Part shown: positions 1 through 64,000 of the stretch, in pieces | Position numbering within the stretch: the stretch's first letter is position 1 | Layout: every line of letters starts with the position of its first letter | Notes under the pieces: generated by a model | What the model was told of the DNA's origin: nothing | Database searches by the model: none | The model's input: only the letters and a program-made list of their open reading frames with translations | Assembly (NCBI GenBank): GCA_002706065.1 | Contig: PAJM01000020.1 | Span: 16,033 to 80,032, forward strand | Reading direction: 5' to 3' | Length of the DNA: 64,000 nucleotides | Source of the DNA: Methanobacteriota archaeon | GTDB lineage: Archaea; Thermoplasmatota; Poseidoniia; Poseidoniales; Poseidoniaceae | Made by a program: the position numbers and the translations under genes

Positions 1-177
1 CTCGTATGCGACCCCTTTGGCGTTGTTTTCATCAGAAAGAGCCTCTCCAAAGGTCATTGAAAGGAACAGGAAGGCAATGCAGACTGCGATGGTCGCAGAT
101 AGTGAAATGTTGAGTTGCGTTTTATTCCGACTTGGTGACGATTTGATGATCTCTGCATCAACAATTTCGTCTGCCAT
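1..177 (-). CDS. 5' fragment of a membrane-anchored protein running off the left window edge
   Basis: Hand translation of the minus strand from ATG at 177 gives MADEIVDAEIIKSSPSRNKTQLNISLSATIAVCIAFLFLSMTFGEALSDENNAKGVAYE. The frame is open to position 1 and contains one hydrophobic helix. It lies 39 nt downstream of the co-oriented GT gene. At 59 codons it is too short for the ORF track. Confidence 0.3.
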   Translation of the reverse strand, partial: MADEIVDAEIIKSSPSRNKTQLNISLSATIAVCIAFLFLSMTFGEALSDENNAKGVAYE

Positions 178-216
178 GACTCTCCCAAACGTTGGATATA
201 GAAGAGGATGGCGATT

Positions 217-1104
217 CTACTGCAAACGATATGAGGTTGGAACCGTCTGATTCCATTCATAGGCAGCTTGAGCGTTGAGTCCAAGTTGATCAAAGATTTT
301 CGCTGTACTATGGACTCCGTCAACGCCTTTCATCACAGCGCGAGGTGCAAGGGTTGCCAATCGAATGAACCCTTTTTCCCAAAGTGCAAGAGCCGTAATG
401 GCATCTTGTCCTGTAGGAACGGTTCGTTTCAATCGCGGACCAAACGGTGGCGGATGTGGATGTTCTGCTTCCAGCAATGTCGTTCCTTGTCGAAGGGTTC
501 GAACCTTTGAATACCGGGGTTTCATGAACCGTTTTCGTATTGCTCTCCAATCTTTGTCCGCATATGCTACACCCTGCAAATAGGCATGCTCATACTCATA
601 GAGTGTGTGTTTTATCTCCTCCCAAACCTCAACGTCTATGCAGTAGGTGTAGAAGTGCTCATGGGTTGGAACGACGATGTCGAGATCATCTTCCGTGACC
701 GCCTGTTTCGGTAAATTCCAAACTTGGACCATCCCAACATCGTTGTACTGTTTCGCCCAATCGGCAAGTTGCAGCGTCGTTTTGATAAAATTTGGACCAG
801 GAATCAAGTCATCTTCAATGAGGATCACACGTTCATAATTCTGAACATCGAAAAGATCTCTCCTTGCGCCAATGAGGTTTCGTCCAACTCCGTAATTCTC
901 TTCACGAAGAACAATTGATGTGTACGGAACACCTGAGGTTTCGATTTTTTCTTTGATCTCCGACTGTTTCGCTTTCGGGCCACCATCCACAAAATGGAAG
1001 ACATCAATGCCATCGAGATCTTCCATATTTGCTGAAAGCCCTTGAAGCAATTCTTCCATTAAATCAGGACGATTGAAACTCACTGTGAACAACGCAGTTC
1101 TCAT
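217..1104 (-). CDS. glycosyltransferase, GT-A fold (family 2-like)
   Basis: 295-aa ORF. It has an N-terminal 'LFTVSFNRPDL' strand-loop and an acidic DxD-type motif 'VILIEDDL'. Only 1 nt separates it from the upstream GT gene, so they are likely an operon. Confidence 0.6.
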   Translation of the reverse strand: MRTALFTVSFNRPDLMEELLQGLSANMEDLDGIDVFHFVDGGPKAKQSEIKEKIETSGVPYTSIVLREENYGVGRNLIGARRDLFDVQNYERVILIEDDLIPGPNFIKTTLQLADWAKQYNDVGMVQVWNLPKQAVTEDDLDIVVPTHEHFYTYCIDVEVWEEIKHTLYEYEHAYLQGVAYADKDWRAIRKRFMKPRYSKVRTLRQGTTLLEAEHPHPPPFGPRLKRTVPTGQDAITALALWEKGFIRLATLAPRAVMKGVDGVHSTAKIFDQLGLNAQAAYEWNQTVPTSYRLQ

Positions 1105-1105
1105 T

Positions 1106-1858
1106 TCAGGTCCTCCTCAGTAGTTGTTGTTTGAAGTAATACAAACGCTCTTTGATGGAAGTGGGTGGGTGCCGAACGTTGATGGGTAGCATAACGATGT
1201 TGTCGTAGTTCATTGCCCGAAATACCTCACAGATAACGGTTGTATCGCAATCGATTTCACCGGTTCTCGGGTTGACACCTGCAAACCGAGCACCTTCTTG
1301 GAAGGCTTTTGCATCATAGACGCAAACGCCATTGAATGTCGACCAGACTTCCGTGTTCTCAGTGGGAATTCCATGATTCCACCATGTCTCTTCCGAAGTT
1401 TTCCGTGTGGCCCAAGCATCATAGAACTGACCCATAGCATTGGTTGTGAATCCTGAAACAATGTCTGCATCATGGTGTATGAGTTGCAATGCTTCGTGTG
1501 GATTGTAGACGACATCCGTTTCAACAAAGATGATTTTGTCGAACGCATTGATGTCAGATGCTTGTTCCATACAGGCGTTCCGTGCGTTGGCGATGTTTTT
1601 CACGCGCGCACCCTCTTGACCAACGAGGTGATCTGTACCAAGGTCGGTCGTTGTGAGTGTTGTCGTGCATCGTTTTGACAGGCGGTCTGCATATTTGCTG
1701 AGTCGCTGTTTGGTACCATCGTTCGAATCGTTTTCGTAGATTGAAAGTTCAACATCGTGTTGCTCAAGCAGGAGTGTTACGAAGGTGTTGATTTGATTGT
1801 ACCATGACTTGAGGCGCTTGGCGTTGTTCCTCGATATGGTGCAGAGAAGGAGTTTCAA
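1106..1858 (-). CDS. putative glycosyltransferase (GT-A, Anp1/CAP59-like mannosyltransferase-like)
   Basis: 250-aa ORF with 'LLLCTISRNNAKRL', 'IYENDSNDGT' and 'IIFVETDV' (DxD-like). The family assignment is from motif memory only. Confidence 0.4.
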   Translation of the reverse strand: MKLLLCTISRNNAKRLKSWYNQINTFVTLLLEQHDVELSIYENDSNDGTKQRLSKYADRLSKRCTTTLTTTDLGTDHLVGQEGARVKNIANARNACMEQASDINAFDKIIFVETDVVYNPHEALQLIHHDADIVSGFTTNAMGQFYDAWATRKTSEETWWNHGIPTENTEVWSTFNGVCVYDAKAFQEGARFAGVNPRTGEIDCDTTVICEVFRAMNYDNIVMLPINVRHPPTSIKERLYYFKQQLLRRT

Positions 1859-1871
1859 CGAGCTTCACCGA

Positions 1872-1910
1872 CCATAGGAAATCCATCAAAGTGGATGCAT
1901 TTCCCTATGG
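1872..1910. promoter_or_regulatory. imperfect inverted repeat in the divergent GT/fcl intergenic region (candidate operator)
   Basis: CCATAGGAAATCCATC-aaagtg-GATGCATTTCCCTATGG. The arms pair except for one inserted G and one mismatch. It lies immediately upstream of the TATA-like box at 1918. Confidence 0.3.
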
Positions 1911-1917
1911 ACATTCC

Positions 1918-1924
1918 TATTTAA
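1918..1924 (+). promoter_or_regulatory. TATA-like box for the fcl/colD pair (leaderless geometry)
   Basis: TATTTAA centred 26 nt upstream of the ATG at 1947. There is no Shine-Dalgarno motif in between. Confidence 0.4.
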
Positions 1925-1946
1925 GGCCGAGGTTGTGGCGTGACAC

Positions 1947-2867
1947 ATGGCCACTGTTCTCGTTACTGGGGCTTCAGGAATGCTGGGCCAGCACCTCGTT
2001 CCGATGCTTGAGAAGAGAGGACATCTTGTCCTTGCACCCTCACGAGAGGAGGTCGACCTCACGGATGCAGAAGCGACGTCAGCGTTCATTGCCTCCAATA
2101 CAATCGATTCAGTGATTCATTGCGCTGCCTATGTTGCAGGCATCGCTTCCAGTACGACAACAAAGCATCATTCGTTTGATGCAAACGTATCGATGGGAAT
2201 GAATCTCATTCGCTCGTGTTTAGAGCATGGAATTACGAACGTTCTCAATGTCGGAAGCGCTACGGTTTATCCCAATGATGCGCCCCAACCGCTCTCCGAA
2301 ACTTCTCTTGGGCAAGGTGCCTTTGAGGGCCCAATTGAGGGATATGCTCTTTCGAAATACGTTGTATATCGTGCGTGTGCTATGGCAAATGAACAACACA
2401 ACACTTCGTTCAAAACGATTCTACCGTGCAATTTGTTTGGCCCATACGACAATTTTTCACTTGAGACAGGTCACATGCTGCCAGCAATCCTACATCGAAT
2501 GCATCAAGCGAAAGAACTGGGAAACGCACCCATCACGATTTGGGGCGATGGTTCAGCACGGAGAGAATTCCTCTTCGCTTCAGACTTGGCGGATTTCATT
2601 TGCTTCTCACTCGATAACTTTGAATCGCTTCCAGAGGTCATGAATGTTGGTTCAGGTGTCGAAGTTAGCGTAAATGAGATGCATCAACATATGGCTAACA
2701 TTATTGGATATACAGGAGAATTACGTCATGATCTCGAGAAGCCCGTTGGCCGATTACGACGTTCGTTGGATTTGAACCATCAGAAGAAATTAGGGTGGTC
2801 TCCAAAAACGCCATTTGAAGAAGCATTAGCAATCACCTATGAATATCTGAGGGGGACATTGGAATGA
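1947..2867 (+). CDS. fcl: GDP-L-fucose synthase family epimerase/reductase (Fcl/WcaG; possibly ColC-like GDP-L-colitose synthase)
   Basis: 306 aa with Rossmann motif 'VLVTGASGMLGQHL', catalytic 'YALSK', 'NLFGPYDNF' and 'ITIWGDGSARREFLFASDLA'. It overlaps the ColD-like gene by 4 nt (ATGA). Confidence 0.8.
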   Translation: MATVLVTGASGMLGQHLVPMLEKRGHLVLAPSREEVDLTDAEATSAFIASNTIDSVIHCAAYVAGIASSTTTKHHSFDANVSMGMNLIRSCLEHGITNVLNVGSATVYPNDAPQPLSETSLGQGAFEGPIEGYALSKYVVYRACAMANEQHNTSFKTILPCNLFGPYDNFSLETGHMLPAILHRMHQAKELGNAPITIWGDGSARREFLFASDLADFICFSLDNFESLPEVMNVGSGVEVSVNEMHQHMANIIGYTGELRHDLEKPVGRLRRSLDLNHQKKLGWSPKTPFEEALAITYEYLRGTLE

Positions 2868-4051
2868 GTTTACCACTTGCAACAAGTACTTGGGACGATG
2901 AAGAATATGCTGCAATTCAGCGCGTTATTGACAGTGACCGTTTCAGCATGGGACCAGAGGTTCAGACATTTGAGAAACAATTTGCAGCATTCTTCGGTGC
3001 CAAGTACGCCATAATGTCCAACTCGGGATCATCTGCCAACCTTCTCGCAGTTGCGGGCATGATTTATTCAAAAGGCATTGACTTGAATCCTGGTGATGAG
3101 GTTCTTGTCCCAGCTGTTTCATGGTCAACAACCTACTTCCCTGTGCATCAGTATGGATTATCGATGCGCTTTGTTGACATCGATGAAGAAACACTCAACA
3201 TTGACATCGATGCCATCGAAGATGCAATCACCGAGAAAACGAAGATGATTTTTTGCGTCAATCTTCTCGGAAATTCGGTCGATTATCCACGACTGCTTGC
3301 TCTTGCAGAAAAGCATGGATTGTATGTAATCGAAGACAACTGTGAATCACTCGGAGCGACGATTGATGGAAAGCAGGCGGGGACATTTGGCCTCGCAGGC
3401 ACTTTCAGTTCGTTTTTCAGTCACCACATCTCAACTATGGAAGGCGGAGTCACAGTCACCGACAATGAGGAGTTGTACCACGTTATGCTCTCACTCCGAG
3501 CCCATGGATGGACCCGAAATTTGCCGAAGGAAAACCACGTCGTTGAGATTTCTGATGATCCGTTCATGGAATCATTCCGGTTTGTTCTCCCTGGTTACAA
3601 CCTTCGTCCGCTGGAAATGTCAGGAGCTATCGGCCAAGCTCAACTTGGGAAAGTCAACGCAATCATCGAGGGGCGACGAGCAAATGCAGCCATTTTCCAG
3701 CGCGTAATGCGTGACGTTCCAGAGATCTTGATTCAGAAGGAAATCGGGGCATCCTCTTGGTTCGGATTCTCCATCGTGTTGCCCGACTGGTGCGACCGAG
3801 GGCCTGTACTTGATGCATTACGAGATGCAGGCGTCGAGACGCGACCTATTGTTGCGGGTAATTTTACATTGAACCCAGTCATTGAGCATCTTGACCATTC
3901 CATCCACGGCGATTTGCCTGCAGCGAATCGAATTCACAATCAAGGCTTCTTTGTAGGCAATCATCATTACGATATTACAGACCAATTGAATGAATTCAAA
4001 TCAATTCTGATAAAGTGTCTCGATGAGCAACGCTCCTCGTCAAATGATTGA
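2864..4051 (+). CDS. colD: PLP-dependent GDP-4-keto-6-deoxy-D-mannose 3-dehydratase (ColD-like, DegT/DnrJ/EryC1 fold)
   Basis: 395 aa. 'LATSTWDDEEYAAIQRV', 'VPAVSWSTTYFP', 'EDNCESLGA', 'RAHGWTRNLP' and 'LPGYNLRPLEMSGAIG' track E. coli ColD as I recall it. The usual Schiff-base Lys is replaced: 'FSSFFSHHISTMEGG' has His at residue 188 (codon 3425-3427). Confidence 0.8.
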   Translation: MSLPLATSTWDDEEYAAIQRVIDSDRFSMGPEVQTFEKQFAAFFGAKYAIMSNSGSSANLLAVAGMIYSKGIDLNPGDEVLVPAVSWSTTYFPVHQYGLSMRFVDIDEETLNIDIDAIEDAITEKTKMIFCVNLLGNSVDYPRLLALAEKHGLYVIEDNCESLGATIDGKQAGTFGLAGTFSSFFSHHISTMEGGVTVTDNEELYHVMLSLRAHGWTRNLPKENHVVEISDDPFMESFRFVLPGYNLRPLEMSGAIGQAQLGKVNAIIEGRRANAAIFQRVMRDVPEILIQKEIGASSWFGFSIVLPDWCDRGPVLDALRDAGVETRPIVAGNFTLNPVIEHLDHSIHGDLPAANRIHNQGFFVGNHHYDITDQLNEFKSILIKCLDEQRSSSND

Positions 4052-4076
4052 TGAACAGGCACACAATCGTTCGGTT

Positions 4077-5045
4077 ATGGGCAACGCATCCAAGCAAAGG
4101 ACTCTGTTGTCCTTCCTTCTTGTGTTCCTTCTTCTTCCAACTTCCGTCACTGGCGAGGACGAACCAGCATGGAAGAGCAACGGAATTGACCCTGCAACGT
4201 GGTCCGATGGACCCGTTGTCGAAGACACACCCATGCAATATTCCTACTTTGGTGACCCAGTGTTTGCCATCGATGTCACATACACTCCGGGGCATTTCCA
4301 AAGCCAAGTAACGGGAACAATCATCATCGAATTGTTTCCTCAATGGGCTCCAATTACCGTTGACAACATGATTGAGCACATCGAAGAAGGTCTCTACGAT
4401 GGGATTTTCTTCCATCGAGTCATCAACGATTTCGTCACTCAGTCAGGGGATCCTGAGTGCAAAACAAACGGGGTATATGTCCCTGGATTGCCCGTACAAT
4501 GCGGTAGTGGAGGCACGGGCGAAACCATCCCTCTTGAGCACAACGAGAATCTCAGTCATGTTGACGGCGCATTAGGAATGGCTCGTGGAACAGAAGAGGA
4601 CTCAGCTGACTCGCAATGGTACATCGCTGAAACAGAAGCACATGGTCTCGACCCTGAAAACCGAGATGATGGTGGGTATGCGACCTTCGGAATCGTTCGT
4701 GATGGAATGAGTCATGTTCGTGCAATCGCTGAGGTTCCAACCTCCGATGACCCAACTGGAACCGATTTGGACAACCCATTTTCTACGGCTGGACGTCCAA
4801 TCTACGAAGCAAAAATAAGCAGCATTACGATGATTGGCGTCGCTGACCCTGAAGGACAACTTTCAGGGCAACTCTCTGTCGAGGAGTCGGATTCAAACGC
4901 TGGAACGACGTTCGTTTTCATTGTTCTGTTCGTCGTCGTGGCAGTGGGTCTCATCGTTCTTGCAAAGAGGAGCGGATCAAAACAAGAACTTCCCATTTAC
5001 GAAGCCGAATTAATCGAGGAAAATGATACGTCCAACACGACATGA
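4077..5045 (+). CDS. secreted, C-terminally membrane-anchored cyclophilin-type peptidyl-prolyl isomerase
   Basis: Cyclophilin core 'FFHRVINDFVTQSGDP' and 'IIELFPQWAPITVDNM'. From ATG 4077 there is a signal peptide 'MGNASKQRTLLSFLLVFLLLPTSVTG'. The ORF track start at 4023 would overlap the colD stop. C-terminal TM 'TFVFIVLFVVVAVGLIVLA' is followed by KRSGSK. Confidence 0.8.
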   Translation: MGNASKQRTLLSFLLVFLLLPTSVTGEDEPAWKSNGIDPATWSDGPVVEDTPMQYSYFGDPVFAIDVTYTPGHFQSQVTGTIIIELFPQWAPITVDNMIEHIEEGLYDGIFFHRVINDFVTQSGDPECKTNGVYVPGLPVQCGSGGTGETIPLEHNENLSHVDGALGMARGTEEDSADSQWYIAETEAHGLDPENRDDGGYATFGIVRDGMSHVRAIAEVPTSDDPTGTDLDNPFSTAGRPIYEAKISSITMIGVADPEGQLSGQLSVEESDSNAGTTFVFIVLFVVVAVGLIVLAKRSGSKQELPIYEAELIEENDTSNTT

Positions 5046-6103
5046 CGTATTCGTGGAGCATACCATTTCACCTTCTCAATCCGATGGTGGACGACGTACC
5101 ATTTACGGCCAATTTGTCTCGCAAAGTTCAAGCACGTTTCAATCGTTTCTTTGGACCAAGAATCAATTCGCTCCTCTTCCACATTCATGTGGATATGGAG
5201 TGTACCGCCAACGGGTTTCAACGCACCAATCGCCGGCCTCCATGTTGCTTCTGAGCTCGGTAAATAGCCAAGAAGAATTCGATCCGCATGCCCTTCAAGT
5301 CGTTCTAATGTGAATCGATTGTCACCTTCATGGATGGTAAGGTTCGAGTTGACACCATTTCGTTTTGCAGACCATTCCAGAGCTTTGATGCTGTTTGGAT
5401 TGATTTCACAGGCGTGGACATGCTCAACCTTCCCATGGACGAGTAATGGCATGGTGTAATATCCAATCCCTGCATACGCATCGATTACCACCTCGCCTTC
5501 TGCATGGAGTGAAGCCATACGGTGACGTTCCGTCACATTACCCGAGGAATACATCACCTTTGTCGCATCAAAACCATAGACAAGACCGTTGTCTTTGACT
5601 TCAACCCAACCATCATCACCGTGCAGCAATTCCACTCGAGCCGTACGCATTTGATCATCGGCAATGGGTTGTTGACGACCAACTCGTTGGGCGTTCAATG
5701 CCTTGGCGACATGCACAAAGAAGTCCTTCTGTTTGTCGATAACCTGTTTCCAAGCCTGACCTTGGAACGCATCCTTCGGAAACAAAATCAGGTCATCAAG
5801 TCGTTCCCATTTTTTGGGAATTGATTGAGTCAATTCGTTGGCCGCATCGACCATTGGAAGGATGGCATTCCTCAATCGGTCATGAGGGTTGATCGAAGGA
5901 GGAGAGGGCTTGAGTTCAACCGTGCCGATCGAACTTGGAAATTCAAATCCATTGCAATTGACTCGTTCTCGTATTGGCAATGCAAGGTCACCACCGATTT
6001 GTTGTGGCGCAAATGTATTGTCAAAAACATCCAGCCCAATCAACGCCTGACGTGCCAACTCTCCATGTGCAAGGGGCACAATGAGACACAGTTGTCTTGA
6101 CAT
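4997..6103 (-). CDS. Met-10+ family tRNA-modifying enzyme (Trm5 / Taw2-TYW2 family)
   Basis: 368 aa. SAM-binding 'VVIDAYAGIGYYTMPLL', 'ACEINPNSIKAL', and 'ILLGYLPSSE' resembling the TYW2 'LGLIPSSE' motif. Its 3' end overlaps the convergent PPIase gene by 49 nt. Confidence 0.75.
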   Translation of the reverse strand: MSRQLCLIVPLAHGELARQALIGLDVFDNTFAPQQIGGDLALPIRERVNCNGFEFPSSIGTVELKPSPPSINPHDRLRNAILPMVDAANELTQSIPKKWERLDDLILFPKDAFQGQAWKQVIDKQKDFFVHVAKALNAQRVGRQQPIADDQMRTARVELLHGDDGWVEVKDNGLVYGFDATKVMYSSGNVTERHRMASLHAEGEVVIDAYAGIGYYTMPLLVHGKVEHVHACEINPNSIKALEWSAKRNGVNSNLTIHEGDNRFTLERLEGHADRILLGYLPSSEATWRPAIGALKPVGGTLHIHMNVEEERIDSWSKETIETCLNFARQIGRKWYVVHHRIEKVKWYAPRIRHVVLDVSFSSINSAS

Positions 6104-6165
6104 AACGACGCCTACACATCCCCTAAGGGGAAGTCCTTTGAAGGTCTTCGGTCTGTTCCGACATC

Positions 6166-9100
6166 ATGGAAGACTCAATCAACTGGAAAAATCGCTTTCT
6201 GTCCTTGTGCTTGGTCTTGTTTTTCGCCACTCCGCTTCTTACTCCTCTGGCATCTGCAGATGGTATGACAACCTGCGATGGCGTTCCTGGATTCAGTGAT
6301 TGTGATGATTACGACTCAAACGATGATGGAACTCCATCCCAACAAGATTGGATTCGTGGAACGTATCAATTTGATTTGCAAAATACGTCAACAATCCATA
6401 TGACACTTAGCTGGGCGGTGCGAGAATTCGATCGTAGCAAGGTCGGCCTTGATGATTCTATAACACAAACTGCTCTTGAAAATGAGGGATTGGATGAAGA
6501 TGATGGAATCCCCGCTGATATGATTCGAACCTACTTTGCGTACGACGACGGTTCAGGAACGGTCGGTGACAAAATGTTGGATGAGGTCGAAGACACCATC
6601 AGCGAGCTCCTCTCAAGTGGGTTCGGAACTGTTGCTGCCATTAACACACAATACGACGGTGTCTACACTGAAGCAGGTACATCTGAAATCTGCACAACCG
6701 ATGCGACGCAAGATTCCGTTTATGATGGCACTGGAGTGACCGAAAACAACGTCTTTGAACCTCCGATTTGCTTTTCCGCAATTGCTGAGATTCAATTGTC
6801 TACGAGCACATTTAATCTGCTTGATAACTCGAACCTCGATCTCGAGCGAGCGTACCAAGGCCTCCTCATCATGGGTTCTGAGTTGACGACACAGTTCAGC
6901 GTCTTTGCAGAGCCGGGCCATTACTCAACATTCTCCATCAGTCCACCTGATTATGCAGCAGTGGTTGGCGTTGATGCCAACAGTTCGACCGATTTGGCAA
7001 CATGCCCACCAGCCGATTGTCTTGGTGAGTGGGCTGTCGACAATCTCAATCATCAACCAGTTCGGAAGGATCAAACCGTGAGTTTGACCATGGGCTACCG
7101 TAATACTTCGACAACTTCAATCGTCGAGTTGGACCCGAATGAAGAGGCTGTTTCATTGCATTTAAAGGTGGATTTATTCGATGAACAAGCCGTTCAAATT
7201 GATTTTGTTGCGGGTATAAATTATCTTGACACGGATACGATGGACAGTTGGGGAATCTCTCTCGTCGAACTATCCAACTTAGCAACAATTCCTCAGATAA
7301 CGTCTGATGGCGTCCGGTTGGCTTATGAAAATGGAATTGCTCCACTTGACGATTTCACCGATCAATTCCCAGTTGAATCGGTAGGTGATGCATTTTCAGA
7401 TTCAATCCCTGGTGGTCCTGATATTCAGATGGGTCAGTTGTCTTGGGTGAGTGATTCTGTTGCAGAAGGTATTGAAGGGCCTGCGGGTGGATTGAATTAC
7501 AGCCATTCCGTTGGATGTTCGGAGACCGTGACGCCACCGAATACAATCTCATATTGCATTCAAGGCTCAAGCGCTATGGGTTATGAGCACCCGATTTACT
7601 TGCGTTCGACAAGCAACACATTTGAACTTGGTCTTCTTGATATCATTCAAGAAAACATTCCTGAAAATGACTTTTCAGAATACTTTGAAGTGATTACCAA
7701 TGAAGATCTTCGTCGAGTGATGGATGCTGGTCTCTCTCTCGAAACGGTGCTTGATACCTCATTCCTTGAGAGCATGATACCATCCGATCTTCCGCCATCG
7801 AAGATAACACTTGAACTGATTTTGCCAAACTGGATTGAGACCATCGATGGAGAGGATCGAATCATTCTTGAGCACTCCGTAACTGGAGAAAACCGCAACG
7901 AAGTATCGATTGCGGGACCTTCCCCTTACACGTACAACCACCCGATTCTCGATGAAAACGATGAAACGATTTGTTTGCAGACACAGAAAACATGTGTCTC
8001 AACATCTCTCTCGATTGATTTTGATACCTTTGATATTAACGAATGGACCAAGTCTGTCTCCGTTGAATTCGGACTAGAAGCGAGTGCTGTTGTTCACAGG
8101 ATTGCTCTTCCGCAAGGATACTACGATATCAACGATGATACCACCGTACGAATGGAAGTCATTCCAAGTGATTTGGTTCGACTCATCGGCGACATCATGA
8201 GTCGTTCCGACAGTCCAATGAAAATTGAACGATGCCTTGAACCTGGAACCGAGTTTGCCGACTGCCCATCATCACGTCAACTCGTATTCAATCTCACATC
8301 CGATGGCTTGATGGAATTTGGATCGGATGTTGGAGAAATTCTCACCAATGAGATTCATCTTGCATCCGAAGAACTTGAAAATCTCGATGAAGGCCCTGAG
8401 TTCTCGGCTGTTGATATCAGCGATTTCTCAATTGAAACAAGTTTAGCGGGACTTGGTACCCCTGGGCCAATCGTATCCGATGAAGTCGGATTAAGCGTGA
8501 GTGTCAAGATTCCAAAGGTGCGCTTCACACTTGCAGTTTCAAGTCCATGGGGTGATTTGTTGAGTGGCGATCCTGATCTCATCACCCTCTCACTGTTGAC
8601 AGAAGATATCAACGGAGCATTCCGCTCTCCATTGCTTCAACCGATGGTAATGATGGTCGATGAGATTTCGTCGATCATGACAAGCAGCATCGTCTCATCA
8701 CAGGGTGTGACATTCCCTCCACTTGAAGAAGAAGCTCTTACCTTCCAAACCGGGTCATGGGATACAACCATTCACGAAGAAACAGAATTCGATCTCACTG
8801 GACCAGTGAGTTTCACACTTCCAAAGGGAATTATTGTCGAGGAAGGAACGTCTGCACAAGGAAACATGGTCATCACAGAAGACGGAGAAGGACGCCAAGT
8901 CATCACTTACACCATCCCGCCAGACGGTCTTGACGATGAAGTGACGCTCCGACTTCAAGTCACATGGATGTACTTGCTCGGCCAATTTTGGGCTTACCCG
9001 GCCGTCGTCATCATTTTGTTTATTCTCCTAATTCGACGCCGTCGAAAGAAGAAAAAGAAGAAGCGAGCCGCACGAGAAGCAAAGAATTCCTTGTACAAGG

Positions 9101-9225
9101 CGCAAAAGATGGGCCTGTCTGAATCCGATTTCGCTCAAATGGCAGGATTGGTCGATCGTCAAGTCGGAGGTTACGATGAGGGCATTGACCCCTTCGAAGC
9201 GATGCAAGAGCCGCCTCAATCTTAA
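6166..9225 (+). CDS. 1,019-aa acidic surface (glyco)protein, type I membrane anchored; S-layer candidate
   Basis: Signal peptide 'FLSLCLVLFFATPLLTPLASADG', an Asp/Glu/Ser/Thr-rich ectodomain with many N-x-S/T sequons, and C-terminal TM 'YPAVVIILFILLI' followed by 'RRRRKKKKKKR' and a 45-aa tail. I recognise no enzymatic motif. Confidence 0.6.
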   Translation: MEDSINWKNRFLSLCLVLFFATPLLTPLASADGMTTCDGVPGFSDCDDYDSNDDGTPSQQDWIRGTYQFDLQNTSTIHMTLSWAVREFDRSKVGLDDSITQTALENEGLDEDDGIPADMIRTYFAYDDGSGTVGDKMLDEVEDTISELLSSGFGTVAAINTQYDGVYTEAGTSEICTTDATQDSVYDGTGVTENNVFEPPICFSAIAEIQLSTSTFNLLDNSNLDLERAYQGLLIMGSELTTQFSVFAEPGHYSTFSISPPDYAAVVGVDANSSTDLATCPPADCLGEWAVDNLNHQPVRKDQTVSLTMGYRNTSTTSIVELDPNEEAVSLHLKVDLFDEQAVQIDFVAGINYLDTDTMDSWGISLVELSNLATIPQITSDGVRLAYENGIAPLDDFTDQFPVESVGDAFSDSIPGGPDIQMGQLSWVSDSVAEGIEGPAGGLNYSHSVGCSETVTPPNTISYCIQGSSAMGYEHPIYLRSTSNTFELGLLDIIQENIPENDFSEYFEVITNEDLRRVMDAGLSLETVLDTSFLESMIPSDLPPSKITLELILPNWIETIDGEDRIILEHSVTGENRNEVSIAGPSPYTYNHPILDENDETICLQTQKTCVSTSLSIDFDTFDINEWTKSVSVEFGLEASAVVHRIALPQGYYDINDDTTVRMEVIPSDLVRLIGDIMSRSDSPMKIERCLEPGTEFADCPSSRQLVFNLTSDGLMEFGSDVGEILTNEIHLASEELENLDEGPEFSAVDISDFSIETSLAGLGTPGPIVSDEVGLSVSVKIPKVRFTLAVSSPWGDLLSGDPDLITLSLLTEDINGAFRSPLLQPMVMMVDEISSIMTSSIVSSQGVTFPPLEEEALTFQTGSWDTTIHEETEFDLTGPVSFTLPKGIIVEEGTSAQGNMVITEDGEGRQVITYTIPPDGLDDEVTLRLQVTWMYLLGQFWAYPAVVIILFILLIRRRRKKKKKKRAAREAKNSLYKAQKMGLSESDFAQMAGLVDRQVGGYDEGIDPFEAMQEPPQS

Positions 9226-10949
9226 CGATGCAACGATTCGTGAATGCGCTCAGCGAGTGAAGAACCGATTCCAGGGACGGTTTTCAAATCCTCAATGCTT
9301 GCGTTGGTGATGCCTTGGCGACCACCAAAATGTCGGAGCAGTGATTGCAATTTTTTAGCACCCAACCCAAGGACGTTCTCAAGTGGATCACCCAAGCGAC
9401 TTTTCTTGCGACGCTTCCGATGAAATGCGTTCACGAAACGATGTGCTTCATCTCGAGCATGCACGAATACTCGTCCACGACGGTCCAGAACAATTGGTTC
9501 ATTCTCTTCCCTGTACAGTGTTTCTTCGCGCTTTGCAAGAGCTGCCAACTGGAATCGATCCTGAACACCGTGCTCAGTCAACATTGAGCGAATTGTATTC
9601 AAGTGCGTCTCACCTCCATCAAGAAGAAGTAAATCAGGCCATTCCTCTTGACGCTTTATCCATCGTTCAACGACCTCTTTCATCATGCGTAAATCATCCA
9701 TTGCATCGCCTTTGACGATGTAGGTACGATATTCCTTTTTTGCAGGGCGTCCATTGCGTAAAACAACACTCGCACCTACGCGCTCGTCACCTTGCAACTG
9801 TGCCATGTCGAAACAAACAACATGATTCATTTGCTCGACATCCAACAACAGCGCAGCTTCATCTGCAGCACGCTGCTCAAGTGAACCACTTGATTTATTG
9901 GCAATTCTGGAAACTTGAATCTCAGCGTTTTGGTCAGCAAGCGTACGCAATGTGACCATATCGCCACGCATGGGTGTGCGAACTTCGACGGTTGAACCGC
10001 GTCGTTCATCCAACCATTGCTGCAATCCATCAAGCAAAGGAGTCGGTGTTAGCAACAATCGTGGAGGGCGTCGATGAACGTAGTGTTCACTCACGAATCG
10101 ACTTACGGTTTCTCCAATGTCTCCTCGATGCACATAGGGCCAGACCTCTTGACCTTTGACAACGCCTTCATCAGCATGCAAAACGACCAATGCGGCGAGA
10201 TCACCTTGGTCGGCGAATCCAATGGCATCGCAGTCGCGATACAGTTTGCTCGAGACAACATGCTGACCAACTGTTGTTCGAACCGATCGAATCAAATCAC
10301 GATAATGTGCTGCTCTTTCAAATTGCATATTTGTTGAGCAATCATCCATCTTCGCTACCAATTCTTCGAGAAGTTCCGTGGCTTCACCATCGAGGATTCG
10401 TTTCACAGTGCGTACACGCTCAGGATAACCATCAGGGTCTACACAAGGTCCTCGACATAGTCCAATGTGTTGTGCGAGGCATCCCTGATCACCCCGACAA
10501 TCCTTATCGCGAATCCCGAAGTGTCTCCGTAGTAATTGCATGACTTGCTTCGCAGCTTTTGCATTTGGAAACGGGCCCCAACGGCTCGCCTTCTTTGGTG
10601 GATGTCGAGTGTACATGATGCGTGGAAATTCTTCGTTCGTGAGGACAAGATATGGATAGGATTTGTCGTCCTTCAACATTGAATTGAATCGAGGCTTGTG
10701 CTCCCGAATCAACTGGCGCTCAAGGATCAGTGCTTCTTGTGGCGTTGTTGTCACAATGCATTCAACGTCATCAGCACGAGCAACCAATTCTGGTATCATT
10801 TGTCGATCGGGATTGGTTGCGAAATACGACCGAATTCGTTCATTCAATCGAGTCGCTTTTCCGACATACAAGACGCGTCCTTCGCCTGTTTTGAAGAGGT
10901 AGACGCCAGGTGATGCAGGCAAATCGATGGATGCTGCATCAACCGCCAT
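9222..10949 (-). CDS. uvrC: excinuclease ABC subunit C
   Basis: GIY-YIG motif 'PGVYLFKTGEGRVLYVGKATRLNERIRSYF', UVR motif 'FERAAHYRDLIRSV', and C-terminal (HhH)2 'LGLGAKKLQSLLRHFG...VPGIGSSLAERI'. I place the start at Met100 of the track ORF (ATG 10949). The longer ORF would overlap the divergent gene at 11054, and a T-run box lies about 28 nt upstream of 10949. Confidence 0.85.
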   Translation of the reverse strand: MAVDAASIDLPASPGVYLFKTGEGRVLYVGKATRLNERIRSYFATNPDRQMIPELVARADDVECIVTTTPQEALILERQLIREHKPRFNSMLKDDKSYPYLVLTNEEFPRIMYTRHPPKKASRWGPFPNAKAAKQVMQLLRRHFGIRDKDCRGDQGCLAQHIGLCRGPCVDPDGYPERVRTVKRILDGEATELLEELVAKMDDCSTNMQFERAAHYRDLIRSVRTTVGQHVVSSKLYRDCDAIGFADQGDLAALVVLHADEGVVKGQEVWPYVHRGDIGETVSRFVSEHYVHRRPPRLLLTPTPLLDGLQQWLDERRGSTVEVRTPMRGDMVTLRTLADQNAEIQVSRIANKSSGSLEQRAADEAALLLDVEQMNHVVCFDMAQLQGDERVGASVVLRNGRPAKKEYRTYIVKGDAMDDLRMMKEVVERWIKRQEEWPDLLLLDGGETHLNTIRSMLTEHGVQDRFQLAALAKREETLYREENEPIVLDRRGRVFVHARDEAHRFVNAFHRKRRKKSRLGDPLENVLGLGAKKLQSLLRHFGGRQGITNASIEDLKTVPGIGSSLAERIHESLHR

Positions 10950-11053
10950 ATTGAATCCTTGCGTCCATAGGTCAAAAAAACCTGCATGGCTTCTGTCAGT
11001 CAAGAAGAGGACAACATCAAATGCAATGTTGTCAAGGTTGGGTATGAGTTCGG

Positions 11054-13237
11054 ATGTTGACACCGGCAATGCTGCGTATTTTGCGTTGGTTGGATGAGCA
11101 TCCAGCAACGCTTGAATCCGCATGGGACGTTCCTCGTAGTGTCTCGCTGGAGGGCATTGCTGATGGAATCGGAGTGGTTCGCTCAGCGCTTTTCCAGCCA
11201 ATGAGTACACTGGAGAACGAGGGTTTGATTCGAACGAGACAAGCACACGTCATCGGTTCTGGGCGAAGGAAACGAAAGGTCGTCCACATTACACCTGAAG
11301 GTCGGACAGAACTTGGAAAACGCTCAGAAGAAATTCCTACTCGGCCTTCCAAAGTATCGAACAAACTGCATGGTCAGATTCCAGAATACACTGCTCTCCA
11401 CGGGCGTCACTCCGAGATTGAATTGATTCAAGATGCGTTGAAGCGAAGCGTTCCGGTGCATTTACGTGGCATGCCGGGGATTGGAAAATCCACGCTTGTG
11501 CGTTCAATCGTTCAGGAACTTGCTGAGCAAGGGACACCGATTCACTGGGTCCAACTTGATGGGTATTGTGACGTCCATGAAGCGATGAAGCGAATGGAGT
11601 TTGAAATGCCTCACATCCTTGATGTGGAAGGGTATGCCTCGGCGATTAAGTCGGAAGAAACGCTTCTGGTGTTCGATGATGTTCATGCGATTGCAACCCG
11701 ACATCAATCGTCGTTTGAGAATCTCTTTCATGGGCTTCAGGATCACAACGTTTCCTTTCTCCTTGTCGGGCGAGATCGAGATACATTCTCGATCGAAGGA
11801 ACCTCTCTCGAGCTTGGCCCACTGGAGCAATCTCATGCAATAGAACTTCTCGATCCCGACATTGGAGACGAACGGGTTTCGATTGTTGATACCCTTGGAC
11901 GACATCCACTTGCAATCCTTCTCTACGATGCGTCCACTCCCCTCCCTGAAACAGATCAAGGCGTTCGGACGTATGTGGATCAGGTTGTACTCGGTGATGC
12001 ATCGATCGAAGTTCGTGATGCAATGTCCCCGTTTCTTGTTCTACCGTTCCCAGTGTCTGCAGAACGTATGCCAGACCCAGAACATGTGCCTCTTCTCGAT
12101 GAGCACACATTGTTGCGCTGGAGTGGAAGGGATATGGCGATGGAAATGCAACATTTGATTCGCAATGTCTGCAGGTCTTCATTGAACGATTCTGAACTTG
12201 ATGGATTGCATCAATCTGCGATTGCTCATTGGCAAAAACAAGACGATGCACTTGCTTCAATTCTTGAATTGCATCATCGGATTCAGAGAGGTGAGTCCGA
12301 AGTTTCAACCCATCTCTCAGTTCGCGCAAATCAGTTGATGAATGCCTATTCTGGAGCCTTTGCAACACTTTTGGATGAGGCACTTAGTAACGAAAGTGAG
12401 AACCTTGAGTTGATCGAACTTGCAGCACAGCATGCCTTAAACCGTGCAGAAGTTGATGTTGCAAAAGATTACATCGACGGTACTGATGATTCACGTTTAA
12501 CCAACATTCGGTTGCAAATCGCACAATTTGAAGGTAAGAAAGATGTCTTGGAGGAGCTTGCTTCACTGCTTGAGAGAGTTGATGACCCAAGTCAAAAGTT
12601 ACGTATCCAATTGTCGGTTCTTTCTCGCAGTATCGATGATGTTTCGCCAAATTCAAACGAAGAGGACCTTCATCGCATCAATCTGCTTATTGAACAGGTG
12701 GACCTTCCAGATGACGAGACTGAACGTCAAGTGGTTCTCACTACAATCGTTGTCATGCGTCATGCACTTGCTGTTGAGCGTGGGGACGAAAACGGTGCTC
12801 GATTCCTCCTTGATCAATTGAAAAAAATCGCATCAACACGAGATCCTTTGATTCAATTTCTCACAACAAAAACAGAATTGAAGGCCCTCAATCCTCGTTC
12901 TTCGGACGCCGCACTGACACTCAGGAATGCAGAACTTACCGCTTCACAGCTGCAACAGCCATTGTACAAGGCCTCACTTCTTCTCCTTCTTTGTGAACAA
13001 TTGGTTGAAACACAATTGCCTCGAGCGAAACTCATTCATGAGCAAGTTGACCTCCAGGCCCTCGAATCGATGGACGTCCCATCAGCGCGACGAATTCTTG
13101 CAAAATGGTGGGAGATGAAATCAATGCTCAATCAAAAAGACAGAGTCTTCGCTCTTCGAGAAGCAATTCTGCGTTATCGTTCCGTAGGATGTCCGAACCG
13201 GGCGCGTTCGTTATCGAAACGCCTTCACGATGTTTGA
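11054..13237 (+). CDS. winged-HTH + P-loop NTPase (STAND/archaeal-ATPase-like) + helical-repeat regulator
   Basis: 727 aa. N-terminal MarR/PadR-like wHTH 'LEGIADGIGVVRSALFQPMSTLENEGLIRTRQ...GRRKRKVVHITPEGR'. Walker A 'GMPGIGKST' (nt 11468-11494) and Walker B 'LLVFDDVH'. About 450 aa of Leu-rich helical (TPR-like) sequence follow. Confidence 0.6.
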   Translation: MLTPAMLRILRWLDEHPATLESAWDVPRSVSLEGIADGIGVVRSALFQPMSTLENEGLIRTRQAHVIGSGRRKRKVVHITPEGRTELGKRSEEIPTRPSKVSNKLHGQIPEYTALHGRHSEIELIQDALKRSVPVHLRGMPGIGKSTLVRSIVQELAEQGTPIHWVQLDGYCDVHEAMKRMEFEMPHILDVEGYASAIKSEETLLVFDDVHAIATRHQSSFENLFHGLQDHNVSFLLVGRDRDTFSIEGTSLELGPLEQSHAIELLDPDIGDERVSIVDTLGRHPLAILLYDASTPLPETDQGVRTYVDQVVLGDASIEVRDAMSPFLVLPFPVSAERMPDPEHVPLLDEHTLLRWSGRDMAMEMQHLIRNVCRSSLNDSELDGLHQSAIAHWQKQDDALASILELHHRIQRGESEVSTHLSVRANQLMNAYSGAFATLLDEALSNESENLELIELAAQHALNRAEVDVAKDYIDGTDDSRLTNIRLQIAQFEGKKDVLEELASLLERVDDPSQKLRIQLSVLSRSIDDVSPNSNEEDLHRINLLIEQVDLPDDETERQVVLTTIVVMRHALAVERGDENGARFLLDQLKKIASTRDPLIQFLTTKTELKALNPRSSDAALTLRNAELTASQLQQPLYKASLLLLLCEQLVETQLPRAKLIHEQVDLQALESMDVPSARRILAKWWEMKSMLNQKDRVFALREAILRYRSVGCPNRARSLSKRLHDV

Positions 13238-13238
13238 A

Positions 13239-13472
13239 TTACAATTCAGCACCGATCATGGTCTTTGTATCTTGAATACCTTTGAGCGGACGAATTTCTT
13301 CCACGATACATCGGGTTAGTGTGAATTCATCGTCAGCTTGGACGCGTGCAAGAATATCGAATTCGCCGAACAACATCCATCTGTCTGTCACATGTTCGAT
13401 GCCATCGAGTGCACTTCGAACATTCTTCTCTTCGCCAGGTTGGGTTGTGATCAATACAAATCCTATCGCCAT
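13239..13472 (-). CDS. stand-alone RAM (Lrp/AsnC ligand-binding) domain protein
   Basis: 77 aa, 'AIGFVLITTQPGEEKNVRSAL..IEHVTDRWMLFGEFDILARVQADD...IRPLKGIQDTKTMIGAE'. This matches the beta-alpha-beta-beta-alpha-beta AsnC C-terminal domain pattern, and there is no HTH. Confidence 0.7.
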   Translation of the reverse strand: MAIGFVLITTQPGEEKNVRSALDGIEHVTDRWMLFGEFDILARVQADDEFTLTRCIVEEIRPLKGIQDTKTMIGAEL

Positions 13473-13481
13473 TTGTTCACC

Positions 13482-13715
13482 TCAGTATTCCACTGCAATG
13501 AGTGTCTGTGTGTCTCGTATTCCTTCGATGGTTCTGAAATCTTTCATGAGGAGAGATGTGAGATTTTTTGCTGAATCACTACTCACATGTGCAAGCAGGT
13601 CGTACTCCCCGTAGAGGGCATGAACTTCTTTGACTGCATCGTGTGATGTCAAGGCGAGATAGACATCCCGCTCACAGGACGGTTCGGTCTTTACGAGGAC
13701 GAATGCTTCTGGCAC
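13482..13715 (-). CDS. stand-alone RAM (Lrp/AsnC ligand-binding) domain protein, tandem paralog
   Basis: 77 aa, 'AFVLVKTEPSCERDVYLAL..VKEVHALYGEYDLLAHVSSDS...FRTIEGIRDTQTLIAVE'. Same length and pattern as the neighbour, with a 9-nt gap between them. Confidence 0.7.
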   Translation of the reverse strand: MPEAFVLVKTEPSCERDVYLALTSHDAVKEVHALYGEYDLLAHVSSDSAKNLTSLLMKDFRTIEGIRDTQTLIAVEY

Positions 13716-13737
13716 GAGATGTGCTTGAGGAGAGGGG

Positions 13738-13743
13738 TTTTAT
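13738..13743 (-). promoter_or_regulatory. TATA-like box for the RAM-domain gene pair
   Basis: Minus-strand ATAAAA centred about 26 nt upstream of the ATG at 13715. Confidence 0.3.
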
Positions 13744-13815
13744 CGCTTCGGGTCTCATCCGTTCGATGAACAGGCAAAGGGTGCCTTCAAATGGTATCGC
13801 TTTGGACTGAATATT

Positions 13816-16800
13816 ATGGAGAGGCACAGAACACTCTATGCTCTCATCTTGTTGGCACTTCTTCTTTTCATGCCCATGGGACCGATGGTCCAATCCTTTG
13901 AGGAGGCAGGAAACGAAGGTTCAGCGGTTTCGAATCGCGCTACAACGACGTGGTCTGGTACAGTGACCCTGACGAATGATTATTTCGTCAACGTTCAGGA
14001 TGAGTTACTCATCACCTCCTGCACAAGTGTGGTGATGTCTCCAGGAATACGGATCTATGTCGATGGACGATTAACCGTTCAAGGAACCTCAACATGTCCA
14101 ATCGTACTCTCAAGTTCGTCGACCACCGGTGATCATGAAGGCATACAATTCAATTCATCATCCAACGGACGTGGAAGTACTGTCAATCACATGCACATCG
14201 AGGATGCAATTTATGGAATTACGATTTACGGTTCGAATCCAATCCTGAACAATGTGACCATGTTCAATCCAGACCGCGTTGGCATCGATATGTTTGGTAG
14301 TTCAAGTCCAGTTATTCGAGACTTGCACGTCGAACAAGCAGGGCGTTCTGTGGCGTTCCAAAACGATTGGAGATACGGTATTGGCTTGTCGGTTGGTGAT
14401 GGTTCAACGCCTATTGTGCAGGGTGCATACTTCACCGACCATCAACTCCGCGCAGTGAATCTATGGGGTGGCTCAGGTGGAATCTATCGAGACGTTGTGA
14501 TGGACAATATCTCAGGTTCTGTCCTTGGAGAAGCAGCAGGGGTATGGGTTGAGGATAGTGTGCCATTGTTTGAGGATCTGACCATCGACAAGAGCGATAC
14601 AGGAATCATTGTTCGGCATATCGACGATTCCGGATACACGCGAGGTGTGTTCAGGGATGTTGACATCTCCAATAGCATGTATCGTGGCGTCTACTTGGAC
14701 AAAAACAACCACACGAATTACACCAACTACGAATCAGCTGATTTCACCAACCTTACCGTGCGTGGAACTGGTTCTTCTGGTGCTACTTCACCTGGGATCG
14801 CCAAGGCTGCAATCGAAGTGAACGCAACAGGGGCATGGTTGGAGAACGTCCTCGTGGATGGAGCTTCATCCGTCGGAGTTCGTTTGTTCTTTGTCGATTC
14901 CAGTACAACGTTTCGCAACATGACCATACGGGATGCTGGTGAAGCGGGACAGGGTGCCCATTCTGCAGGATTGAGCATACAAACCTCCTATTTTGCGGCC
15001 CATCTCGAGGACCTTGAAGTGACTGGTTCTCCTGGCCCAGGAATCCATTCTTCGAGTGGAGGTTCCCTTCAAGGGCATGATTGGAATCTTCACAACAATT
15101 CCGAGCAGGGGTTGTTCATCGATTCCGCAACGGTTGTCGTAGATGGGCTCTCTACAGCTGACAATGGATACTCAGGAGTTCACGTGTTTGATGCTCGGTA
15201 CGTGACCGTCTCAAATCTAACATCCATCAACGATGGTTCGCTTGGCTCAAATGCGATGGAACAGTCTGGATTGTCGTATCAAAAATCCAACGATCTGGAG
15301 ACAGCATCAGGCGATGTGGTTTGTTTGAATTGTCGGGTTGAATCGCCGCAAGGACATGGTGTGTTCGTCATAGATTCTGTTGATCTTTGGCTTGATAATC
15401 TTTCGATTACAGACATTGACCCAACTCTCCCAGCAATGTATGTCGATAACGGTGGACTTACACTCGGAACCCAAGGAGGCCGATTCAATCTTCTGAATTC
15501 TGAAATTGAGCATGAATCGGCAACGCAGCATGCACTTTACATCGAACAAGCAGCAGGACATATCGATGGGTTGACGCTTAGTGGCAATCATAGCGGAATG
15601 TATTGGGATGCAAACCACAATGGAAATTTCCCCTCAACATTGAGTAATACCGAATTGATTGGGACCGAATGTCTCAAACTGGTCAATCACCCCGACCTTG
15701 GAGGGTACGGCAATACAATCGGGAACGGTTGCAGTGGGCGTGTTTGGATTGAAAATTCGGATGTAAATTTCTCGAATTTTGCTGATGCAACTGGCTTGCA
15801 CATTTTGGATTTGGATGCAACATCAGGGATGCATCTTCACCAACCGAGCAACATCGATTTAACACTTGCAAACATTCCATCTGGCGCAGTCGTTGATGTT
15901 GCACACGACGTCGTGGTATGGGTCGTCAACAATCAATCAAATGGTGTTCCTAATGCGTACGCGAATGTTAGTTTCAGCCAATTTGAACCGTCTGTTTCTG
16001 AGTTCACAAATGATCTCGGCCAAGTTCTCCTTCCGGATTTCGTCAATCAACGGTGGACAAATTCAGGCCCGTCTTCTCTCAACGAGATTACCGTTGATTG
16101 CGGATACGATAGTCAAAGCAATTCAACGACAACCGTTTTTGATGGAAATGAAATGATGTATTGTCGCCTCGAACTTGACAATCAACCTCCATTCTTGAAC
16201 TGGACTTCACCGACGGACGGGGAGGTGTTCCCTTCGCAGGGGCAAGTGTTGTTTGATGCTCAGCAGTCGTGGGATTTGGACGACGACCCTCTCACACTCA
16301 CATGGACTTCTTCTCTTGACGGCGTCATCTCATCAGGACAAGGGAATGCCCCATTTTCGGTTAACGATGGTGTGTCTGGTTTCACTCTGACCGATGGCAT
16401 TCACGACCTCACGCTGGAAGTCTGCGACAATGCTGGACACTGCGTCTCTGAGACAAGGAGCATAGAATTGACCAATCTTGCACCAGAAATCAACGTTTCA
16501 TTTTCCCCAACAGCCACGCAATGGAACGAACTAATCATGCCGCAAACCGGTACTGTCACCATCAATACGACAGGAACATTTGACCCTGAGGGTGATGACT
16601 TTGCTTGCATGATTACGTTTGGTGGTTACAACCGACAAGGTCCCGAATGGGACAACCAATGGGTCTGTCCAGAATTGTTGACCCACACCTTCGACCATTA
16701 CACGGATGACCCACCGGCATCGTTCTTCTTGAACGTCATTGCTTGGGATCAAGTAGGGAATTCAGATACCTACTCAGTTGAGGTCAAATTGTACAATGAG

Positions 16801-18525
16801 ATGCCAACTGCTGCTTTCACGCTTGAACGCAATGGAACGGCAAGTGAAGATGTGATTTTCTTCAATGGAAGCAGTTCAGCCGATCCCGAAAACAATCCAG
16901 TTTCTTTTGAATGGTGGTCGAATGTGGATGGATCGCTCATGGTTGGTCAAGGTCTTGAGAACATTTCTTGGAATGGTCATCTCTCTCGCGGTGTTCACCA
17001 AATTGAGTTACGAATCACCGATGATCGAATGGATCATGGCGGCCAGATGTCGGTTGTTTCTGAACTGATTACGATCGACAATTCTGTACCTCGAGCTGTT
17101 ATCGAAGAATTAGCCATGTTCGATGATCTCGATTCGTCCGTTCTAATTCCGTTCAGTGCCAATGGAAGTGGTGATTTCGATTCAGCGTGCTCCACATTCC
17201 CGAATGAAGGGACATGGCACTGCGCAGAGAATGAGCCTGCAGCAGGTTCTGAATTCCTGCAAATCGATTGGTCAAGTAACCTTGATGGACGATTGACACC
17301 AGGGGACGTGGATTGGTTGACCTTTGAAACGCGACTCTCCGCAGGTACGCATCAAATCACGCTCACACTCAACGATGGCATCAACGCTAACGCTTCCGTT
17401 TCAACGACACTTGAGGTTGCTGAATCAGCTCCTGTACTGGTGTTGGATTCGCCAGCGAATGGTAGCCAATTCGCTTCAAGCGATTTGATTGTCTTTGATT
17501 CACGGCAAAGTGTTGACTATGATGGTGATGCGTTTACGATGACAGTTCGGGCATTCAATGATCAAACCTCAGCATATCTTCCAATCCTGAGTGACGTTTC
17601 AACCTCAGAAATTCATGAATTACAACTTGATTCTGGACTGCGAGATCTTCAAATTGAATTGGTCGATGAGACTGGAAAGACTCGAATTGAATTCCTTCAA
17701 CTCTTGATTCTTCCGAGCGATCCTCAGGCGGTTATCGTCACGCCAACGAACCTTGATTCCATCGATCCTGGTAGGAACATTGTGTTTGAAGGCGCATCAA
17801 ACGATGCTGACAATGACCTTGTTACACGAGAGTGGCGCCTTCATCAACCGGATGCTCAGACCAGCGTTTTGAGCACACAATCAACCTTCACACAAATCTT
17901 TGCTCCTGGTTCCCATCATGTTTCGTTGTACGTACAAGATGCTCGTGGTGCCTCATCAGAACACCACATCAATTTCACCGTCCGATCCAGCCTTCCTGTA
18001 TTGGATCAAACCAGTTTGGAACTGTCTCAAGTCGAATTCGTTTCTGATGAGCGAGTCACGCTTGATGTCTCAGTGATACTGATCGATGCTGATGGTACGA
18101 CGGACGATGTTCGCGTCGATATTGTCCACAACATTCAGACATGGACCTTCAATCTCAGCGATGATGATGGGGATGGTATTTGGACAGGGTCGCTTGAATT
18201 CCAACCATCTGGTGTTGGACAACCAAGTTTCAAGGTCATCGCGACCGATGGTGAAGGCGATTCAGCAAGCGTGGATATTCTCTACACACCACTCAAGGTT
18301 GTTGAAGCAGAGCGGGGGGGTTTCATGTCCACTGGCGTTCTTGTTGGTGCAGTTTCCATCGCTATCCTCGTTGCACTCCTCATGACGCTTCAACGACGTA
18401 GAGCAACTGCTGAAGAAATGAAGATCATCGATTCGTGGGGCGTCTTTGGTGATGGGGACGTCGAAGACAAAGCATCCGATGAGGAATCCAATGAAGGTGA
18501 AAAGTTGGATTGGGATGCTGTATAG
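13816..18525 (+). CDS. 1,569-aa surface protein: right-handed beta-helix (PbH1/NosD-like) region + multiple PKD/Ig-like repeats + C-terminal TM
   Basis: Signal peptide 'LYALILLALLLFMPMGPMVQS'. The N-terminal ~600 aa have ~22-25-aa beta-helix periodicity ('IEDAIYGITIYGSNPILNNVTMFNPDRVGIDMFGSSSPVIRDLHVEQ'). Ig-like modules recur with the pattern 'W.S.LDG.L..G...LS.G.H.I.L...D' (e.g. 'WTSSLDGVISSG', 'WWSNVDGSLMVG', 'WSSNLDGRLTPG'). TM 'GVLVGAVSIAILVALLMTL' is followed by QRRR and an acidic tail. Confidence 0.7.
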   Translation: MERHRTLYALILLALLLFMPMGPMVQSFEEAGNEGSAVSNRATTTWSGTVTLTNDYFVNVQDELLITSCTSVVMSPGIRIYVDGRLTVQGTSTCPIVLSSSSTTGDHEGIQFNSSSNGRGSTVNHMHIEDAIYGITIYGSNPILNNVTMFNPDRVGIDMFGSSSPVIRDLHVEQAGRSVAFQNDWRYGIGLSVGDGSTPIVQGAYFTDHQLRAVNLWGGSGGIYRDVVMDNISGSVLGEAAGVWVEDSVPLFEDLTIDKSDTGIIVRHIDDSGYTRGVFRDVDISNSMYRGVYLDKNNHTNYTNYESADFTNLTVRGTGSSGATSPGIAKAAIEVNATGAWLENVLVDGASSVGVRLFFVDSSTTFRNMTIRDAGEAGQGAHSAGLSIQTSYFAAHLEDLEVTGSPGPGIHSSSGGSLQGHDWNLHNNSEQGLFIDSATVVVDGLSTADNGYSGVHVFDARYVTVSNLTSINDGSLGSNAMEQSGLSYQKSNDLETASGDVVCLNCRVESPQGHGVFVIDSVDLWLDNLSITDIDPTLPAMYVDNGGLTLGTQGGRFNLLNSEIEHESATQHALYIEQAAGHIDGLTLSGNHSGMYWDANHNGNFPSTLSNTELIGTECLKLVNHPDLGGYGNTIGNGCSGRVWIENSDVNFSNFADATGLHILDLDATSGMHLHQPSNIDLTLANIPSGAVVDVAHDVVVWVVNNQSNGVPNAYANVSFSQFEPSVSEFTNDLGQVLLPDFVNQRWTNSGPSSLNEITVDCGYDSQSNSTTTVFDGNEMMYCRLELDNQPPFLNWTSPTDGEVFPSQGQVLFDAQQSWDLDDDPLTLTWTSSLDGVISSGQGNAPFSVNDGVSGFTLTDGIHDLTLEVCDNAGHCVSETRSIELTNLAPEINVSFSPTATQWNELIMPQTGTVTINTTGTFDPEGDDFACMITFGGYNRQGPEWDNQWVCPELLTHTFDHYTDDPPASFFLNVIAWDQVGNSDTYSVEVKLYNEMPTAAFTLERNGTASEDVIFFNGSSSADPENNPVSFEWWSNVDGSLMVGQGLENISWNGHLSRGVHQIELRITDDRMDHGGQMSVVSELITIDNSVPRAVIEELAMFDDLDSSVLIPFSANGSGDFDSACSTFPNEGTWHCAENEPAAGSEFLQIDWSSNLDGRLTPGDVDWLTFETRLSAGTHQITLTLNDGINANASVSTTLEVAESAPVLVLDSPANGSQFASSDLIVFDSRQSVDYDGDAFTMTVRAFNDQTSAYLPILSDVSTSEIHELQLDSGLRDLQIELVDETGKTRIEFLQLLILPSDPQAVIVTPTNLDSIDPGRNIVFEGASNDADNDLVTREWRLHQPDAQTSVLSTQSTFTQIFAPGSHHVSLYVQDARGASSEHHINFTVRSSLPVLDQTSLELSQVEFVSDERVTLDVSVILIDADGTTDDVRVDIVHNIQTWTFNLSDDDGDGIWTGSLEFQPSGVGQPSFKVIATDGEGDSASVDILYTPLKVVEAERGGFMSTGVLVGAVSIAILVALLMTLQRRRATAEEMKIIDSWGVFGDGDVEDKASDEESNEGEKLDWDAV

Positions 18526-18550
18526 TCACAATAGTTGTTCGGCCATACAA

Positions 18551-18557
18551 TAATATA
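18551..18557 (+). promoter_or_regulatory. TATA-like box for the His/Asp-tract surface protein gene
   Basis: TAATATA within the AT-rich TAATATACAAATTATT, centred about 26 nt upstream of ATG 18580. Confidence 0.35.
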
Positions 18558-18579
18558 CAAATTATTCTTGTTGCAAGAT

Positions 18580-20904
18580 ATGAGAAAAGCACTTGCTCTT
18601 GTCCTCACTAGCCTTTTGATTGCAACAACCCTCCCAACAAGTGTTGCTGCAGATGAACCAGAACCTATTGCTTGGGGTATCGAATACGATTATTCAAACT
18701 TGAACACCGACATCGCTTCGATGATTGGAATTGACTTGCAAGAAGTCTTCCAAGAGGTTATGGCTGCTGGAGATGACTCGGGACTAGATCTTCTCATTGG
18801 AAGCGTAACCAGTGGTTCAACTACCATCGTCTTCGAACAATACGATGGCCCACTGACCACGTTGGATGTCGACGGGACACCAACCGATTTCTCAACCAAG
18901 ATGACAGAACTCACTGTACGTCACGGTCTGTTGGACGATTTTGCTGTCCACTCCGAATGGAGTGATTCATACGGTGGAATCGATCTCACAATTGGCTACG
19001 ATGCTGAGCAACTGTTCAATGCTGATGTCCTTTACACAGAGTACTTCGACTCCGCAATGGGTCTTCATGGAATGGATATGGAAATGGAAATTGAAGCAAT
19101 GATTGAGTACAATGTGGGTGTCACTGGAGAGATTTCTGGCGACGGAGAAACACTGCCATTCGATATTGATTTGACACTCGGCACCTCGTTTGACATCAAC
19201 AACGGACTGCTTGAGGTCCGCATGGATGAAGCATCGTCTATGTACAACGAGATGGCAGACCTCCAACCTGGAGAAAGCCTGCTCTGGTCTTGTGGAGATG
19301 ACCATGACGACCACGATGACCACGGCGACCATGATGACGACGGCAACCATGATGACCATGGCGACCATGATGACCATGATGACCACCATGGAGAGGTTGA
19401 ACTTACGGACCAATGTTCAGAGAGAAACATCCATTACGAAACAGAGACCTCTGTCTTGTTTGAATTAACAGGTATCCCAACAGAAGAGCTCGGTCTTCCT
19501 GCAGGCGACTTCGACTTCACAATTTCTGATACCGTCACCGACATGTACGATGGTGACGTCGAACTTTTCTTCATGGGAGGTGCGATGGAACTGCTCGATG
19601 AACCAACGCAGATGATCACCATCAATGATGGAAGCACCATCGAAGTTCACCAAGCGTATGCATCTCCGACTCCAATCGCCTTCCCTGCTATGTGGGCCAT
19701 GATGTGGGCCAACTCAGTCGTAGGTAGTGGTGATTACCCAGGTATTGTAGACGCTCTTCTCAGTGACGAAAACTTTGAGGAGATTTTTGGTGGTTTGACA
19801 GATGATTTTGGAGAGGATGATGAAGAAGACTACTTCATCTGTGCAAACCTCAATGAAATTCCATACGAGTATGTCGAGGACGGTTACGATGACTGTGGTG
19901 ACAACTCCGATGAAGAGTTCGTTTGCGATGATGGAGATATCATCCCCGGCGGCTGGGTAAATGATGGATGGGAGGATTGCACAAACGGTGAAGATGAAAC
20001 CAGTGATCAAGCAGAATCTGTTTATGTCTATGTTTACATGAACGGTGCAAGTGAATCAGAAATGAACTTTGATTACGAAGTGCAGGGCATGGAATACGAT
20101 GAGAATTACGAGATTTCTTGGACAGTCACCGATGATGAAGGAACCACATCCGATGCAGGTTCCACTGCCGTTACAGATGGATCGTACAGTTCTTACGACA
20201 GTGCTAACGCAGAAATCAATGGGTTTGGCGAGTACTGTGTCGACATCGAGGTCACCCGTTTGAGTGACAGTGAGGTTGTTGGCAACCAACAAGAGTGCGA
20301 CTCGGTTTCACAAGATATGGAGCCGAGTGAGCGACTCGTGACCATTGTCGAAGCACTTGCAGAATCGACATTGGATAACACCATGGAATCCTTTGGACAA
20401 AACCTCGAAAACCGTTTGTCCAACTTTGAGGATGATTATGACGTTGCATACGAGGATGGTATGGTGTACGCATTGTATGATGATTCTACCAACCGATTTG
20501 TTGGTTTCCAGTTGGTTGCTTCCCCCGGTGGCACACAGTGGTACACGCTTATTGGACCAGATAGCTCTGCTTACGGTACACCTTCGCGAGGTCTCTCTGT
20601 GACCTACTTCACTGGTATTGACGCAGTCGAGGAAGCCCAAGAAATCGAGGACCAAACCGATTTGACCGACCTCGTCGATGTAACGCAACACAACACCGAA
20701 GATGTTGAAGCAGTCAACGAAGGTATTGATCCTGCTACGCTCCCCGATCAGCCGATCAGTGAAGGAAACGACGAAGAGGCATCTGAAGAGACCTCCGAGG
20801 AAGATCTATCCAGCTTGCTTCCGTTCCTATCACCAGTAACCACTCTGGCCATGATTGCACTTGCAGGAATGTTTGTATCAATCCGTTCTAAGGACGAAGA
20901 ATGA
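18580..20904 (+). CDS. acidic secreted protein with (Asp/His)n tract and two 2-Cys LDL-receptor-A-like Ca-binding modules; C-terminal TM
   Basis: Start moved to 'MRKALALVLTSLLIATTLPTSVAADE' (signal peptide). HD tract 'DDHDDHDDHGDHDDDGNHDDHGDHDDHDDHH'. Modules 'FICANLNEIPYEYVEDGYDDCGDNSDE' and 'FVCDDGDIIPGGWVNDGWEDCTNGEDE' lie at nt ~19834-19995. C-terminal 'LPFLSPVTTLAMIALAGMFVSIRSK'. Confidence 0.7.
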   Translation: MRKALALVLTSLLIATTLPTSVAADEPEPIAWGIEYDYSNLNTDIASMIGIDLQEVFQEVMAAGDDSGLDLLIGSVTSGSTTIVFEQYDGPLTTLDVDGTPTDFSTKMTELTVRHGLLDDFAVHSEWSDSYGGIDLTIGYDAEQLFNADVLYTEYFDSAMGLHGMDMEMEIEAMIEYNVGVTGEISGDGETLPFDIDLTLGTSFDINNGLLEVRMDEASSMYNEMADLQPGESLLWSCGDDHDDHDDHGDHDDDGNHDDHGDHDDHDDHHGEVELTDQCSERNIHYETETSVLFELTGIPTEELGLPAGDFDFTISDTVTDMYDGDVELFFMGGAMELLDEPTQMITINDGSTIEVHQAYASPTPIAFPAMWAMMWANSVVGSGDYPGIVDALLSDENFEEIFGGLTDDFGEDDEEDYFICANLNEIPYEYVEDGYDDCGDNSDEEFVCDDGDIIPGGWVNDGWEDCTNGEDETSDQAESVYVYVYMNGASESEMNFDYEVQGMEYDENYEISWTVTDDEGTTSDAGSTAVTDGSYSSYDSANAEINGFGEYCVDIEVTRLSDSEVVGNQQECDSVSQDMEPSERLVTIVEALAESTLDNTMESFGQNLENRLSNFEDDYDVAYEDGMVYALYDDSTNRFVGFQLVASPGGTQWYTLIGPDSSAYGTPSRGLSVTYFTGIDAVEEAQEIEDQTDLTDLVDVTQHNTEDVEAVNEGIDPATLPDQPISEGNDEEASEETSEEDLSSLLPFLSPVTTLAMIALAGMFVSIRSKDEE
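19297..19389 (+). repeat. coding GAY/CAY low-complexity tract (31 codons of Asp/His/Gly)
   Basis: gatgaccatgacgaccacgatgaccacggcgaccatgatgac... read directly from the sequence; it is in frame within the 18580 CDS. Confidence 0.85.
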
Positions 20905-21839
20905 GCGACGACATAGGGTCACGACCGATCGCTCGCTGGCGCATTATCGCCTCGCTTGCCCTTGTTGCTCAGATTGCAATCTTGATTGCATTCAAGGCAG
21001 CACTTGAGGAAGGAAGCTGGTTTGTTGGATCGATATCTACTACGGTAGACGAAGGCCCGCTGATGCTTGAGGGAGTTGCTGCAAACGTTTCCATTGATAT
21101 GAAAAACGAACAGGATGATGTGCGTGTCGAATTCTTTGGATATCTCCGACTCACTCATTGGCAAGACGAGCGGGACGAACGTGCTACTCTTTCTGTAGAG
21201 GAAGCTGGGGATTACGAGGAGAACTTGGATGAGACGTTTTCAAGTCCAACGCCAAGTACAGTCAAATCAACAACGATGACGCTCCTTCATATCGGAATCG
21301 GATTTTCGTTCCTCCTCATTATATTGATTGGAATTGATTTGAAAAACCAATCGAGCAGTAGCCTTCTGACAACGTCCAGGCGATGCGTTTCACTCGCTTC
21401 AGTACTGAACACATTGGCGGTTCTCCTTCTGATTCTTCTTATCTTACCCGCATCTTGGTTCGGAACGGTTGTAGGTAATCCTCAGGACTTCTCAAATGGT
21501 CAGGAGAACGAGGCTTTCCTTGCTCATGCCCAATTTTCAGAAGAAACAAGCATTGGACTTGATGGCTTTGTCCTTGAATTTGAAGTGAGCGGATACGATA
21601 TTGGTATGATCCGTCCTGCAAATCGAAGTGCGGTTGAGGCTGAACCTCCTCTACCTGGGAGTCCAGATGCTGATTCGTTCATTTCAATGCGTGGTGACAT
21701 GAGGACTGAGACCCCAGAATACATCTCTGAATTTGTATTCTACTGGATCTTCCTTTGGGTCATTCTTCCGTTCGCACTGTTGATTCAGCAACGCGTTGCC
21801 ATCGATTCGCGTCTTCGTCCATTACACGTGCATGAATGA
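20901..21839 (+). CDS. polytopic (about 4 TM) membrane protein, translationally coupled to the HD-tract protein
   Basis: 312 aa with an ATGA start/stop overlap with the upstream gene. Hydrophobic segments: 'WRIIASLALVAQIAILIAF', 'LLHIGIGFSFLLIILIGI', 'LASVLNTLAVLLLILLILPASWF' and 'FVFYWIFLWVILPFALLI'. No recognisable family. Confidence 0.55.
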   Translation: MSDDIGSRPIARWRIIASLALVAQIAILIAFKAALEEGSWFVGSISTTVDEGPLMLEGVAANVSIDMKNEQDDVRVEFFGYLRLTHWQDERDERATLSVEEAGDYEENLDETFSSPTPSTVKSTTMTLLHIGIGFSFLLIILIGIDLKNQSSSSLLTTSRRCVSLASVLNTLAVLLLILLILPASWFGTVVGNPQDFSNGQENEAFLAHAQFSEETSIGLDGFVLEFEVSGYDIGMIRPANRSAVEAEPPLPGSPDADSFISMRGDMRTETPEYISEFVFYWIFLWVILPFALLIQQRVAIDSRLRPLHVHE

Positions 21840-22628
21840 TTATTGCTCAGGTAATGTTCCATTCAGACTGTCAGGATTGTCTTCAAGTGGACCCCAAACT
21901 GTCTTGGTTCGTGCAAGGCCGAAGCGTTTTGCATAGAGGAATCGTAGGTTTTTCCACCCATCTCCCCACGTGTGGATTTCTGCATCCCCAACACGTTCGC
22001 GATAGGGGACAGAGATTTCGATTGCTTTCTTCCTGCCAAGGTGCTTCCTTGCTAAAATTTTGATTTCCTCTGAGAGTGGCATTCCGTCGTTGGTTGGGCG
22101 CATCTTCGGGTTCTCAAAAATGGATTTCCTGAACACCCACATGCCCGACTGGGAATCTTTGATACCGTATCCAAAGAGAAGTCGAGCGTTGAACGATAGG
22201 ACCCAGTTTCCAAATCCATGGAGACCTGACATTGACCCATCTTCAGCCATGCTTAACCGATCACAGGTAATGAAGTCGAGATCATCATCCAAAAGGCGTT
22301 TTACCAGTTCAGGAACAAGTTCCGCAGGATAGGTACAGTCAGCATCCATTGTCACGATGATGTCGTTTGAGGCTACGGCAAAACCCGTACGATAAGCACG
22401 GCCGTAACCCTTGCGAGGTTCGAGGTGCACTCTGACATCTTTTTCCAACGCAATTTCTCGTGTTCGATCGGTCGATGAACCATCAACAATCATGATTTCC
22501 AGCGATTCACACCATCCACGTGGGATAGCATCGACGGTTGCTCCGAGTGCTTCCTCTTCATTCCGTGTGGGAAGAAGGACAGTAACAGAGACTGGTAAGA
22601 CTTCGTCCATGTTATGTCGAAAGGTCAT
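21840..22628 (-). CDS. GT2 glycosyltransferase, dolichyl-phosphate mannose/glucose synthase-like
   Basis: 'VSVTVLLPTRNEEEALGATVD', 'IMIVDGSSTDRTREIA', 'KGYGRAYRTGF' and 'IIVTMDADCTYP' (DxD). Confidence 0.8.
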   Translation of the reverse strand: MTFRHNMDEVLPVSVTVLLPTRNEEEALGATVDAIPRGWCESLEIMIVDGSSTDRTREIALEKDVRVHLEPRKGYGRAYRTGFAVASNDIIVTMDADCTYPAELVPELVKRLLDDDLDFITCDRLSMAEDGSMSGLHGFGNWVLSFNARLLFGYGIKDSQSGMWVFRKSIFENPKMRPTNDGMPLSEEIKILARKHLGRKKAIEISVPYRERVGDAEIHTWGDGWKNLRFLYAKRFGLARTKTVWGPLEDNPDSLNGTLPEQ

Positions 22629-22663
22629 GAGCGTTTGAATGCATTGCCTATACGGTCAAACGA

Positions 22664-23656
22664 TTATGACCATCGTGCTCGTAGGCGACGGATTGAGAGT
22701 TTGGCTGCGAGACGAATCTTTCTCCACTTGGATAGGCTTGGCCGTTTGCTGAAGACATCGCCAGAACGGCGTACAATCTCGTGGAAGATTGCATCGTATG
22801 CTTCACACATAAGTTGAGGTTGCAATCGAGACTTTGAGTCAAGGTATTCAAACAGATGCTGGGCAGATTCTTGATGTCTTCGAACGACTTCAATGTATTC
22901 TTTGACGAAGGATTTCCAACGGCGATTCGTACCAAAATCGGTGTTACCAAGTTCAGAAACTTCGATGTTGTATTCGCTTAGTACATTGACTGGAAGATAG
23001 ATTCGTCCGCTTCGATAATCTTCTGAAACATCACGCAAAATGTTGATCATTTGCAATTGAATACCCATGTCGATGGCATGAATTCTGGCTCCAGCATCTT
23101 CACAACCATAGATTTCAATCAAGACAAGACCTACAGCAGATGCAACCTTGTAACAGTAGGCTCGAACTTCGTCCCACGTCTTGTGACGAACTTCAAACAA
23201 ATCATCTTCCATGCCTTCAATGATGGTCTCAAAATCAGTGAGTCGGACTGGGAATTGCTTGAAGACCTCATTGATAGCAATGAAAATAGCTTCTCCTTGT
23301 GTTGCAGTCTCGTCGCCTTGGTACAGACGGGTAAGTCGCTCTTTAGCGTCAACCAACGCCATTAATCGATACCGATGTTCTTCGATGGAATTGTTCATCG
23401 AAGTCTGATGTATGCTTTGCAGGAGGTTGTCACGCTCGTCGACGAGGTTGTTGAGGGCTTCGGTTTCTTGAACAACCGGATGGGAGTCACCATCTGCAAT
23501 GTCGTCAAGATATCGGCACAAGGCATAGACTGCGTGGACAGCTCGCCGCTTTTGGTAGGACAGTGCAGAGAAACTGGCAAAGAACGTGGATGAGGATCGT
23601 CGACAGATTTCCTCGCATTCGAGAAATGCTTCTTCTATGGAATCTGCTTTGTTCAT
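22664..23656 (-). CDS. crtB: phytoene synthase
   Basis: Squalene/phytoene synthase signatures 'YALCRYLDDIADG' and 'GIQLQMINILRDVSEDYRSGRIYLP'. Confidence 0.85.
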   Translation of the reverse strand: MNKADSIEEAFLECEEICRRSSSTFFASFSALSYQKRRAVHAVYALCRYLDDIADGDSHPVVQETEALNNLVDERDNLLQSIHQTSMNNSIEEHRYRLMALVDAKERLTRLYQGDETATQGEAIFIAINEVFKQFPVRLTDFETIIEGMEDDLFEVRHKTWDEVRAYCYKVASAVGLVLIEIYGCEDAGARIHAIDMGIQLQMINILRDVSEDYRSGRIYLPVNVLSEYNIEVSELGNTDFGTNRRWKSFVKEYIEVVRRHQESAQHLFEYLDSKSRLQPQLMCEAYDAIFHEIVRRSGDVFSKRPSLSKWRKIRLAAKLSIRRLRARWS

Positions 23657-23679
23657 AAGTATACCTCCAATTCTTTCAG

Positions 23680-24138
23680 TTATGAATGCGTGTTGTTTTC
23701 CTTGTTCATTTGCATGGTGAGGAAGTGTATGGCCAATCCGACCGGCATCAACATGACGCCGAACAAGATAGCCACTTGTACGAGTGTTTTGTTGATTTCT
23801 GTCTCAACACTACGCTTCCAAATCCATCGAGTGACGATGATATCTCCGATAACAAAATGCGTCCAAGCCAACACAGCTCCCTCTTCCGTACCGAGGACAT
23901 TCGCAAGACCAGAGACGATTCCTTGAAGTGTTCTGTCAGCCATCATATCGTTTAATGCGCCCATATTCATGGCGAGGACGACAAGGTAAGCGATCAGTGG
24001 GCCAAGGACAAACCATGGTCCATTCATCCACTTTTTTGTTCGCTCAGCGTAGGGCTGAAGCAACATCAGCATCCAGAACGGTCCAACCCATAGCGAGGCG
24101 GTCAAGAATGCTACGAGAAGCATTGTCTCGACCATCAA
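23680..24138 (-). CDS. ABA4-like (DUF4281) small membrane protein
   Basis: 152 aa, 4 TM. The N-terminus 'LLVAFLTASLWVGPFWMLMLLQPYAERTKKWM' resembles the ABA4/DUF4281 opening motif as I recall it. It sits between crtB and crtI and overlaps the upstream gene by 4 nt. Confidence 0.45.
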   Translation of the reverse strand: MMVETMLLVAFLTASLWVGPFWMLMLLQPYAERTKKWMNGPWFVLGPLIAYLVVLAMNMGALNDMMADRTLQGIVSGLANVLGTEEGAVLAWTHFVIGDIIVTRWIWKRSVETEINKTLVQVAILFGVMLMPVGLAIHFLTMQMNKENNTHS

Positions 24139-24698
24139 ATCACCGTTTTGTAGGCGTTTTCGATTTCTTCTATCGAGTTTTCAGTTGGATAATAGGTGGT
24201 ACTCTCCCATCGTATTAGACCGTCTTGATCGATGAGAAACAGCTCAGGCGTTCCAGGTAGACCATAGTATTCGAAGATCGACTGGCTAAGATTGGTTTGA
24301 TCTTCAATCCGCTGAATCGAATCGTCTTCGGTTGGAAGAGCAATTGGCCATGGCGTGTAGTGGTTGCTTTCAGGTGAACCGAATTCTTCAGCAACGTCTT
24401 CTTTGGTTTCAAATCGTAGGTATCGTTCAACAGAAACGATCTGCAAGGGCGGATCCTGTGCCATCCAGTCCTCATGATGTTCTCGCAAGTCATCGGTCCA
24501 ATCTTTACATCCAATACAACCTACTCCGATGAAAAGTACCAGCACGGGTCCTTCGCTTAGGTTGTCTTTCATTGAGTACATTGGACCGGCGTCTTCGCTT
24601 CTATCGAGTGTTTCCACAGCAAAAACGCGACCGTCTTCAGCGGTCGGCTCTAGACATCCCGAAAGCATCAGGATGAGGACGAGAGCGACGAAACGCAC
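24135..24698 (-). CDS. TlpA/redoxin-like thioredoxin-fold lipoprotein
   Basis: Lipobox-like 'LILMLSGC', CxxC in 'VLVLFIGVGCIGCKDW', and 'GTPELFLIDQDGLIR' typical of TlpA/ResA-type redoxins. Confidence 0.6.
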   Translation of the reverse strand: MRFVALVLILMLSGCLEPTAEDGRVFAVETLDRSEDAGPMYSMKDNLSEGPVLVLFIGVGCIGCKDWTDDLREHHEDWMAQDPPLQIVSVERYLRFETKEDVAEEFGSPESNHYTPWPIALPTEDDSIQRIEDQTNLSQSIFEYYGLPGTPELFLIDQDGLIRWESTTYYPTENSIEEIENAYKTVI

Positions 24699-24707
24699 GT
24701 TGTTCCC

Positions 24708-26315
24708 TCAAGCGTTGGTTGGTGTGCCGGTTTCTTTTGCTGCCGTCACTCTTCGCTGAGCTTGTCGTCCACGAGGTGAACGTCGAATTCCTTCAAACCA
24801 GGTATCGACACCATTCCAATCAGGATCAATTCCAAGGTCATCAAGCACCAGTTTGCTGCTGATACGGGCGCTTTCAAAGATGGTAGGTAGGCCACTTCCA
24901 GGATGGGTTCCGCCTCCAACAATGTAGAGGTTGTTGGCTTCTTCAAACCGGTTGTGAGGGCGTCGCCATAGCATTTGTTTGAGATCGTGTGTGAGATTGA
25001 AGACAGCGCCACGATAGATGTCTGATGCACCCCAGTCATCTGGTGTAATGACGGTCTCTGAAACGATGTGGTCGCCGATATCATCGTAGCCAAGTTTTGC
25101 GAGTTGCTTGACGACAATTTCTCTGAAATCTCCTTTAATGTCATCCCAAACGATGCTTTCGTGTTGGTTTGGTACTGGGACGAGCACGTACACGGTTGAA
25201 TGTCCTTCAGGAGCGAGTGAGTCGTCAGTGATTGAAGCATTCTGGACGTAAACGGATGGATCCTCCCATGTCAAACGATGGTTTGTGATGTCCTTGAGGT
25301 TGTTTTCGTATTCTGAGGATGCGTAAATTTGGTGATGCGGCAAATCATATTGTTTGTCAACACCAAGATACAGCATGAAGGTCGAACAGGAATAGCCCTT
25401 CTTTTGCAATTTCTTGTCGGACCATTTCTTTCGCTTCTCGTTGGGAACGAGGGTCGTCATTGCGTGGGCAAAGTCAGCGTTGACAACCACCCTGTCAGCC
25501 ATCATTTCGCCATCATCGATACGGACACCTGTGACGGTTTTTCCTTCGTAGATGAGGGACTTAACAGGGGTGCTGAGTCGGATATCGACACCCATCTCTT
25601 CGGCAATCTCTCCCATTCGAGCCGTGATACTCCCCAAGCCACCTTTGGCGTGGAAGATTCCATGCTCGTATTCAAGGAAGGCGAGAATGGTGAACAGCGA
25701 TGGTGCGTGGAATGGACTCATTCCCAGATACTTCGTTTGGAATGACATAGCGAGTCTGATGCGTTCATCGTCGAAGTGTCTGCCAAGATCGCCAGCGACG
25801 CTGGCCCAAGGCTTGAGCACGGATGCCACTCGCAAGGCACGCTTGGAGAAAATGTCCAGTGGACTTCTCCACGGAGTTTGCAGGCATTTTTTGCTGAGAT
25901 CCAATTTCCTACGGTTTTGCTTCACGTAGTTTTTGAATCCGTCAGCATTCTTATCGCCAGCAAGTTCTCGGATTCGTTCTGTCATTTCTTCGAGATTACT
26001 TGTGGCATCGATGTGGCCACCAGCGCCAAAGACGAGACGATACATGGGGTCCAATGGCATCAATCCAAGTTCCTTGTGTGCGTCGCGACCTATGGCTTGA
26101 AAAATTTCTTCGATGACTTCAGGGTAATGGAAGAAGGTTGGTCCACGATCAAAGGTGTAACCGTCTTTCGTGAACAGCCTTGTGCGTCCACCGACAGCAT
26201 CGGCCTTCTCGAGTACAGTGACTTTTACCCCGGAGTGGGCGAGCAAAAGTGCAGAGGCAAGACCGCCAGGTCCTGAGCCAACGATGATGGCGGTTGGTGC
26301 GTTGTGGTTAGTCAT
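24708..26315 (-). CDS. crtI: phytoene desaturase
   Basis: FAD fold 'AIIVGSGPGGLASALLLAHSGVKVTVLEKADAVGGR'. C-terminal bacterial-type desaturase signature 'LYIVGGGTHPGSGLPTIFESARI'. Confidence 0.85.
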   Translation of the reverse strand: MTNHNAPTAIIVGSGPGGLASALLLAHSGVKVTVLEKADAVGGRTRLFTKDGYTFDRGPTFFHYPEVIEEIFQAIGRDAHKELGLMPLDPMYRLVFGAGGHIDATSNLEEMTERIRELAGDKNADGFKNYVKQNRRKLDLSKKCLQTPWRSPLDIFSKRALRVASVLKPWASVAGDLGRHFDDERIRLAMSFQTKYLGMSPFHAPSLFTILAFLEYEHGIFHAKGGLGSITARMGEIAEEMGVDIRLSTPVKSLIYEGKTVTGVRIDDGEMMADRVVVNADFAHAMTTLVPNEKRKKWSDKKLQKKGYSCSTFMLYLGVDKQYDLPHHQIYASSEYENNLKDITNHRLTWEDPSVYVQNASITDDSLAPEGHSTVYVLVPVPNQHESIVWDDIKGDFREIVVKQLAKLGYDDIGDHIVSETVITPDDWGASDIYRGAVFNLTHDLKQMLWRRPHNRFEEANNLYIVGGGTHPGSGLPTIFESARISSKLVLDDLGIDPDWNGVDTWFEGIRRSPRGRQAQRRVTAAKETGTPTNA

Positions 26316-26360
26316 AATTTGACCAACGAGATACGGCTTATAAAGCGACGTTTTGTTCCA

Positions 26361-27650
26361 CTAGTCAGTAGGCTTCAAATTCCCTTCCCAGAAGGCTGCC
26401 GTCGATGCTTTTTGTGAACCAGAATCTCCCGAGTAAGGCAGCTCCACGATCGATGCAAACTCATCAAGGTACGGACCCATTGACGAGATGAGGTCAACAT
26501 CAGGATGTCCTCGTAAAACCATACCATCCATGTACATCAATGACCTGATGATTGGGAAGGCCTCTTCACCGAATCGGCATCCGGCAAGAACCGCGATTCT
26601 GACCGTTTTCATCATCTGCTGGGTGAGGCTGACTTCGCTCACAGATTTACCAACAAAGCCGTCGTATATTTCATGCATTTCACGCATGTAGCGTGCCTTT
26701 GCTTCCCCAGTTGGAGGTGTATCAGCCATCGTAAGCATGGCTTCGAATGCCTCCTCAAGTTTCCCTTTTGCGAGGTAGTAGAAGAATCCAAACAGTGCTG
26801 ATCGAACGCTTTCGGGAGCATGAGAAATTGCTCCTGTGTCAATGAAGGTGAACATTCCATCATCATCGACCATTGCGTTGCCTGGATGAAGATCGCCATG
26901 GAAGGTTCCTATACCGAACATGTAGGCTCCATGAATGCGGAAGAGTTGCAACAAATCATCCCATGAGAGGTTGTTGTCCGACAGGCGTGATTCAAGCGTC
27001 GGTGCTTTGATGTGCTCCATAACTAGGACGTGACGGTTGGATAACTCCGGCCACACCTTGGGGAATCTCAACAAAGGCATCGGAAATTGATGCTCGACTT
27101 CTTTGGCTTTGGCTTGAAGCAGTTCAGCACCTTGGATTTCATTTCGAAGATCGAGTTCTCTCAATGTGTAATCTTCGACGTGTTGGAGCAAGCCGACAGG
27201 ATTTCCAACTTTCCGCAATCGAGGATTCAAGAAAAGACCGATTCGAAGCCATCGGCGCATTCGAGTAACGTCTTTCCTGAATGATTTTTCAAAGTCCGCC
27301 TTGATGAGTTTGACAACGACTTCGCTTCCGTCTTTGAGCACGCCTCGATGGACTTGGCCAATGCTCGCTGCTGCAAAGGGTTCTTCTTCAAACGACTCAA
27401 ATGCATCGAGGAATCCAGAAGGAGCTCGGTCTTGAAGTAACTTCATTGAATCTTCTCGTGGTATCGAGTTGGCCCGTTGATACAACGATTGGAGTTGATG
27501 GCATTTCTCTTCTGAAAGTAAATCAGGGCGTAAGGCGAAGATTTGAGTGAGTTTGACAGCAAGCAATCCCATGTTCTGAATTTTGTCAAGATCAGCTGGC
27601 CCATCTTTCGTAATCATACGAATAAAACGTGCAAACGTCAGAAGGCGCAT
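26361..27650 (-). CDS. ABC1/UbiB (AarF) atypical kinase family protein
   Basis: 'LGLLAVKLTQIFALRPDLL', 'AAASIGQVHRGVLKDGSEVVVKL' and 'HGDLHPGNAMV'. Confidence 0.8.
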   Translation of the reverse strand: MRLLTFARFIRMITKDGPADLDKIQNMGLLAVKLTQIFALRPDLLSEEKCHQLQSLYQRANSIPREDSMKLLQDRAPSGFLDAFESFEEEPFAAASIGQVHRGVLKDGSEVVVKLIKADFEKSFRKDVTRMRRWLRIGLFLNPRLRKVGNPVGLLQHVEDYTLRELDLRNEIQGAELLQAKAKEVEHQFPMPLLRFPKVWPELSNRHVLVMEHIKAPTLESRLSDNNLSWDDLLQLFRIHGAYMFGIGTFHGDLHPGNAMVDDDGMFTFIDTGAISHAPESVRSALFGFFYYLAKGKLEEAFEAMLTMADTPPTGEAKARYMREMHEIYDGFVGKSVSEVSLTQQMMKTVRIAVLAGCRFGEEAFPIIRSLMYMDGMVLRGHPDVDLISSMGPYLDEFASIVELPYSGDSGSQKASTAAFWEGNLKPTD

Positions 27651-27675
27651 AGTTAGAAAATCCCCCTTTCATTTA

Positions 27676-28494
27676 TCAATCGGCGTTTTTCTTCAAGAGT
27701 GCTTTGACTGGGTTAGCAAACAAAGCTGGGGTTGTTGAAACCCATTCTTGGAAACCCTCGCGTTCCTGCAAATCAACCTCTGACATCTTGACACCGCTAA
27801 CGTAGCGCAGCAGCAGGGTGAGAATGAACGGTCCGATGAGAACTGGAAGCGCTGCAGTGCCTCCAATCACGACAGCAAAACCACCAATTGACCACCACAA
27901 GATTGCCTCTCCCAAGTGGTTTGGGTGACGAGTGACTGAAAACATACCATCCGTTTTGAGGTGTCCAGGGCCGTGTTTAGCACGATATTTTTTCAATTCC
28001 ATGTCGGCTTTGTGTTCGAGGAGTAGACCAATAGTAAAGCCGATTAGACAAATGACAGAGAGGAGAATCGATGTCACATTCCATTCAATTGTCTCAGATT
28101 CTTCGGGAATCAGCGCAAAGATTGGAAGTGCAACGATGAGAAGAAGGGCGCCTTGAAGAACGAACACTTGGAGGAAACTGATCCACCACCAGTTGTCACC
28201 TGCACTTTCACGCATACGCACGTATCGGGGGTCTTCGCCACGGTTCTTGGTTCGCTGATGCAGTACAATACCGAGTCTGAGTCCCCATATGCTGACACAG
28301 GCAAGACAGAACAAAGCCGCAAGGTTGTATGAATCGGCGAGTAGGAATCGAGTCCATGATATGAAAACGAACCCCATCCCCCACAAAACATCCATGACAG
28401 TAACGTTGCCGGAAGAGACTGTTTTGAGCCAAGCAATCGTAACGTAACTGAAGACGACGAGTATTGTTATTGTGTTCAGACTGAGGTCCATCAT
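27676..28494 (-). CDS. DUF1295 / steroid 5-alpha-reductase-like polytopic membrane protein
   Basis: 272 aa, multi-TM, with 'GMFSVTRHPNHLGEAILWWS' matching the family's 'RHPNYFGE..W' motif. It overlaps the TrmB-family gene by 4 nt. Confidence 0.7.
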   Translation of the reverse strand: MMDLSLNTITILVVFSYVTIAWLKTVSSGNVTVMDVLWGMGFVFISWTRFLLADSYNLAALFCLACVSIWGLRLGIVLHQRTKNRGEDPRYVRMRESAGDNWWWISFLQVFVLQGALLLIVALPIFALIPEESETIEWNVTSILLSVICLIGFTIGLLLEHKADMELKKYRAKHGPGHLKTDGMFSVTRHPNHLGEAILWWSIGGFAVVIGGTAALPVLIGPFILTLLLRYVSGVKMSEVDLQEREGFQEWVSTTPALFANPVKALLKKNAD

Positions 28495-29888
28495 GCCGAT
28501 GGTTCCGCTGGTTGTTCTTCATTGTTCATGATGATATGGTAGCGCCAGAGGTCATCTGACTCCCCTGTACCATCGAACCGGCGAACGTTCACGTTCCCAT
28601 CTTTCGGGAAACGAGTCATGAGTGCTCCTTCAATAATTCCGTCATCAAGTTCCCACATTGGTAGAACATCTGGATCTTCGCTTGGAGGGTGATCGAGCCC
28701 GACCTGTACGTGGAATACCGGATCAATTCCGTATTCAAGACGGCCAAGTCCAGCAAATTCCCACCAATCCATCATCTCATCCAGGAATTCGACGTGATTT
28801 TCGATTGTTCTGAGTGAGAAAGCAAGTTCGTGTCCAACACGGTTCCCAACTTGACGCAGCATTCGAGCCAAGTCAATGCCGAGAATCTTCAGATTTGAGA
28901 GTCGGCCTTTGGTTAACTCCTGCCGCGCTTGGTTGACTTCAGTTCCAGCAGCGAGGAAAGCGTCAGGATCGAATGGTGTGTCATGTTCTGGCAGGTCGTC
29001 CACTCCAAGTGCCCCTACCAACGAGTCCAAGAATGAACCTTCGCCGATAGTGAGTCGGAGCGGGTCATGAATTCGACCCTTTGAAAATCGTGCTTCAGCA
29101 ACTTCAAACTGAACAGCATCTTCCCAAATCGTATCGATGAGGTTCTCTTGTGCCTTTGCAAACGGTTCGCTTTCGATAACCAGGGCGGCATCTTCCTTTC
29201 CACGACCAACAGGGTTTTCTTCGATGTTGAGGAATTGAACAACGTGGGTACAATCCTGAAGGAACCCTTGGGAATCAAGGTCGTCGGAATGCTTGATTTC
29301 GATCGAATCATGCAGTTTCTGGAAGAATCGTGTTGTCCGTCGGTCCAGTTGTGCAATGACTTGGACAACAACACCTTTCTCAGCGACAGAGTTAACGGTT
29401 TCAAGCGCTTCACTGCGGCAAAGATGGAGAATTCCATATCGTCCAAGCAAGAGAACAAGTCGTTCCTCTGTATCTTCAGCCATTCGCTCAAGACGACGAT
29501 AGATGTGACTTCGTTCCTTGAGTACAGCGAAGCGAGGCTCGTCTCTCTGTCGTCGGTTTGCTTCGTAGGAAGCGTTAGCTTCGGTGATGCCTTTGGACAG
29601 TTCATTGAATCCTTCTTCTAAATTGTCGAGTTGGCGTCGACGCATCTCGATGATGTGTTGCAATGCTTCATCGACTCGAAGGCTTGAGAACAGCATTGGT
29701 CGGTCGGCAGTGGCAGTAACAATGCCCATCTCTTGCAGACGAGAGAGGCTGTTGTATGCATCAAGACGAGTGGTTTGCAACTCTTTTGCTAGTTCGCTGG
29801 CACGCATGTTTGGGTTGTTACCCAACACCATGATTGAGCGGACCTCACGTTCAGTGAGACCAGCCTCGTTGAGAAGACTATCCCACAT
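28491..29888 (-). CDS. TrmB-family transcriptional regulator with extended C-terminal (possibly V4R-like) ligand domain
   Basis: N-terminal wHTH 'LTEREVRSIMVLGNNPNMRASELAKELQTTRLDAYNSLSRLQEMGIV'. The C-terminal 'WWEFAGLGRLEYGIDPVFHVQVGLDH...LPMWELDDGIIEGAL' resembles the V4R pattern (tentative). Confidence 0.7.
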   Translation of the reverse strand: MWDSLLNEAGLTEREVRSIMVLGNNPNMRASELAKELQTTRLDAYNSLSRLQEMGIVTATADRPMLFSSLRVDEALQHIIEMRRRQLDNLEEGFNELSKGITEANASYEANRRQRDEPRFAVLKERSHIYRRLERMAEDTEERLVLLLGRYGILHLCRSEALETVNSVAEKGVVVQVIAQLDRRTTRFFQKLHDSIEIKHSDDLDSQGFLQDCTHVVQFLNIEENPVGRGKEDAALVIESEPFAKAQENLIDTIWEDAVQFEVAEARFSKGRIHDPLRLTIGEGSFLDSLVGALGVDDLPEHDTPFDPDAFLAAGTEVNQARQELTKGRLSNLKILGIDLARMLRQVGNRVGHELAFSLRTIENHVEFLDEMMDWWEFAGLGRLEYGIDPVFHVQVGLDHPPSEDPDVLPMWELDDGIIEGALMTRFPKDGNVNVRRFDGTGESDDLWRYHIIMNNEEQPAEPSA

Positions 29889-30418
29889 CAGTTGGATCCC
29901 CCAGTAACAGATGAGAGACTCTTGAGAATTCGGGCAACGTGCCTTCGTGGTCTAAACAACCAGTCGTACACATGGTGGATTCGATTGTCCGGACCTATCA
30001 AGAAGCTGGACTTTGCCGGGAAAATTCCCAAATGGACAGGTACCAAAAACTTGTCAGCAACCTCACGCTCTGGGTCGGCCAACAATGGGAATGGAAGCCC
30101 ACCGATTTCCTTCTTGAACTTAGCGTGAGATTCACTCGTACCTTCGCCGATACCAACAACTTGACATCCGGCAGAAACAAACAAATCGTGTTGTTCCTTG
30201 AAGGTCAAACATCCACGCTTGCAGGTTGGTGAGCCGTCTTTGGCGTAGAAGAAGAGAATCCTCCACGATCCATCGAGTGTTTTGCTATCAAAAACGTTGC
30301 CTGCGTCGTCAGTTAGAGCAAAATCAGGGGCGATTTCGCCGATTAAATCCTTGCTCACTTTCTTCGCCTCTGCATGTGAGAGGCGCTCCGCTGTCAAAAT
30401 GACTTCTCCCATATGCAT
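29888..30418 (-). CDS. bcp: peroxiredoxin, Bcp/PrxQ type
   Basis: 'IAPDFALTDDAGNVF', 'ILFFYAKDGSPTCKRGC' (peroxidatic Cys) and 'FPLLADPEREVADKF'. I place the start at Met25 of the track ORF, 5 nt after the ribA stop. Its stop overlaps the trmB-family ATG by 1 nt. Confidence 0.8.
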   Translation of the reverse strand: MHMGEVILTAERLSHAEAKKVSKDLIGEIAPDFALTDDAGNVFDSKTLDGSWRILFFYAKDGSPTCKRGCLTFKEQHDLFVSAGCQVVGIGEGTSESHAKFKKEIGGLPFPLLADPEREVADKFLVPVHLGIFPAKSSFLIGPDNRIHHVYDWLFRPRRHVARILKSLSSVTGGSN

Positions 30419-30423
30419 CAACC

Positions 30424-31035
30424 TCAAATTGGCAAAATGTGGCGCATCCGCATGGCTTTCGTTCGCAAATAGTCCTTGTTTTCTGAACATATTCCCGCTT
30501 TGTGTTCAACGCGAGCTGCGACGGTAATACCGTGCTTTTCGAGTTGTTCGACTTTATCTGGGTTGTTGGTCATGAGACGAACAGTGTCGTACCCGATGTC
30601 CGTGAGGATGTGGGCTGCGATTTTGTAGTCACGACCATCAGCAGGTAAGTTGAGCGCCAGGTTTGCATCGAGGGTATCGAGACCTCGGTCTTGCAAGTTG
30701 TATGCTTGCATTTTGGCGAAGAGCCCGATGCCTCGTCCTTCCTGTCGGAGGTAGAGAACAATTCCTCGTCCTTCCTTTTGGATTGTTTTCAGGGCGTGTT
30801 GGAGTTGCGGCCCGCAGTCGCACCGTAGACTTCCGAGGGCATCACCGGTGAGGCATTCGGAGTGGACGCGGACGAGCGGGGGCGTTTGGTCGTTCATGTC
30901 ACCATAGTAGATGGCTGCGTGTTCCGATCCGTCGTTCGGGTCGACATAGGAACGTATGCGGAAGTCCCCGTATTTCGTGGGGAGCTTAGCATCTGCTGGG
31001 ACGGCAGTATATTCTTGGTCAGGTTGTACCTTCAT
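30424..31035 (-). CDS. ribA: GTP cyclohydrolase II
   Basis: 'VRVHSECLTGDALGSLRCDCGPQL' (Zn Cys triad), 'LYLRQEGRGIGL' and 'RDYKIAAHILTDIGYDTVRLMTNNPDK'. I place the start at 'MKVQPDQ' (ATG 31035), supported by the TATA box at 31060. Confidence 0.85.
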   Translation of the reverse strand: MKVQPDQEYTAVPADAKLPTKYGDFRIRSYVDPNDGSEHAAIYYGDMNDQTPPLVRVHSECLTGDALGSLRCDCGPQLQHALKTIQKEGRGIVLYLRQEGRGIGLFAKMQAYNLQDRGLDTLDANLALNLPADGRDYKIAAHILTDIGYDTVRLMTNNPDKVEQLEKHGITVAARVEHKAGICSENKDYLRTKAMRMRHILPI

Positions 31036-31059
31036 GCTACACCATAACGACGTTGTAGG

Positions 31060-31065
31060 TATAAA
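31060..31065 (-). promoter_or_regulatory. TATA box (TTTATA on minus strand) for the ribA-to-crtB co-directional gene array
   Basis: Plus strand ggTATAAAgg. On the minus strand TTTATA is centred 27 nt upstream of ATG 31035, and no SD lies in between. Confidence 0.4.
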
Positions 31066-31088
31066 GGACTGTTTCTTAACATTACACA

Positions 31089-31640
31089 TTGTGCTTTTTT
31101 TCTAAACGGTTCTTCAAATACTCGGTCTCTGCAAGATATAGCGTGACTGGAAGTTTTGACGTGGGTGTGGCTGCGGCAGTAGTCTCAGAATCCCAGATTC
31201 TCTTGGTTCAGGAGGCCAAGGGCCCCTATGCAGGATGCTGGGGTCTGCCCAAAGGCTACGTTGAACCCGATGAATCCATTGAACACGCAGTTCTGCGAGA
31301 GTTGCGAGAAGAAACCAACATCAGCGGTGATATCTCCGGATTCCTCGGCCTACGAACCACCAAAACGCAACGAGGCGTTGGTCTCTTCATCTGCTACAAA
31401 ATTGAACCAACCACATTGGACATCCTTCCACAAGAAGATGAAATAGCCAACGCACAGTTTTTTTCACCTCAGGCTTTTGATCAACTTGAGTGGGTATCTG
31501 CTGCTATGCGTGGATTCGCAGAAGTTGCACTAAAGAACACTCCCCTCCCTCTCATTGACCTCAGCTCAGAATCCAATCGTCCCTACCATCTTGTATTCAG
31601 CGACGGACGTGAGACCCTCTCGGATGAGGTGGTACTGTGA
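31089..31640 (+). CDS. Nudix hydrolase
   Basis: Canonical Nudix box 'GYVEPDESIEHAVLRELREETNI'. The start is uncertain: TTG at 31089 in the track, or an in-frame GTG at 31143 giving 'VTGSFDVGVAAAV'. Its stop overlaps the photolyase GTG (GTGA). Confidence 0.7.
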   Translation: MCFFSKRFFKYSVSARYSVTGSFDVGVAAAVVSESQILLVQEAKGPYAGCWGLPKGYVEPDESIEHAVLRELREETNISGDISGFLGLRTTKTQRGVGLFICYKIEPTTLDILPQEDEIANAQFFSPQAFDQLEWVSAAMRGFAEVALKNTPLPLIDLSSESNRPYHLVFSDGRETLSDEVVL

Positions 31641-33127
31641 TCGACGTTCGCCGAATTGACGCAAACGACAAACCATTGAATCCTGACGGCACGCACGTCG
31701 TCTATTGGATGACCAGTTCACGTAGGGCACGCTGGAATCACGCACTTGATCATGCCATTGAACTTGCTAACGAACACAACGCACCACTGATCGTTGTCGA
31801 ATGCCTGGCATTGGGACATCGATGGGCGAACGATCGTATCCACACCTTCGTCCTTCAAGGCATGATGGACAATCGAAATTTGTTTGAATCAAGTGCAGTC
31901 ACGTACGTACCTTACGTTGAAACCAAAAAAGCACAGGCTGGAGGTTTGTTGAAATCGTTCTCAACAAACGCCATCGCTGTTGTCATCGACGATTTCCCAA
32001 CCTACATGCCTCGTGACGTCGCAAAACGGGCTAAGAAACTGGTTGAATGCTCCGTTCGATCCATCGACAGCAACGGTATTATTCCGTTGCGAGCCCCAGA
32101 ACGCTCTTTCTCAACAGCACACTCGTTCCGTAGATACATCCACCAAAACGTATTGAACTTCATTTCAGACCCTCCGCAATCTGAACCACTGAAGCATTTG
32201 AACGATGTACCAAATGGCAATCACATCGTCGCCCAGTGTTTCGACAGTGTTGATGTACCTCTTACGCCTTTGGAATTCATTTGGAGAGTCTCTGAAGCAT
32301 CACGAGAAGGACGAGAAGCACTTGAAGTTCTCGACATCGACCACGACGTTCCTCCTGTCGACAATCGCCGAGGGGGTTCTGTAACCGCTCGAACGGAATT
32401 GAAGAAATTTATCGAACAGAGACTCGAATCATACCATATTGATCGCAACCATCCTGAACGCCATGGGGGGAGCGGTCTTTCACCATGGCTTCACTATGGT
32501 CACATCTCCTCATACGAGGTTGTGCACGAAGTCTTGGAATCACAACGATGGAACCCAATGAAAATTACACCGCCACACAACGGCCGACGTGCTGGCTGGT
32601 GGGGCATGAGCGAAGGTGCTGAAGCCTTCCTCGACCAAGTAATCACATGGCGAGAACTTGGGTTCATCTACTGTTACGAACATCCCAGCCACACCTCGTA
32701 TCAAACGCTCCCCGAATGGGCCAAGAACACCCTTGAAGAACACTCGAACGATGAGCGTCCATACATCTATACCTTTGAGCAATTGGAAGAAGCCCAAACC
32801 CACGACCCGCTTTGGAATGCAGCACAAATGCAACTCAGAAAAGAAGGAATCATTCACAACTACCTGCGAATGCTATGGGGCAAGAAAGTCCTCGAGTGGT
32901 GCCCTGACCCAGAGACTGCTTGTGAGTGGCTCATCCAACTTAACGATCGATGGGCTCTTGATGGTCGCGATCCAAACTCCTACACAGGAATCTTCTGGAT
33001 TTTCGGTCGATTCGACCGAGGTTGGTTCGAACGATCTGTCTTCGGCAAGGTCCGGTACATGACCTCCGCTTCGACACAACGCAAGTTCAAAACTGAGGAT
33101 TATATACGAAAATACGCAGATTCCTAA
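31637..33127 (+). CDS. phr: class II CPD deoxyribodipyrimidine photolyase
   Basis: 'HDPLWNAAQMQLRKEGIIHNYLRMLWGKKVLEW', 'LNDRWALDGRDPNSYTGIFWIFGRFDRGW' and 'GKVRYMTSASTQRKF' are class II C-terminal signatures. Confidence 0.85.
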   Translation: MIDVRRIDANDKPLNPDGTHVVYWMTSSRRARWNHALDHAIELANEHNAPLIVVECLALGHRWANDRIHTFVLQGMMDNRNLFESSAVTYVPYVETKKAQAGGLLKSFSTNAIAVVIDDFPTYMPRDVAKRAKKLVECSVRSIDSNGIIPLRAPERSFSTAHSFRRYIHQNVLNFISDPPQSEPLKHLNDVPNGNHIVAQCFDSVDVPLTPLEFIWRVSEASREGREALEVLDIDHDVPPVDNRRGGSVTARTELKKFIEQRLESYHIDRNHPERHGGSGLSPWLHYGHISSYEVVHEVLESQRWNPMKITPPHNGRRAGWWGMSEGAEAFLDQVITWRELGFIYCYEHPSHTSYQTLPEWAKNTLEEHSNDERPYIYTFEQLEEAQTHDPLWNAAQMQLRKEGIIHNYLRMLWGKKVLEWCPDPETACEWLIQLNDRWALDGRDPNSYTGIFWIFGRFDRGWFERSVFGKVRYMTSASTQRKFKTEDYIRKYADS

Positions 33128-33132
33128 CAAAA

Positions 33133-34533
33133 GTGACGCGTATGCCAATCTACGAACACACTGCAACCTTCCCATTCTCACGCGAAACTGTATGGAACTG
33201 GCATGCCCGACCCGGCGCTGTGCGTCGAATCATGCCTGATTGGGAAGGAATCCGACCTGTTGAGGTGGGCGGCATTAAGGACGGCGCAGTCACATCGTTC
33301 AGAATGTCGATAGGAATTGTCCCTCAGAAGTGGGTTGCAAAACATCACAGTTATATCGAGGGTGAACAATTTTGCGATAACATGGTGAAAGGTCCTTTTG
33401 GTCGTTGGAACCACACGCACAAGTTCATCGAAGGTGGTGATACGGAAATGCAGATTGAAGATCGTATCGATTGGAAACTTCCGTTCCACTTTTTCACCCG
33501 AATCGGTGCCCCAGTTATGGTCATGCCTCGCGTACGACAGATGTTCAAACATCGTTCACGTCGAATCCTCGCAGACCTTAACCGACAACAGATGTTCAAA
33601 GAAGCACCGCGTAAGCGTATTCTCATCAGCGGTTCAACGGGCTTGATTGGAACCCAACTTGGTGCCTTCCTCGAAACGGATGGCCATGATGTTCACCGAT
33701 TGATTCGTCCAACGACACGTCTTCATGCTGACCAAGACCCTACAAAGGTTGTCAAATGGGACGATAGAACCGGTGAACTTCTCGAGGGTTCATTCGAAAA
33801 CTTTGATGTCATCATCCACTTAGCAGGGGCTGGAATTGGCGACAAGCGTTGGAGTAAGAAACGAAAGAAGCTCATTGCTGAGAGTCGCGAAATCCCGACA
33901 CGTCATCTCGCCAATACGTTGGCCAGTTTGGAGCATCCACCTTCGCTGTTCATGTGTTCTTCAGCTGTTGGATTTTACGACAATCGCGGTGACGAGGAAC
34001 TTGATGAAAACAGCAGCATCGGTGACGGATTTCTTGCAACAATCTGCAAGAAATGGGAGGATGCAACCCAACCAGCAACAGATGCTGGAATACGGACGAT
34101 TCGAATGCGAACTGGAATTGTTACGACGGCTGCAGGCGGTATGCTTCAGCAAATTCTCTTACCTGCAAAACTCGGCGCAATGGGCCCGATAGGAGGCGGA
34201 CGTCAGTGGCAATCGTGGATTTCATTGGACGATCAAATCTATGCCATCCATTACCTGATGAATCATGATGATGCGAGTGGCGTGGTCAACCTTACTGCAC
34301 CCAATCCGGTGACACAGAAACAATTTGCAAAGACGCTCGGGAAGGTTTTGCGACGGCCTGCTTTTGCTCCTGCTCCAGGCTTTGTGATGAAGATCCTCTT
34401 TGGAGAGATGGGTAAATCGCTCATTCTTGATGGGCAGAAAGTTCACCCTCAGCGATTGTTAGATTTTGGCTACAAATTTGAGCATGAAACCCTTGAATCA
34501 GCGCTTCGCGACGCTTTGGGTCGGTTCAACTAA
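33133..34533 (+). CDS. SRPBCC domain fused to TIGR01777/YfcH-type atypical SDR (epimerase-like, DUF1731)
   Basis: The N-terminal ~150 aa are START/SRPBCC-like ('WNWHARPGAVRRIMPDW'). 'ILISGSTGLIGTQLGAFL' and 'GGGRQWQSWISLDDQIYAIHYLM' follow. The track start is GTG; an alternative ATG lies at 33142. Confidence 0.75.
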   Translation: MTRMPIYEHTATFPFSRETVWNWHARPGAVRRIMPDWEGIRPVEVGGIKDGAVTSFRMSIGIVPQKWVAKHHSYIEGEQFCDNMVKGPFGRWNHTHKFIEGGDTEMQIEDRIDWKLPFHFFTRIGAPVMVMPRVRQMFKHRSRRILADLNRQQMFKEAPRKRILISGSTGLIGTQLGAFLETDGHDVHRLIRPTTRLHADQDPTKVVKWDDRTGELLEGSFENFDVIIHLAGAGIGDKRWSKKRKKLIAESREIPTRHLANTLASLEHPPSLFMCSSAVGFYDNRGDEELDENSSIGDGFLATICKKWEDATQPATDAGIRTIRMRTGIVTTAAGGMLQQILLPAKLGAMGPIGGGRQWQSWISLDDQIYAIHYLMNHDDASGVVNLTAPNPVTQKQFAKTLGKVLRRPAFAPAPGFVMKILFGEMGKSLILDGQKVHPQRLLDFGYKFEHETLESALRDALGRFN

Positions 34534-34573
34534 TCGTCGCTTTATTCTTAACCAGTATGTGTCATGGACAAAC

Positions 34574-37111
34574 ATGCTCGGGCGTAGCATTGCTATTGGC
34601 ATGTTTGCCCTGATGCTGCTTTCAATGGCCCCAGCAGTGCAAGCCGACGATTCGCAGTCCGCATCCAATCTGCTTACAGACGGCGTTTCATCGAACGGGT
34701 ATGTCTGCGATCCTGATGGGTGCTCTCCGAATGATGGGACCGATTGGTGGCGAATTAATGCATACAAGGGTGACATCGTCAGCATCACCTTCTCGGGTTC
34801 AATGAGTAATGCGGCTTGGTGGTGTCCTGGAGATGGCTGGGAAGGCGACTACTCAATGCACGATGAATCAGGTTCTCAAATCGCAACGATGGGCCGAAGC
34901 GATGACAACCCCTCGGGCACACTTTCCAAAACAATGTCACAAGCAGGCTCTGTCTATGTCAAAATCAAAGCAAAGAACTCATGGTGCAACGATGGATTTG
35001 ACTACACATTGTTGGCAGCCATCGACAAAACCGATCGAGATACCGACGAGGACGGCTTTGTGGATTCTGATGATGATTGCGATCTTATCGTTGGAACATC
35101 AACCAATGACCGTAAGGGTTGCATCGATTCGGATTCAGATGGTTGGTCCGATACCGATTCTGGGTGGGACGTCCAAAACGGAGCGGATGCGTTTGAGTCC
35201 GATTCCACACAATGGCGTGACCGAGACTTTGATGGCTACGGCGATAACATTCTCGGCAACCAGCCAGACCACTGCCCAGATAGTCGAGGATACAGTACTT
35301 CAGATCGATATGGTTGCATCGATTCGGATGGAGATTCCTACTCCGATGCAGACCCAGGAGGATTGAATGGGCTGGAGCCTTGGTTTGCCCATCCAGACGG
35401 TTTGGCAGATGCTTTTCCATTCGAAGTGACCCAATGGCAGGATACCGATGGTGACGGCTACGGTGACAACTGGGATGACCCCATGTGGAATCAATCGCAC
35501 GTTGAGTGGGGAATAGGGCAATGGCTCGATGTGGCCTACCAACCAGATGCTTGTCCATTTATTCTTGGCAATTCATTCGCAGACCGATACGGTTGTCCTG
35601 ATGCCGATGGTGATGCGTGGTCAGACCCTGGCGAAAACTGGTCCTCTGCTGAAGGTGCTGACGCATTCCCGTTTGAGCCAACACAGTGGCGAGACCGAGA
35701 TTTTGATGGGTATGGAGACAATCAATCTGAAGGAGCACGCCTCATCGATGATTTCCCAGACAACCCTACCCAATTCAGAGATACGGATGCGGACGGTTGG
35801 GGCGATAACCAAACCTATGGAGCGACTCAGGTCGATGACTTCCCGATTGTTCCAAGCCAATATCGTGATACTGATGGAGACGGTTATGGAGACAATCTCA
35901 GTGGCTTTGAAGGAGACGTTTGTGTTGATTCAAACGCCGAAGAGGTCGAAAGCGGTTGGATTTCAAGATTTGACCGACTTGGTTGCCGAGACGTTGACAA
36001 AGATGGATACTCTGACCCAAGCGACGATTGGATTTCTCATCCACAAGGATTTGCAGATGCTTTCCCGAATGATCCGTCCCAGTGGTACGATACAGACAAC
36101 GACGGATTCGGCGATAATACGGAATATTTCGATGGTCTTGCTTGGCGCCTTGCCTTTAGGGGTGATGGTTGTCGAACAACGTACGGAATGTCGACCTTTG
36201 ACCGATGGGGTTGTCCAGATTCGGATGAAGACGGCTGGTCTGATCCAACACCGTACTGGCTTGCGAGTCCGGGTGGTACGGGCGATGCATGGCCACAAGA
36301 CCCAACTCAATGGCACGATCGAGACGGTGATGGACGAGGAGACAACCCGTCTGGAACCACGGCTGATGTTTGCCCTTCACAGCCGGGGACCTCTGTAGGG
36401 CCAAGTTCAGGAGGGGATCGTTGGGGCTGTCCTGATACCGACGGTGATGGATGGTCGAATCTCGGAGATGCGTTTATTCATGAACCAACCCAATGGCGTG
36501 ATACTGACGGTGATGGATATGGAGACGAAGCGGATGGGAATGAGGCAGATGCATGTCCAACCATTCGTGGAACATCCATTCTTGATCGACTTGGCTGTCG
36601 AGATACCGACGGTGATGGATGGTCGGATCCGACCGATGATTGGGACGCCCATCCCTATGGTTTGGGTGACGCATTCCCTACCGAAGCGTTGCAGTGGAAA
36701 GACAGCGATGGAGATGGATTTGGAGATGTTCCACTTGGAGCACTTCGTGATGATTGCCCCGAGCTTTTTGGTACCTCACTTCGAGACCTGCAAGGTTGTG
36801 AAGACAACAATGGAGATGGGTGGTCCAATGAATATGGAGAATGGAATGCAGCCCTCGCAATCATGGGAGAAGATCCTGCTGCGTCATGGCTGACGTACCT
36901 CATCGTGGGAATTTCGTTCATTCTTGGGGCTTCACTCGCCCTTGTCGCCAGGATGATGCGTCCGGAAGACGAGAAGATGCTCACAGAGGAACTCTTGGGT
37001 ATGGGTGGCGCAGAAAACATTCCTGCAATTCTGCCTGACCCGAATGTCGTAGCATTGCCTGACTTGGCGATACCTCTTCCACCGCCGCCAGGAGGTGACC
37101 AGGATGCGTAA
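34574..37111 (+). CDS. secreted thrombospondin-type-3-repeat (Ca-binding) protein, type I membrane anchored
   Basis: Start moved to 'MLGRSIAIGMFALMLLSMAPAVQADD' (signal peptide); the track start would overlap the previous gene. About 18 DxDxDGxxD loops alternate between 'QW(R/Y/H)DxDxDG(Y/F)GDN' and 'GCxDxDxDGWSDP' types. TM 'LTYLIVGISFILGASLALVA' is followed by RMMR and a Pro-rich tail. Confidence 0.75.
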   Translation: MLGRSIAIGMFALMLLSMAPAVQADDSQSASNLLTDGVSSNGYVCDPDGCSPNDGTDWWRINAYKGDIVSITFSGSMSNAAWWCPGDGWEGDYSMHDESGSQIATMGRSDDNPSGTLSKTMSQAGSVYVKIKAKNSWCNDGFDYTLLAAIDKTDRDTDEDGFVDSDDDCDLIVGTSTNDRKGCIDSDSDGWSDTDSGWDVQNGADAFESDSTQWRDRDFDGYGDNILGNQPDHCPDSRGYSTSDRYGCIDSDGDSYSDADPGGLNGLEPWFAHPDGLADAFPFEVTQWQDTDGDGYGDNWDDPMWNQSHVEWGIGQWLDVAYQPDACPFILGNSFADRYGCPDADGDAWSDPGENWSSAEGADAFPFEPTQWRDRDFDGYGDNQSEGARLIDDFPDNPTQFRDTDADGWGDNQTYGATQVDDFPIVPSQYRDTDGDGYGDNLSGFEGDVCVDSNAEEVESGWISRFDRLGCRDVDKDGYSDPSDDWISHPQGFADAFPNDPSQWYDTDNDGFGDNTEYFDGLAWRLAFRGDGCRTTYGMSTFDRWGCPDSDEDGWSDPTPYWLASPGGTGDAWPQDPTQWHDRDGDGRGDNPSGTTADVCPSQPGTSVGPSSGGDRWGCPDTDGDGWSNLGDAFIHEPTQWRDTDGDGYGDEADGNEADACPTIRGTSILDRLGCRDTDGDGWSDPTDDWDAHPYGLGDAFPTEALQWKDSDGDGFGDVPLGALRDDCPELFGTSLRDLQGCEDNNGDGWSNEYGEWNAALAIMGEDPAASWLTYLIVGISFILGASLALVARMMRPEDEKMLTEELLGMGGAENIPAILPDPNVVALPDLAIPLPPPPGGDQDA

Positions 37112-38390
37112 GCGAACATTCTTCCTTGCTCTCCTCTTCGTCCTCCCTCTTCTTGGAGCGATGAACGTCAGTGCTGAATCGGATATTGGTTTGGAAGAGG
37201 CTGGAATTACGATGGTTGCTCTTCGAAACGATACGCTCGATCTCAACCAAGATGGTGATGTCGATGCAGTTCGCGTAGTGGTCATCCTCAATTCCACAAT
37301 CGAGTCAACCATTGTTGATGTGCGCTTAATCGCGACACACAATGATCGAGAGGTGGTCGAATCGACGACAATTGAAATCGTTGGACAAACCAATGCAAGT
37401 CTGACCTACGATGCATGGTCGCGAGGCTCCCATGATCTCGTACTCGGATTTTATGACATGAATGGTGCTGAAATTTCATCAATCACGTTGCTGACGTACG
37501 AAATGGTTCCTGCCTTGCAAACACCGATGCTATCGCTTCAATTCATTGGTCAAAACAATCTACAAACCGGTTCAAATTGTGAAATAAACCGTATGTTTGC
37601 AGATGAGACAGGTCCTCGTTACGGGGCGTTGGGTACGCTTACGTTTACCGGCGCACCGTTCATCGTATTGGACAACGCCACCAATATTGATTGTTCAGGT
37701 TGGCCAGCAGGAGAATATTCGCTACGTGAGACCTATCGCAACGAACTTGGACAGACTGCTGAAACATCGTTGAATCTCACCATCGAAAATCGACCTGCTC
37801 CGACCTTCGAGTTGGTTGTCAATGGAGATGGACAAACAACCGATCGGTCCTGCTTAATTGCAATTCAGCCGACCAATCCGAATGAAGACTTTGCGCCATA
37901 CACGAAAGAATGGGATGTCTCGACCACCTCTACGATTACTGAGGGAGCGGTCTACGATTGTTCCAGCCTTCCTGCAGGTGTTCACCTCGTCGTGCTCAAA
38001 GTAACCAATTTGGAGAACATTGCGAGTACGCAAGCGGTCAACATCGTTCGATTACCAGCCGCCGAGTTGTCCGCAGAAGAACAAGAAGCACTCCCAAGTC
38101 AATCCTTTGGCGAAGAAACTGAAACAGAAGCTGTAGGCTGGTACACCATTTCTGTTCTGGGGTTGATCGTTGGCATCGTTGCGTTCGTTCTTTTGGTTCG
38201 AATCCGTGAGGACGACGAACTTCTGACGTTACCGGAACTCGGACCAGCACCACAGATTCTCAACGATGGTTCACCCGATTCTGAAGGATTACCGACGATT
38301 GTTGATGATGAAGGCCAATTGTGGCGTAAGCATCCTGACGGTTCGCTTGACTGGTGGGATACGACCTACAACATTTGGCAACGATGGTGA
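37104..38390 (+). CDS. type I membrane glycoprotein-like protein, SD-coupled to the TSP3-repeat gene
   Basis: GGAGGTGA lies 5 nt upstream of ATG 37104, and there is an 8-nt overlap with the upstream stop. Signal peptide 'FFLALLFVLPLLGAMNVSAES', many N-x-S/T sequons, TM 'WYTISVLGLIVGIVAFVLLV', and a Trp-rich tail 'LWRKHPDGSLDWWDTTYNIWQRW'. Confidence 0.55.
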   Translation: MRKRTFFLALLFVLPLLGAMNVSAESDIGLEEAGITMVALRNDTLDLNQDGDVDAVRVVVILNSTIESTIVDVRLIATHNDREVVESTTIEIVGQTNASLTYDAWSRGSHDLVLGFYDMNGAEISSITLLTYEMVPALQTPMLSLQFIGQNNLQTGSNCEINRMFADETGPRYGALGTLTFTGAPFIVLDNATNIDCSGWPAGEYSLRETYRNELGQTAETSLNLTIENRPAPTFELVVNGDGQTTDRSCLIAIQPTNPNEDFAPYTKEWDVSTTSTITEGAVYDCSSLPAGVHLVVLKVTNLENIASTQAVNIVRLPAAELSAEEQEALPSQSFGEETETEAVGWYTISVLGLIVGIVAFVLLVRIREDDELLTLPELGPAPQILNDGSPDSEGLPTIVDDEGQLWRKHPDGSLDWWDTTYNIWQRW

Positions 38391-39268
38391 ATGCGATGCC
38401 TGATTGGATGTTGTACGTACTTCTCGCACTGGCTGGAATCCTTGTTCTGTTGGTTCTCAATGGGATATGGATCTGGTGGACTCGAGTTCGCCCACGGCAG
38501 CCGAAGTTGCATGCAGATTGGGCTGCGGACTGTGAGCATACGCCGTCCGCCGTGTTCAATGACTCACTCATCACCTTCCGAAACGTTCGAGATTTCCACT
38601 GGCGTACGACGAAAGATCGAGATGAGAAATGGGCTGATGAAGTCAAGGTTGATTCATCCAAAGTTAAGCACATTTGGTTTATTGTGGACCAATTCCATTC
38701 CTTCAGGGGGATGTCACATACGTACCTCACGTTCGAATTTTCAGATGGAACATGTCTCTCATTCTCTTTTGAAACTCGACGTGAGCGGGGAAAAAGATAC
38801 CATCCATGGACGGGCTTATGGCGGTCGTATGAGATGTATTTGCTCGTAGGTTTCGAGCGAGATGTGACCCAGTTACGAACGCATGCACGAAACAACATTG
38901 TCTCGATGTATCGTGTAATCACACCTCCAGATAAAGAACGGCAAATGATCGTTCAAATGGCCCATCGTTTGAACCAATTAGCCGACCGTCCTGAATTCTA
39001 TCACACTCTCTTCAAGACCTGCAACACGTCAATTGTAAAGGCAGTCAACACAGTTACGCCAGGAAGAATCCCATTCCTTTGGCGTAATTTCCTACCCGGT
39101 TATACGCCCAAGGCAGCATTGAAATTGAATTTGATTGAGAATTGGGGTGGGTTGGATGCAACCATGGAGCGCGCTCGAATTGATATACATGCAAAAGAAT
39201 GGGATGGAGAGAGTGATTATAGTGCATTCATCCGGTCTGGGTTACCCCCCTCACCCTTGGACGAGTAA
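38384..39268 (+). CDS. DUF4105-like membrane-anchored protein (conserved His/Cys)
   Basis: ATGGTGA overlap with the upstream stop. N-terminal TM 'WMLYVLLALAGILVLLVLNGIWIWW'. 'GMSHTYLTFEFSDG' and 'FYHTLFKTCNTSIV' resemble the conserved His and NC(T) motifs of DUF4105. This is from memory and tentative. Confidence 0.45.
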   Translation: MVNAMPDWMLYVLLALAGILVLLVLNGIWIWWTRVRPRQPKLHADWAADCEHTPSAVFNDSLITFRNVRDFHWRTTKDRDEKWADEVKVDSSKVKHIWFIVDQFHSFRGMSHTYLTFEFSDGTCLSFSFETRRERGKRYHPWTGLWRSYEMYLLVGFERDVTQLRTHARNNIVSMYRVITPPDKERQMIVQMAHRLNQLADRPEFYHTLFKTCNTSIVKAVNTVTPGRIPFLWRNFLPGYTPKAALKLNLIENWGGLDATMERARIDIHAKEWDGESDYSAFIRSGLPPSPLDE

Positions 39269-39874
39269 CAATAAATCTCCAGATTCAACTGAAACGGTAA
39301 TGACCGAATCAACAGCTTCGTTTGATACGCCACGCGTTCCTGATGACAACGACTCATGGTTGAGTGGATATTTGCATCCATTAAGATGAACACCTGAAGC
39401 AGTACCAAATGGAATTAAACTGACAAGTTTGCCTGGTTGAATCTCAATCTCTCGTGGAGTCGATTCAACCCGTTGTGCCTTCCAACCATCGAGAAGGATG
39501 ACGGCAGAACTTTTGCATTCAAACAAGGCAGAATAGGCTGCTAAATGGTGGTCATACCGCCCAATTTCAACTCCGACGACCGAAGAGTGTGAATCAGGAT
39601 AATGTTGCTTTACCCAACCGAGTCCTTTGGAGATGTCGCTTAGTTCCTGATTTGAATCATGAACAATTTGAGTTCCGTTCATGTTGCACTGTTCCAATAC
39701 GTCTGGATGAATACTGTCGAGATCTCCGATGACAACATCTGGAATAATATTCAACTCAATCAATCGGTTTGTGGCACCATCGAGAGCGACAAGAACCGAG
39801 AATTGTGAGATGTTTTCCTCAACATCAAACGATTGTGGCCACTCTCCATTTGCAACGATAAGAACACGAGCCAT
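39251..39874 (-). CDS. thiamine pyrophosphokinase
   Basis: 'VLIVANGEW', 'VLVALDGATNRLIELNIIPDVVIGDLDSI' (GDLDS motif), and a C-terminal beta-sandwich region ending 'SGDLLLL'. It overlaps the upstream gene convergently by 18 nt. Confidence 0.7.
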   Translation of the reverse strand: MARVLIVANGEWPQSFDVEENISQFSVLVALDGATNRLIELNIIPDVVIGDLDSIHPDVLEQCNMNGTQIVHDSNQELSDISKGLGWVKQHYPDSHSSVVGVEIGRYDHHLAAYSALFECKSSAVILLDGWKAQRVESTPREIEIQPGKLVSLIPFGTASGVHLNGCKYPLNHESLSSGTRGVSNEAVDSVITVSVESGDLLLLVQG

Positions 39875-39953
39875 GTACGCTCCATAGAGGGCTAATTCTT
39901 GACATCATGGGTTGTCTCGAATCGATCAGAAAGAACTCAGAGGCTGACAATGG

Positions 39954-39959
39954 TTTAGA
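39954..39959 (+). promoter_or_regulatory. TATA-like box (TTTAGA) for the giant FG-GAP/TSP3 gene, embedded in a 7-bp inverted repeat
   Basis: TTTAGA is centred about 26 nt upstream of ATG 39983. TTAGAAC(39955-61)-gttgagt-GTTCTAA(39969-75) is a perfect palindrome overlapping it. Confidence 0.35.
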
Positions 39960-39982
39960 ACGTTGAGTGTTCTAAGAAGTTC

Positions 39983-42900
39983 ATGCGCGGGCGGCGGATG
40001 CTTTTCAAATCGGTTCTCGCAACCGGACTTGTTCTGCTTATGCTGGTCCAATTGATGGCTCCAATTGCCTCTCAATCGATGACCAGTACACCTGTTTTGG
40101 CGGATGAATCGGTCATCGAATACACACTTCCAACCAATCTTGAGCACGGTCATGACCTCGCAGGTCAAACCATCGACATTGAAGGAATGACCGAACTGCT
40201 CGTACGGCCAGATTCCTCCATTGACATGTGGATGAGTGAGGTGCTTGTTTCTGGTACAGCTGGTGAGTTGAGCCCACCGAGTGTTTATGTTGCAGAGAAT
40301 GGCTCAAGTTACGTTTGTTGGATGAATGCGCAAGGTGAGGTTCGAATGGGAACTTACACATCAACAGGAGTCTTCTCCGAATCGATCATCGATACTGTCG
40401 ATACTTCGTTGGGAATCATTGGTTGTTCCGTAGTCGTCGATTCGTCCTATCGTCCGCTGGCGATTTATGGAGATGGAGCAAATTTGTCAATGGCTCGATT
40501 TGCGTTCCAAGGACAGGTCTACTCATCAGATACATGGTTGAAACGAACCATCATCGAGGATTTCTATCCGGATTCAATGGTTGTTCGATTGACCGATACT
40601 GGGAACGAATTTGCTGTAGTTAGGACGACTTCAGGAGAATTGTGGCAGGTCAACAACAGCGGATTACGTTGGGACAGCAGTTTACTTGACAGCGGGCCTG
40701 TGGGACAAGAGGTTGAACTGAAAATGGATGCAAATGGTGTTGCAAACATTGCTTACACACGAACCGGTGAAGCCGTCCGTTTGCAAGTTGATGGAAGTCA
40801 AATCACTGAACAAATACTTGCCCGAGAAGCATCTCTCCATACCGCAATTGGTCTTGATTTGGACATCAACGGACTTGCGCAAGTAGCAACAACATCATTT
40901 GCCGATGATCAAACAGGACTTTCAATCTTCAAGAGTTTGGAAGATCAATCCACAGGTCGCCTCTCCAGTCAAGCAATGAGCACCTACGAGCTCTATCCTG
41001 ATGTAGCAGAAGGTTCCGCTTCCTACGGTGATTTGAATTCTGATGGGTTTGACGATGTTGTCTTCACACAACCCGCAGCCTCAGATAGCGGATTGAACAA
41101 CAACGGGCGAGTAGTAGTGCTTTTCGGAGGCGCTGACGGTCTTGCATCATCGACTCCTGTTGTGCTCAGTGGATCACAAACGGCAGAACGCTACGGTCAA
41201 GGCATTGCAATTGGTGAGTTTTTGTCGAATGGAAACATGCAATTGCTCTTGTCTTCGCCCGGTTATGACAACACGAGCAGAGTGGATGAATTCAACCACG
41301 GTCTTCTATCATTGTACGAATGGAATCAAACTCAGTTTGATTTGATCTGGAGCATGATTGGGAACAACGAAGAGATGCTGGGTGAGGATGTTTCACTCAT
41401 CGATGATATGAACGGAGATGGATTCGATGACCTCGTTGCCTTACAAGGCAACTGGACCGATGGTGCATTGAACGGGCGCCTTTCTGTATTCCAAGGTTCG
41501 ACCGACGGTTTGACTTGGTCACACAACATCACTGCTTCGACCTCTGGACCGTTCTATGGTCGGGCAATGTCAAGTGGGGGCGATCTCAACGGAGATGGAT
41601 ATGGAGACTTTGTTGTCTCAAACTCTGGTGATGAAGACTCACCTGTCGGTTTCTCTGCAATCGAACTGTTCTATGGATCATCGAACGGTTTCTCTTTGAC
41701 ACCCGATCAAAGCATTCAACGGCTTGGACAAGGGACTCTACTTGGAAACGTTGTTGAGATCGTTGATGACATCAACAACGATGGTATGGACGAACTTCTG
41801 GTACAGGAATTCTCAGCACCAAATTCTCCACTGTACAGTGGTACAGTCCATCTTTTCATGGGCAATACGTCTGAAAACTTCAGTGAGACTCCAGATTGGA
41901 CGAGTCAAGGGACTGGAAATCAACGATTCGGATGGATGTTTGCGACTGCTGGAGACGTGAACGATGATGGCTACATGGATACATTCATTGGTTCTGGAAT
42001 GGCATACACTCCTTCAGGCCAAATCGATCTATACCTCGGTTCACAGAACGGATTCGTTCCAGCGGTTGAAACCATTCGCACAGGTGCACCTACTGTTCAC
42101 CTCGGTCTCGTCACTGTTGGTGGATTCGATTCGAATGCTGATGGAGCAATCGAGTTTGTCTATTCAACCAGAAACGCCACTCGAGGTACGTCCTACGGCA
42201 TTGACATGGTCACGGTAAGCAAGCAAGATTTCGATACGAGTCAATTTACCTTCGATGGGAAAATGTCGGGATTGAAACTGACGACATCGGATCGTGGTGA
42301 GACTGCAATGATGTTCTCACTCAACGCCTCTGCATCACATTCACTTGTTCATCTTGAACATGTCGAGGACGGTTCACCAGGTGGTTCATGGGTCGCCGAT
42401 ACCTTGGCTACATCACCCTCTCCATTCCAATTCCAGTTCGACGTGACACCTTCTGGTCAACCCGAGCTGGTTGTCTTGGAAGAGGGAACAGGTTACGTTC
42501 ACCATTCCACAACCTCTTGGACTTCGCTGCATCAGGAGATTCGTACGTTCAATGACTTTGGAACATATCCCGCCTCAGCAATCGATTCGAATGGTGATTT
42601 ACACATCATCTATTCGCACAACACGATTGAGAAGTTGTACTATTCGACCGAGGATTCGAGTGGCTCAGGCGGATGGGATACCAATGAAATCCTGTCCAAT
42701 TCAAATCTGACATCATCCCCAACCGTTTGGTTCGAAGGTGCAGACATGCACGTGCTCTATCGCGATGCGAATCTCGACAAGATTGAACATCTGATCAAAT
42801 CCGGAAGCAGTTGGTCTACGGCCACTGAGCTGGATTCAGGGCTTGCTGTCGGAAAGGAACACGTTGCGCTCCAACTTTCGAACGGTACGACCTTGGTTGC

Positions 42901-45900
42901 AACAACCGTCAACAACTCTGGTATTCATGAATTGCAGATTGTGGACATTGACCACGATGTTTCAACACCATTGAGGAACCTCAGTGATGGAACAGCTGAA
43001 TTGTCGATGTGCATGGATTCAAGCAATACAATTGTTCTGCTCTCTCTTGATTCCAATGGTATTCTCGTGACACACGAACGAAACGCTACAACGGAATTGT
43101 GGACGAACGTTTCAATGCAGCAACTTGGTCTAACCAACGGTCAGACCGATGGTTATGATTTGGCCTGTACTCAGCACGGCTCGTCGCTGATCTTTGCTGT
43201 GCAAGCATCGGTGAATGCGTTGCATGAGCGCAACAGTACGGGCGCGTGGTCATCGTTTGGTGGCCATCCGACGTCCTCTGAAGGCGGTGCTTGGCAACTT
43301 GTTTCCAACGGTCCAGGAGTCATACTGATGACGACAACACCTGGGACTGACACACTCAACATCAATACGATGCATCTCGACGGTCGGTCCGAAGACCGCT
43401 CAGTCTGGTCGTCGCATGAAATGAAGAATGTCTATACAAACGCCAATTTCTCGGCAAATCTCGACTCCAACGGAACGATTGTCATCGGATATTTTGATTC
43501 TCAAGACTTGGATGTTGAAATGCTTCGACTCTACTCAGACTCCGATCGCGATCTCATCTTCGATCGCCTCGATGCCATGCCGAACGTTGGAGAGCAATGG
43601 GCCGACACCGACTTGGACGGGTTCGGCGATAATCCGACAGGACCATTATCGGACGATTGCCCCGCAGATTCAGGAATTTCTTACTTCTTCATTCAAGGTT
43701 GTGACGATTATGAACACGATGGTTTTGCAGACACAATCGATGCCTGCGATACCTATGACGGACGTTCGGTGTTCGATCGATATGGCTGTCCAGATTTCGA
43801 TGAGGATGGCTGGTCGAACAACGATGGTAATTGGATTCATGGAGACCGATTCCAGCAAAACTGGAAGCAGTCGAAAGACAGTGATGGCGACGGAGTCGGT
43901 GACAACTATGGTGTTGATTGCTGCAATGCAATGTTTGGCTTATCAGGGGCCTATGAGTACAGTCCTGGTGACAAATTCCCCAACAATCCACGTCAGTTCA
44001 AGGATTTCGATGATGACGGATACGGTGACAATGAATCGGATTTGTTGACCGGAGATTTTTGTCCATGGGATTATGGAACCTCATATCGTGACCGAAACGG
44101 TTGTCTTGACTCAGATGGTGATGGTGCGAGCGACCCTTCCAGCATTGGTGGCATCAATTGGGGTGTTCAGCAAGGGGCTGACATGTGGCCGAATGACCCC
44201 ACGCAATGGGCTGATACGGACGGTGACGGGTACGGTGACAACGGAACCATTGGTGCAACAAACCCAGATTTCTTCCCCTACAACATTGCAGCAGCTGATG
44301 ACAACGACAGCGATGGTTATCCTGATCGCTGGACTTCATCGTACAACGGTAGCAATGGCCAGGGTCTCATTCTCGATGGATGTCCTAGCGTGTACGGAAC
44401 CTCAATCAATCCGTTACCGGGTTGCCCCGATAGCGATGGTGATGGATGGGCCAATACGGACGATGACTTCCCACTCGACCCAACACAATTCCTCGACAAT
44501 GATGGTGATGGGTTTGGCGATAATGCTGATGGTAACAACCCTGATGAATGTCCGTTCCAGTTCGGTGTTGAAAATGGAACGGACGGCAACGGTTGCCCGC
44601 TCGTGAATACCGACGATACCGACGGCGATGGCGTTTACGATGAAGTGGATGTGTGTCCAAACTCCCCTTCCTTTGCAACTGTGGATGCAGATGGTTGTGC
44701 TGATTCACAACTTGACGACGATGCCGATGGAGTTTCCAACGCCGAAGATGCGTGTCCCGAAACACAAGCCTCAGCAGAGGTCGATTCGAGTGGGTGCAGC
44801 GATGAACAACTCGTCCAAGACAGCGATGGTGATGGCGTCGTCGACATTGACGACCTTTGCCCAGAATCATCCTTGACTGTCGATGCAAACGGCTGTGATG
44901 AAAACCAACGCGACTCCGATGGTGATGGCGTTGTGGACGGTGCACCTGATTTGTGTCCGAACACCGAGGCAGGCTTCCCCGTTGATTCAACTGGTTGTGT
45001 TGATGAGAGTGCTCTTGACCAAGATCTCGATGGCGATGGTTATCTTGGTGAGTATACCTTTGATATCGACAGTGAAACGGGATTGAGGATCAATGAGGCT
45101 GGAGATGCCTTCCCTCTCGATGGCACGCAATGGTACGATCAAGACGGTGACGGCTTCGGTGATAACCCGATGGGTAACAATGCTGACTTTTGCCCCGAGG
45201 AAACTGGGACATCCTACCTTGATGCCATAGAAATTGGGTGCGAAGATGACGGTGACGGTTGGGCTGATAATTGGGGTAGGGATAAATTCCCTGGCGATGC
45301 CACACAATGGAATGATTCAGATGGAGATGGCTACGGAGACAATTGGGGTGATGAGGCTTGGAATGAATCAAGAGATTCTACATGGCCAGGAGATTTCGTC
45401 GTGGGTGCGTCAACTCCCGATAAGTGTCCAAACTCACCTACAACCAACGTTGACGATGAAGGTTGCTCGAAGAGCGAGCGAGATACGGACGAAGACGGTG
45501 TCAACGACTTATTGGACAACTGTCCAGAACAACCGAAGGGTCCTGATGGATTCGATGATGGTTGTCCATTACCGAAATCCGAAACCGATGATGAAGGAAC
45601 TATGATTCTGGGTATGACCCTTCCTGTATTTGGTGGCGTACTTGCAGGTGGAATCGTAGCATTGCTGGTGCTAGTAATCGTGATTGGCCGACTCCGAAAT
45701 CGAGGCTATGACTTTGATGATGACGATGACGATGAGGATTTCTTTGATGATGATGACGATGAAGATGACTTCTTCTCCTCATTCCAGAGCAAACCGATGC
45801 CTTCGCGTTCGACTCCATTACCGTCGGCTGGACCTTCAGGTGGCCCTCCGGGTGGTTCACCGTCGCGTGGACCATCAGGTCCGAAACGTGGCCCTCCTGG

Positions 45901-46219
45901 CCGTGGTCCACCAGGTGGGTCAATGCCGCCTCGTTCTAGTCCTGCCTCACCGAGGGCGCCTGTTGAACAATCTGTCAAGTCTGACGACGCTGATCAACCA
46001 TCTCCACAAAAGAAGGTCCGTCGTGCACGGATTGAAGTCGACCTTTCACTGTTTGAAGACTGGCAAAACGAAGATCGAGATGCTGCAGTTGACTGGGTCG
46101 TAGGTGAACTTTCCGATGGTGGACAAGAACGTACACTGCTCATGCAGTTGCAAGGAACTGGTTGGTCTGCCCAGCAATCAAGAGCGATTTATGACATGGC
46201 TCGTAACCAACAATCGTAG
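39983..46219 (+). CDS. 2,078-aa type I membrane protein: N-terminal beta-rich region, 7 FG-GAP (integrin-alpha-like) repeats, second propeller-like region, ~19 thrombospondin type-3 repeats, TM, 176-aa cytoplasmic tail
   Basis: Signal peptide 'LFKSVLATGLVLLMLVQLMAPIAS'. FG-GAP loops: 'YGDLNSDGFDDVV', 'IDDMNGDGFDDLV', 'GGDLNGDGYGDFVV', 'VDDINNDGMDELLV', 'AGDVNDDGYMDTFI' and 'GGFDSNADGAIEFV' (aa ~340-740, nt ~41000-42200). TSP3 loops such as 'DSDGDGVVDIDDLCP' span aa ~1185-1865 (nt ~43535-45577). TM 'GGVLAGGIVALLVLVIVIG' (nt ~45605-45688) is followed by RLRNR. Confidence 0.8.
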   Translation: MRGRRMLFKSVLATGLVLLMLVQLMAPIASQSMTSTPVLADESVIEYTLPTNLEHGHDLAGQTIDIEGMTELLVRPDSSIDMWMSEVLVSGTAGELSPPSVYVAENGSSYVCWMNAQGEVRMGTYTSTGVFSESIIDTVDTSLGIIGCSVVVDSSYRPLAIYGDGANLSMARFAFQGQVYSSDTWLKRTIIEDFYPDSMVVRLTDTGNEFAVVRTTSGELWQVNNSGLRWDSSLLDSGPVGQEVELKMDANGVANIAYTRTGEAVRLQVDGSQITEQILAREASLHTAIGLDLDINGLAQVATTSFADDQTGLSIFKSLEDQSTGRLSSQAMSTYELYPDVAEGSASYGDLNSDGFDDVVFTQPAASDSGLNNNGRVVVLFGGADGLASSTPVVLSGSQTAERYGQGIAIGEFLSNGNMQLLLSSPGYDNTSRVDEFNHGLLSLYEWNQTQFDLIWSMIGNNEEMLGEDVSLIDDMNGDGFDDLVALQGNWTDGALNGRLSVFQGSTDGLTWSHNITASTSGPFYGRAMSSGGDLNGDGYGDFVVSNSGDEDSPVGFSAIELFYGSSNGFSLTPDQSIQRLGQGTLLGNVVEIVDDINNDGMDELLVQEFSAPNSPLYSGTVHLFMGNTSENFSETPDWTSQGTGNQRFGWMFATAGDVNDDGYMDTFIGSGMAYTPSGQIDLYLGSQNGFVPAVETIRTGAPTVHLGLVTVGGFDSNADGAIEFVYSTRNATRGTSYGIDMVTVSKQDFDTSQFTFDGKMSGLKLTTSDRGETAMMFSLNASASHSLVHLEHVEDGSPGGSWVADTLATSPSPFQFQFDVTPSGQPELVVLEEGTGYVHHSTTSWTSLHQEIRTFNDFGTYPASAIDSNGDLHIIYSHNTIEKLYYSTEDSSGSGGWDTNEILSNSNLTSSPTVWFEGADMHVLYRDANLDKIEHLIKSGSSWSTATELDSGLAVGKEHVALQLSNGTTLVATTVNNSGIHELQIVDIDHDVSTPLRNLSDGTAELSMCMDSSNTIVLLSLDSNGILVTHERNATTELWTNVSMQQLGLTNGQTDGYDLACTQHGSSLIFAVQASVNALHERNSTGAWSSFGGHPTSSEGGAWQLVSNGPGVILMTTTPGTDTLNINTMHLDGRSEDRSVWSSHEMKNVYTNANFSANLDSNGTIVIGYFDSQDLDVEMLRLYSDSDRDLIFDRLDAMPNVGEQWADTDLDGFGDNPTGPLSDDCPADSGISYFFIQGCDDYEHDGFADTIDACDTYDGRSVFDRYGCPDFDEDGWSNNDGNWIHGDRFQQNWKQSKDSDGDGVGDNYGVDCCNAMFGLSGAYEYSPGDKFPNNPRQFKDFDDDGYGDNESDLLTGDFCPWDYGTSYRDRNGCLDSDGDGASDPSSIGGINWGVQQGADMWPNDPTQWADTDGDGYGDNGTIGATNPDFFPYNIAAADDNDSDGYPDRWTSSYNGSNGQGLILDGCPSVYGTSINPLPGCPDSDGDGWANTDDDFPLDPTQFLDNDGDGFGDNADGNNPDECPFQFGVENGTDGNGCPLVNTDDTDGDGVYDEVDVCPNSPSFATVDADGCADSQLDDDADGVSNAEDACPETQASAEVDSSGCSDEQLVQDSDGDGVVDIDDLCPESSLTVDANGCDENQRDSDGDGVVDGAPDLCPNTEAGFPVDSTGCVDESALDQDLDGDGYLGEYTFDIDSETGLRINEAGDAFPLDGTQWYDQDGDGFGDNPMGNNADFCPEETGTSYLDAIEIGCEDDGDGWADNWGRDKFPGDATQWNDSDGDGYGDNWGDEAWNESRDSTWPGDFVVGASTPDKCPNSPTTNVDDEGCSKSERDTDEDGVNDLLDNCPEQPKGPDGFDDGCPLPKSETDDEGTMILGMTLPVFGGVLAGGIVALLVLVIVIGRLRNRGYDFDDDDDDEDFFDDDDDEDDFFSSFQSKPMPSRSTPLPSAGPSGGPPGGSPSRGPSGPKRGPPGRGPPGGSMPPRSSPASPRAPVEQSVKSDDADQPSPQKKVRRARIEVDLSLFEDWQNEDRDAAVDWVVGELSDGGQERTLLMQLQGTGWSAQQSRAIYDMARNQQS

Positions 46220-46275
46220 AGCACAACAGTAACCTCAAAAATAACACTCAATTGGCGAAGATAGGAGGGAGAAAA

Positions 46276-47841
46276 ATGTCGGATGGCGTACCAGAAGGAG
46301 CAACACTTCCCGAGGGTATAGAGGTCGATGACGCAGCGGCATATTTTGGTGCAGTTGACTCTTCTGACGTCCTTCAACAAATGATGTCAATGGAGCCGAA
46401 ACTGGCGCTTTCAAAAGCCCTTGAACACCTTGCCGACATCATCCTACGACCTGGTGAGTTCGACTTCGAAGCAGCAAGCGAACGATTGCAGTGCGAAGGT
46501 GGAGAGATTTACTTCCTCATCTTTGGACATCTAAACCTGATGGCTCTGCCCGATCCATTGTTGCAATTTGCTGGTCAATCAGACTCGACTGGGGCAGCTA
46601 ACACTGCGCATCCACTCGCGACTGCCGAAGTCATACAAGCGCTAACTCCGCTGTTTGACCCAATGCAATTTCTGAAAATCTTAGCCATTGCATATGCAAC
46701 CGGAGGCAACACGGAGGTCGATCAATATCTTCAGTCAATTGAGGATGTAATGTCAAATCCTTCGGGCAATCTTGAGAAGATGCAGTCGATGGCTGAGGAA
46801 CTCAACAGTTCGCTTGATGTAGCTGGTCATGCTCTTCCGATGCCCCTATTTGCAAGTGAACAAGCCCAACCTGCGGAAATCGAGATGGGCGCGGTTATCG
46901 AGCGAAAAGAACCCGAACCGACTCCTGTACCCGAGCCTGTTCTCCAATCTCCTACGCCTGAACCAGAGGTTGAGTCAGTACCGCTACCAACCGAATCAGT
47001 ACCATTACCAACCGAATCAGCTTCAATTCCAAACGAATCCGTCCCTCTCCCTGCCACAGACTCTGTCCCACTCCCAAATCAAGGTGAACCCATCGAGGAA
47101 GTCGGATTCAAGAATGAAGTCGAAGTTGATCACGCGGCTCAAGATGCATTCGCTGGCGCTTTCGGCTCTCAATTGGTTCCAGAACCTCAAATTGCTCCAG
47201 AACCAGTCGAAGATGTTGAGGAAGCAATTCCTGAGCCAACCCCCGAACCACCCGAACAGATTCAGGAACCAGTCGAAGAAACGGTTCCCGAACCCATACC
47301 ACCGACTGTGGACCTACCTGAAGAAGAGTGGGTAAGTGATGCCGAACGGTTCATTGCAGCCGATGTTGATGATTCAGGTAGCCTCTCTGTCGAAGAATTA
47401 GCAGTTGCTGCGAATGTATCCATGGAAGAAGCCGAAGAACTTCACAATGCTGCGGATACTGATGGCGACGGTGAAGTCTCGCTCTCAGAATTTGTTTCCT
47501 CAGAAGCTGCACAAAAGATGTCCACATTGCCGCGTCCTGTCGCTCCTATTCGCAAACCAATACAATCACAACCACCACCTCAACAACCCCAGCAGCCGCG
47601 TCAACAACCAACTTCTCCTGGTGTTGCAGCCCCACAGATGGGTTGGCAGCAACAACCACAACAACAGCCAATACAGCAGCAACCAGTGATGCGACAACAG
47701 CCAATGCCACAACAACCAACAATGAACATCCAGCCAACAATCCGTTCCGGTATTCACTGTCGTGGATGTGGAATTGGCCTCGACCCAAATTGGCGTTACT
47801 GTCCAGTGTGCGGAAACATGAACATGAGCGCACATCGCTAA
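46276..47841 (+). CDS. cytoplasmic EF-hand pair / Pro-Glu-rich / Gln-Pro-rich protein with C-terminal zinc ribbon
   Basis: GGAGGG (46264-46269) lies 6 nt upstream of ATG 46276, and there is no signal peptide. EF loops 'DVDDSGSLSVEE' and 'DTDGDGEVSLSE'. 'QSQPPPQQPQQPRQQP...QQQPQQQPIQQQPVMRQQPMPQQP'. CxxC-x10-CxxC 'CRGCGIGLDPNWRYCPVCG'. Confidence 0.6.
   Translation: MSDGVPEGATLPEGIEVDDAAAYFGAVDSSDVLQQMMSMEPKLALSKALEHLADIILRPGEFDFEAASERLQCEGGEIYFLIFGHLNLMALPDPLLQFAGQSDSTGAANTAHPLATAEVIQALTPLFDPMQFLKILAIAYATGGNTEVDQYLQSIEDVMSNPSGNLEKMQSMAEELNSSLDVAGHALPMPLFASEQAQPAEIEMGAVIERKEPEPTPVPEPVLQSPTPEPEVESVPLPTESVPLPTESASIPNESVPLPATDSVPLPNQGEPIEEVGFKNEVEVDHAAQDAFAGAFGSQLVPEPQIAPEPVEDVEEAIPEPTPEPPEQIQEPVEETVPEPIPPTVDLPEEEWVSDAERFIAADVDDSGSLSVEELAVAANVSMEEAEELHNAADTDGDGEVSLSEFVSSEAAQKMSTLPRPVAPIRKPIQSQPPPQQPQQPRQQPTSPGVAAPQMGWQQQPQQQPIQQQPVMRQQPMPQQPTMNIQPTIRSGIHCRGCGIGLDPNWRYCPVCGNMNMSAHR
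46972..47079 (+). repeat. five degenerate tandem 21-bp (one 24-bp) coding repeats (E/D-S-V-P-L-P-x)
   Basis: gagtcagtaccgctaccaacc / gaatcagtaccattaccaacc / gaatcagcttcaattccaaac / gaatccgtccctctccctgccaca / gactctgtcccactcccaaat. Confidence 0.75.
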
Positions 47842-48986
47842 CTTTCACTTGCCATGAATTGGCCTGCTTCGGTTAGACATGTATCATCCAGCCAAACTGT
47901 GGGCTCTGCAAGAACTCCTGAAACGTGGATCCCAGCGTGCGAACTGCCTCCAAGTCGAGAATTATCTCCAATTGAGAAATAGCAACTTCCCATCCGCTTC
48001 TCATCTTCAAGAACGTTCCCAACAAGTCGAGCACTGGGATTCATTCCAAATCCAAACTCTGCAACGGTCCAGACACTTTCTCGATCCTTGGTTTTCAGTT
48101 TCTTTGCAACCTCTCCATAGGATTGACGAATGGTGGCTGCAAGTCCTCCTCCTTTGACATCGATTACGGTTCCATCTTCAACAATAAACTCAACAGGTTC
48201 CTCAATAAGTGTTGAATCCCAAGACCCGTCGATGACAATGGTGCCATTCATGGTTCCCTCTTTGGGTAGGATAAACACCTTCCCAGCAGGAAGATTGGTT
48301 AACATTCTTGGACGATTACAAATTCCATTGTCGTCAAGTTTCCACTCACGCCAATTGACTTCAAAAGTGATGTCCGTTCCTGTTTCGGACTTGACATTGA
48401 TGATTCTTCTTCGTCGAAGGAAATTCGCAATGTTCGATATTCGTCGCTTCACTTCTTGGAAGTCAGCAGTCATTCCACCTTCGGTATACAACTCAAAGGT
48501 CATGCCCGGCATCGTCGCAACTCGAGCACCATCTTTGAGTGCTTGACGAACCGCTTTGGTGTGTGTGAGGGAATATTTTGTAGCGGCAATAACGACCTGC
48601 TGTTGTCGCATCAAAGCTGCGACAGGCGTGGGCGGTTCTTCTCCGTGATGACGTGATTTGGGCATAACGATCAGGAGTACACGGTCCGAACGTTTCTGAG
48701 TAGCAATGTGAAGGGATTGACCAATCTCAGCGGTTGTTGGGTCGCATACGATGAGTACGTTTTCACCTCGCCGAATGTCCATACACGTTTGTACGACCAT
48801 ATCGGAGATGGCGTGCAAGCGTTCTTCATCCGTCGTTGGTTCGGGAGGACGTTCTTTTGTGTGTATGCCATTTTCCGAGTTCGAATCGAGAAGAGCATTG
48901 ATGTCCTCATCCACATCGTTAACCATTGGTTCCCTATCCTTGTCTTTTCGACGGAAAGGATGGACCATGATTTCCCATACACTCAT
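47838..48986 (-). CDS. aminopeptidase, M29 (AmpS/PepS, COG2309)-like
   Basis: 'GENVLIVCDPTTAEIGQSL', 'NLPAGKVFILP', 'NGTIVIDGS' and 'AEFGFGMNPSARLVGNVLEDEKRMGSCYFSIGDN'. I place the start at an internal Met (ATG 48986; 48968 or 48926 are also possible). The 486-aa track ORF would overlap the divergent carboxypeptidase gene. Confidence 0.65.
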   Translation of the reverse strand: MSVWEIMVHPFRRKDKDREPMVNDVDEDINALLDSNSENGIHTKERPPEPTTDEERLHAISDMVVQTCMDIRRGENVLIVCDPTTAEIGQSLHIATQKRSDRVLLIVMPKSRHHGEEPPTPVAALMRQQQVVIAATKYSLTHTKAVRQALKDGARVATMPGMTFELYTEGGMTADFQEVKRRISNIANFLRRRRIINVKSETGTDITFEVNWREWKLDDNGICNRPRMLTNLPAGKVFILPKEGTMNGTIVIDGSWDSTLIEEPVEFIVEDGTVIDVKGGGLAATIRQSYGEVAKKLKTKDRESVWTVAEFGFGMNPSARLVGNVLEDEKRMGSCYFSIGDNSRLGGSSHAGIHVSGVLAEPTVWLDDTCLTEAGQFMASES

Positions 48987-49064
48987 CCATCTTGAATGTG
49001 TGGATATTTTTGAGCAAATCGTTCGATACGAGTCTTGATGAAGAACCGATGTTGAGACGACACC

Positions 49065-50561
49065 ATGAGCGACAAAGCAGCATTCCTGAATCGGGTTCAA
49101 GACATTCATCGAATCGGTAGCATACAAGGACATTTGGGATGGGACCAAGAAACACTGATGCCAGAAAAAGGAGCACAATCTCGCGGGGAGATTATGGCTT
49201 GGCTTGCTGCGCTCTCTCACGAGAAAGTCGTTGATCCTGCAATGGGTGAACTTCTCGAACGTCTTGAATCGAGAAACGACCTTGACGAGAGTGAACATGC
49301 GAACGTACGTGAGTTTCGCAAACGTTATGACAAAGCAACCAAGCTCTCAGCAGAGTTCGTCTCGACCTTTGCACAAGCCCGCAGTGAAGCGTTGGTTGCG
49401 TGGCAGAATGCAAGGAAGGATGCTGATTTTACAGCATTCTTGCCACACCTGCAAAGACTCGTTGAATTAACACGAAAGAAAATCGAAGCTTACGGATACG
49501 ATAAAACTCCATACGATGCTCTTCTTGACGAATACGAATCAGGTATGACTGTGGATGATTACGATCCATTGTTTGAAGGATTACGAGAGCGACTCGTCCC
49601 CCTACTCAAGAATATACTCGAGGCAAAAAAGTCGAATCCTGACCCAACTCTCCCTGAAGGGTTGAGATTCCCAGTCGCAATGCAAGAAGCGTTCTGTACC
49701 AAGGTAAGCCAACGCATGGGCTTCGACTTTGCAGCAGGTCGAATGGATGCATCAACTCACCCCTTCTCAGCAGGCATATGGCCTGGAGATACCCGGTTTA
49801 CAACACGTTATGACGAACTCGATCCGTTCTCTTGTCTCTATGCAGTAATGCACGAGACAGGACATGCTCTCTACGAACAAGGTCTTGATGAGAATCACCG
49901 ATACACCCCACGAGGTGATGCAGTTTCGCTTGGCGTGCATGAATCACAATCACGGTTGTGGGAGAATCAAATCGGACGCACACCTGAGTTTTGGAACGTC
50001 GTGATGGACGAATTCAAGGAATCGTTCCCAGAAGCACCTTTGTGGGATTCTTCGACTCTCAACCGGATTGCAAATTCCGTTGAACCCGGTTTCATTCGTG
50101 TCGAAGCGGATGAAGTGACGTACAATCTTCATGTCATGCTTCGTTACGAGATTGAAAAGAAAATCTTCAATGAAAATTATCCACTTGAACAATTGCCAGA
50201 ACTGTGGAATTCCATGATTTCTGACTGGTTTGGTTTGAATGTCCCGTCGGACGATTTGGGTTGTTTACAAGACATCCATTGGTCCATGGCAGCTTTCGGC
50301 TACTTCCCAACATATACGCTTGGAAATTTGTACGCTGCTCAGTTATTGGAAGCAATGAGTAAGGATCTGGGTTCGATACAGGATTCGATTTCGTCAGGAG
50401 ATTGGTCGACCATGCTGAGTTGGCTTCGTGAACGAGTACACAAGCGAGGTAGTGCATTACTCCCATCCGATCTCATTGAAGAAGCGACAGGCTCGCCTCC
50501 ATCAAGTGAACCGTTTCTTCGTTATGTCGAGGAAAAGTACGGAGCGATTTACTCACTCTGA
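49065..50561 (+). CDS. carboxypeptidase Taq-type metallopeptidase (family M32)
   Basis: All M32 hallmarks are present: 'HETGHALYEQG' (HExxH), 'HESQSRLWEN', 'IRVEADEVTYNLH', 'LQDIHWS' and 'GYFPTYTLGN'. Confidence 0.9.
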   Translation: MSDKAAFLNRVQDIHRIGSIQGHLGWDQETLMPEKGAQSRGEIMAWLAALSHEKVVDPAMGELLERLESRNDLDESEHANVREFRKRYDKATKLSAEFVSTFAQARSEALVAWQNARKDADFTAFLPHLQRLVELTRKKIEAYGYDKTPYDALLDEYESGMTVDDYDPLFEGLRERLVPLLKNILEAKKSNPDPTLPEGLRFPVAMQEAFCTKVSQRMGFDFAAGRMDASTHPFSAGIWPGDTRFTTRYDELDPFSCLYAVMHETGHALYEQGLDENHRYTPRGDAVSLGVHESQSRLWENQIGRTPEFWNVVMDEFKESFPEAPLWDSSTLNRIANSVEPGFIRVEADEVTYNLHVMLRYEIEKKIFNENYPLEQLPELWNSMISDWFGLNVPSDDLGCLQDIHWSMAAFGYFPTYTLGNLYAAQLLEAMSKDLGSIQDSISSGDWSTMLSWLRERVHKRGSALLPSDLIEEATGSPPSSEPFLRYVEEKYGAIYSL

Positions 50562-50855
50562 TTCATCTGATGAATCGTCCGATGCACCAACGAGTCGGTT
50601 GATGCGATCGGTCAGTTCGATAATCGCATCGCCTAAATCGTTGCTTCGATCATCTTCATGATCAGTTCCAAAGGTTGTACCGAGTAACGTTATCATAGCT
50701 CCAGATAGCATCATGACCGCTGGCCAATAGATGTCTTCGGCAACCATTCCGTCGGTAGCGACCATTCCGCCCCAAATTGCACCCGCAATAAAAATGATCA
50801 AACCGATCATCATTTGTTGGTATCCTTTTCCTAATTGTTCTTCCATGTTGCTCAT
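50553..50855 (-). CDS. small 2-TM membrane protein with acidic C-terminal tail
   Basis: 100 aa with 'MMIGLIIFIAGAIWGGMVA' and 'YWPAVMMLSGAMITLLGTTFG'. No recognisable family. It overlaps the M32 gene convergently by 9 nt. Confidence 0.4.
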   Translation of the reverse strand: MSNMEEQLGKGYQQMMIGLIIFIAGAIWGGMVATDGMVAEDIYWPAVMMLSGAMITLLGTTFGTDHEDDRSNDLGDAIIELTDRINRLVGASDDSSDESE

Positions 50856-50919
50856 GTTCCCCAGAGCGAATTTATCAATCCACTACATAAGCATGATTGA
50901 ACATCAGATGGCTCATGTC

Positions 50920-52326
50920 TTAATTCCAAGGGGTCATGATAAGCGGCGAACCTGTTTCACCCTCATCGACTAAAATCGAGCCCTTTGGTCCTGTTTCCTC
51001 TGTACGCTCGAACACTGGTACTCCACCAACAACCGTGAGTGTTGGCCATCCGACGAGTTTCTCTCCATGAAACGGACTCCAGCCCACCGTACTCCACGTA
51101 TTGGCATCATCAACCATACGTTCAGTGGTCATGTCGACAAGAGTGATGTCTCCATCGTACCCTTCCTCAAGTCGGCCCTTTCCAATCATCCCATAGCATT
51201 CCGCAACATTGTATGACATCCACTTCACAACTTGCTCAATCGTGCATGCACCTTTTGAGGCGTGTGTGAGCATTACAGGAAGAGATGTTTCAACACCTGG
51301 CATTCCACTCGGTGCTGCTGGGAATCCTTTCGCTTTCGTTTCGAGTGTGTGTGGAGCATGGTCGGTTGCAATGCATGTGATGGTTCCATCATGCAGCCGC
51401 TTCCACAAGGTCTGCTTGTCCTTCTGGTAGCGTATGGGTGGGTTCATTTTCAATCGCGTCCCAAGCCGTTCAACATCTCGCTCATCGTATGTCAAATGCT
51501 GCGGGAGTGCTTCGGTCGTGACGTGTGCCTCACCTTCTTGACCATACATTGAGGTGATTCCATTCAACCAATCGGCTTCAACTCCAGAGGTGAGGTGGAG
51601 GATGTGAAGGCGATGTCCAGTTGCTTGGGCATAGGTGACCGCACGTTTTGTGGCGATCAATGCGGTTTCATCATCGCGCCATTCCGCATGAGCAGCCATA
51701 TCGGTACGGCCTTCAATCATCTTCTCTCGTTCAATCATTCGGTCTTCGTCTTCAGCATGGACTGCAATCAAGCCAGCAGTGTTGGTGAATATGACCTCCA
51801 GAGCATCGGAATCATTGACGAGAAGCGTACCTGTGGACGAACCCATGAAGATTTTAATTCCACAAATTCCGGGTATTGCGATTGGGGCGTCTGGAGTTCC
51901 CACTGCCTTTTGTAATTCCTCTACGTTGGTTTCCGTTGCCCCAATAAAAAATCCGAAGTTGGTGACACATCGATGATTCGCAGTCGCAATCTTCTCATGC
52001 ATTGATTGCAGTGTCGTCTGACTTGGGACGTTGTTCGGCATATCGAGAAATGACGTCACCCCCCCGCTTGCAGCTGCACATGACCCAGTGTAGAGGTCCT
52101 CTTTTTCTGGTTGCCCCGGATCTCGGAAGTGGACTTGAGGGTCAATCATTCCTGGAAGAAGGTGAAGTCCAGTCGCATCAACGGTCTGAACATGTTCTTC
52201 CGCAACGATACCTCCGCCAGGCTGAATGCTCGAGATTTGCCCATCTGCAATGAGCAAATCACCGACAACGGTGGTGTGAGGTAGTACCATGGTTGCATTT
52301 TGGATGAGTAGGTCAGACATCTTCAA
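50920..52326 (-). CDS. pyrC: dihydroorotase (cyclic amidohydrolase superfamily)
   Basis: 'LLPGMIDPQVHFRDPGQPEKEDLYTGSCAAASGGVTSFLDMPN', 'GIKIFMGSSTG', 'AVHAEDE' and 'CIATDHAPH'. Confidence 0.8.
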   Translation of the reverse strand: MKMSDLLIQNATMVLPHTTVVGDLLIADGQISSIQPGGGIVAEEHVQTVDATGLHLLPGMIDPQVHFRDPGQPEKEDLYTGSCAAASGGVTSFLDMPNNVPSQTTLQSMHEKIATANHRCVTNFGFFIGATETNVEELQKAVGTPDAPIAIPGICGIKIFMGSSTGTLLVNDSDALEVIFTNTAGLIAVHAEDEDRMIEREKMIEGRTDMAAHAEWRDDETALIATKRAVTYAQATGHRLHILHLTSGVEADWLNGITSMYGQEGEAHVTTEALPQHLTYDERDVERLGTRLKMNPPIRYQKDKQTLWKRLHDGTITCIATDHAPHTLETKAKGFPAAPSGMPGVETSLPVMLTHASKGACTIEQVVKWMSYNVAECYGMIGKGRLEEGYDGDITLVDMTTERMVDDANTWSTVGWSPFHGEKLVGWPTLTVVGGVPVFERTEETGPKGSILVDEGETGSPLIMTPWN

Positions 52327-52363
52327 TCAGACACACCCACGGGTATCAGGTCAATGAATGCTC

Positions 52364-52948
52364 TTATCGACGCCTTGCGTTTTTTGGACGGAATGCATCG
52401 CAGACCGTTTCATTGCAATCAAGGTACGGTCCTTCAATCAGATCAACACAGTAAGGTACGGCTTTCCAAATCTCGTCAATGGTTTCCCGTATTGATTTTG
52501 GGCGGCCTGGTAAATTGAAAATAAGGCATGAGCCACGAATACCTGCTGTTTGTCTCGACAAGATTGCAGTCGGCGTATATTGGAGTGAAATGGCACGCAT
52601 CTGTTCGCCAAAGCCTGGCATGATTCGGTCAACAACTTGTTCGGTTGCTTCGGGAGTAACATCGCTTGTTGCTGGCCCAGTTCCACCTGTTGTGACGATT
52701 ACGTGACAGCCAATGTCGTCAGCAAGTTCAATCATTGTTGCTTCAAGAAGTGACTGCTCATCAGGAATGCATCGGTAATGAACTTCCAAAGGGGACAACG
52801 TCGCCTCGATAAGAAACTGCAGAATTGCAGGACCTCCTTCATCTTCATATTCGTTTGAAGAGGCACGGTCGGATGCGACAACAATCCCAATCGTTGCTTT
52901 ATCTCCAACGTTACCAGGATGTCCTTGTATCGAGGTGATGGTTTCCAT
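52364..52948 (-). CDS. mogA: molybdopterin adenylyltransferase MogA
   Basis: 'VIVTTGGTGPATSDVTPEAT', 'MPGFGEQMRAISLQYTPTAILSRQ', 'NLPGRPKSIRETI', 'VPYCVDLIEGPY' and 'FRPKNARR'. These are near-collinear with E. coli MogA as I recall it. Confidence 0.8.
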   Translation of the reverse strand: METITSIQGHPGNVGDKATIGIVVASDRASSNEYEDEGGPAILQFLIEATLSPLEVHYRCIPDEQSLLEATMIELADDIGCHVIVTTGGTGPATSDVTPEATEQVVDRIMPGFGEQMRAISLQYTPTAILSRQTAGIRGSCLIFNLPGRPKSIRETIDEIWKAVPYCVDLIEGPYLDCNETVCDAFRPKNARRR

Positions 52949-52957
52949 GGTCAGGCC

Positions 52958-55039
52958 TCATGAACCATACTTCTCTTTGATATCGTTGTGGAAATTGTCG
53001 AGAAGCGTATCTTCAAACAATTCGGTTTGTCGACGTATTTTTGTGGAACGGATGTGCAACATCGCTCCAAGAATAAATACAATAATCATGATTGGAATGA
53101 CAGCTTCCAGTTTGTACTTGTGCATGATTTTGATGATTCCTTCTGCCGTATACGCCCATGTGATGGAGGCAATGAATCCGCCAATCATCGTCGCAAGTAG
53201 TACACGCATGAATTTCATTCGAGAGAGGAGCCCAAGCATAGCACCAACAAGAACACCTGAAGCCATAAATGGAATCCAAACGAAGACAATGAGCCCCCAG
53301 AATCCCCATTTGTTGATCATTTCCCGCTTTTCATTGGCAGTGTACTCGACTGTGGAGAGAATGTCTCCGAGCAGTTTAGTCTGCAACATCCGTCCTCCAA
53401 ACCCGTCTTGACGGGCAACTGCAGCAATACGCTCATCCTTGTCGCCCTTGCTTTCCACACGCCCTGCACCAGAACGATCGGAGAGTGTTGACACTTGATT
53501 CCGTGCTTTGACAATCAGTTCTTGGGATGTGAGGATGTCTTGGTTTCGTTCGGAGATGTAATTCCGTAGTTCGTCCTCAACCTCAGATGCTTGCCGCTTA
53601 AACCGGAAGAACGCAAGTCGTGTGGTTGGTTTGAAAATGACGGAAACGAATACGATTCGATCATCGCTCGTAATTACTGCATTTTGCAGTTCAAGCGTCT
53701 TGTCTCGAACGAAGAAGAGATCGAGTGAGTCACGAACTTCATCTTCAATTCTCGACAGTGAATGAAGTTCTTCGAAGAAGGACGCGTAGTTCTCCGGGGG
53801 CGATTCATCATCACGATCACCGACTCCAACTCCAACGCCGGAGTCAAAGTCAATTGCTTGACCAGAACCAATCGTTCGAACGGTGAGCTGAACAGGCTTG
53901 AATACTCGGAACAATGCAAATTCTTCGAGCACTTCTTTGAGAATTTCATCACGTATGCTCTTGCTGTCTGTCAAGGTATTTTCTGTGTTCTTGTAAGGGA
54001 CCATGATGTCGATTGATAGATCCCTTGGTTCTATTTTCGCAAGATCGTTATCAACGACAATCCCAAGTCGGCGCTCACAACGAGTGATGATGTCTTCCAC
54101 CAATCGTATGATGTGATTTCGTGACAAAATGTCGTCCGCTTCTTGGTGGTAGACTTTGTACATCAGGGGATAAGCAATCAAGAGGGAAAATACGGAGAGT
54201 GACAATGAATTGAATGCCATCCACCAAGCAGGAATACCGGCTGCCCCTCCTGCAAGCATTGCAGTCTCTCTTCCGCCACCAAGTTCGGCAACGAGGAGGA
54301 TGTAGCCCCAGTTACCCAACTCTTGGACGGACCAGCACGACCGTGCTCCAGAATCGGTAATTCGCACTTCACGATGCTCTTCCCCACCAATGAACGGAAG
54401 AATCCCACCCTTCGTTCCAATGTCGAGTTCAAACTCAAGCGAATTTGATAGAAGAATGGTAATGTTTGCGTTGTTATCTGCATCATCTGAATTGTTGTAC
54501 AGAACAACGGTCAGAGTGATATCGTAAGTGCCTTCATCAAGAGTGCTGTAGTCTGCTTTCACAGACGCTCGGTTGACCTCATCATCCAGTACACGTTTGA
54601 CTTGCGTTGGAGGTGAATGCTCGGACGTGCCTTGCTCTTCAATGTTGTATTCCAGAATAGCGACCCCTGCAGGGAGGTTGTACGCATTCAACGAAAATTG
54701 CTCTTCATCATCGTTCGGGAAAATGAGAATCCATGGCTCATCATCGATTTCTTCACATTCGTCTCCGATATCCAAGAAGGTGGTTGATGCAGAATGATCC
54801 AGTGAGGTTGACTGGCCAAACAATCCGGAAGACATCGAAAGAATGAGTGCGCCGTACAAAATTCCGTAAGCCACGCCCATCAACAGAACAGGATTTTCCT
54901 TCTTGGTGAACATACTTTGCCGTTCGCCATCGGTTCGCCTCCTTCGAATTTCGTTCAATTCTTTGAGCAGAGAGTCACTCTTTGACTCGGATTCGAACTG
55001 TTCTTTGGGTAGTTCATCCCCAACTACAGCCTCGCCCAT
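52958..55039 (-). CDS. 693-aa membrane protein; C-terminal domain resembles 'small multidrug export' (COG2426) family
   Basis: N-terminal TM 'VLLMGVAYGILYGALILSM', a ~200-aa acidic external region, TM segments near 'IPAWWMAFNSLSLSVFSLLIAYPLM', and a ~280-aa soluble region. The C-terminal 'INKWGFWGLIVFVWIPFMASGVLVGAMLGLLSRM...LATMIGGFIASITWAY' is COG2426-like. Confidence 0.55.
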   Translation of the reverse strand: MGEAVVGDELPKEQFESESKSDSLLKELNEIRRRRTDGERQSMFTKKENPVLLMGVAYGILYGALILSMSSGLFGQSTSLDHSASTTFLDIGDECEEIDDEPWILIFPNDDEEQFSLNAYNLPAGVAILEYNIEEQGTSEHSPPTQVKRVLDDEVNRASVKADYSTLDEGTYDITLTVVLYNNSDDADNNANITILLSNSLEFELDIGTKGGILPFIGGEEHREVRITDSGARSCWSVQELGNWGYILLVAELGGGRETAMLAGGAAGIPAWWMAFNSLSLSVFSLLIAYPLMYKVYHQEADDILSRNHIIRLVEDIITRCERRLGIVVDNDLAKIEPRDLSIDIMVPYKNTENTLTDSKSIRDEILKEVLEEFALFRVFKPVQLTVRTIGSGQAIDFDSGVGVGVGDRDDESPPENYASFFEELHSLSRIEDEVRDSLDLFFVRDKTLELQNAVITSDDRIVFVSVIFKPTTRLAFFRFKRQASEVEDELRNYISERNQDILTSQELIVKARNQVSTLSDRSGAGRVESKGDKDERIAAVARQDGFGGRMLQTKLLGDILSTVEYTANEKREMINKWGFWGLIVFVWIPFMASGVLVGAMLGLLSRMKFMRVLLATMIGGFIASITWAYTAEGIIKIMHKYKLEAVIPIMIIVFILGAMLHIRSTKIRRQTELFEDTLLDNFHNDIKEKYGS

Positions 55040-55085
55040 GAGCGGTCTACATGTGCGGTAGCAAATGAACCCATTGATAATTGCA

Positions 55086-55161
55086 TGGTGGGTTAGGCCG
55101 GACTTGAACCGGCGACCTCGGCATCTTCAGTGCCGCGCTCTCCCAACTAAGCTACCAACCC
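55086..55161 (-). tRNA. tRNA-Phe: tRNA-Phe (anticodon GAA), CCA encoded
   Basis: The reverse complement is GGGTTGGTAGCTTAGTTGGGAGAGCGCGGCACTGAAGATGCCGAGGTCGCCGGTTCAAGTCCGGCCTAACCCACCA (76 nt). It folds with a 7-bp acceptor stem (one G-U) and D stem GCTT/GAGC. The anticodon stem is CGGCA/TGCCG with loop CTGAAGA. The T stem is GCCGG/CCGGC with loop TTCAAGT. Confidence 0.9.
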
Positions 55162-55204
55162 TTGCGTCCCTGCGACGACACTCAAGATTTCAAGGCTTCG
55201 TTGA

Positions 55205-56029
55205 TTATTCTTGACCATGAAGAACGGTTTTCTGCATCTCAAAGAGTGACGTGAAACCAAGATCTGCCATGTCAAGAAGAGCATCAAGCTCCTCCCGTTT
55301 GTACGTCGACTCCTCGCCAGTTCCTTGAACCTCAACAAATTCACCATTACTGACCTTGACCACATTCATGTCCACGTCTGCATTCGAATCAAGATTGTAA
55401 TCGAGGTCAAGATAGGACTTTCCATCAATAAGTCCTACGGAGATTGCAGCAACATCGTGCGCCATCACTCGCATTTCATGAGCCATTCGTTCGTCTTCTG
55501 ATAGGACAGGTGCACTCCAACCGGAACGTCGCTGTTCCTCTGTTGGACGCATGTTCTTTGGCAGACAAACCCCTTTTGCAATCAACCGGCGAACACCAAG
55601 ACGCAACGCCAGATTTGCGGCAGTAATTGAAGCACATCGAGTTCCACCATCGGCATTTAGAATGTCACAATCAACATTCAACGCGATAGGACCAAGTTCC
55701 TCAAGATCGACAGCAGCCCGAAGTGATCGAGCAACAAGACGCTCAATTTCTTGTGTTCGTCCTTTGGCTCCACGGCGTTCACGACGAAACCGTGAGTCAG
55801 TTGAACCTGGAAGAAGCGAATACTCGGCATGGACCCAACCCTTGCTTGAATCCCGTGGAAACCATCCTGGCAGTCGCGCCTCTTTCGTGCAACAAGCAAG
55901 GACAACGGTTTCTCCTTGCCGATAGAGAATCGAGGCTAATGCGTTGCTCGTGAAATCGATTTCGACTTCCACACCTCTCATTTCGTCAGCATTCCTTGTC
56001 GTGTTCAATTCGGTCTTGAATTTGGCCAT
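55205..56029 (-). CDS. rph: ribonuclease PH (bacterial type)
   Basis: 'RNADEMRGVEVEIDF', 'GWVHAEYSLLPGSTDSRFRRERRGAKGRTQEIERLVARSLRA' and 'VDCDILNADGGTRCASITAANLAL'. It is longer than the typical ~240 aa because of an internal insertion. Confidence 0.85.
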   Translation of the reverse strand: MAKFKTELNTTRNADEMRGVEVEIDFTSNALASILYRQGETVVLACCTKEARLPGWFPRDSSKGWVHAEYSLLPGSTDSRFRRERRGAKGRTQEIERLVARSLRAAVDLEELGPIALNVDCDILNADGGTRCASITAANLALRLGVRRLIAKGVCLPKNMRPTEEQRRSGWSAPVLSEDERMAHEMRVMAHDVAAISVGLIDGKSYLDLDYNLDSNADVDMNVVKVSNGEFVEVQGTGEESTYKREELDALLDMADLGFTSLFEMQKTVLHGQE

Positions 56030-56121
56030 GGTGTCCGCACGTGGTTGAGTTCATCAACCCTTTTGTTTGCCTGAAAGCGGAGCATGCGTATGTTCAAGAG
56101 GACATGTCCTATGCACTCAAC

Positions 56122-57312
56122 ATGGCAAATCAGAAGGCTGTCATTTGTGGTGTTGCTCGAACGCCGATCGGCCGATTTATGGGCTCGCTTTCATCGCTTT
56201 CTCCCATTGACCTCGGTGTTGCAACTGTAAAGGAATTGTGCCAGCGTGTCGGATTTGAACCATCCTCAGGCATTGTCGATGAAGTTCTGATGGGCCAAGT
56301 TTTGCAGGCCGGTGTCGGACAAGCACCGGCGAGACAAGTTGCTCTCGGTGCAGGATTACCGGTCTCGACTTCATGTGTAACCATCAACATGGTCTGTGGC
56401 TCGTCACTGCGAGCAGTGATGCAAGCAGCAACGAGTGTTCGCATGGGGGAACACAATGTCGTCATCGCAGGGGGCATGGAGAGCATGTCCAATGCGCCTC
56501 AACTGCTGATGGGTCAGCGATCTGGACAAAAAATGGGTGATTCAACACTCGTTGATTCAATGATTCATGATGGGCTTTGGGACGTGTACAACAACATGCA
56601 CATGGGCAATACGGGTGAAGTTGTAGCGAAAGAGTGCTCCATCAACCGTCAGCAAGCTGATGAATTTGCTGCACAAAGCCACATCAAGGCTGCAAGAGCA
56701 TGGGATGAAGGTTGGTTTGAATGGGAAACCTTCCCCCTCACAATTCCACAGAGAAGTGGAGATCCCCGAGTTCTCAATCGCGATGAGGGTGTTCGTTCCG
56801 ATTCGACCGCAGAGGGTCTTTCAAAACTACGGACTGTGTTCGATAAGGAAGGCATTGTAACGGCAGGTAACGCAAGCACGCTTAACGACGGAGCGAGTGC
56901 AGTGCTTGTCACATCTGAATCCTTTGCGAAGGAACAGGGTTGGGAAATCCTTGCAACAATCGAAGATTATTGCACTGCAGGCGTTGAACCTGAACGTGTG
57001 ATGAGCGCTCCAATTCCTGCGGTGAACGATCTCCTACGTCGAAATAATCTCGATGTTCTTGATGTCGATGTCTACGAACACAATGAGGCGTTTGCATCGG
57101 CTTCATGTGCAGTTGCCCAAGAGGTTGGAATTCCTCATGACCGCTTCAATTTGCACGGAGGTGCAGTAAGCATAGGCCACCCACTCGGATCGAGTGGATC
57201 TCGTTGTCTGATTACAATGCTTGGTGTCATGCGTCGCCTCGATGCGAAATCAGGAATTGTGACACTTTGCCTCGGAGGCGGAAATGCCGTTGCAATGTAT
57301 GTAACTCGTTAA
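56122..57312 (+). CDS. acetyl-CoA C-acetyltransferase (thiolase II)
   Basis: 'KAVICGVARTPIGRFMGSL', active-site 'NMVCGSSLRAV', 'NEAFASA', 'GGAVSIGHPLGSSGSR' and 'CLGGGNAVAM'. Start moved to 'MANQKAV' (ATG 56122). Confidence 0.85.
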   Translation: MANQKAVICGVARTPIGRFMGSLSSLSPIDLGVATVKELCQRVGFEPSSGIVDEVLMGQVLQAGVGQAPARQVALGAGLPVSTSCVTINMVCGSSLRAVMQAATSVRMGEHNVVIAGGMESMSNAPQLLMGQRSGQKMGDSTLVDSMIHDGLWDVYNNMHMGNTGEVVAKECSINRQQADEFAAQSHIKAARAWDEGWFEWETFPLTIPQRSGDPRVLNRDEGVRSDSTAEGLSKLRTVFDKEGIVTAGNASTLNDGASAVLVTSESFAKEQGWEILATIEDYCTAGVEPERVMSAPIPAVNDLLRRNNLDVLDVDVYEHNEAFASASCAVAQEVGIPHDRFNLHGGAVSIGHPLGSSGSRCLITMLGVMRRLDAKSGIVTLCLGGGNAVAMYVTR

Positions 57313-57320
57313 GACAACAA

Positions 57321-59399
57321 TCATTCCTCTTCAGAAGATGTGTACGGGCTAAAAACGCCAATGTCTTCCATGATATCAGACGAACCAGGCAAAACCGAGA
57401 GAACATCATCCGTGCGCAGACCGGTTGCTTTGTAGATTCGATTTGCAAGCTGTTCCTTCTTTGTCTGCCCAGGCGCAAGAACCGCGTATCGCTGGCAACG
57501 CTCTTTGATGGTTGAAACAGTCCCTCCCATCAGTAATGGGACGCCGTTGATTGCGACGAAACCGATTCCCATCTGAACATCCATGTCCTTGAACCACTGT
57601 CGCTGTCCACGAACGATGAAAGCACCTCTTCCAACGTATTCTCCTGTTTGTGCGGACTTGGAAACTTGGGCTGGTTTCACAGCGAAAACGGTACCGTGAG
57701 CTCCTCCTCCATTCCATGCACGACTCCAACAAAGAGCGAGGGTTGCAGCCTCTTCCAACTTGGAATCCGTGATTCGTTCATCTCCAAGTTTGTCGACGAG
57801 TTTGTACGACGGAACGCCGGGTGGTAGTTGCCCGTACGGTTCCTCGACCAAGGCAAATCCTTGCGCCGCTCGGAGACTGCAACTCGGAGCGCCATGAATA
57901 TCAGCGTGCAAGTACATGTCGCTACCTGAGAGGTGCTTCTTGACAATCGAATCGTTGCCTTTCGCATCCCGTCCACCAACGAGGAGATGCCCTCCAGAAA
58001 TCATACTCCACCTGTGTTGTTCAAACCAGAGGCGCTTTGATCTTCGAACGGTTTGCATTCGACCACTTGCTTTCTGTTTGTCTTCTTTCTTCTGAGCACG
58101 CTTGAAGGCAGTTTTCGTATCTGCAAGAGCAGATGTTGCTCCTGCAGTTTTGTCTTTCTGCTTGCGGGCGGCTTCAAAGTAGCGTTGCGCATTTTGATGA
58201 ACTGAATCATCGAGATGAAGTGTGAACACTTGTCCTGGTTGCCCCTCATCATCAGGGAGTCGAACCATCATCGTTCGTTCAGCCGCATTCCCAGAATCGA
58301 CCCACGGGTTGTCCTTGAGGCCCTTCAAGACAGGCTTCCATCCTTGCTTTTGAACAGCATCTCGTGCTTGTTGCAAGATGGTTTCAACATGTGTCCAATG
58401 TTTTTGGATCGCGTGTCCGAGAGCCTGTTGCTTTTCGATTTTCTTGGCAAATCCTTCCAACGCCAGTTCTTGTTGCTTGAGTCTTCGTTCCAACTTCTCG
58501 ACTTCGGTTGAGTGCCCACGTCCAGGTGCGGCAGCATCCAATTTCTCCTGCTCCCTTCGGGCAAGAGCATTCGAATCATGATGCCCTTTCCATGCATCGA
58601 TGGCTGCGCAAAGGGTCGGGAACTGATACGAAATTGCATTCGAATGCGACGGGAGGAGAAGAGGAGTGGCTTCCTTGGCAGTCTCACGCAAAGCGGTGCT
58701 TGCTTTGGCATCAAGCGTGCCCATTTTCCCAATTGCCTCTAGGGCATTTGAATCGTATTCTGACGTCGGGCTGAGGATGAGATGTCCCGATCGACTTGAA
58801 TTCAGCTTCTCCAAGAAAGAGGTCAGCGATTCGAGGACACGTGATGCGTCAGCATCTTCAGTAGAACTGTTTGGTTCCAAACCAGCGTGTTCACACACCG
58901 CATTGGCATAGACACCACCCAGGTTAATTTTCCCGCCAAGCGTTGAAACAAGGTCGCGCTCAGATTCATCGAACGCTGTTTTCAGTGATTCAAGGGTGAG
59001 CGTATGTGGATCAATTGCTGCAGGAGGGGGGACATAGCGTTCGCCTTTCTTTATCGTCCGACCAGAATAACTCGCATGTGTCAATGGTTGGATAATGATA
59101 TCATGTTCATCCATCAGAATGACGTTTCCATTTCTGAACAATTCAACGCTTAGGGAACGTTGCCCATTTTTGGTATCAAATCGGATCATGAGGACGCGGT
59201 CAAAACCAAGTTGTTCCACTTTCGTCATTCTCGCATTTTTCAGATGTTTTCTCAAGACCATTGCAAACGAAGGAGGCGTCATCGGCATCGGTCGATCTCG
59301 TTTCGAGGTATAGACGCGTTGCCCGCGGACAATGACCAAATCAAATTGTTCCGAATCTTTGGGATTTATTCGAAGAACAATTTGTTCATAGTGCGGCAT
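57321..59399 (-). CDS. NFACT-family protein (FbpA / RqcH-Rqc2 homolog)
   Basis: NFACT-N 'SFAMVLRKHLKNARMTKVEQLGFDRVLMIRF', a central coiled coil, and NFACT-R/DUF814-like 'DMYLHADIHGAPSCSLRA'. I place the start at ATG 59399 rather than the TTG at 59429. Confidence 0.7.
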   Translation of the reverse strand: MPHYEQIVLRINPKDSEQFDLVIVRGQRVYTSKRDRPMPMTPPSFAMVLRKHLKNARMTKVEQLGFDRVLMIRFDTKNGQRSLSVELFRNGNVILMDEHDIIIQPLTHASYSGRTIKKGERYVPPPAAIDPHTLTLESLKTAFDESERDLVSTLGGKINLGGVYANAVCEHAGLEPNSSTEDADASRVLESLTSFLEKLNSSRSGHLILSPTSEYDSNALEAIGKMGTLDAKASTALRETAKEATPLLLPSHSNAISYQFPTLCAAIDAWKGHHDSNALARREQEKLDAAAPGRGHSTEVEKLERRLKQQELALEGFAKKIEKQQALGHAIQKHWTHVETILQQARDAVQKQGWKPVLKGLKDNPWVDSGNAAERTMMVRLPDDEGQPGQVFTLHLDDSVHQNAQRYFEAARKQKDKTAGATSALADTKTAFKRAQKKEDKQKASGRMQTVRRSKRLWFEQHRWSMISGGHLLVGGRDAKGNDSIVKKHLSGSDMYLHADIHGAPSCSLRAAQGFALVEEPYGQLPPGVPSYKLVDKLGDERITDSKLEEAATLALCWSRAWNGGGAHGTVFAVKPAQVSKSAQTGEYVGRGAFIVRGQRQWFKDMDVQMGIGFVAINGVPLLMGGTVSTIKERCQRYAVLAPGQTKKEQLANRIYKATGLRTDDVLSVLPGSSDIMEDIGVFSPYTSSEEE

Positions 59400-59496
59400 G
59401 TAGGCCTTTTGACATAAGCTCCGGACCAAGCATCCAATTCGAGCGACACAGCGCGAACATCGAAACCGGTCATTGAGTCCTTCATGCTATCATCGC

Positions 59497-60519
59497 CTAT
59501 TCGACAAATTTCAACAGTACTTTACCAATGTTCTTGCCATCATGAATGTGCTGATGCGCTACTGCAACATCTTTCGCGTCATAGATTGAATCGATGATTG
59601 GCGTAAGTGCACCTTCCTTGATGCCTCGGAGAATGTTTTCCATCTGCTCTTGCATGACCTCTTCGTTGCTCCACGTACCCATGTGAACACCAAAGACACC
59701 TTGATTTCTCGACATCATTAGCATCGGATCGAATCTCGGACGGCTTCTCAATGCCTTGAATGCCTTCAGCAGTGAGCGTTTTGAAGACGGTGCTGCTGAA
59801 GACATGCCATATGTGTACAATTTTCCACCTTGAGCAAGAACCGATAAACTGCGTTTGAGGTGTCCTCCTCCGATTGGGTCGAGGATATGATCAACACCTG
59901 CACCGTTGGTCGCAGATTTGATGATTTCAACAAAATCCTCTTGGTGGCGATTTATCGCAGTCGCTCCGTACGACTGAATGATTTCCGCTTTTCCAGCTGA
60001 AGCCGTTGACCAGACCTTGGAGACACCTGCCCATTGACAGAGTTGCAACGCTGCTGTTCCGACCCCACCCCCTCCTCCATGAATGAGAACAGAATCTGTT
60101 GATTTGAGATTTCCGAGGTGATGCAGCATATGGTGTGCTGTGATGTAGGTCACTGGCATGGATGCAGCCGCTTCGAGTGAGATGTCATCTGGGAGAGGTA
60201 GCGTTCGTGATGCATCTGCAACGATGTGACTTGCTTGGCCTCCGTTTCGCATCAAGCCGACAACCCGCTGCCCAACTTCAACATGCTCAACATCACTTCC
60301 AATCGAGTGAACAAGTCCACTGACCTCGTAGCCTGGTGTGAACGGAAATGGAGGGCGGGGTTGATAGAAGCCGAGTCGCATCAACGTATCTGCAAAATTA
60401 ATTCCAGCATAATGAACGGCAATGCACACTTCATTCGGTCCAGGATGAGGAATCGGAATCTCCTGAATGTCGAGCACATTCGGCCCTCCCGGTTTGGTAA
60501 TTACAACTCGATATGCCAT
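59497..60519 (-). CDS. zinc-type alcohol dehydrogenase-like quinone oxidoreductase (MDR family, Qor/VAT-1-like)
   Basis: 'NEVCIAVHYAGINFADTLMRLGFY', 'FTPGYEVSGLV' and 'VLIHGGGGGVGTAALQL'. Confidence 0.8.
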   Translation of the reverse strand: MAYRVVITKPGGPNVLDIQEIPIPHPGPNEVCIAVHYAGINFADTLMRLGFYQPRPPFPFTPGYEVSGLVHSIGSDVEHVEVGQRVVGLMRNGGQASHIVADASRTLPLPDDISLEAAASMPVTYITAHHMLHHLGNLKSTDSVLIHGGGGGVGTAALQLCQWAGVSKVWSTASAGKAEIIQSYGATAINRHQEDFVEIIKSATNGAGVDHILDPIGGGHLKRSLSVLAQGGKLYTYGMSSAAPSSKRSLLKAFKALRSRPRFDPMLMMSRNQGVFGVHMGTWSNEEVMQEQMENILRGIKEGALTPIIDSIYDAKDVAVAHQHIHDGKNIGKVLLKFVE

Positions 60520-62025
60520 TCATTCATCTCCTGAAATCCATTGATTGTTTGTCTGTTTTACCCGTTGCGCACGTTCATGCGACAAAAGATGAGCGAGTGT
60601 TTGATCTTGGGCAAGTCCAGGGTGCGCATTCGGTGTGTTTTCGTAGGCCTTGATGGAGATTTCAGAGAGTGTTCGAAATCCATCATTTACTGCATCGAGG
60701 ACGCGCTGATGCCGTTCCATTCGATGCTTGATATAGTATCCAAGCGTTTTCTCTGGAAGAGGGATGACAGGTCCATGACTCGGAAACATGAGGTGTGGTC
60801 GTAAATTCAGCAACCGTTGAAGCTGTTCGATGTAGACATCCATATCACCCGTTTCTGGGGGAACAAGAATTGTACCAATCCCTGCTACCATATCTCCAGC
60901 GACAAGACCAGCTTCAGAAAGGAGGCAAATGTGACCGGGATGATGGCCTGGAGTGATGAGAACCGTCCATTCTTGGTTCCCAAGGTTGAGAACTTCGCCA
61001 TCGGACAGAATTCGATTGCAATGGACGGATTTTGAGGTATATTCACTTCCCCAAACCGGAACATCAAACGCCTCTCGAAGCAAATCCATATCGCCGATAT
61101 GATCTCCATGAGAATGTGTGAAAAGAATGGCGATCAATTCTCCACGATGTCGATCGACCGCTTCAGCAAGTTCTTCCATTCCCTCACGCATTCGGCAGGC
61201 AGGATCGACGAGAATAAATTCGCCCTCCGGATCACCGACGAGATAGGCATTGGTGTGATCAGCTGGAGGGAGTGTTGCAGTCTTGACTGGAAGGACCTCA
61301 ACACCATGGGCAAACAGGATTGAGCGTCGGCCAGGCTGACGTTCTTGCAAATCTTCGGCGGTTTGAATCATGTTTCCATTGAAATGATTCAGAGTTCGAT
61401 CAACCTCCATCAATAAGGTGACGACAGGTGGAGCCACACGGATTTCGTGTCGCTTCCATCGTTCGATCATCTCCGATGGTTTCATCCATTCCAAAGCAGT
61501 AAACTCTGTTTGCAAATCTGTAGAAGGATTGAACACTTGATCTCCAATGTGCAGGTGAAAGAATGTGTTCTCAAATTGAATCGGTCCAAACGGAGGGGTC
61601 GTTCGACTTGATATGTGACGTAATTCCGAGGTATCCAAGGTCATCTTTCCATCGTTCAGAGCCTCAATGAACGTACCTTTGTCCACAAGGATGCGTTTAC
61701 GAAGGTCAACATCAATCGTGGCAACGGCTTCACCGTTTGGAACAACACCCAACTCTTCTGTCATCTCACGAACAACAGCGACAACAGAAGAAGTCGAGCC
61801 ACTCGTCGCATTCTGAACAAATGTCTCGCCTTCATGATCTGTCCTCGATACCCCGCCCCCCGGAAACGCCCAGTAGCCAGGAAATGCCCGCATGGTTTCT
61901 GCACGCCGTCCTAAGAGAACTTCAACACCGTTTTGCCCATCACGAGTGAGCGTCAACGTTACCGTAGGTCGTGGGGGCTTCCTCGCAAATGCGGGAAGGT
62001 TCACACCCTCGGGTACTTCGCTCAT
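60520..62025 (-). CDS. Nudix-like domain fused to MBL-fold metallo-hydrolase
   Basis: The N-terminal 'GYWAFPGGGVSRTD...VVREMTEELGV' is a Nudix box with an insertion. The C-terminal part has 'FTHSHGDHIGD' (HxHxDH) and 'ITPGHHPGHICL'. There is no gap to the downstream Qor gene. Confidence 0.7.
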   Translation of the reverse strand: MSEVPEGVNLPAFARKPPRPTVTLTLTRDGQNGVEVLLGRRAETMRAFPGYWAFPGGGVSRTDHEGETFVQNATSGSTSSVVAVVREMTEELGVVPNGEAVATIDVDLRKRILVDKGTFIEALNDGKMTLDTSELRHISSRTTPPFGPIQFENTFFHLHIGDQVFNPSTDLQTEFTALEWMKPSEMIERWKRHEIRVAPPVVTLLMEVDRTLNHFNGNMIQTAEDLQERQPGRRSILFAHGVEVLPVKTATLPPADHTNAYLVGDPEGEFILVDPACRMREGMEELAEAVDRHRGELIAILFTHSHGDHIGDMDLLREAFDVPVWGSEYTSKSVHCNRILSDGEVLNLGNQEWTVLITPGHHPGHICLLSEAGLVAGDMVAGIGTILVPPETGDMDVYIEQLQRLLNLRPHLMFPSHGPVIPLPEKTLGYYIKHRMERHQRVLDAVNDGFRTLSEISIKAYENTPNAHPGLAQDQTLAHLLSHERAQRVKQTNNQWISGDE

Positions 62026-62065
62026 GTTCCACCCTAAGGGTGGACCGCTTCAAGCCTTTGCGGCT

Positions 62066-64000
62066 TCATTCGTTTCGTCGAATGAATGCAGCTCCGAGGA
62101 GTGCAAGCATTCCAACGATTCCAGTGAACCCTGGTGCATCATGCATTGGGTTTTCATCGCTGTAGGCATCTGCGGAGATGGAGTACAAACGAACTTCGTC
62201 CCAATCAACATCGGTTTCACCAATGTGAATCATGTCACCTGCGGAGATTGTTCCTGAACTGTCAGCATCGTGGAACATGAGAGTGGAATCCATTTCAGCA
62301 TCTGCGATTGTGATGGACATTTGGGACGTGCACGTCTTGGTTTCTTCACCAGTGTCCATGTCATAGTCGTAATCGCATGATGCGAGTTCAATCTTGTAGT
62401 CGGACATATCTCCTTCGACGAAGTCTAATTCAGATTCGATGTAAAATACCATCTCGTCTGAATCTTCTCCATGTTCTTCACCATGGTCGTGGTCATCATG
62501 GTCGTCTCCATGGTCGTCGTGGTCATCATGATCGTCTCCATGGTCGTCGTGGTCATCATGATCGTCTCCATGGTCGTCGTGATCACCATGATCGTCTCCA
62601 TGATCGTCGTGATCATCATGGTCATCACCGTGGTCATGGTCATCATCCATGTCTAGCATTTCATCGTCGCCATCAGGACAATCTTCAGCCCCATCATTGA
62701 CTTGTGAAATCCATACTTGACTTCCATCCATGCAGTCAAACCAGTTGATTTCATTGCCATCACTGTCGTATTGCTGCTCATCAGCACCATCTGCACAGTC
62801 AGATTCGCCGTCGTTGACGTAATCGAATGGAATTTCTGTTCCATCGCCACAAATGAATGTAATTTCTACTAGATCATCTCCTCTCGAAATACATTCCCAG
62901 CCAGTATTGTCTGATAACTCAGTACAATCCTCGATTTCATAACCATCACTCATCATTATTTCGCCGTCAGAATCCAACCAATCATTCATCCAACATTCCA
63001 AGGGACTGTCATCTGGATCGCTGCTTTCTGTACAGCCATCATAGAATATCATGTCTTCATAATCATCATCACTCAATCCTGAAAGAACGAGATAGATGTA
63101 ATCAAATTCATCTTCTGAGAGATTTTCATCCACATCGTCATCCGCAAAATCAAACAAATCTTGCAAACCGATGTCGTCAACATCCATGTCATAGCCATCG
63201 TTGGCGAGGTCCATCTCTACACAATACAGAAGTTCATCGTAGTCGATGAGCATATTTCCATCTGTGTCACATTCTGTAAATTCTCGGTAGAATGTCCACA
63301 TCTCGTCGTCATCCATGCCGTCTTCGTCCTCTCCGTTGGTACAGTCTTCAACACCATCGTTGACCCAGTCCATTGGAATTGTGAAACCATCATCGCAGGT
63401 AAATTCATCTTCACCCATCGAGTCTTCGTCTTCTCCACCTGAACAGTCTTCCATTCCATCATTTACCCAATCCATTGGGATAGATTCGCCATCGTCGCAG
63501 ATGAATTGGTCATCGGAGCCCCATGGATCGAGTTCGTCAGAAACCGTGAACGGAAGAGCAACAACTTCACCAGCATCAACGCCTGTGAAAAGTGAGTTAA
63601 CCCTGTCATCAGTGAGAACGTACATTTTCATTACAGTAAGTTCCTCTCCCATTTCGTCCATTGCCATTTCGAAATATTCGATTTCACCAGCATTGTTGAA
63701 TGCAATCTTCATTGCCGGCATTTCATCAACATCGCCGTCGTCGTGATCATCATCGTCACCATGGTCGTCGTCATGCCCATAATATTCGTCAACAGCCTCA
63801 ATAAATGCTCCGAGTTCGTCAACAGTGAGTTCACCATCAGCATCAGCGTCAGCATCGTCAAAGGCTGTTTGCATAGCAGTCATTGAATCTTGTTCGGTGT
63901 CATCAACAGTCATGAATTCTTCAAATGAAACGCCTCCGCTGCCATCAATATCGGCAACACACAAAGCCATTTCCGGGGATGGAGCATCATCGTTCATACC
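62066..64000 (-). CDS. acidic surface protein (paralog of 18580-20904): EF-hand-like loops, four 2-Cys LDLa-like modules, expanded (Asp/His)n tract, PGF-CTERM; 5' end probably beyond the window
   Basis: Modules: 'FICDDGESIPMDWVNDGMEDCSGGEDE', 'FTCDDGFTIPMDWVNDGVEDCTNGEDE', 'FICGDGTEIPFDYVNDGESDCADGADE' and 'FDCMDGSQVWISQVNDGAEDCPDGDDE'. The HD tract is 61 aa (nt 62465-62647). EF loops 'DIDGSGGVSFEE' and 'DADADGELTVDE'. The C-terminus is 'PGFTGIVGMLALLGAAFIRRNE'. No signal peptide follows the first in-window Met, and the frame is open to nt 64000. Confidence 0.7.
   Translation of the reverse strand, partial: GMNDDAPSPEMALCVADIDGSGGVSFEEFMTVDDTEQDSMTAMQTAFDDADADADGELTVDELGAFIEAVDEYYGHDDDHGDDDDHDDGDVDEMPAMKIAFNNAGEIEYFEMAMDEMGEELTVMKMYVLTDDRVNSLFTGVDAGEVVALPFTVSDELDPWGSDDQFICDDGESIPMDWVNDGMEDCSGGEDEDSMGEDEFTCDDGFTIPMDWVNDGVEDCTNGEDEDGMDDDEMWTFYREFTECDTDGNMLIDYDELLYCVEMDLANDGYDMDVDDIGLQDLFDFADDDVDENLSEDEFDYIYLVLSGLSDDDYEDMIFYDGCTESSDPDDSPLECWMNDWLDSDGEIMMSDGYEIEDCTELSDNTGWECISRGDDLVEITFICGDGTEIPFDYVNDGESDCADGADEQQYDSDGNEINWFDCMDGSQVWISQVNDGAEDCPDGDDEMLDMDDDHDHGDDHDDHDDHGDDHGDHDDHGDDHDDHDDHGDDHDDHDDHGDDHDDHDHGEEHGEDSDEMVFYIESELDFVEGDMSDYKIELASCDYDYDMDTGEETKTCTSQMSITIADAEMDSTLMFHDADSSGTISAGDMIHIGETDVDWDEVRLYSISADAYSDENPMHDAPGFTGIVGMLALLGAAFIRRNE
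62481..62640 (-). repeat. tandem 30-bp coding repeat (at least 4 near-identical units, encodes HDDHDDHGDD)
   Basis: Plus-strand units are (a/g)tcgtctccatggtcgtcgtggtcatcatg at 62501, 62531 and 62561, and a unit at 62591 with 2-3 substitutions. Degenerate copies flank them. Confidence 0.85.

Follow-up and report, generated by a model that had tools for sequence, protein, structure and literature searches.

The gene that reaches the edge of the window (the whole 64,000-nucleotide stretch of DNA that was analysed) encodes an 868-aa protein which, in the reading we favour and hold to be reasonably likely, would be a doubly lipid-tethered, cation-loaded coat or capture protein built on Ca2+ modules and facing outward from the cell of a Poseidoniaceae archaeon. 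The host is an uncultured ocean archaeon of Marine Group II (Marine Group IIa). Such archaea rank with the most abundant surface-ocean microbes, and no member is known to have been cultured. In the 868-aa protein, two archaeal lipid-anchor signals that are separately known, a lipobox and a PGF-CTERM-type tail, are joined on one chain, the LDL-receptor calcium module occurs in an archaeal protein in what is predicted to be a minimal form with one disulfide, and a repeat-encoded His/Asp tract resembles those of the organism's zinc-uptake protein. None of the parts is new in itself, and hundreds of unstudied relatives are already in the databases: the newness lies in the variant and the combination, not in a new system. 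If both the double anchor and the metal binding are true, the family would open the Marine Group II surface to molecular study for the first time, link surface proteins to trace-metal capture in a way that can be tested, and serve as a natural case of a surface gene that keeps its anchors constant as the exposed part is reshuffled.

The gene and its modular product

Within the window, the reading frame at 62066..64000 on the minus strand codes for 644 aa and is open at its 5' end at nt 64000. An earlier interpretation made from the window alone, hereafter the sequence-only reading, supposed that the gene runs on past this edge, and the contig indeed supplies 224 codons upstream in the same frame, which completes a protein of 868 aa (Table 1). 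The in-window share, residues 225-868 plus the stop codon, amounts to about three-quarters of it. The extension also recovers the true N-terminus, a lipoprotein-type signal peptide. All strings quoted from the window (DIDGSGGVSFEE, DADADGELTVDE, GHDDDHGDDDDHDDGD and PGFTGIVGMLALLGAAFIRRNE) are found in the frame, and the attribution to an archaeal host agrees with the named homologs, which are labelled 'Candidatus Poseidoniaceae archaeon'. The protein is extremely acidic in composition (Asp+Glu 32%, Lys+Arg 1.5%, net charge ~-256). Its gene is flanked by a NUDIX-MBL gene, a tRNA and 2-oxoacid oxidoreductase genes. An AT-rich box, GATTAATAAGAG, spotted by eye only, lies ~25-35 nt 5' of the ATG; the promoter and terminator scan employed bacterial-type models and is uninformative for an archaeal host.

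Table 1. Features of the gene and its 868-aa product. Virtual positions continue the numbering of the window past its edge.
Feature	Position	Other coordinates	Residues	Strand	Basis or detail
Whole gene	virtual 62066-64672	L011:599-3205; G000:C20:78098-80704		minus	ORF list and translation
Signal peptide and lipobox (predicted)	virtual 64619-64672, outside window	L011:3152-3205	1-18	minus	start MKKTLALLLVASLLLAGC
Conserved N-terminal domain	virtual 63977-64618, mostly outside window	L011:2510-3151	19-232	minus	
N-terminal domain, in-window end	63977..64000		~225-232	minus	alignment occupancy ~1.0
EF-hand pair	63776..63976		233-299	minus	loops DIDGSGGVSFEE (241-252), DADADGELTVDE (277-288)
Short HD tract	63731..63778		299-314	minus	GHDDDHGDDDDHDDGD; composition; pLDDT <50
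Conserved small beta domain	63539..63715		320-378	minus	occupancy 0.92-1.0; closes conserved N-terminal block
LDLa-like module 1	63425..63505		390-416	minus	FICDDGESIPMDWVNDGMEDCSGGEDE; PF00057; C392 and C410
LDLa-like module 2	63323..63403		424-450	minus	FTCDDGFTIPMDWVNDGVEDCTNGEDE; tandem duplicate of module 1
Variable insert, second EF-hand-like loop pair	63089..63271		468-528	minus	C468 and C484 bracket loops
Four-Cys cassette	62891..63034		547-594	minus	C547, C560, C583, C594
LDLa-like module 3	62777..62857		606-632	minus	FICGDGTEIPFDYVNDGESDCADGADE; PF00057
LDLa-like module 4	62660..62740		645-671	minus	FDCMDGSQVWISQVNDGAEDCPDGDDE; PF00057
Long HD tract	62462..62647		676-737	minus	62 aa, 18 His; 10-aa unit of type DDHDDHDDHG
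Conserved C-terminal beta domain	62177..62452		741-832	minus	occupancy 1.0
PGF-CTERM-type sorting signal (candidate)	62069..62134		847-868	minus	PGF, TGIVGMLALLGAAFI, RRNE
Stop codon	62066-62068			minus	

According to the conservation profile, residues 1-380 and 741-868 are conserved and the middle is variable. AlphaFold2 confidence is low in this variable middle (pLDDT 27-45), and the insert at residues 468-528, modelled at pLDDT ~30, has an occupancy of just 0.18-0.37 among homologs. The small beta domain comprises three strands (E321-325, E331-338 and E346-352). The N-terminal domain is predicted as a beta-sheet/helix fold (pLDDT 70-90), in which a long curved antiparallel sheet packs against helices. 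An exhaustive sequence search of 1.84 billion representative proteins returned just 25 relatives of this domain and no link to any known family; in full-length relatives the match begins at ~residue 19-30, right after the lipobox. Foldseek gave no match at E <= 1e-3, whether the whole model was used or the domain was folded alone. The open beta-barrel of LolA/LolB recurs among the best fold matches, but the matches to LolA structures are weak (E 9e-3 to 0.1, probability 0.44-0.95, TM 0.27-0.37, rmsd ~10 A) and there is no sequence relation, so that the domain is not classed as a member. Judged by its sequence, it is a lineage-specific orphan domain.

Candidate lipid anchors at the two ends

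The N-terminus (MKK-TLALLLVASLL-LAGC) has the make-up of a signal peptide with a lipobox, LLLAGC, which fits the pattern [LVI][ASTVI][GAS]C. Residues L13-L15, A16, G17, C18, T19 and E20 are invariant among 69 aligned homologs. The lipobox is present in 119/121 homologs, the exceptions being one truncated N-terminus and one long, mis-called N-terminal extension. In every lipobox-bearing homolog (119/119) the number of Cys after the lipobox Cys is even, which fits one unpaired lipidated Cys followed by local disulfide pairs; among distant order-wide relatives, whose start sites were chosen crudely, this parity rule is not cleanly kept. At least five further lipobox-type ORFs occur in the same genome. 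In Haloferax volcanii, archaeal lipoproteins with a lipobox depend on AliA/AliB (Nat Commun 2025, PMC12462473). The 868-aa protein resembles this class in its positive MKK n-region, hydrophobic core, L-A-G-C motif and invariant Cys but differs from it in bearing an additional candidate lipid-anchor signal at the C-terminus.

There, PGF directly precedes the hydrophobic stretch TGIVGMLALLGAAFI, after which come RRNE and the stop codon (tail hydropathy 2.07 in a 17-residue window). The tripartite build already noticed in the window, PGF, hydrophobic helix and Arg cluster, is therefore present as described. Its designation as a 'textbook' PGF-CTERM signal is another matter: the tail scores 13.2 bits with PF18204 (curated cut-off 18.8) and 17.2 bits with TIGR04126 (curated cut-off 24.5; whole-genome mode 21.8), and these sub-threshold scores in both libraries, an outcome named beforehand as refuting, make the word too strong.

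The assignment of the protein as a substrate of archaeosortase A (ArtA) is drawn from context rather than from the HMM, and the context favours it. The genome encodes ArtA, as the sequence-only reading led one to expect, in a 316-aa ORF (G000:C17:92413-93264) that matches TIGR04125 at 91.7-93.1 bits (cut-off 75 bits); above-cut-off ArtA, one match each, is found in 18/18 Poseidoniales genomes tested. Three other proteins of this genome, on contigs C15, C40 and C27, end in PGF tails. Together with the 868-aa protein, the largest of these four candidate ArtA substrates, they share the local consensus [ED][TA]-PGF-hydrophobic-RR, and the one on C15 passes the TIGR04126 cut-off (29.3 bits). Among the homologs, P847, G848 and F849 are invariant (69 aligned) and PGF is present in 121/121. 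A plain C-terminal TM anchor that ArtA leaves unprocessed, i.e., a type I protein with RRNE as a cytoplasmic stub and possibly cleavage by signal peptidase I, would accord with the sub-threshold scores of both HMMs and has 51 ORFs with such tails as counterparts in the genome, but it is highly unlikely since a plain helix would impose no PGF invariance, all the less with the four preceding residues varying among homologs, and since the motif recurs across the order as LPGF[TG], ArtA occurs in every genome tested and the three other tails share the consensus.

Compared with the known PGF-CTERM/ArtA system, the likeness extends to the position of the tripartite tail (PGF, ~15 hydrophobic residues, Arg-Arg) at the very end of the chain, to the presence of ArtA and several tailed proteins in one genome, and to the large, acidic and presumably secreted nature of the substrate. 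The differences, apart from HMM scores under the curated cut-offs, are a lipobox rather than a plain signal peptide, a body of Ca2+ modules rather than Ig-like domains, the lack of a Thr-rich linker and a single N-glycosylation sequon. Taken together, the N-terminal lipobox and the C-terminal PGF tail would probably provide a lipid anchor at each end of the protein. No published protein combining lipobox and PGF-CTERM was found in the searchable literature, and a double anchor of this kind would thus be without precedent.

Calcium-type modules and His/Asp tracts

The four LDLa-like modules and the EF-hand loops recognised in the window are both recovered by profile searches. Ldl_recept_a (PF00057) reaches 57.2 bits on the in-window part, in four stretches, and 54.8 bits on the full-length protein (cut-off 24.1), and EF-hand_1 (PF00036) 40-41.9 bits (cut-off 25.4). 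Loops 241-252 and 277-288 are canonical 12-residue loops, with D1, D3, S/D5, G6, a hydrophobic residue at 8 and E12. The model of the pair superimposes on berovin and calaxin with an rmsd of 2.4-2.8 A (probability 0.96-1.0), and its sequence matches calcineurin B (E ~2e-3).

When aligned to the LA modules of VLDLR, the LDLa-like modules keep Cys II and V, Cys III being replaced by Ser/Thr and Cys IV by Asn, and have no Cys I or VI. With two Cys per module instead of six, the three-disulfide pattern (I-III, II-V, IV-VI) of six-Cys PF00057 modules is lacking; what remains predicts one disulfide plus Ca2+ in place of three disulfides, the expected pairs being C392-C410, C426-C444, C608-C626 and C647-C665. 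The acidic calcium-cage residues DG..DC...DE are kept in all four modules; modules 1-3 have W, W and Y as the cage aromatic, which in module 4 is displaced. AlphaFold2 models this region at pLDDT 60-80. Foldseek matches it to LA pairs of ApoER2, VLDLR and CD320 with a probability of 1.0 and 35-42% identity, but an rmsd of 9-12 A, and modules 3-4 match VLDLR and the G2B domain of glucosidase II beta (27.8 bits). At the DNA level, modules 1-2 form a 102-nt tandem repeat (1.8 copies, 74% matches, window 63320-63507). The 868-aa protein keeps the F-x-C...W-x-x-D-G-x-x-D-C-x-x-G-x-D-E register of LDL-receptor class A modules (VLDLR, ApoER2, CD320, G2B) but differs from them in its two-Cys modules and its archaeal host.

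The protein encoded at 18535..20904 had been taken for a paralog, with the present protein as the second family member. Paralogy is rejected because BLASTP similarity between the two (56% over 61 aa) is confined to the LDLa-like modules and the scaffold domains are unrelated; HD tracts are likewise common to both proteins. The suggestion that the two are anchored differently fares better: the 18535 protein is without PGF and its anchor is probably different. VPXXXP-CTERM (TIGR04143), sought as an alternative signal for non-PGF tails, is absent.

Two HD tracts had been reported and two are present, but the long one has 62 aa, not 61. It is a run of H, D, G and E, encoded by a 30-nt tandem repeat (5 copies, 91% matches, window 62486-62635); the pLDDT of the short tract predicts it to be disordered. 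From their composition and by analogy with ZnuA, we infer that such tracts may bind transition metals that are scarce, most likely Zn2+. The substrate-binding lipoprotein of the ZnuA family in this genome is itself broken up by repeat HD tracts of a similar kind, which fall between positions 73 and 97 of the ZnuA profile, at about the place of its His-rich loop, and this suggests a part in transition-metal capture. The ZnuA-family gene is split over contigs C1 and C14; ABC_tran and ABC-3 genes come next, and a NikR-like regulator adjoins. As an extended, disordered stretch of His, Asp and Gly, the HD tract resembles the His-rich loop of ZnuA and cluster A-I proteins (PF01297). Unlike in ZnuA, however, it lies in a non-transporter surface protein without the ZnuA fold, and unlike the His-rich loop it is optional and varies in copy number. 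Since the tract is present in 49/121 homologs and missing from 72/121, metal binding by it cannot be the core function of the protein.

Variability, distribution and possible roles

The chromosomal locus is fixed. Within the genus, identity amounts to 77-93% for the flanking genes, as against 41-54% over aligned parts for the 868-aa gene. The gene is hypervariable at this fixed locus: its ends are conserved, and its middle changes as cassettes are lost, as alleles recombine and as the 10-aa repeats of the HD tract slip. Among alleles that are otherwise ~97% identical, some have HD tracts shorter by exactly 10 or 20 aa, and one (P0004) lacks residues 536-598 as a single 63-aa block, which takes the number of Cys from 21 to 17. 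A recombinant, P0005, is diverged over the first ~300 residues and near-identical over the C-terminal ~470. Family-wide occupancy of the LDLa-like modules is ~0.8, and a pattern count puts their number at 0 to 5 between close relatives.

In the proposed model, the protein would undergo Sec-type export, after which Cys18 would be lipidated and the signal peptide removed; ArtA would cut near PGF and attach a lipid, so that a mature chain of ~residues 18-849 would be held at both ends. The two conserved domains would sit close to the membrane, with the variable cassettes forming an outward-facing apex, this exposed part probably being under diversifying pressure, e.g., from viruses. Seawater contains ~10 mM Ca2+, and the EF-hand and LDLa sites would therefore always be full, acting as structural rivets rather than as sensors, while the HD tract would capture scarce transition metals, Zn2+ before all others. 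On these grounds, a cation-loaded, outward-facing coat or capture protein is the best reading.

Could the protein instead be the main S-layer-like cell-coat subunit of Marine Group II, abundant, doubly tethered, present once per genome and assembled into a calcium-bridged layer? The C-terminal domain with its PGF tail is found in 70/151 Poseidoniales genomes, in both families and almost always singly (~once per genome). Sampled order-wide examples are acidic (22-29% Asp+Glu), have a PGF tail in all cases and a lipobox in most, and mostly bear LDLa or EF modules. The size of the 868-aa protein, the largest of the four candidate ArtA substrates, points the same way, as does the haloarchaeal S-layer glycoprotein, the classic PGF-CTERM substrate (PMC7157517). 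In addition, a Red Sea metatranscriptome is reported in which 13 mRNAs of Marine Group II, coding for surface-type proteins described as 'disordered', account for 93% of euryarchaeal reads (PMC5069720), although these may not include the present family. However, the C-terminal domain and tail are matched in just 26/58 high-quality genomes, the N-terminal domain occurs in 15/151 Poseidoniales genomes, mostly of one genus, and a lattice-forming Ig-like array is not predicted. Haloarchaeal-type S-layer proteins are marked by numerous sequons, by conservation across the order and by an O-glycosylated linker rich in Thr; the 868-aa protein lacks these marks as well, having a single N-glycosylation sequon and no such linker ahead of PGF. 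We consider this role unlikely.

A second alternative is a ligand-capture receptor or adhesin. In animal proteins of the LDL-receptor family, Ca2+-loaded acidic LDLa pockets and their Trp grip Lys/Arg ligands, and the Marine Group II host is a protein-degrading heterotroph. By analogy, Ca2+-loaded LDLa pockets with Trp might here grip peptides, proteins, polyamines or particles that bear Lys/Arg. Such a role would be consistent with the retained cage residues and the aromatics of modules 1-3, with the occurrence of the modules in most family members, with their predicted place at the outward apex and with the several other large surface proteins in the window. But no partner, transporter or protease gene is found among the neighbours listed above, and a module count that ranges from 0 to 5 among close relatives fits a spacer or coat equally well; the proposal is unlikely.

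Distinctly doubtful is the more ambitious idea of an order-wide, ~once-per-genome principal coat, doubly stapled and calcium-bridged, with an apex reshuffled under virus pressure and an optional HD zinc antenna that would feed ZnuABC. The 868-aa gene would then be one genus's version of an order-wide Marine Group II protein.

A minor observation concerns the codons at the gene termini. In same-genus comparisons, which cover 20-40 codons, 0.69-0.84 of the identical residues at the termini are encoded by identical codons, as against 0.48-0.54 in a flanking gene; versus the more distant G136 the values for the termini are 0.39-0.71. This gives a weak hint of synonymous-site conservation at the two ends of the gene.

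Anchor signals at the two ends

The minus-strand ORF seen in the window (62066..64000, 644 aa) is open on its 5' side at the window edge, beyond which the contig adds 224 codons up to an ATG, giving a protein of 868 aa (see Table); the window itself corresponds to G000:C20:16033-80032. The sequence-only reading had thus rightly predicted that the gene continues past the window, and the ORF contains all the strings quoted from it. What that reading could not see, because it lies outside the window, is the lipoprotein-type N-terminus, MKKTLALLLVASLLLAGC, a predicted Sec-type signal peptide with a lipobox at its end. Asp makes up 21% and Glu 11% of the mature chain, Lys+Arg only 1.5% (net charge near -256), and there is a single N-glycosylation sequon. 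Its 21 Cys can be taken as Cys18 alone and, in sequential order, ten local pairs.

Table. Coordinates of the studied gene, its conserved and variable parts, and other loci of the same genome (G000; C, contigs; L, cut-out stretches; protein parts in residues of the full-length chain)
Feature	Position	Strand	Detail	Basis
Full gene	L011:599-3205 = virtual window 62066-64672	minus		ORF and translation
N-terminal block	1-380		presence fully conserved among homologs	alignment
LDLa-like modules	390-450, 606-671		occupancy about 0.8	alignment
Second EF-like pair	461-540		occupancy 0.18-0.37	alignment
HD tract	681-720		occupancy 0.28-0.40	alignment
C-terminal block	741-868		presence fully conserved among homologs	alignment
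18580 protein	window 18535-20904	plus
NUDIX-MBL gene	window 60520-62025	minus	501 aa
tRNA-Gln (CTG)	L011:3545-3620 = virtual window 65012-65087	plus
Neighbour of artA	L009:180-1469 (C17)	plus
PGF-CTERM protein	G000:C27:5180-6178	minus
Second sortase-family gene	L010:1025-2113 (C5)	plus	362 aa
ZnuA-family lipoprotein, N part	G000:C1:3-1220	minus	lipobox; ZnuA profile positions 1-73
ZnuA-family lipoprotein, C part	G000:C14:2-1276	plus	ZnuA profile positions 97-262

The tail had been called a textbook PGF-CTERM signal, recognised by archaeosortase A (ArtA). This wording is too strong, since both profiles score it below threshold: PF18204 gives 13.2 (cut-off 18.8) and TIGR04126 gives 17.2, or 21.8 in whole-genome mode (cut-off 24.5), an outcome that the sequence-only reading had itself named as refuting it. 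A rival explanation is a plain transmembrane anchor. The PGF-CTERM reading is nevertheless accepted on context, because the genome encodes ArtA, holds four PGF tails, and P847, G848 and F849 never vary within the family (the four preceding residues do). ArtA, for which a search had been proposed, is a protein of 316 aa (TIGR04125 91.7-93.1 bits, 75-bit cut-off), and a single match over cut-off was present in each of the 18 Poseidoniales genomes tested. The four tails, counted in a genome 83% complete, have a common local consensus, [ED][TA]-PGF followed by about 17 hydrophobic residues and RR; one of them exceeds the TIGR04126 cut-off (29.3 bits). None of the other three PGF proteins combines its tail with a lipobox, their signal peptides being plain, and we found no literature on a lipobox and PGF-CTERM in one protein.

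The gene directly adjoining artA encodes a membrane protein that is very acidic and combines EF-hands with thrombospondin-type-3-like Asp repeats. By eye, the PGF-CTERM protein on contig C27 has a fasciclin-like region and a cupredoxin-type copper site (YYACEPHVSMKMHG), and in this looks like an ArtA-anchored electron carrier of the halocyanin type.

The 18580 protein had been taken for a paralog, perhaps with a different anchor. The first claim does not hold: BLASTP similarity is restricted to the LDLa-like modules, so that these are common to both proteins and whole-chain ancestry is not. HD tracts are also found in both. The second is probably right, as the 18580 protein starts with a plain signal peptide and its tail, LPFLSP...SIRSKDEE, lacks PGF. 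Similar [LI]P...P-type tails (an acidic stretch, [L/I]P...P, a hydrophobic helix and basic residues; e.g., LPFLSPVTT..., LPAVPIPLT..., LPVLLPIVI...) occur on about ten ORFs, namely this one and some nine on C2, C3, C5, C6, C11, C40 and C43, and could be a second class of sorting signal; the VPXXXP-CTERM model (TIGR04143) gave no hit to them. The genome also encodes a second protein of the exosortase/archaeosortase family (TIGR04178 39.4 bits, cut-off 23), which fits no named subtype (ArtA-H, Xrt).

Conserved ends and a variable middle

A word-indexed search with the protein returned 462 relatives, and all 120 of those listed end ...PGFTG.VGMLALLGAAFIRRNE, while nearly all start MKKTLALLLVASLLLAGCTEL; their length ranges from 565 to 1239 aa. 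Among the matches listed, every homolog with a recognisable lipobox (119/119) has an even number of Cys beyond the lipobox Cys, which fits one free, modified Cys plus cassettes each bringing paired cysteines. In the DNA, LDLa-like modules 1 and 2 form a tandem duplication of 102 nt, and the long HD tract is encoded by a 30-nt tandem repeat (five copies, 91% matches). Variation of the middle can be followed among close alleles. In those about 97% identical, the HD tract differs by exactly 10 or 20 residues, i.e., one or two repeat units. One close allele lacks a 63-residue four-Cys cassette. The homolog P0005, in which roughly the first 300 residues have diverged and the C-terminal 470 or so are nearly identical, is a recombinant.

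Named homologs come from Candidatus Poseidoniaceae archaea (Marine Group IIa). Strong matches to the N-terminal domain (residues 19-380) are almost confined to the home genus; it was matched in 15 of 151 Poseidoniales genomes, several times by the EF-hand pair only. A search of 1.84 billion representative proteins with residues 19-235 alone yielded only 25 relatives, and in the full-length ones the match begins at about residue 19-30, right after the lipobox. The C-terminal domain with its tail (741-868) occurs in 70 of the 151 genomes; these represent both families of the order, and nearly all have a single copy. An ORF was recovered at 11 of 12 sampled loci of this kind: at least eight have a lipobox-type N-terminus, all 11 the LPGF[TG]...RR tail, Asp+Glu amounts to 22-29%, and most carry LDLa-like or EF-hand modules. 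On this distribution, the gene is the home genus's form of a broader family, spread at the level of the order, whose proteins bear both anchor signals.

The locus itself is fixed. In four same-genus genomes and one sister-genus genome, the same NUDIX-MBL gene is found downstream of it. On its upstream side, the three same-genus loci that have sufficient flank share the orf305 and 2-oxoacid oxidoreductase genes. Within the genus these neighbours are 77-93% identical compared with 41-54% for the studied gene over aligned parts. The NUDIX-MBL gene, by eye a fusion of NUDIX and metallo-beta-lactamase folds, begins 40 nt past the surface-protein stop codon and keeps its position in five related genomes (59-88% identity); a functional link is not evident. 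On the other side, a tRNA gene precedes the start at a distance of about 340 nt, and an AT-rich box (GATTAATAAGAG) some 25-35 nt ahead of the ATG may be a TATA element.

Predicted calcium-binding modules and a possible architecture

Pfam bears out the four LDLa-like modules and the EF-hand loops: Ldl_recept_a scores 57.2 bits over four stretches (cut-off 24.1) and EF-hand_1 40 bits (cut-off 25.4). When aligned residue by residue with VLDLR (phmmer), the LDLa-like modules retain Cys II and Cys V, replace Cys III by Ser/Thr and Cys IV by Asn, and lack Cys I and Cys VI; the calcium-cage residues D-G-x-x-D-C...D-E are kept in all four. Because Cys II pairs with Cys V in the canonical fold, each module should keep one disulfide plus Ca2+. 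Modules 3-4 also match the G2B domains of glucosidase II beta (phmmer), and LA pairs of ApoER2, VLDLR and CD320 are retrieved by Foldseek with probability 1.0 and 35-42% identity. The EF-hand pair (residues 233-299) matches calcineurin B by sequence, and berovin and calaxin by fold (rmsd 2.4-2.8 A). For the conserved N-terminal domain, modelled with moderate confidence (pLDDT 70.8, pTM 0.61), a search for structural relatives gave none that was confident, with LolA-type half-barrels recurring weakly.

The protein is probably held by lipids at both ends. The two conserved domains would then lie next to the membrane, with the variable cassettes as an exposed apex, which would explain the conserved ends and variable middle. 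Seawater contains about 10 mM Ca2+, so that the EF-hand and LDLa sites would be permanently filled and structural. Rival explanations see the protein as the main cell coat or, with its LDL-receptor-like modules, as a ligand-capture receptor. [quoted passage not shown] A protein as hyper-acidic as the studied one would be scored as disordered. No literature joining Marine Group II with PGF-CTERM or LDL-receptor modules was found. The parts of the protein are already known and their combination is new; the sequence-only observation of the ORF is confirmed and its interpretation partly supported.

HD tracts and a probable zinc-uptake locus

The long HD tract comprises 62 consecutive H/D/G/E residues, 18 of them His. 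Only 49 of 121 proteins (the studied one and the 120 listed matches) possess such a tract; being optional and length-variable, it is an accessory feature here. HD tracts occur in only a handful of ORFs in the genome. The richest of these, a ZnuA-family lipoprotein, lies in two pieces, one at an end of contig C1 and the other at an end of C14 (L023 and L024), probably a single gene broken by assembly inside the HD repeats. ABC ATPase and ABC-3 permease genes (ZnuC-like and ZnuB-like) follow it, and a divergent NikR-like regulator adjoins it. Of the evidence gathered here, this setting speaks most strongly for a role of HD tracts in transition-metal capture in this organism, Zn-type metals being most likely, and the tract of the surface protein would by analogy bind scarce metals. 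In the ZnuA-family protein, HD tracts of hundreds of residues occupy the gap between profile positions 73 and 97, roughly where ZnuA has its known His-rich loop, and make this insert unusually large.
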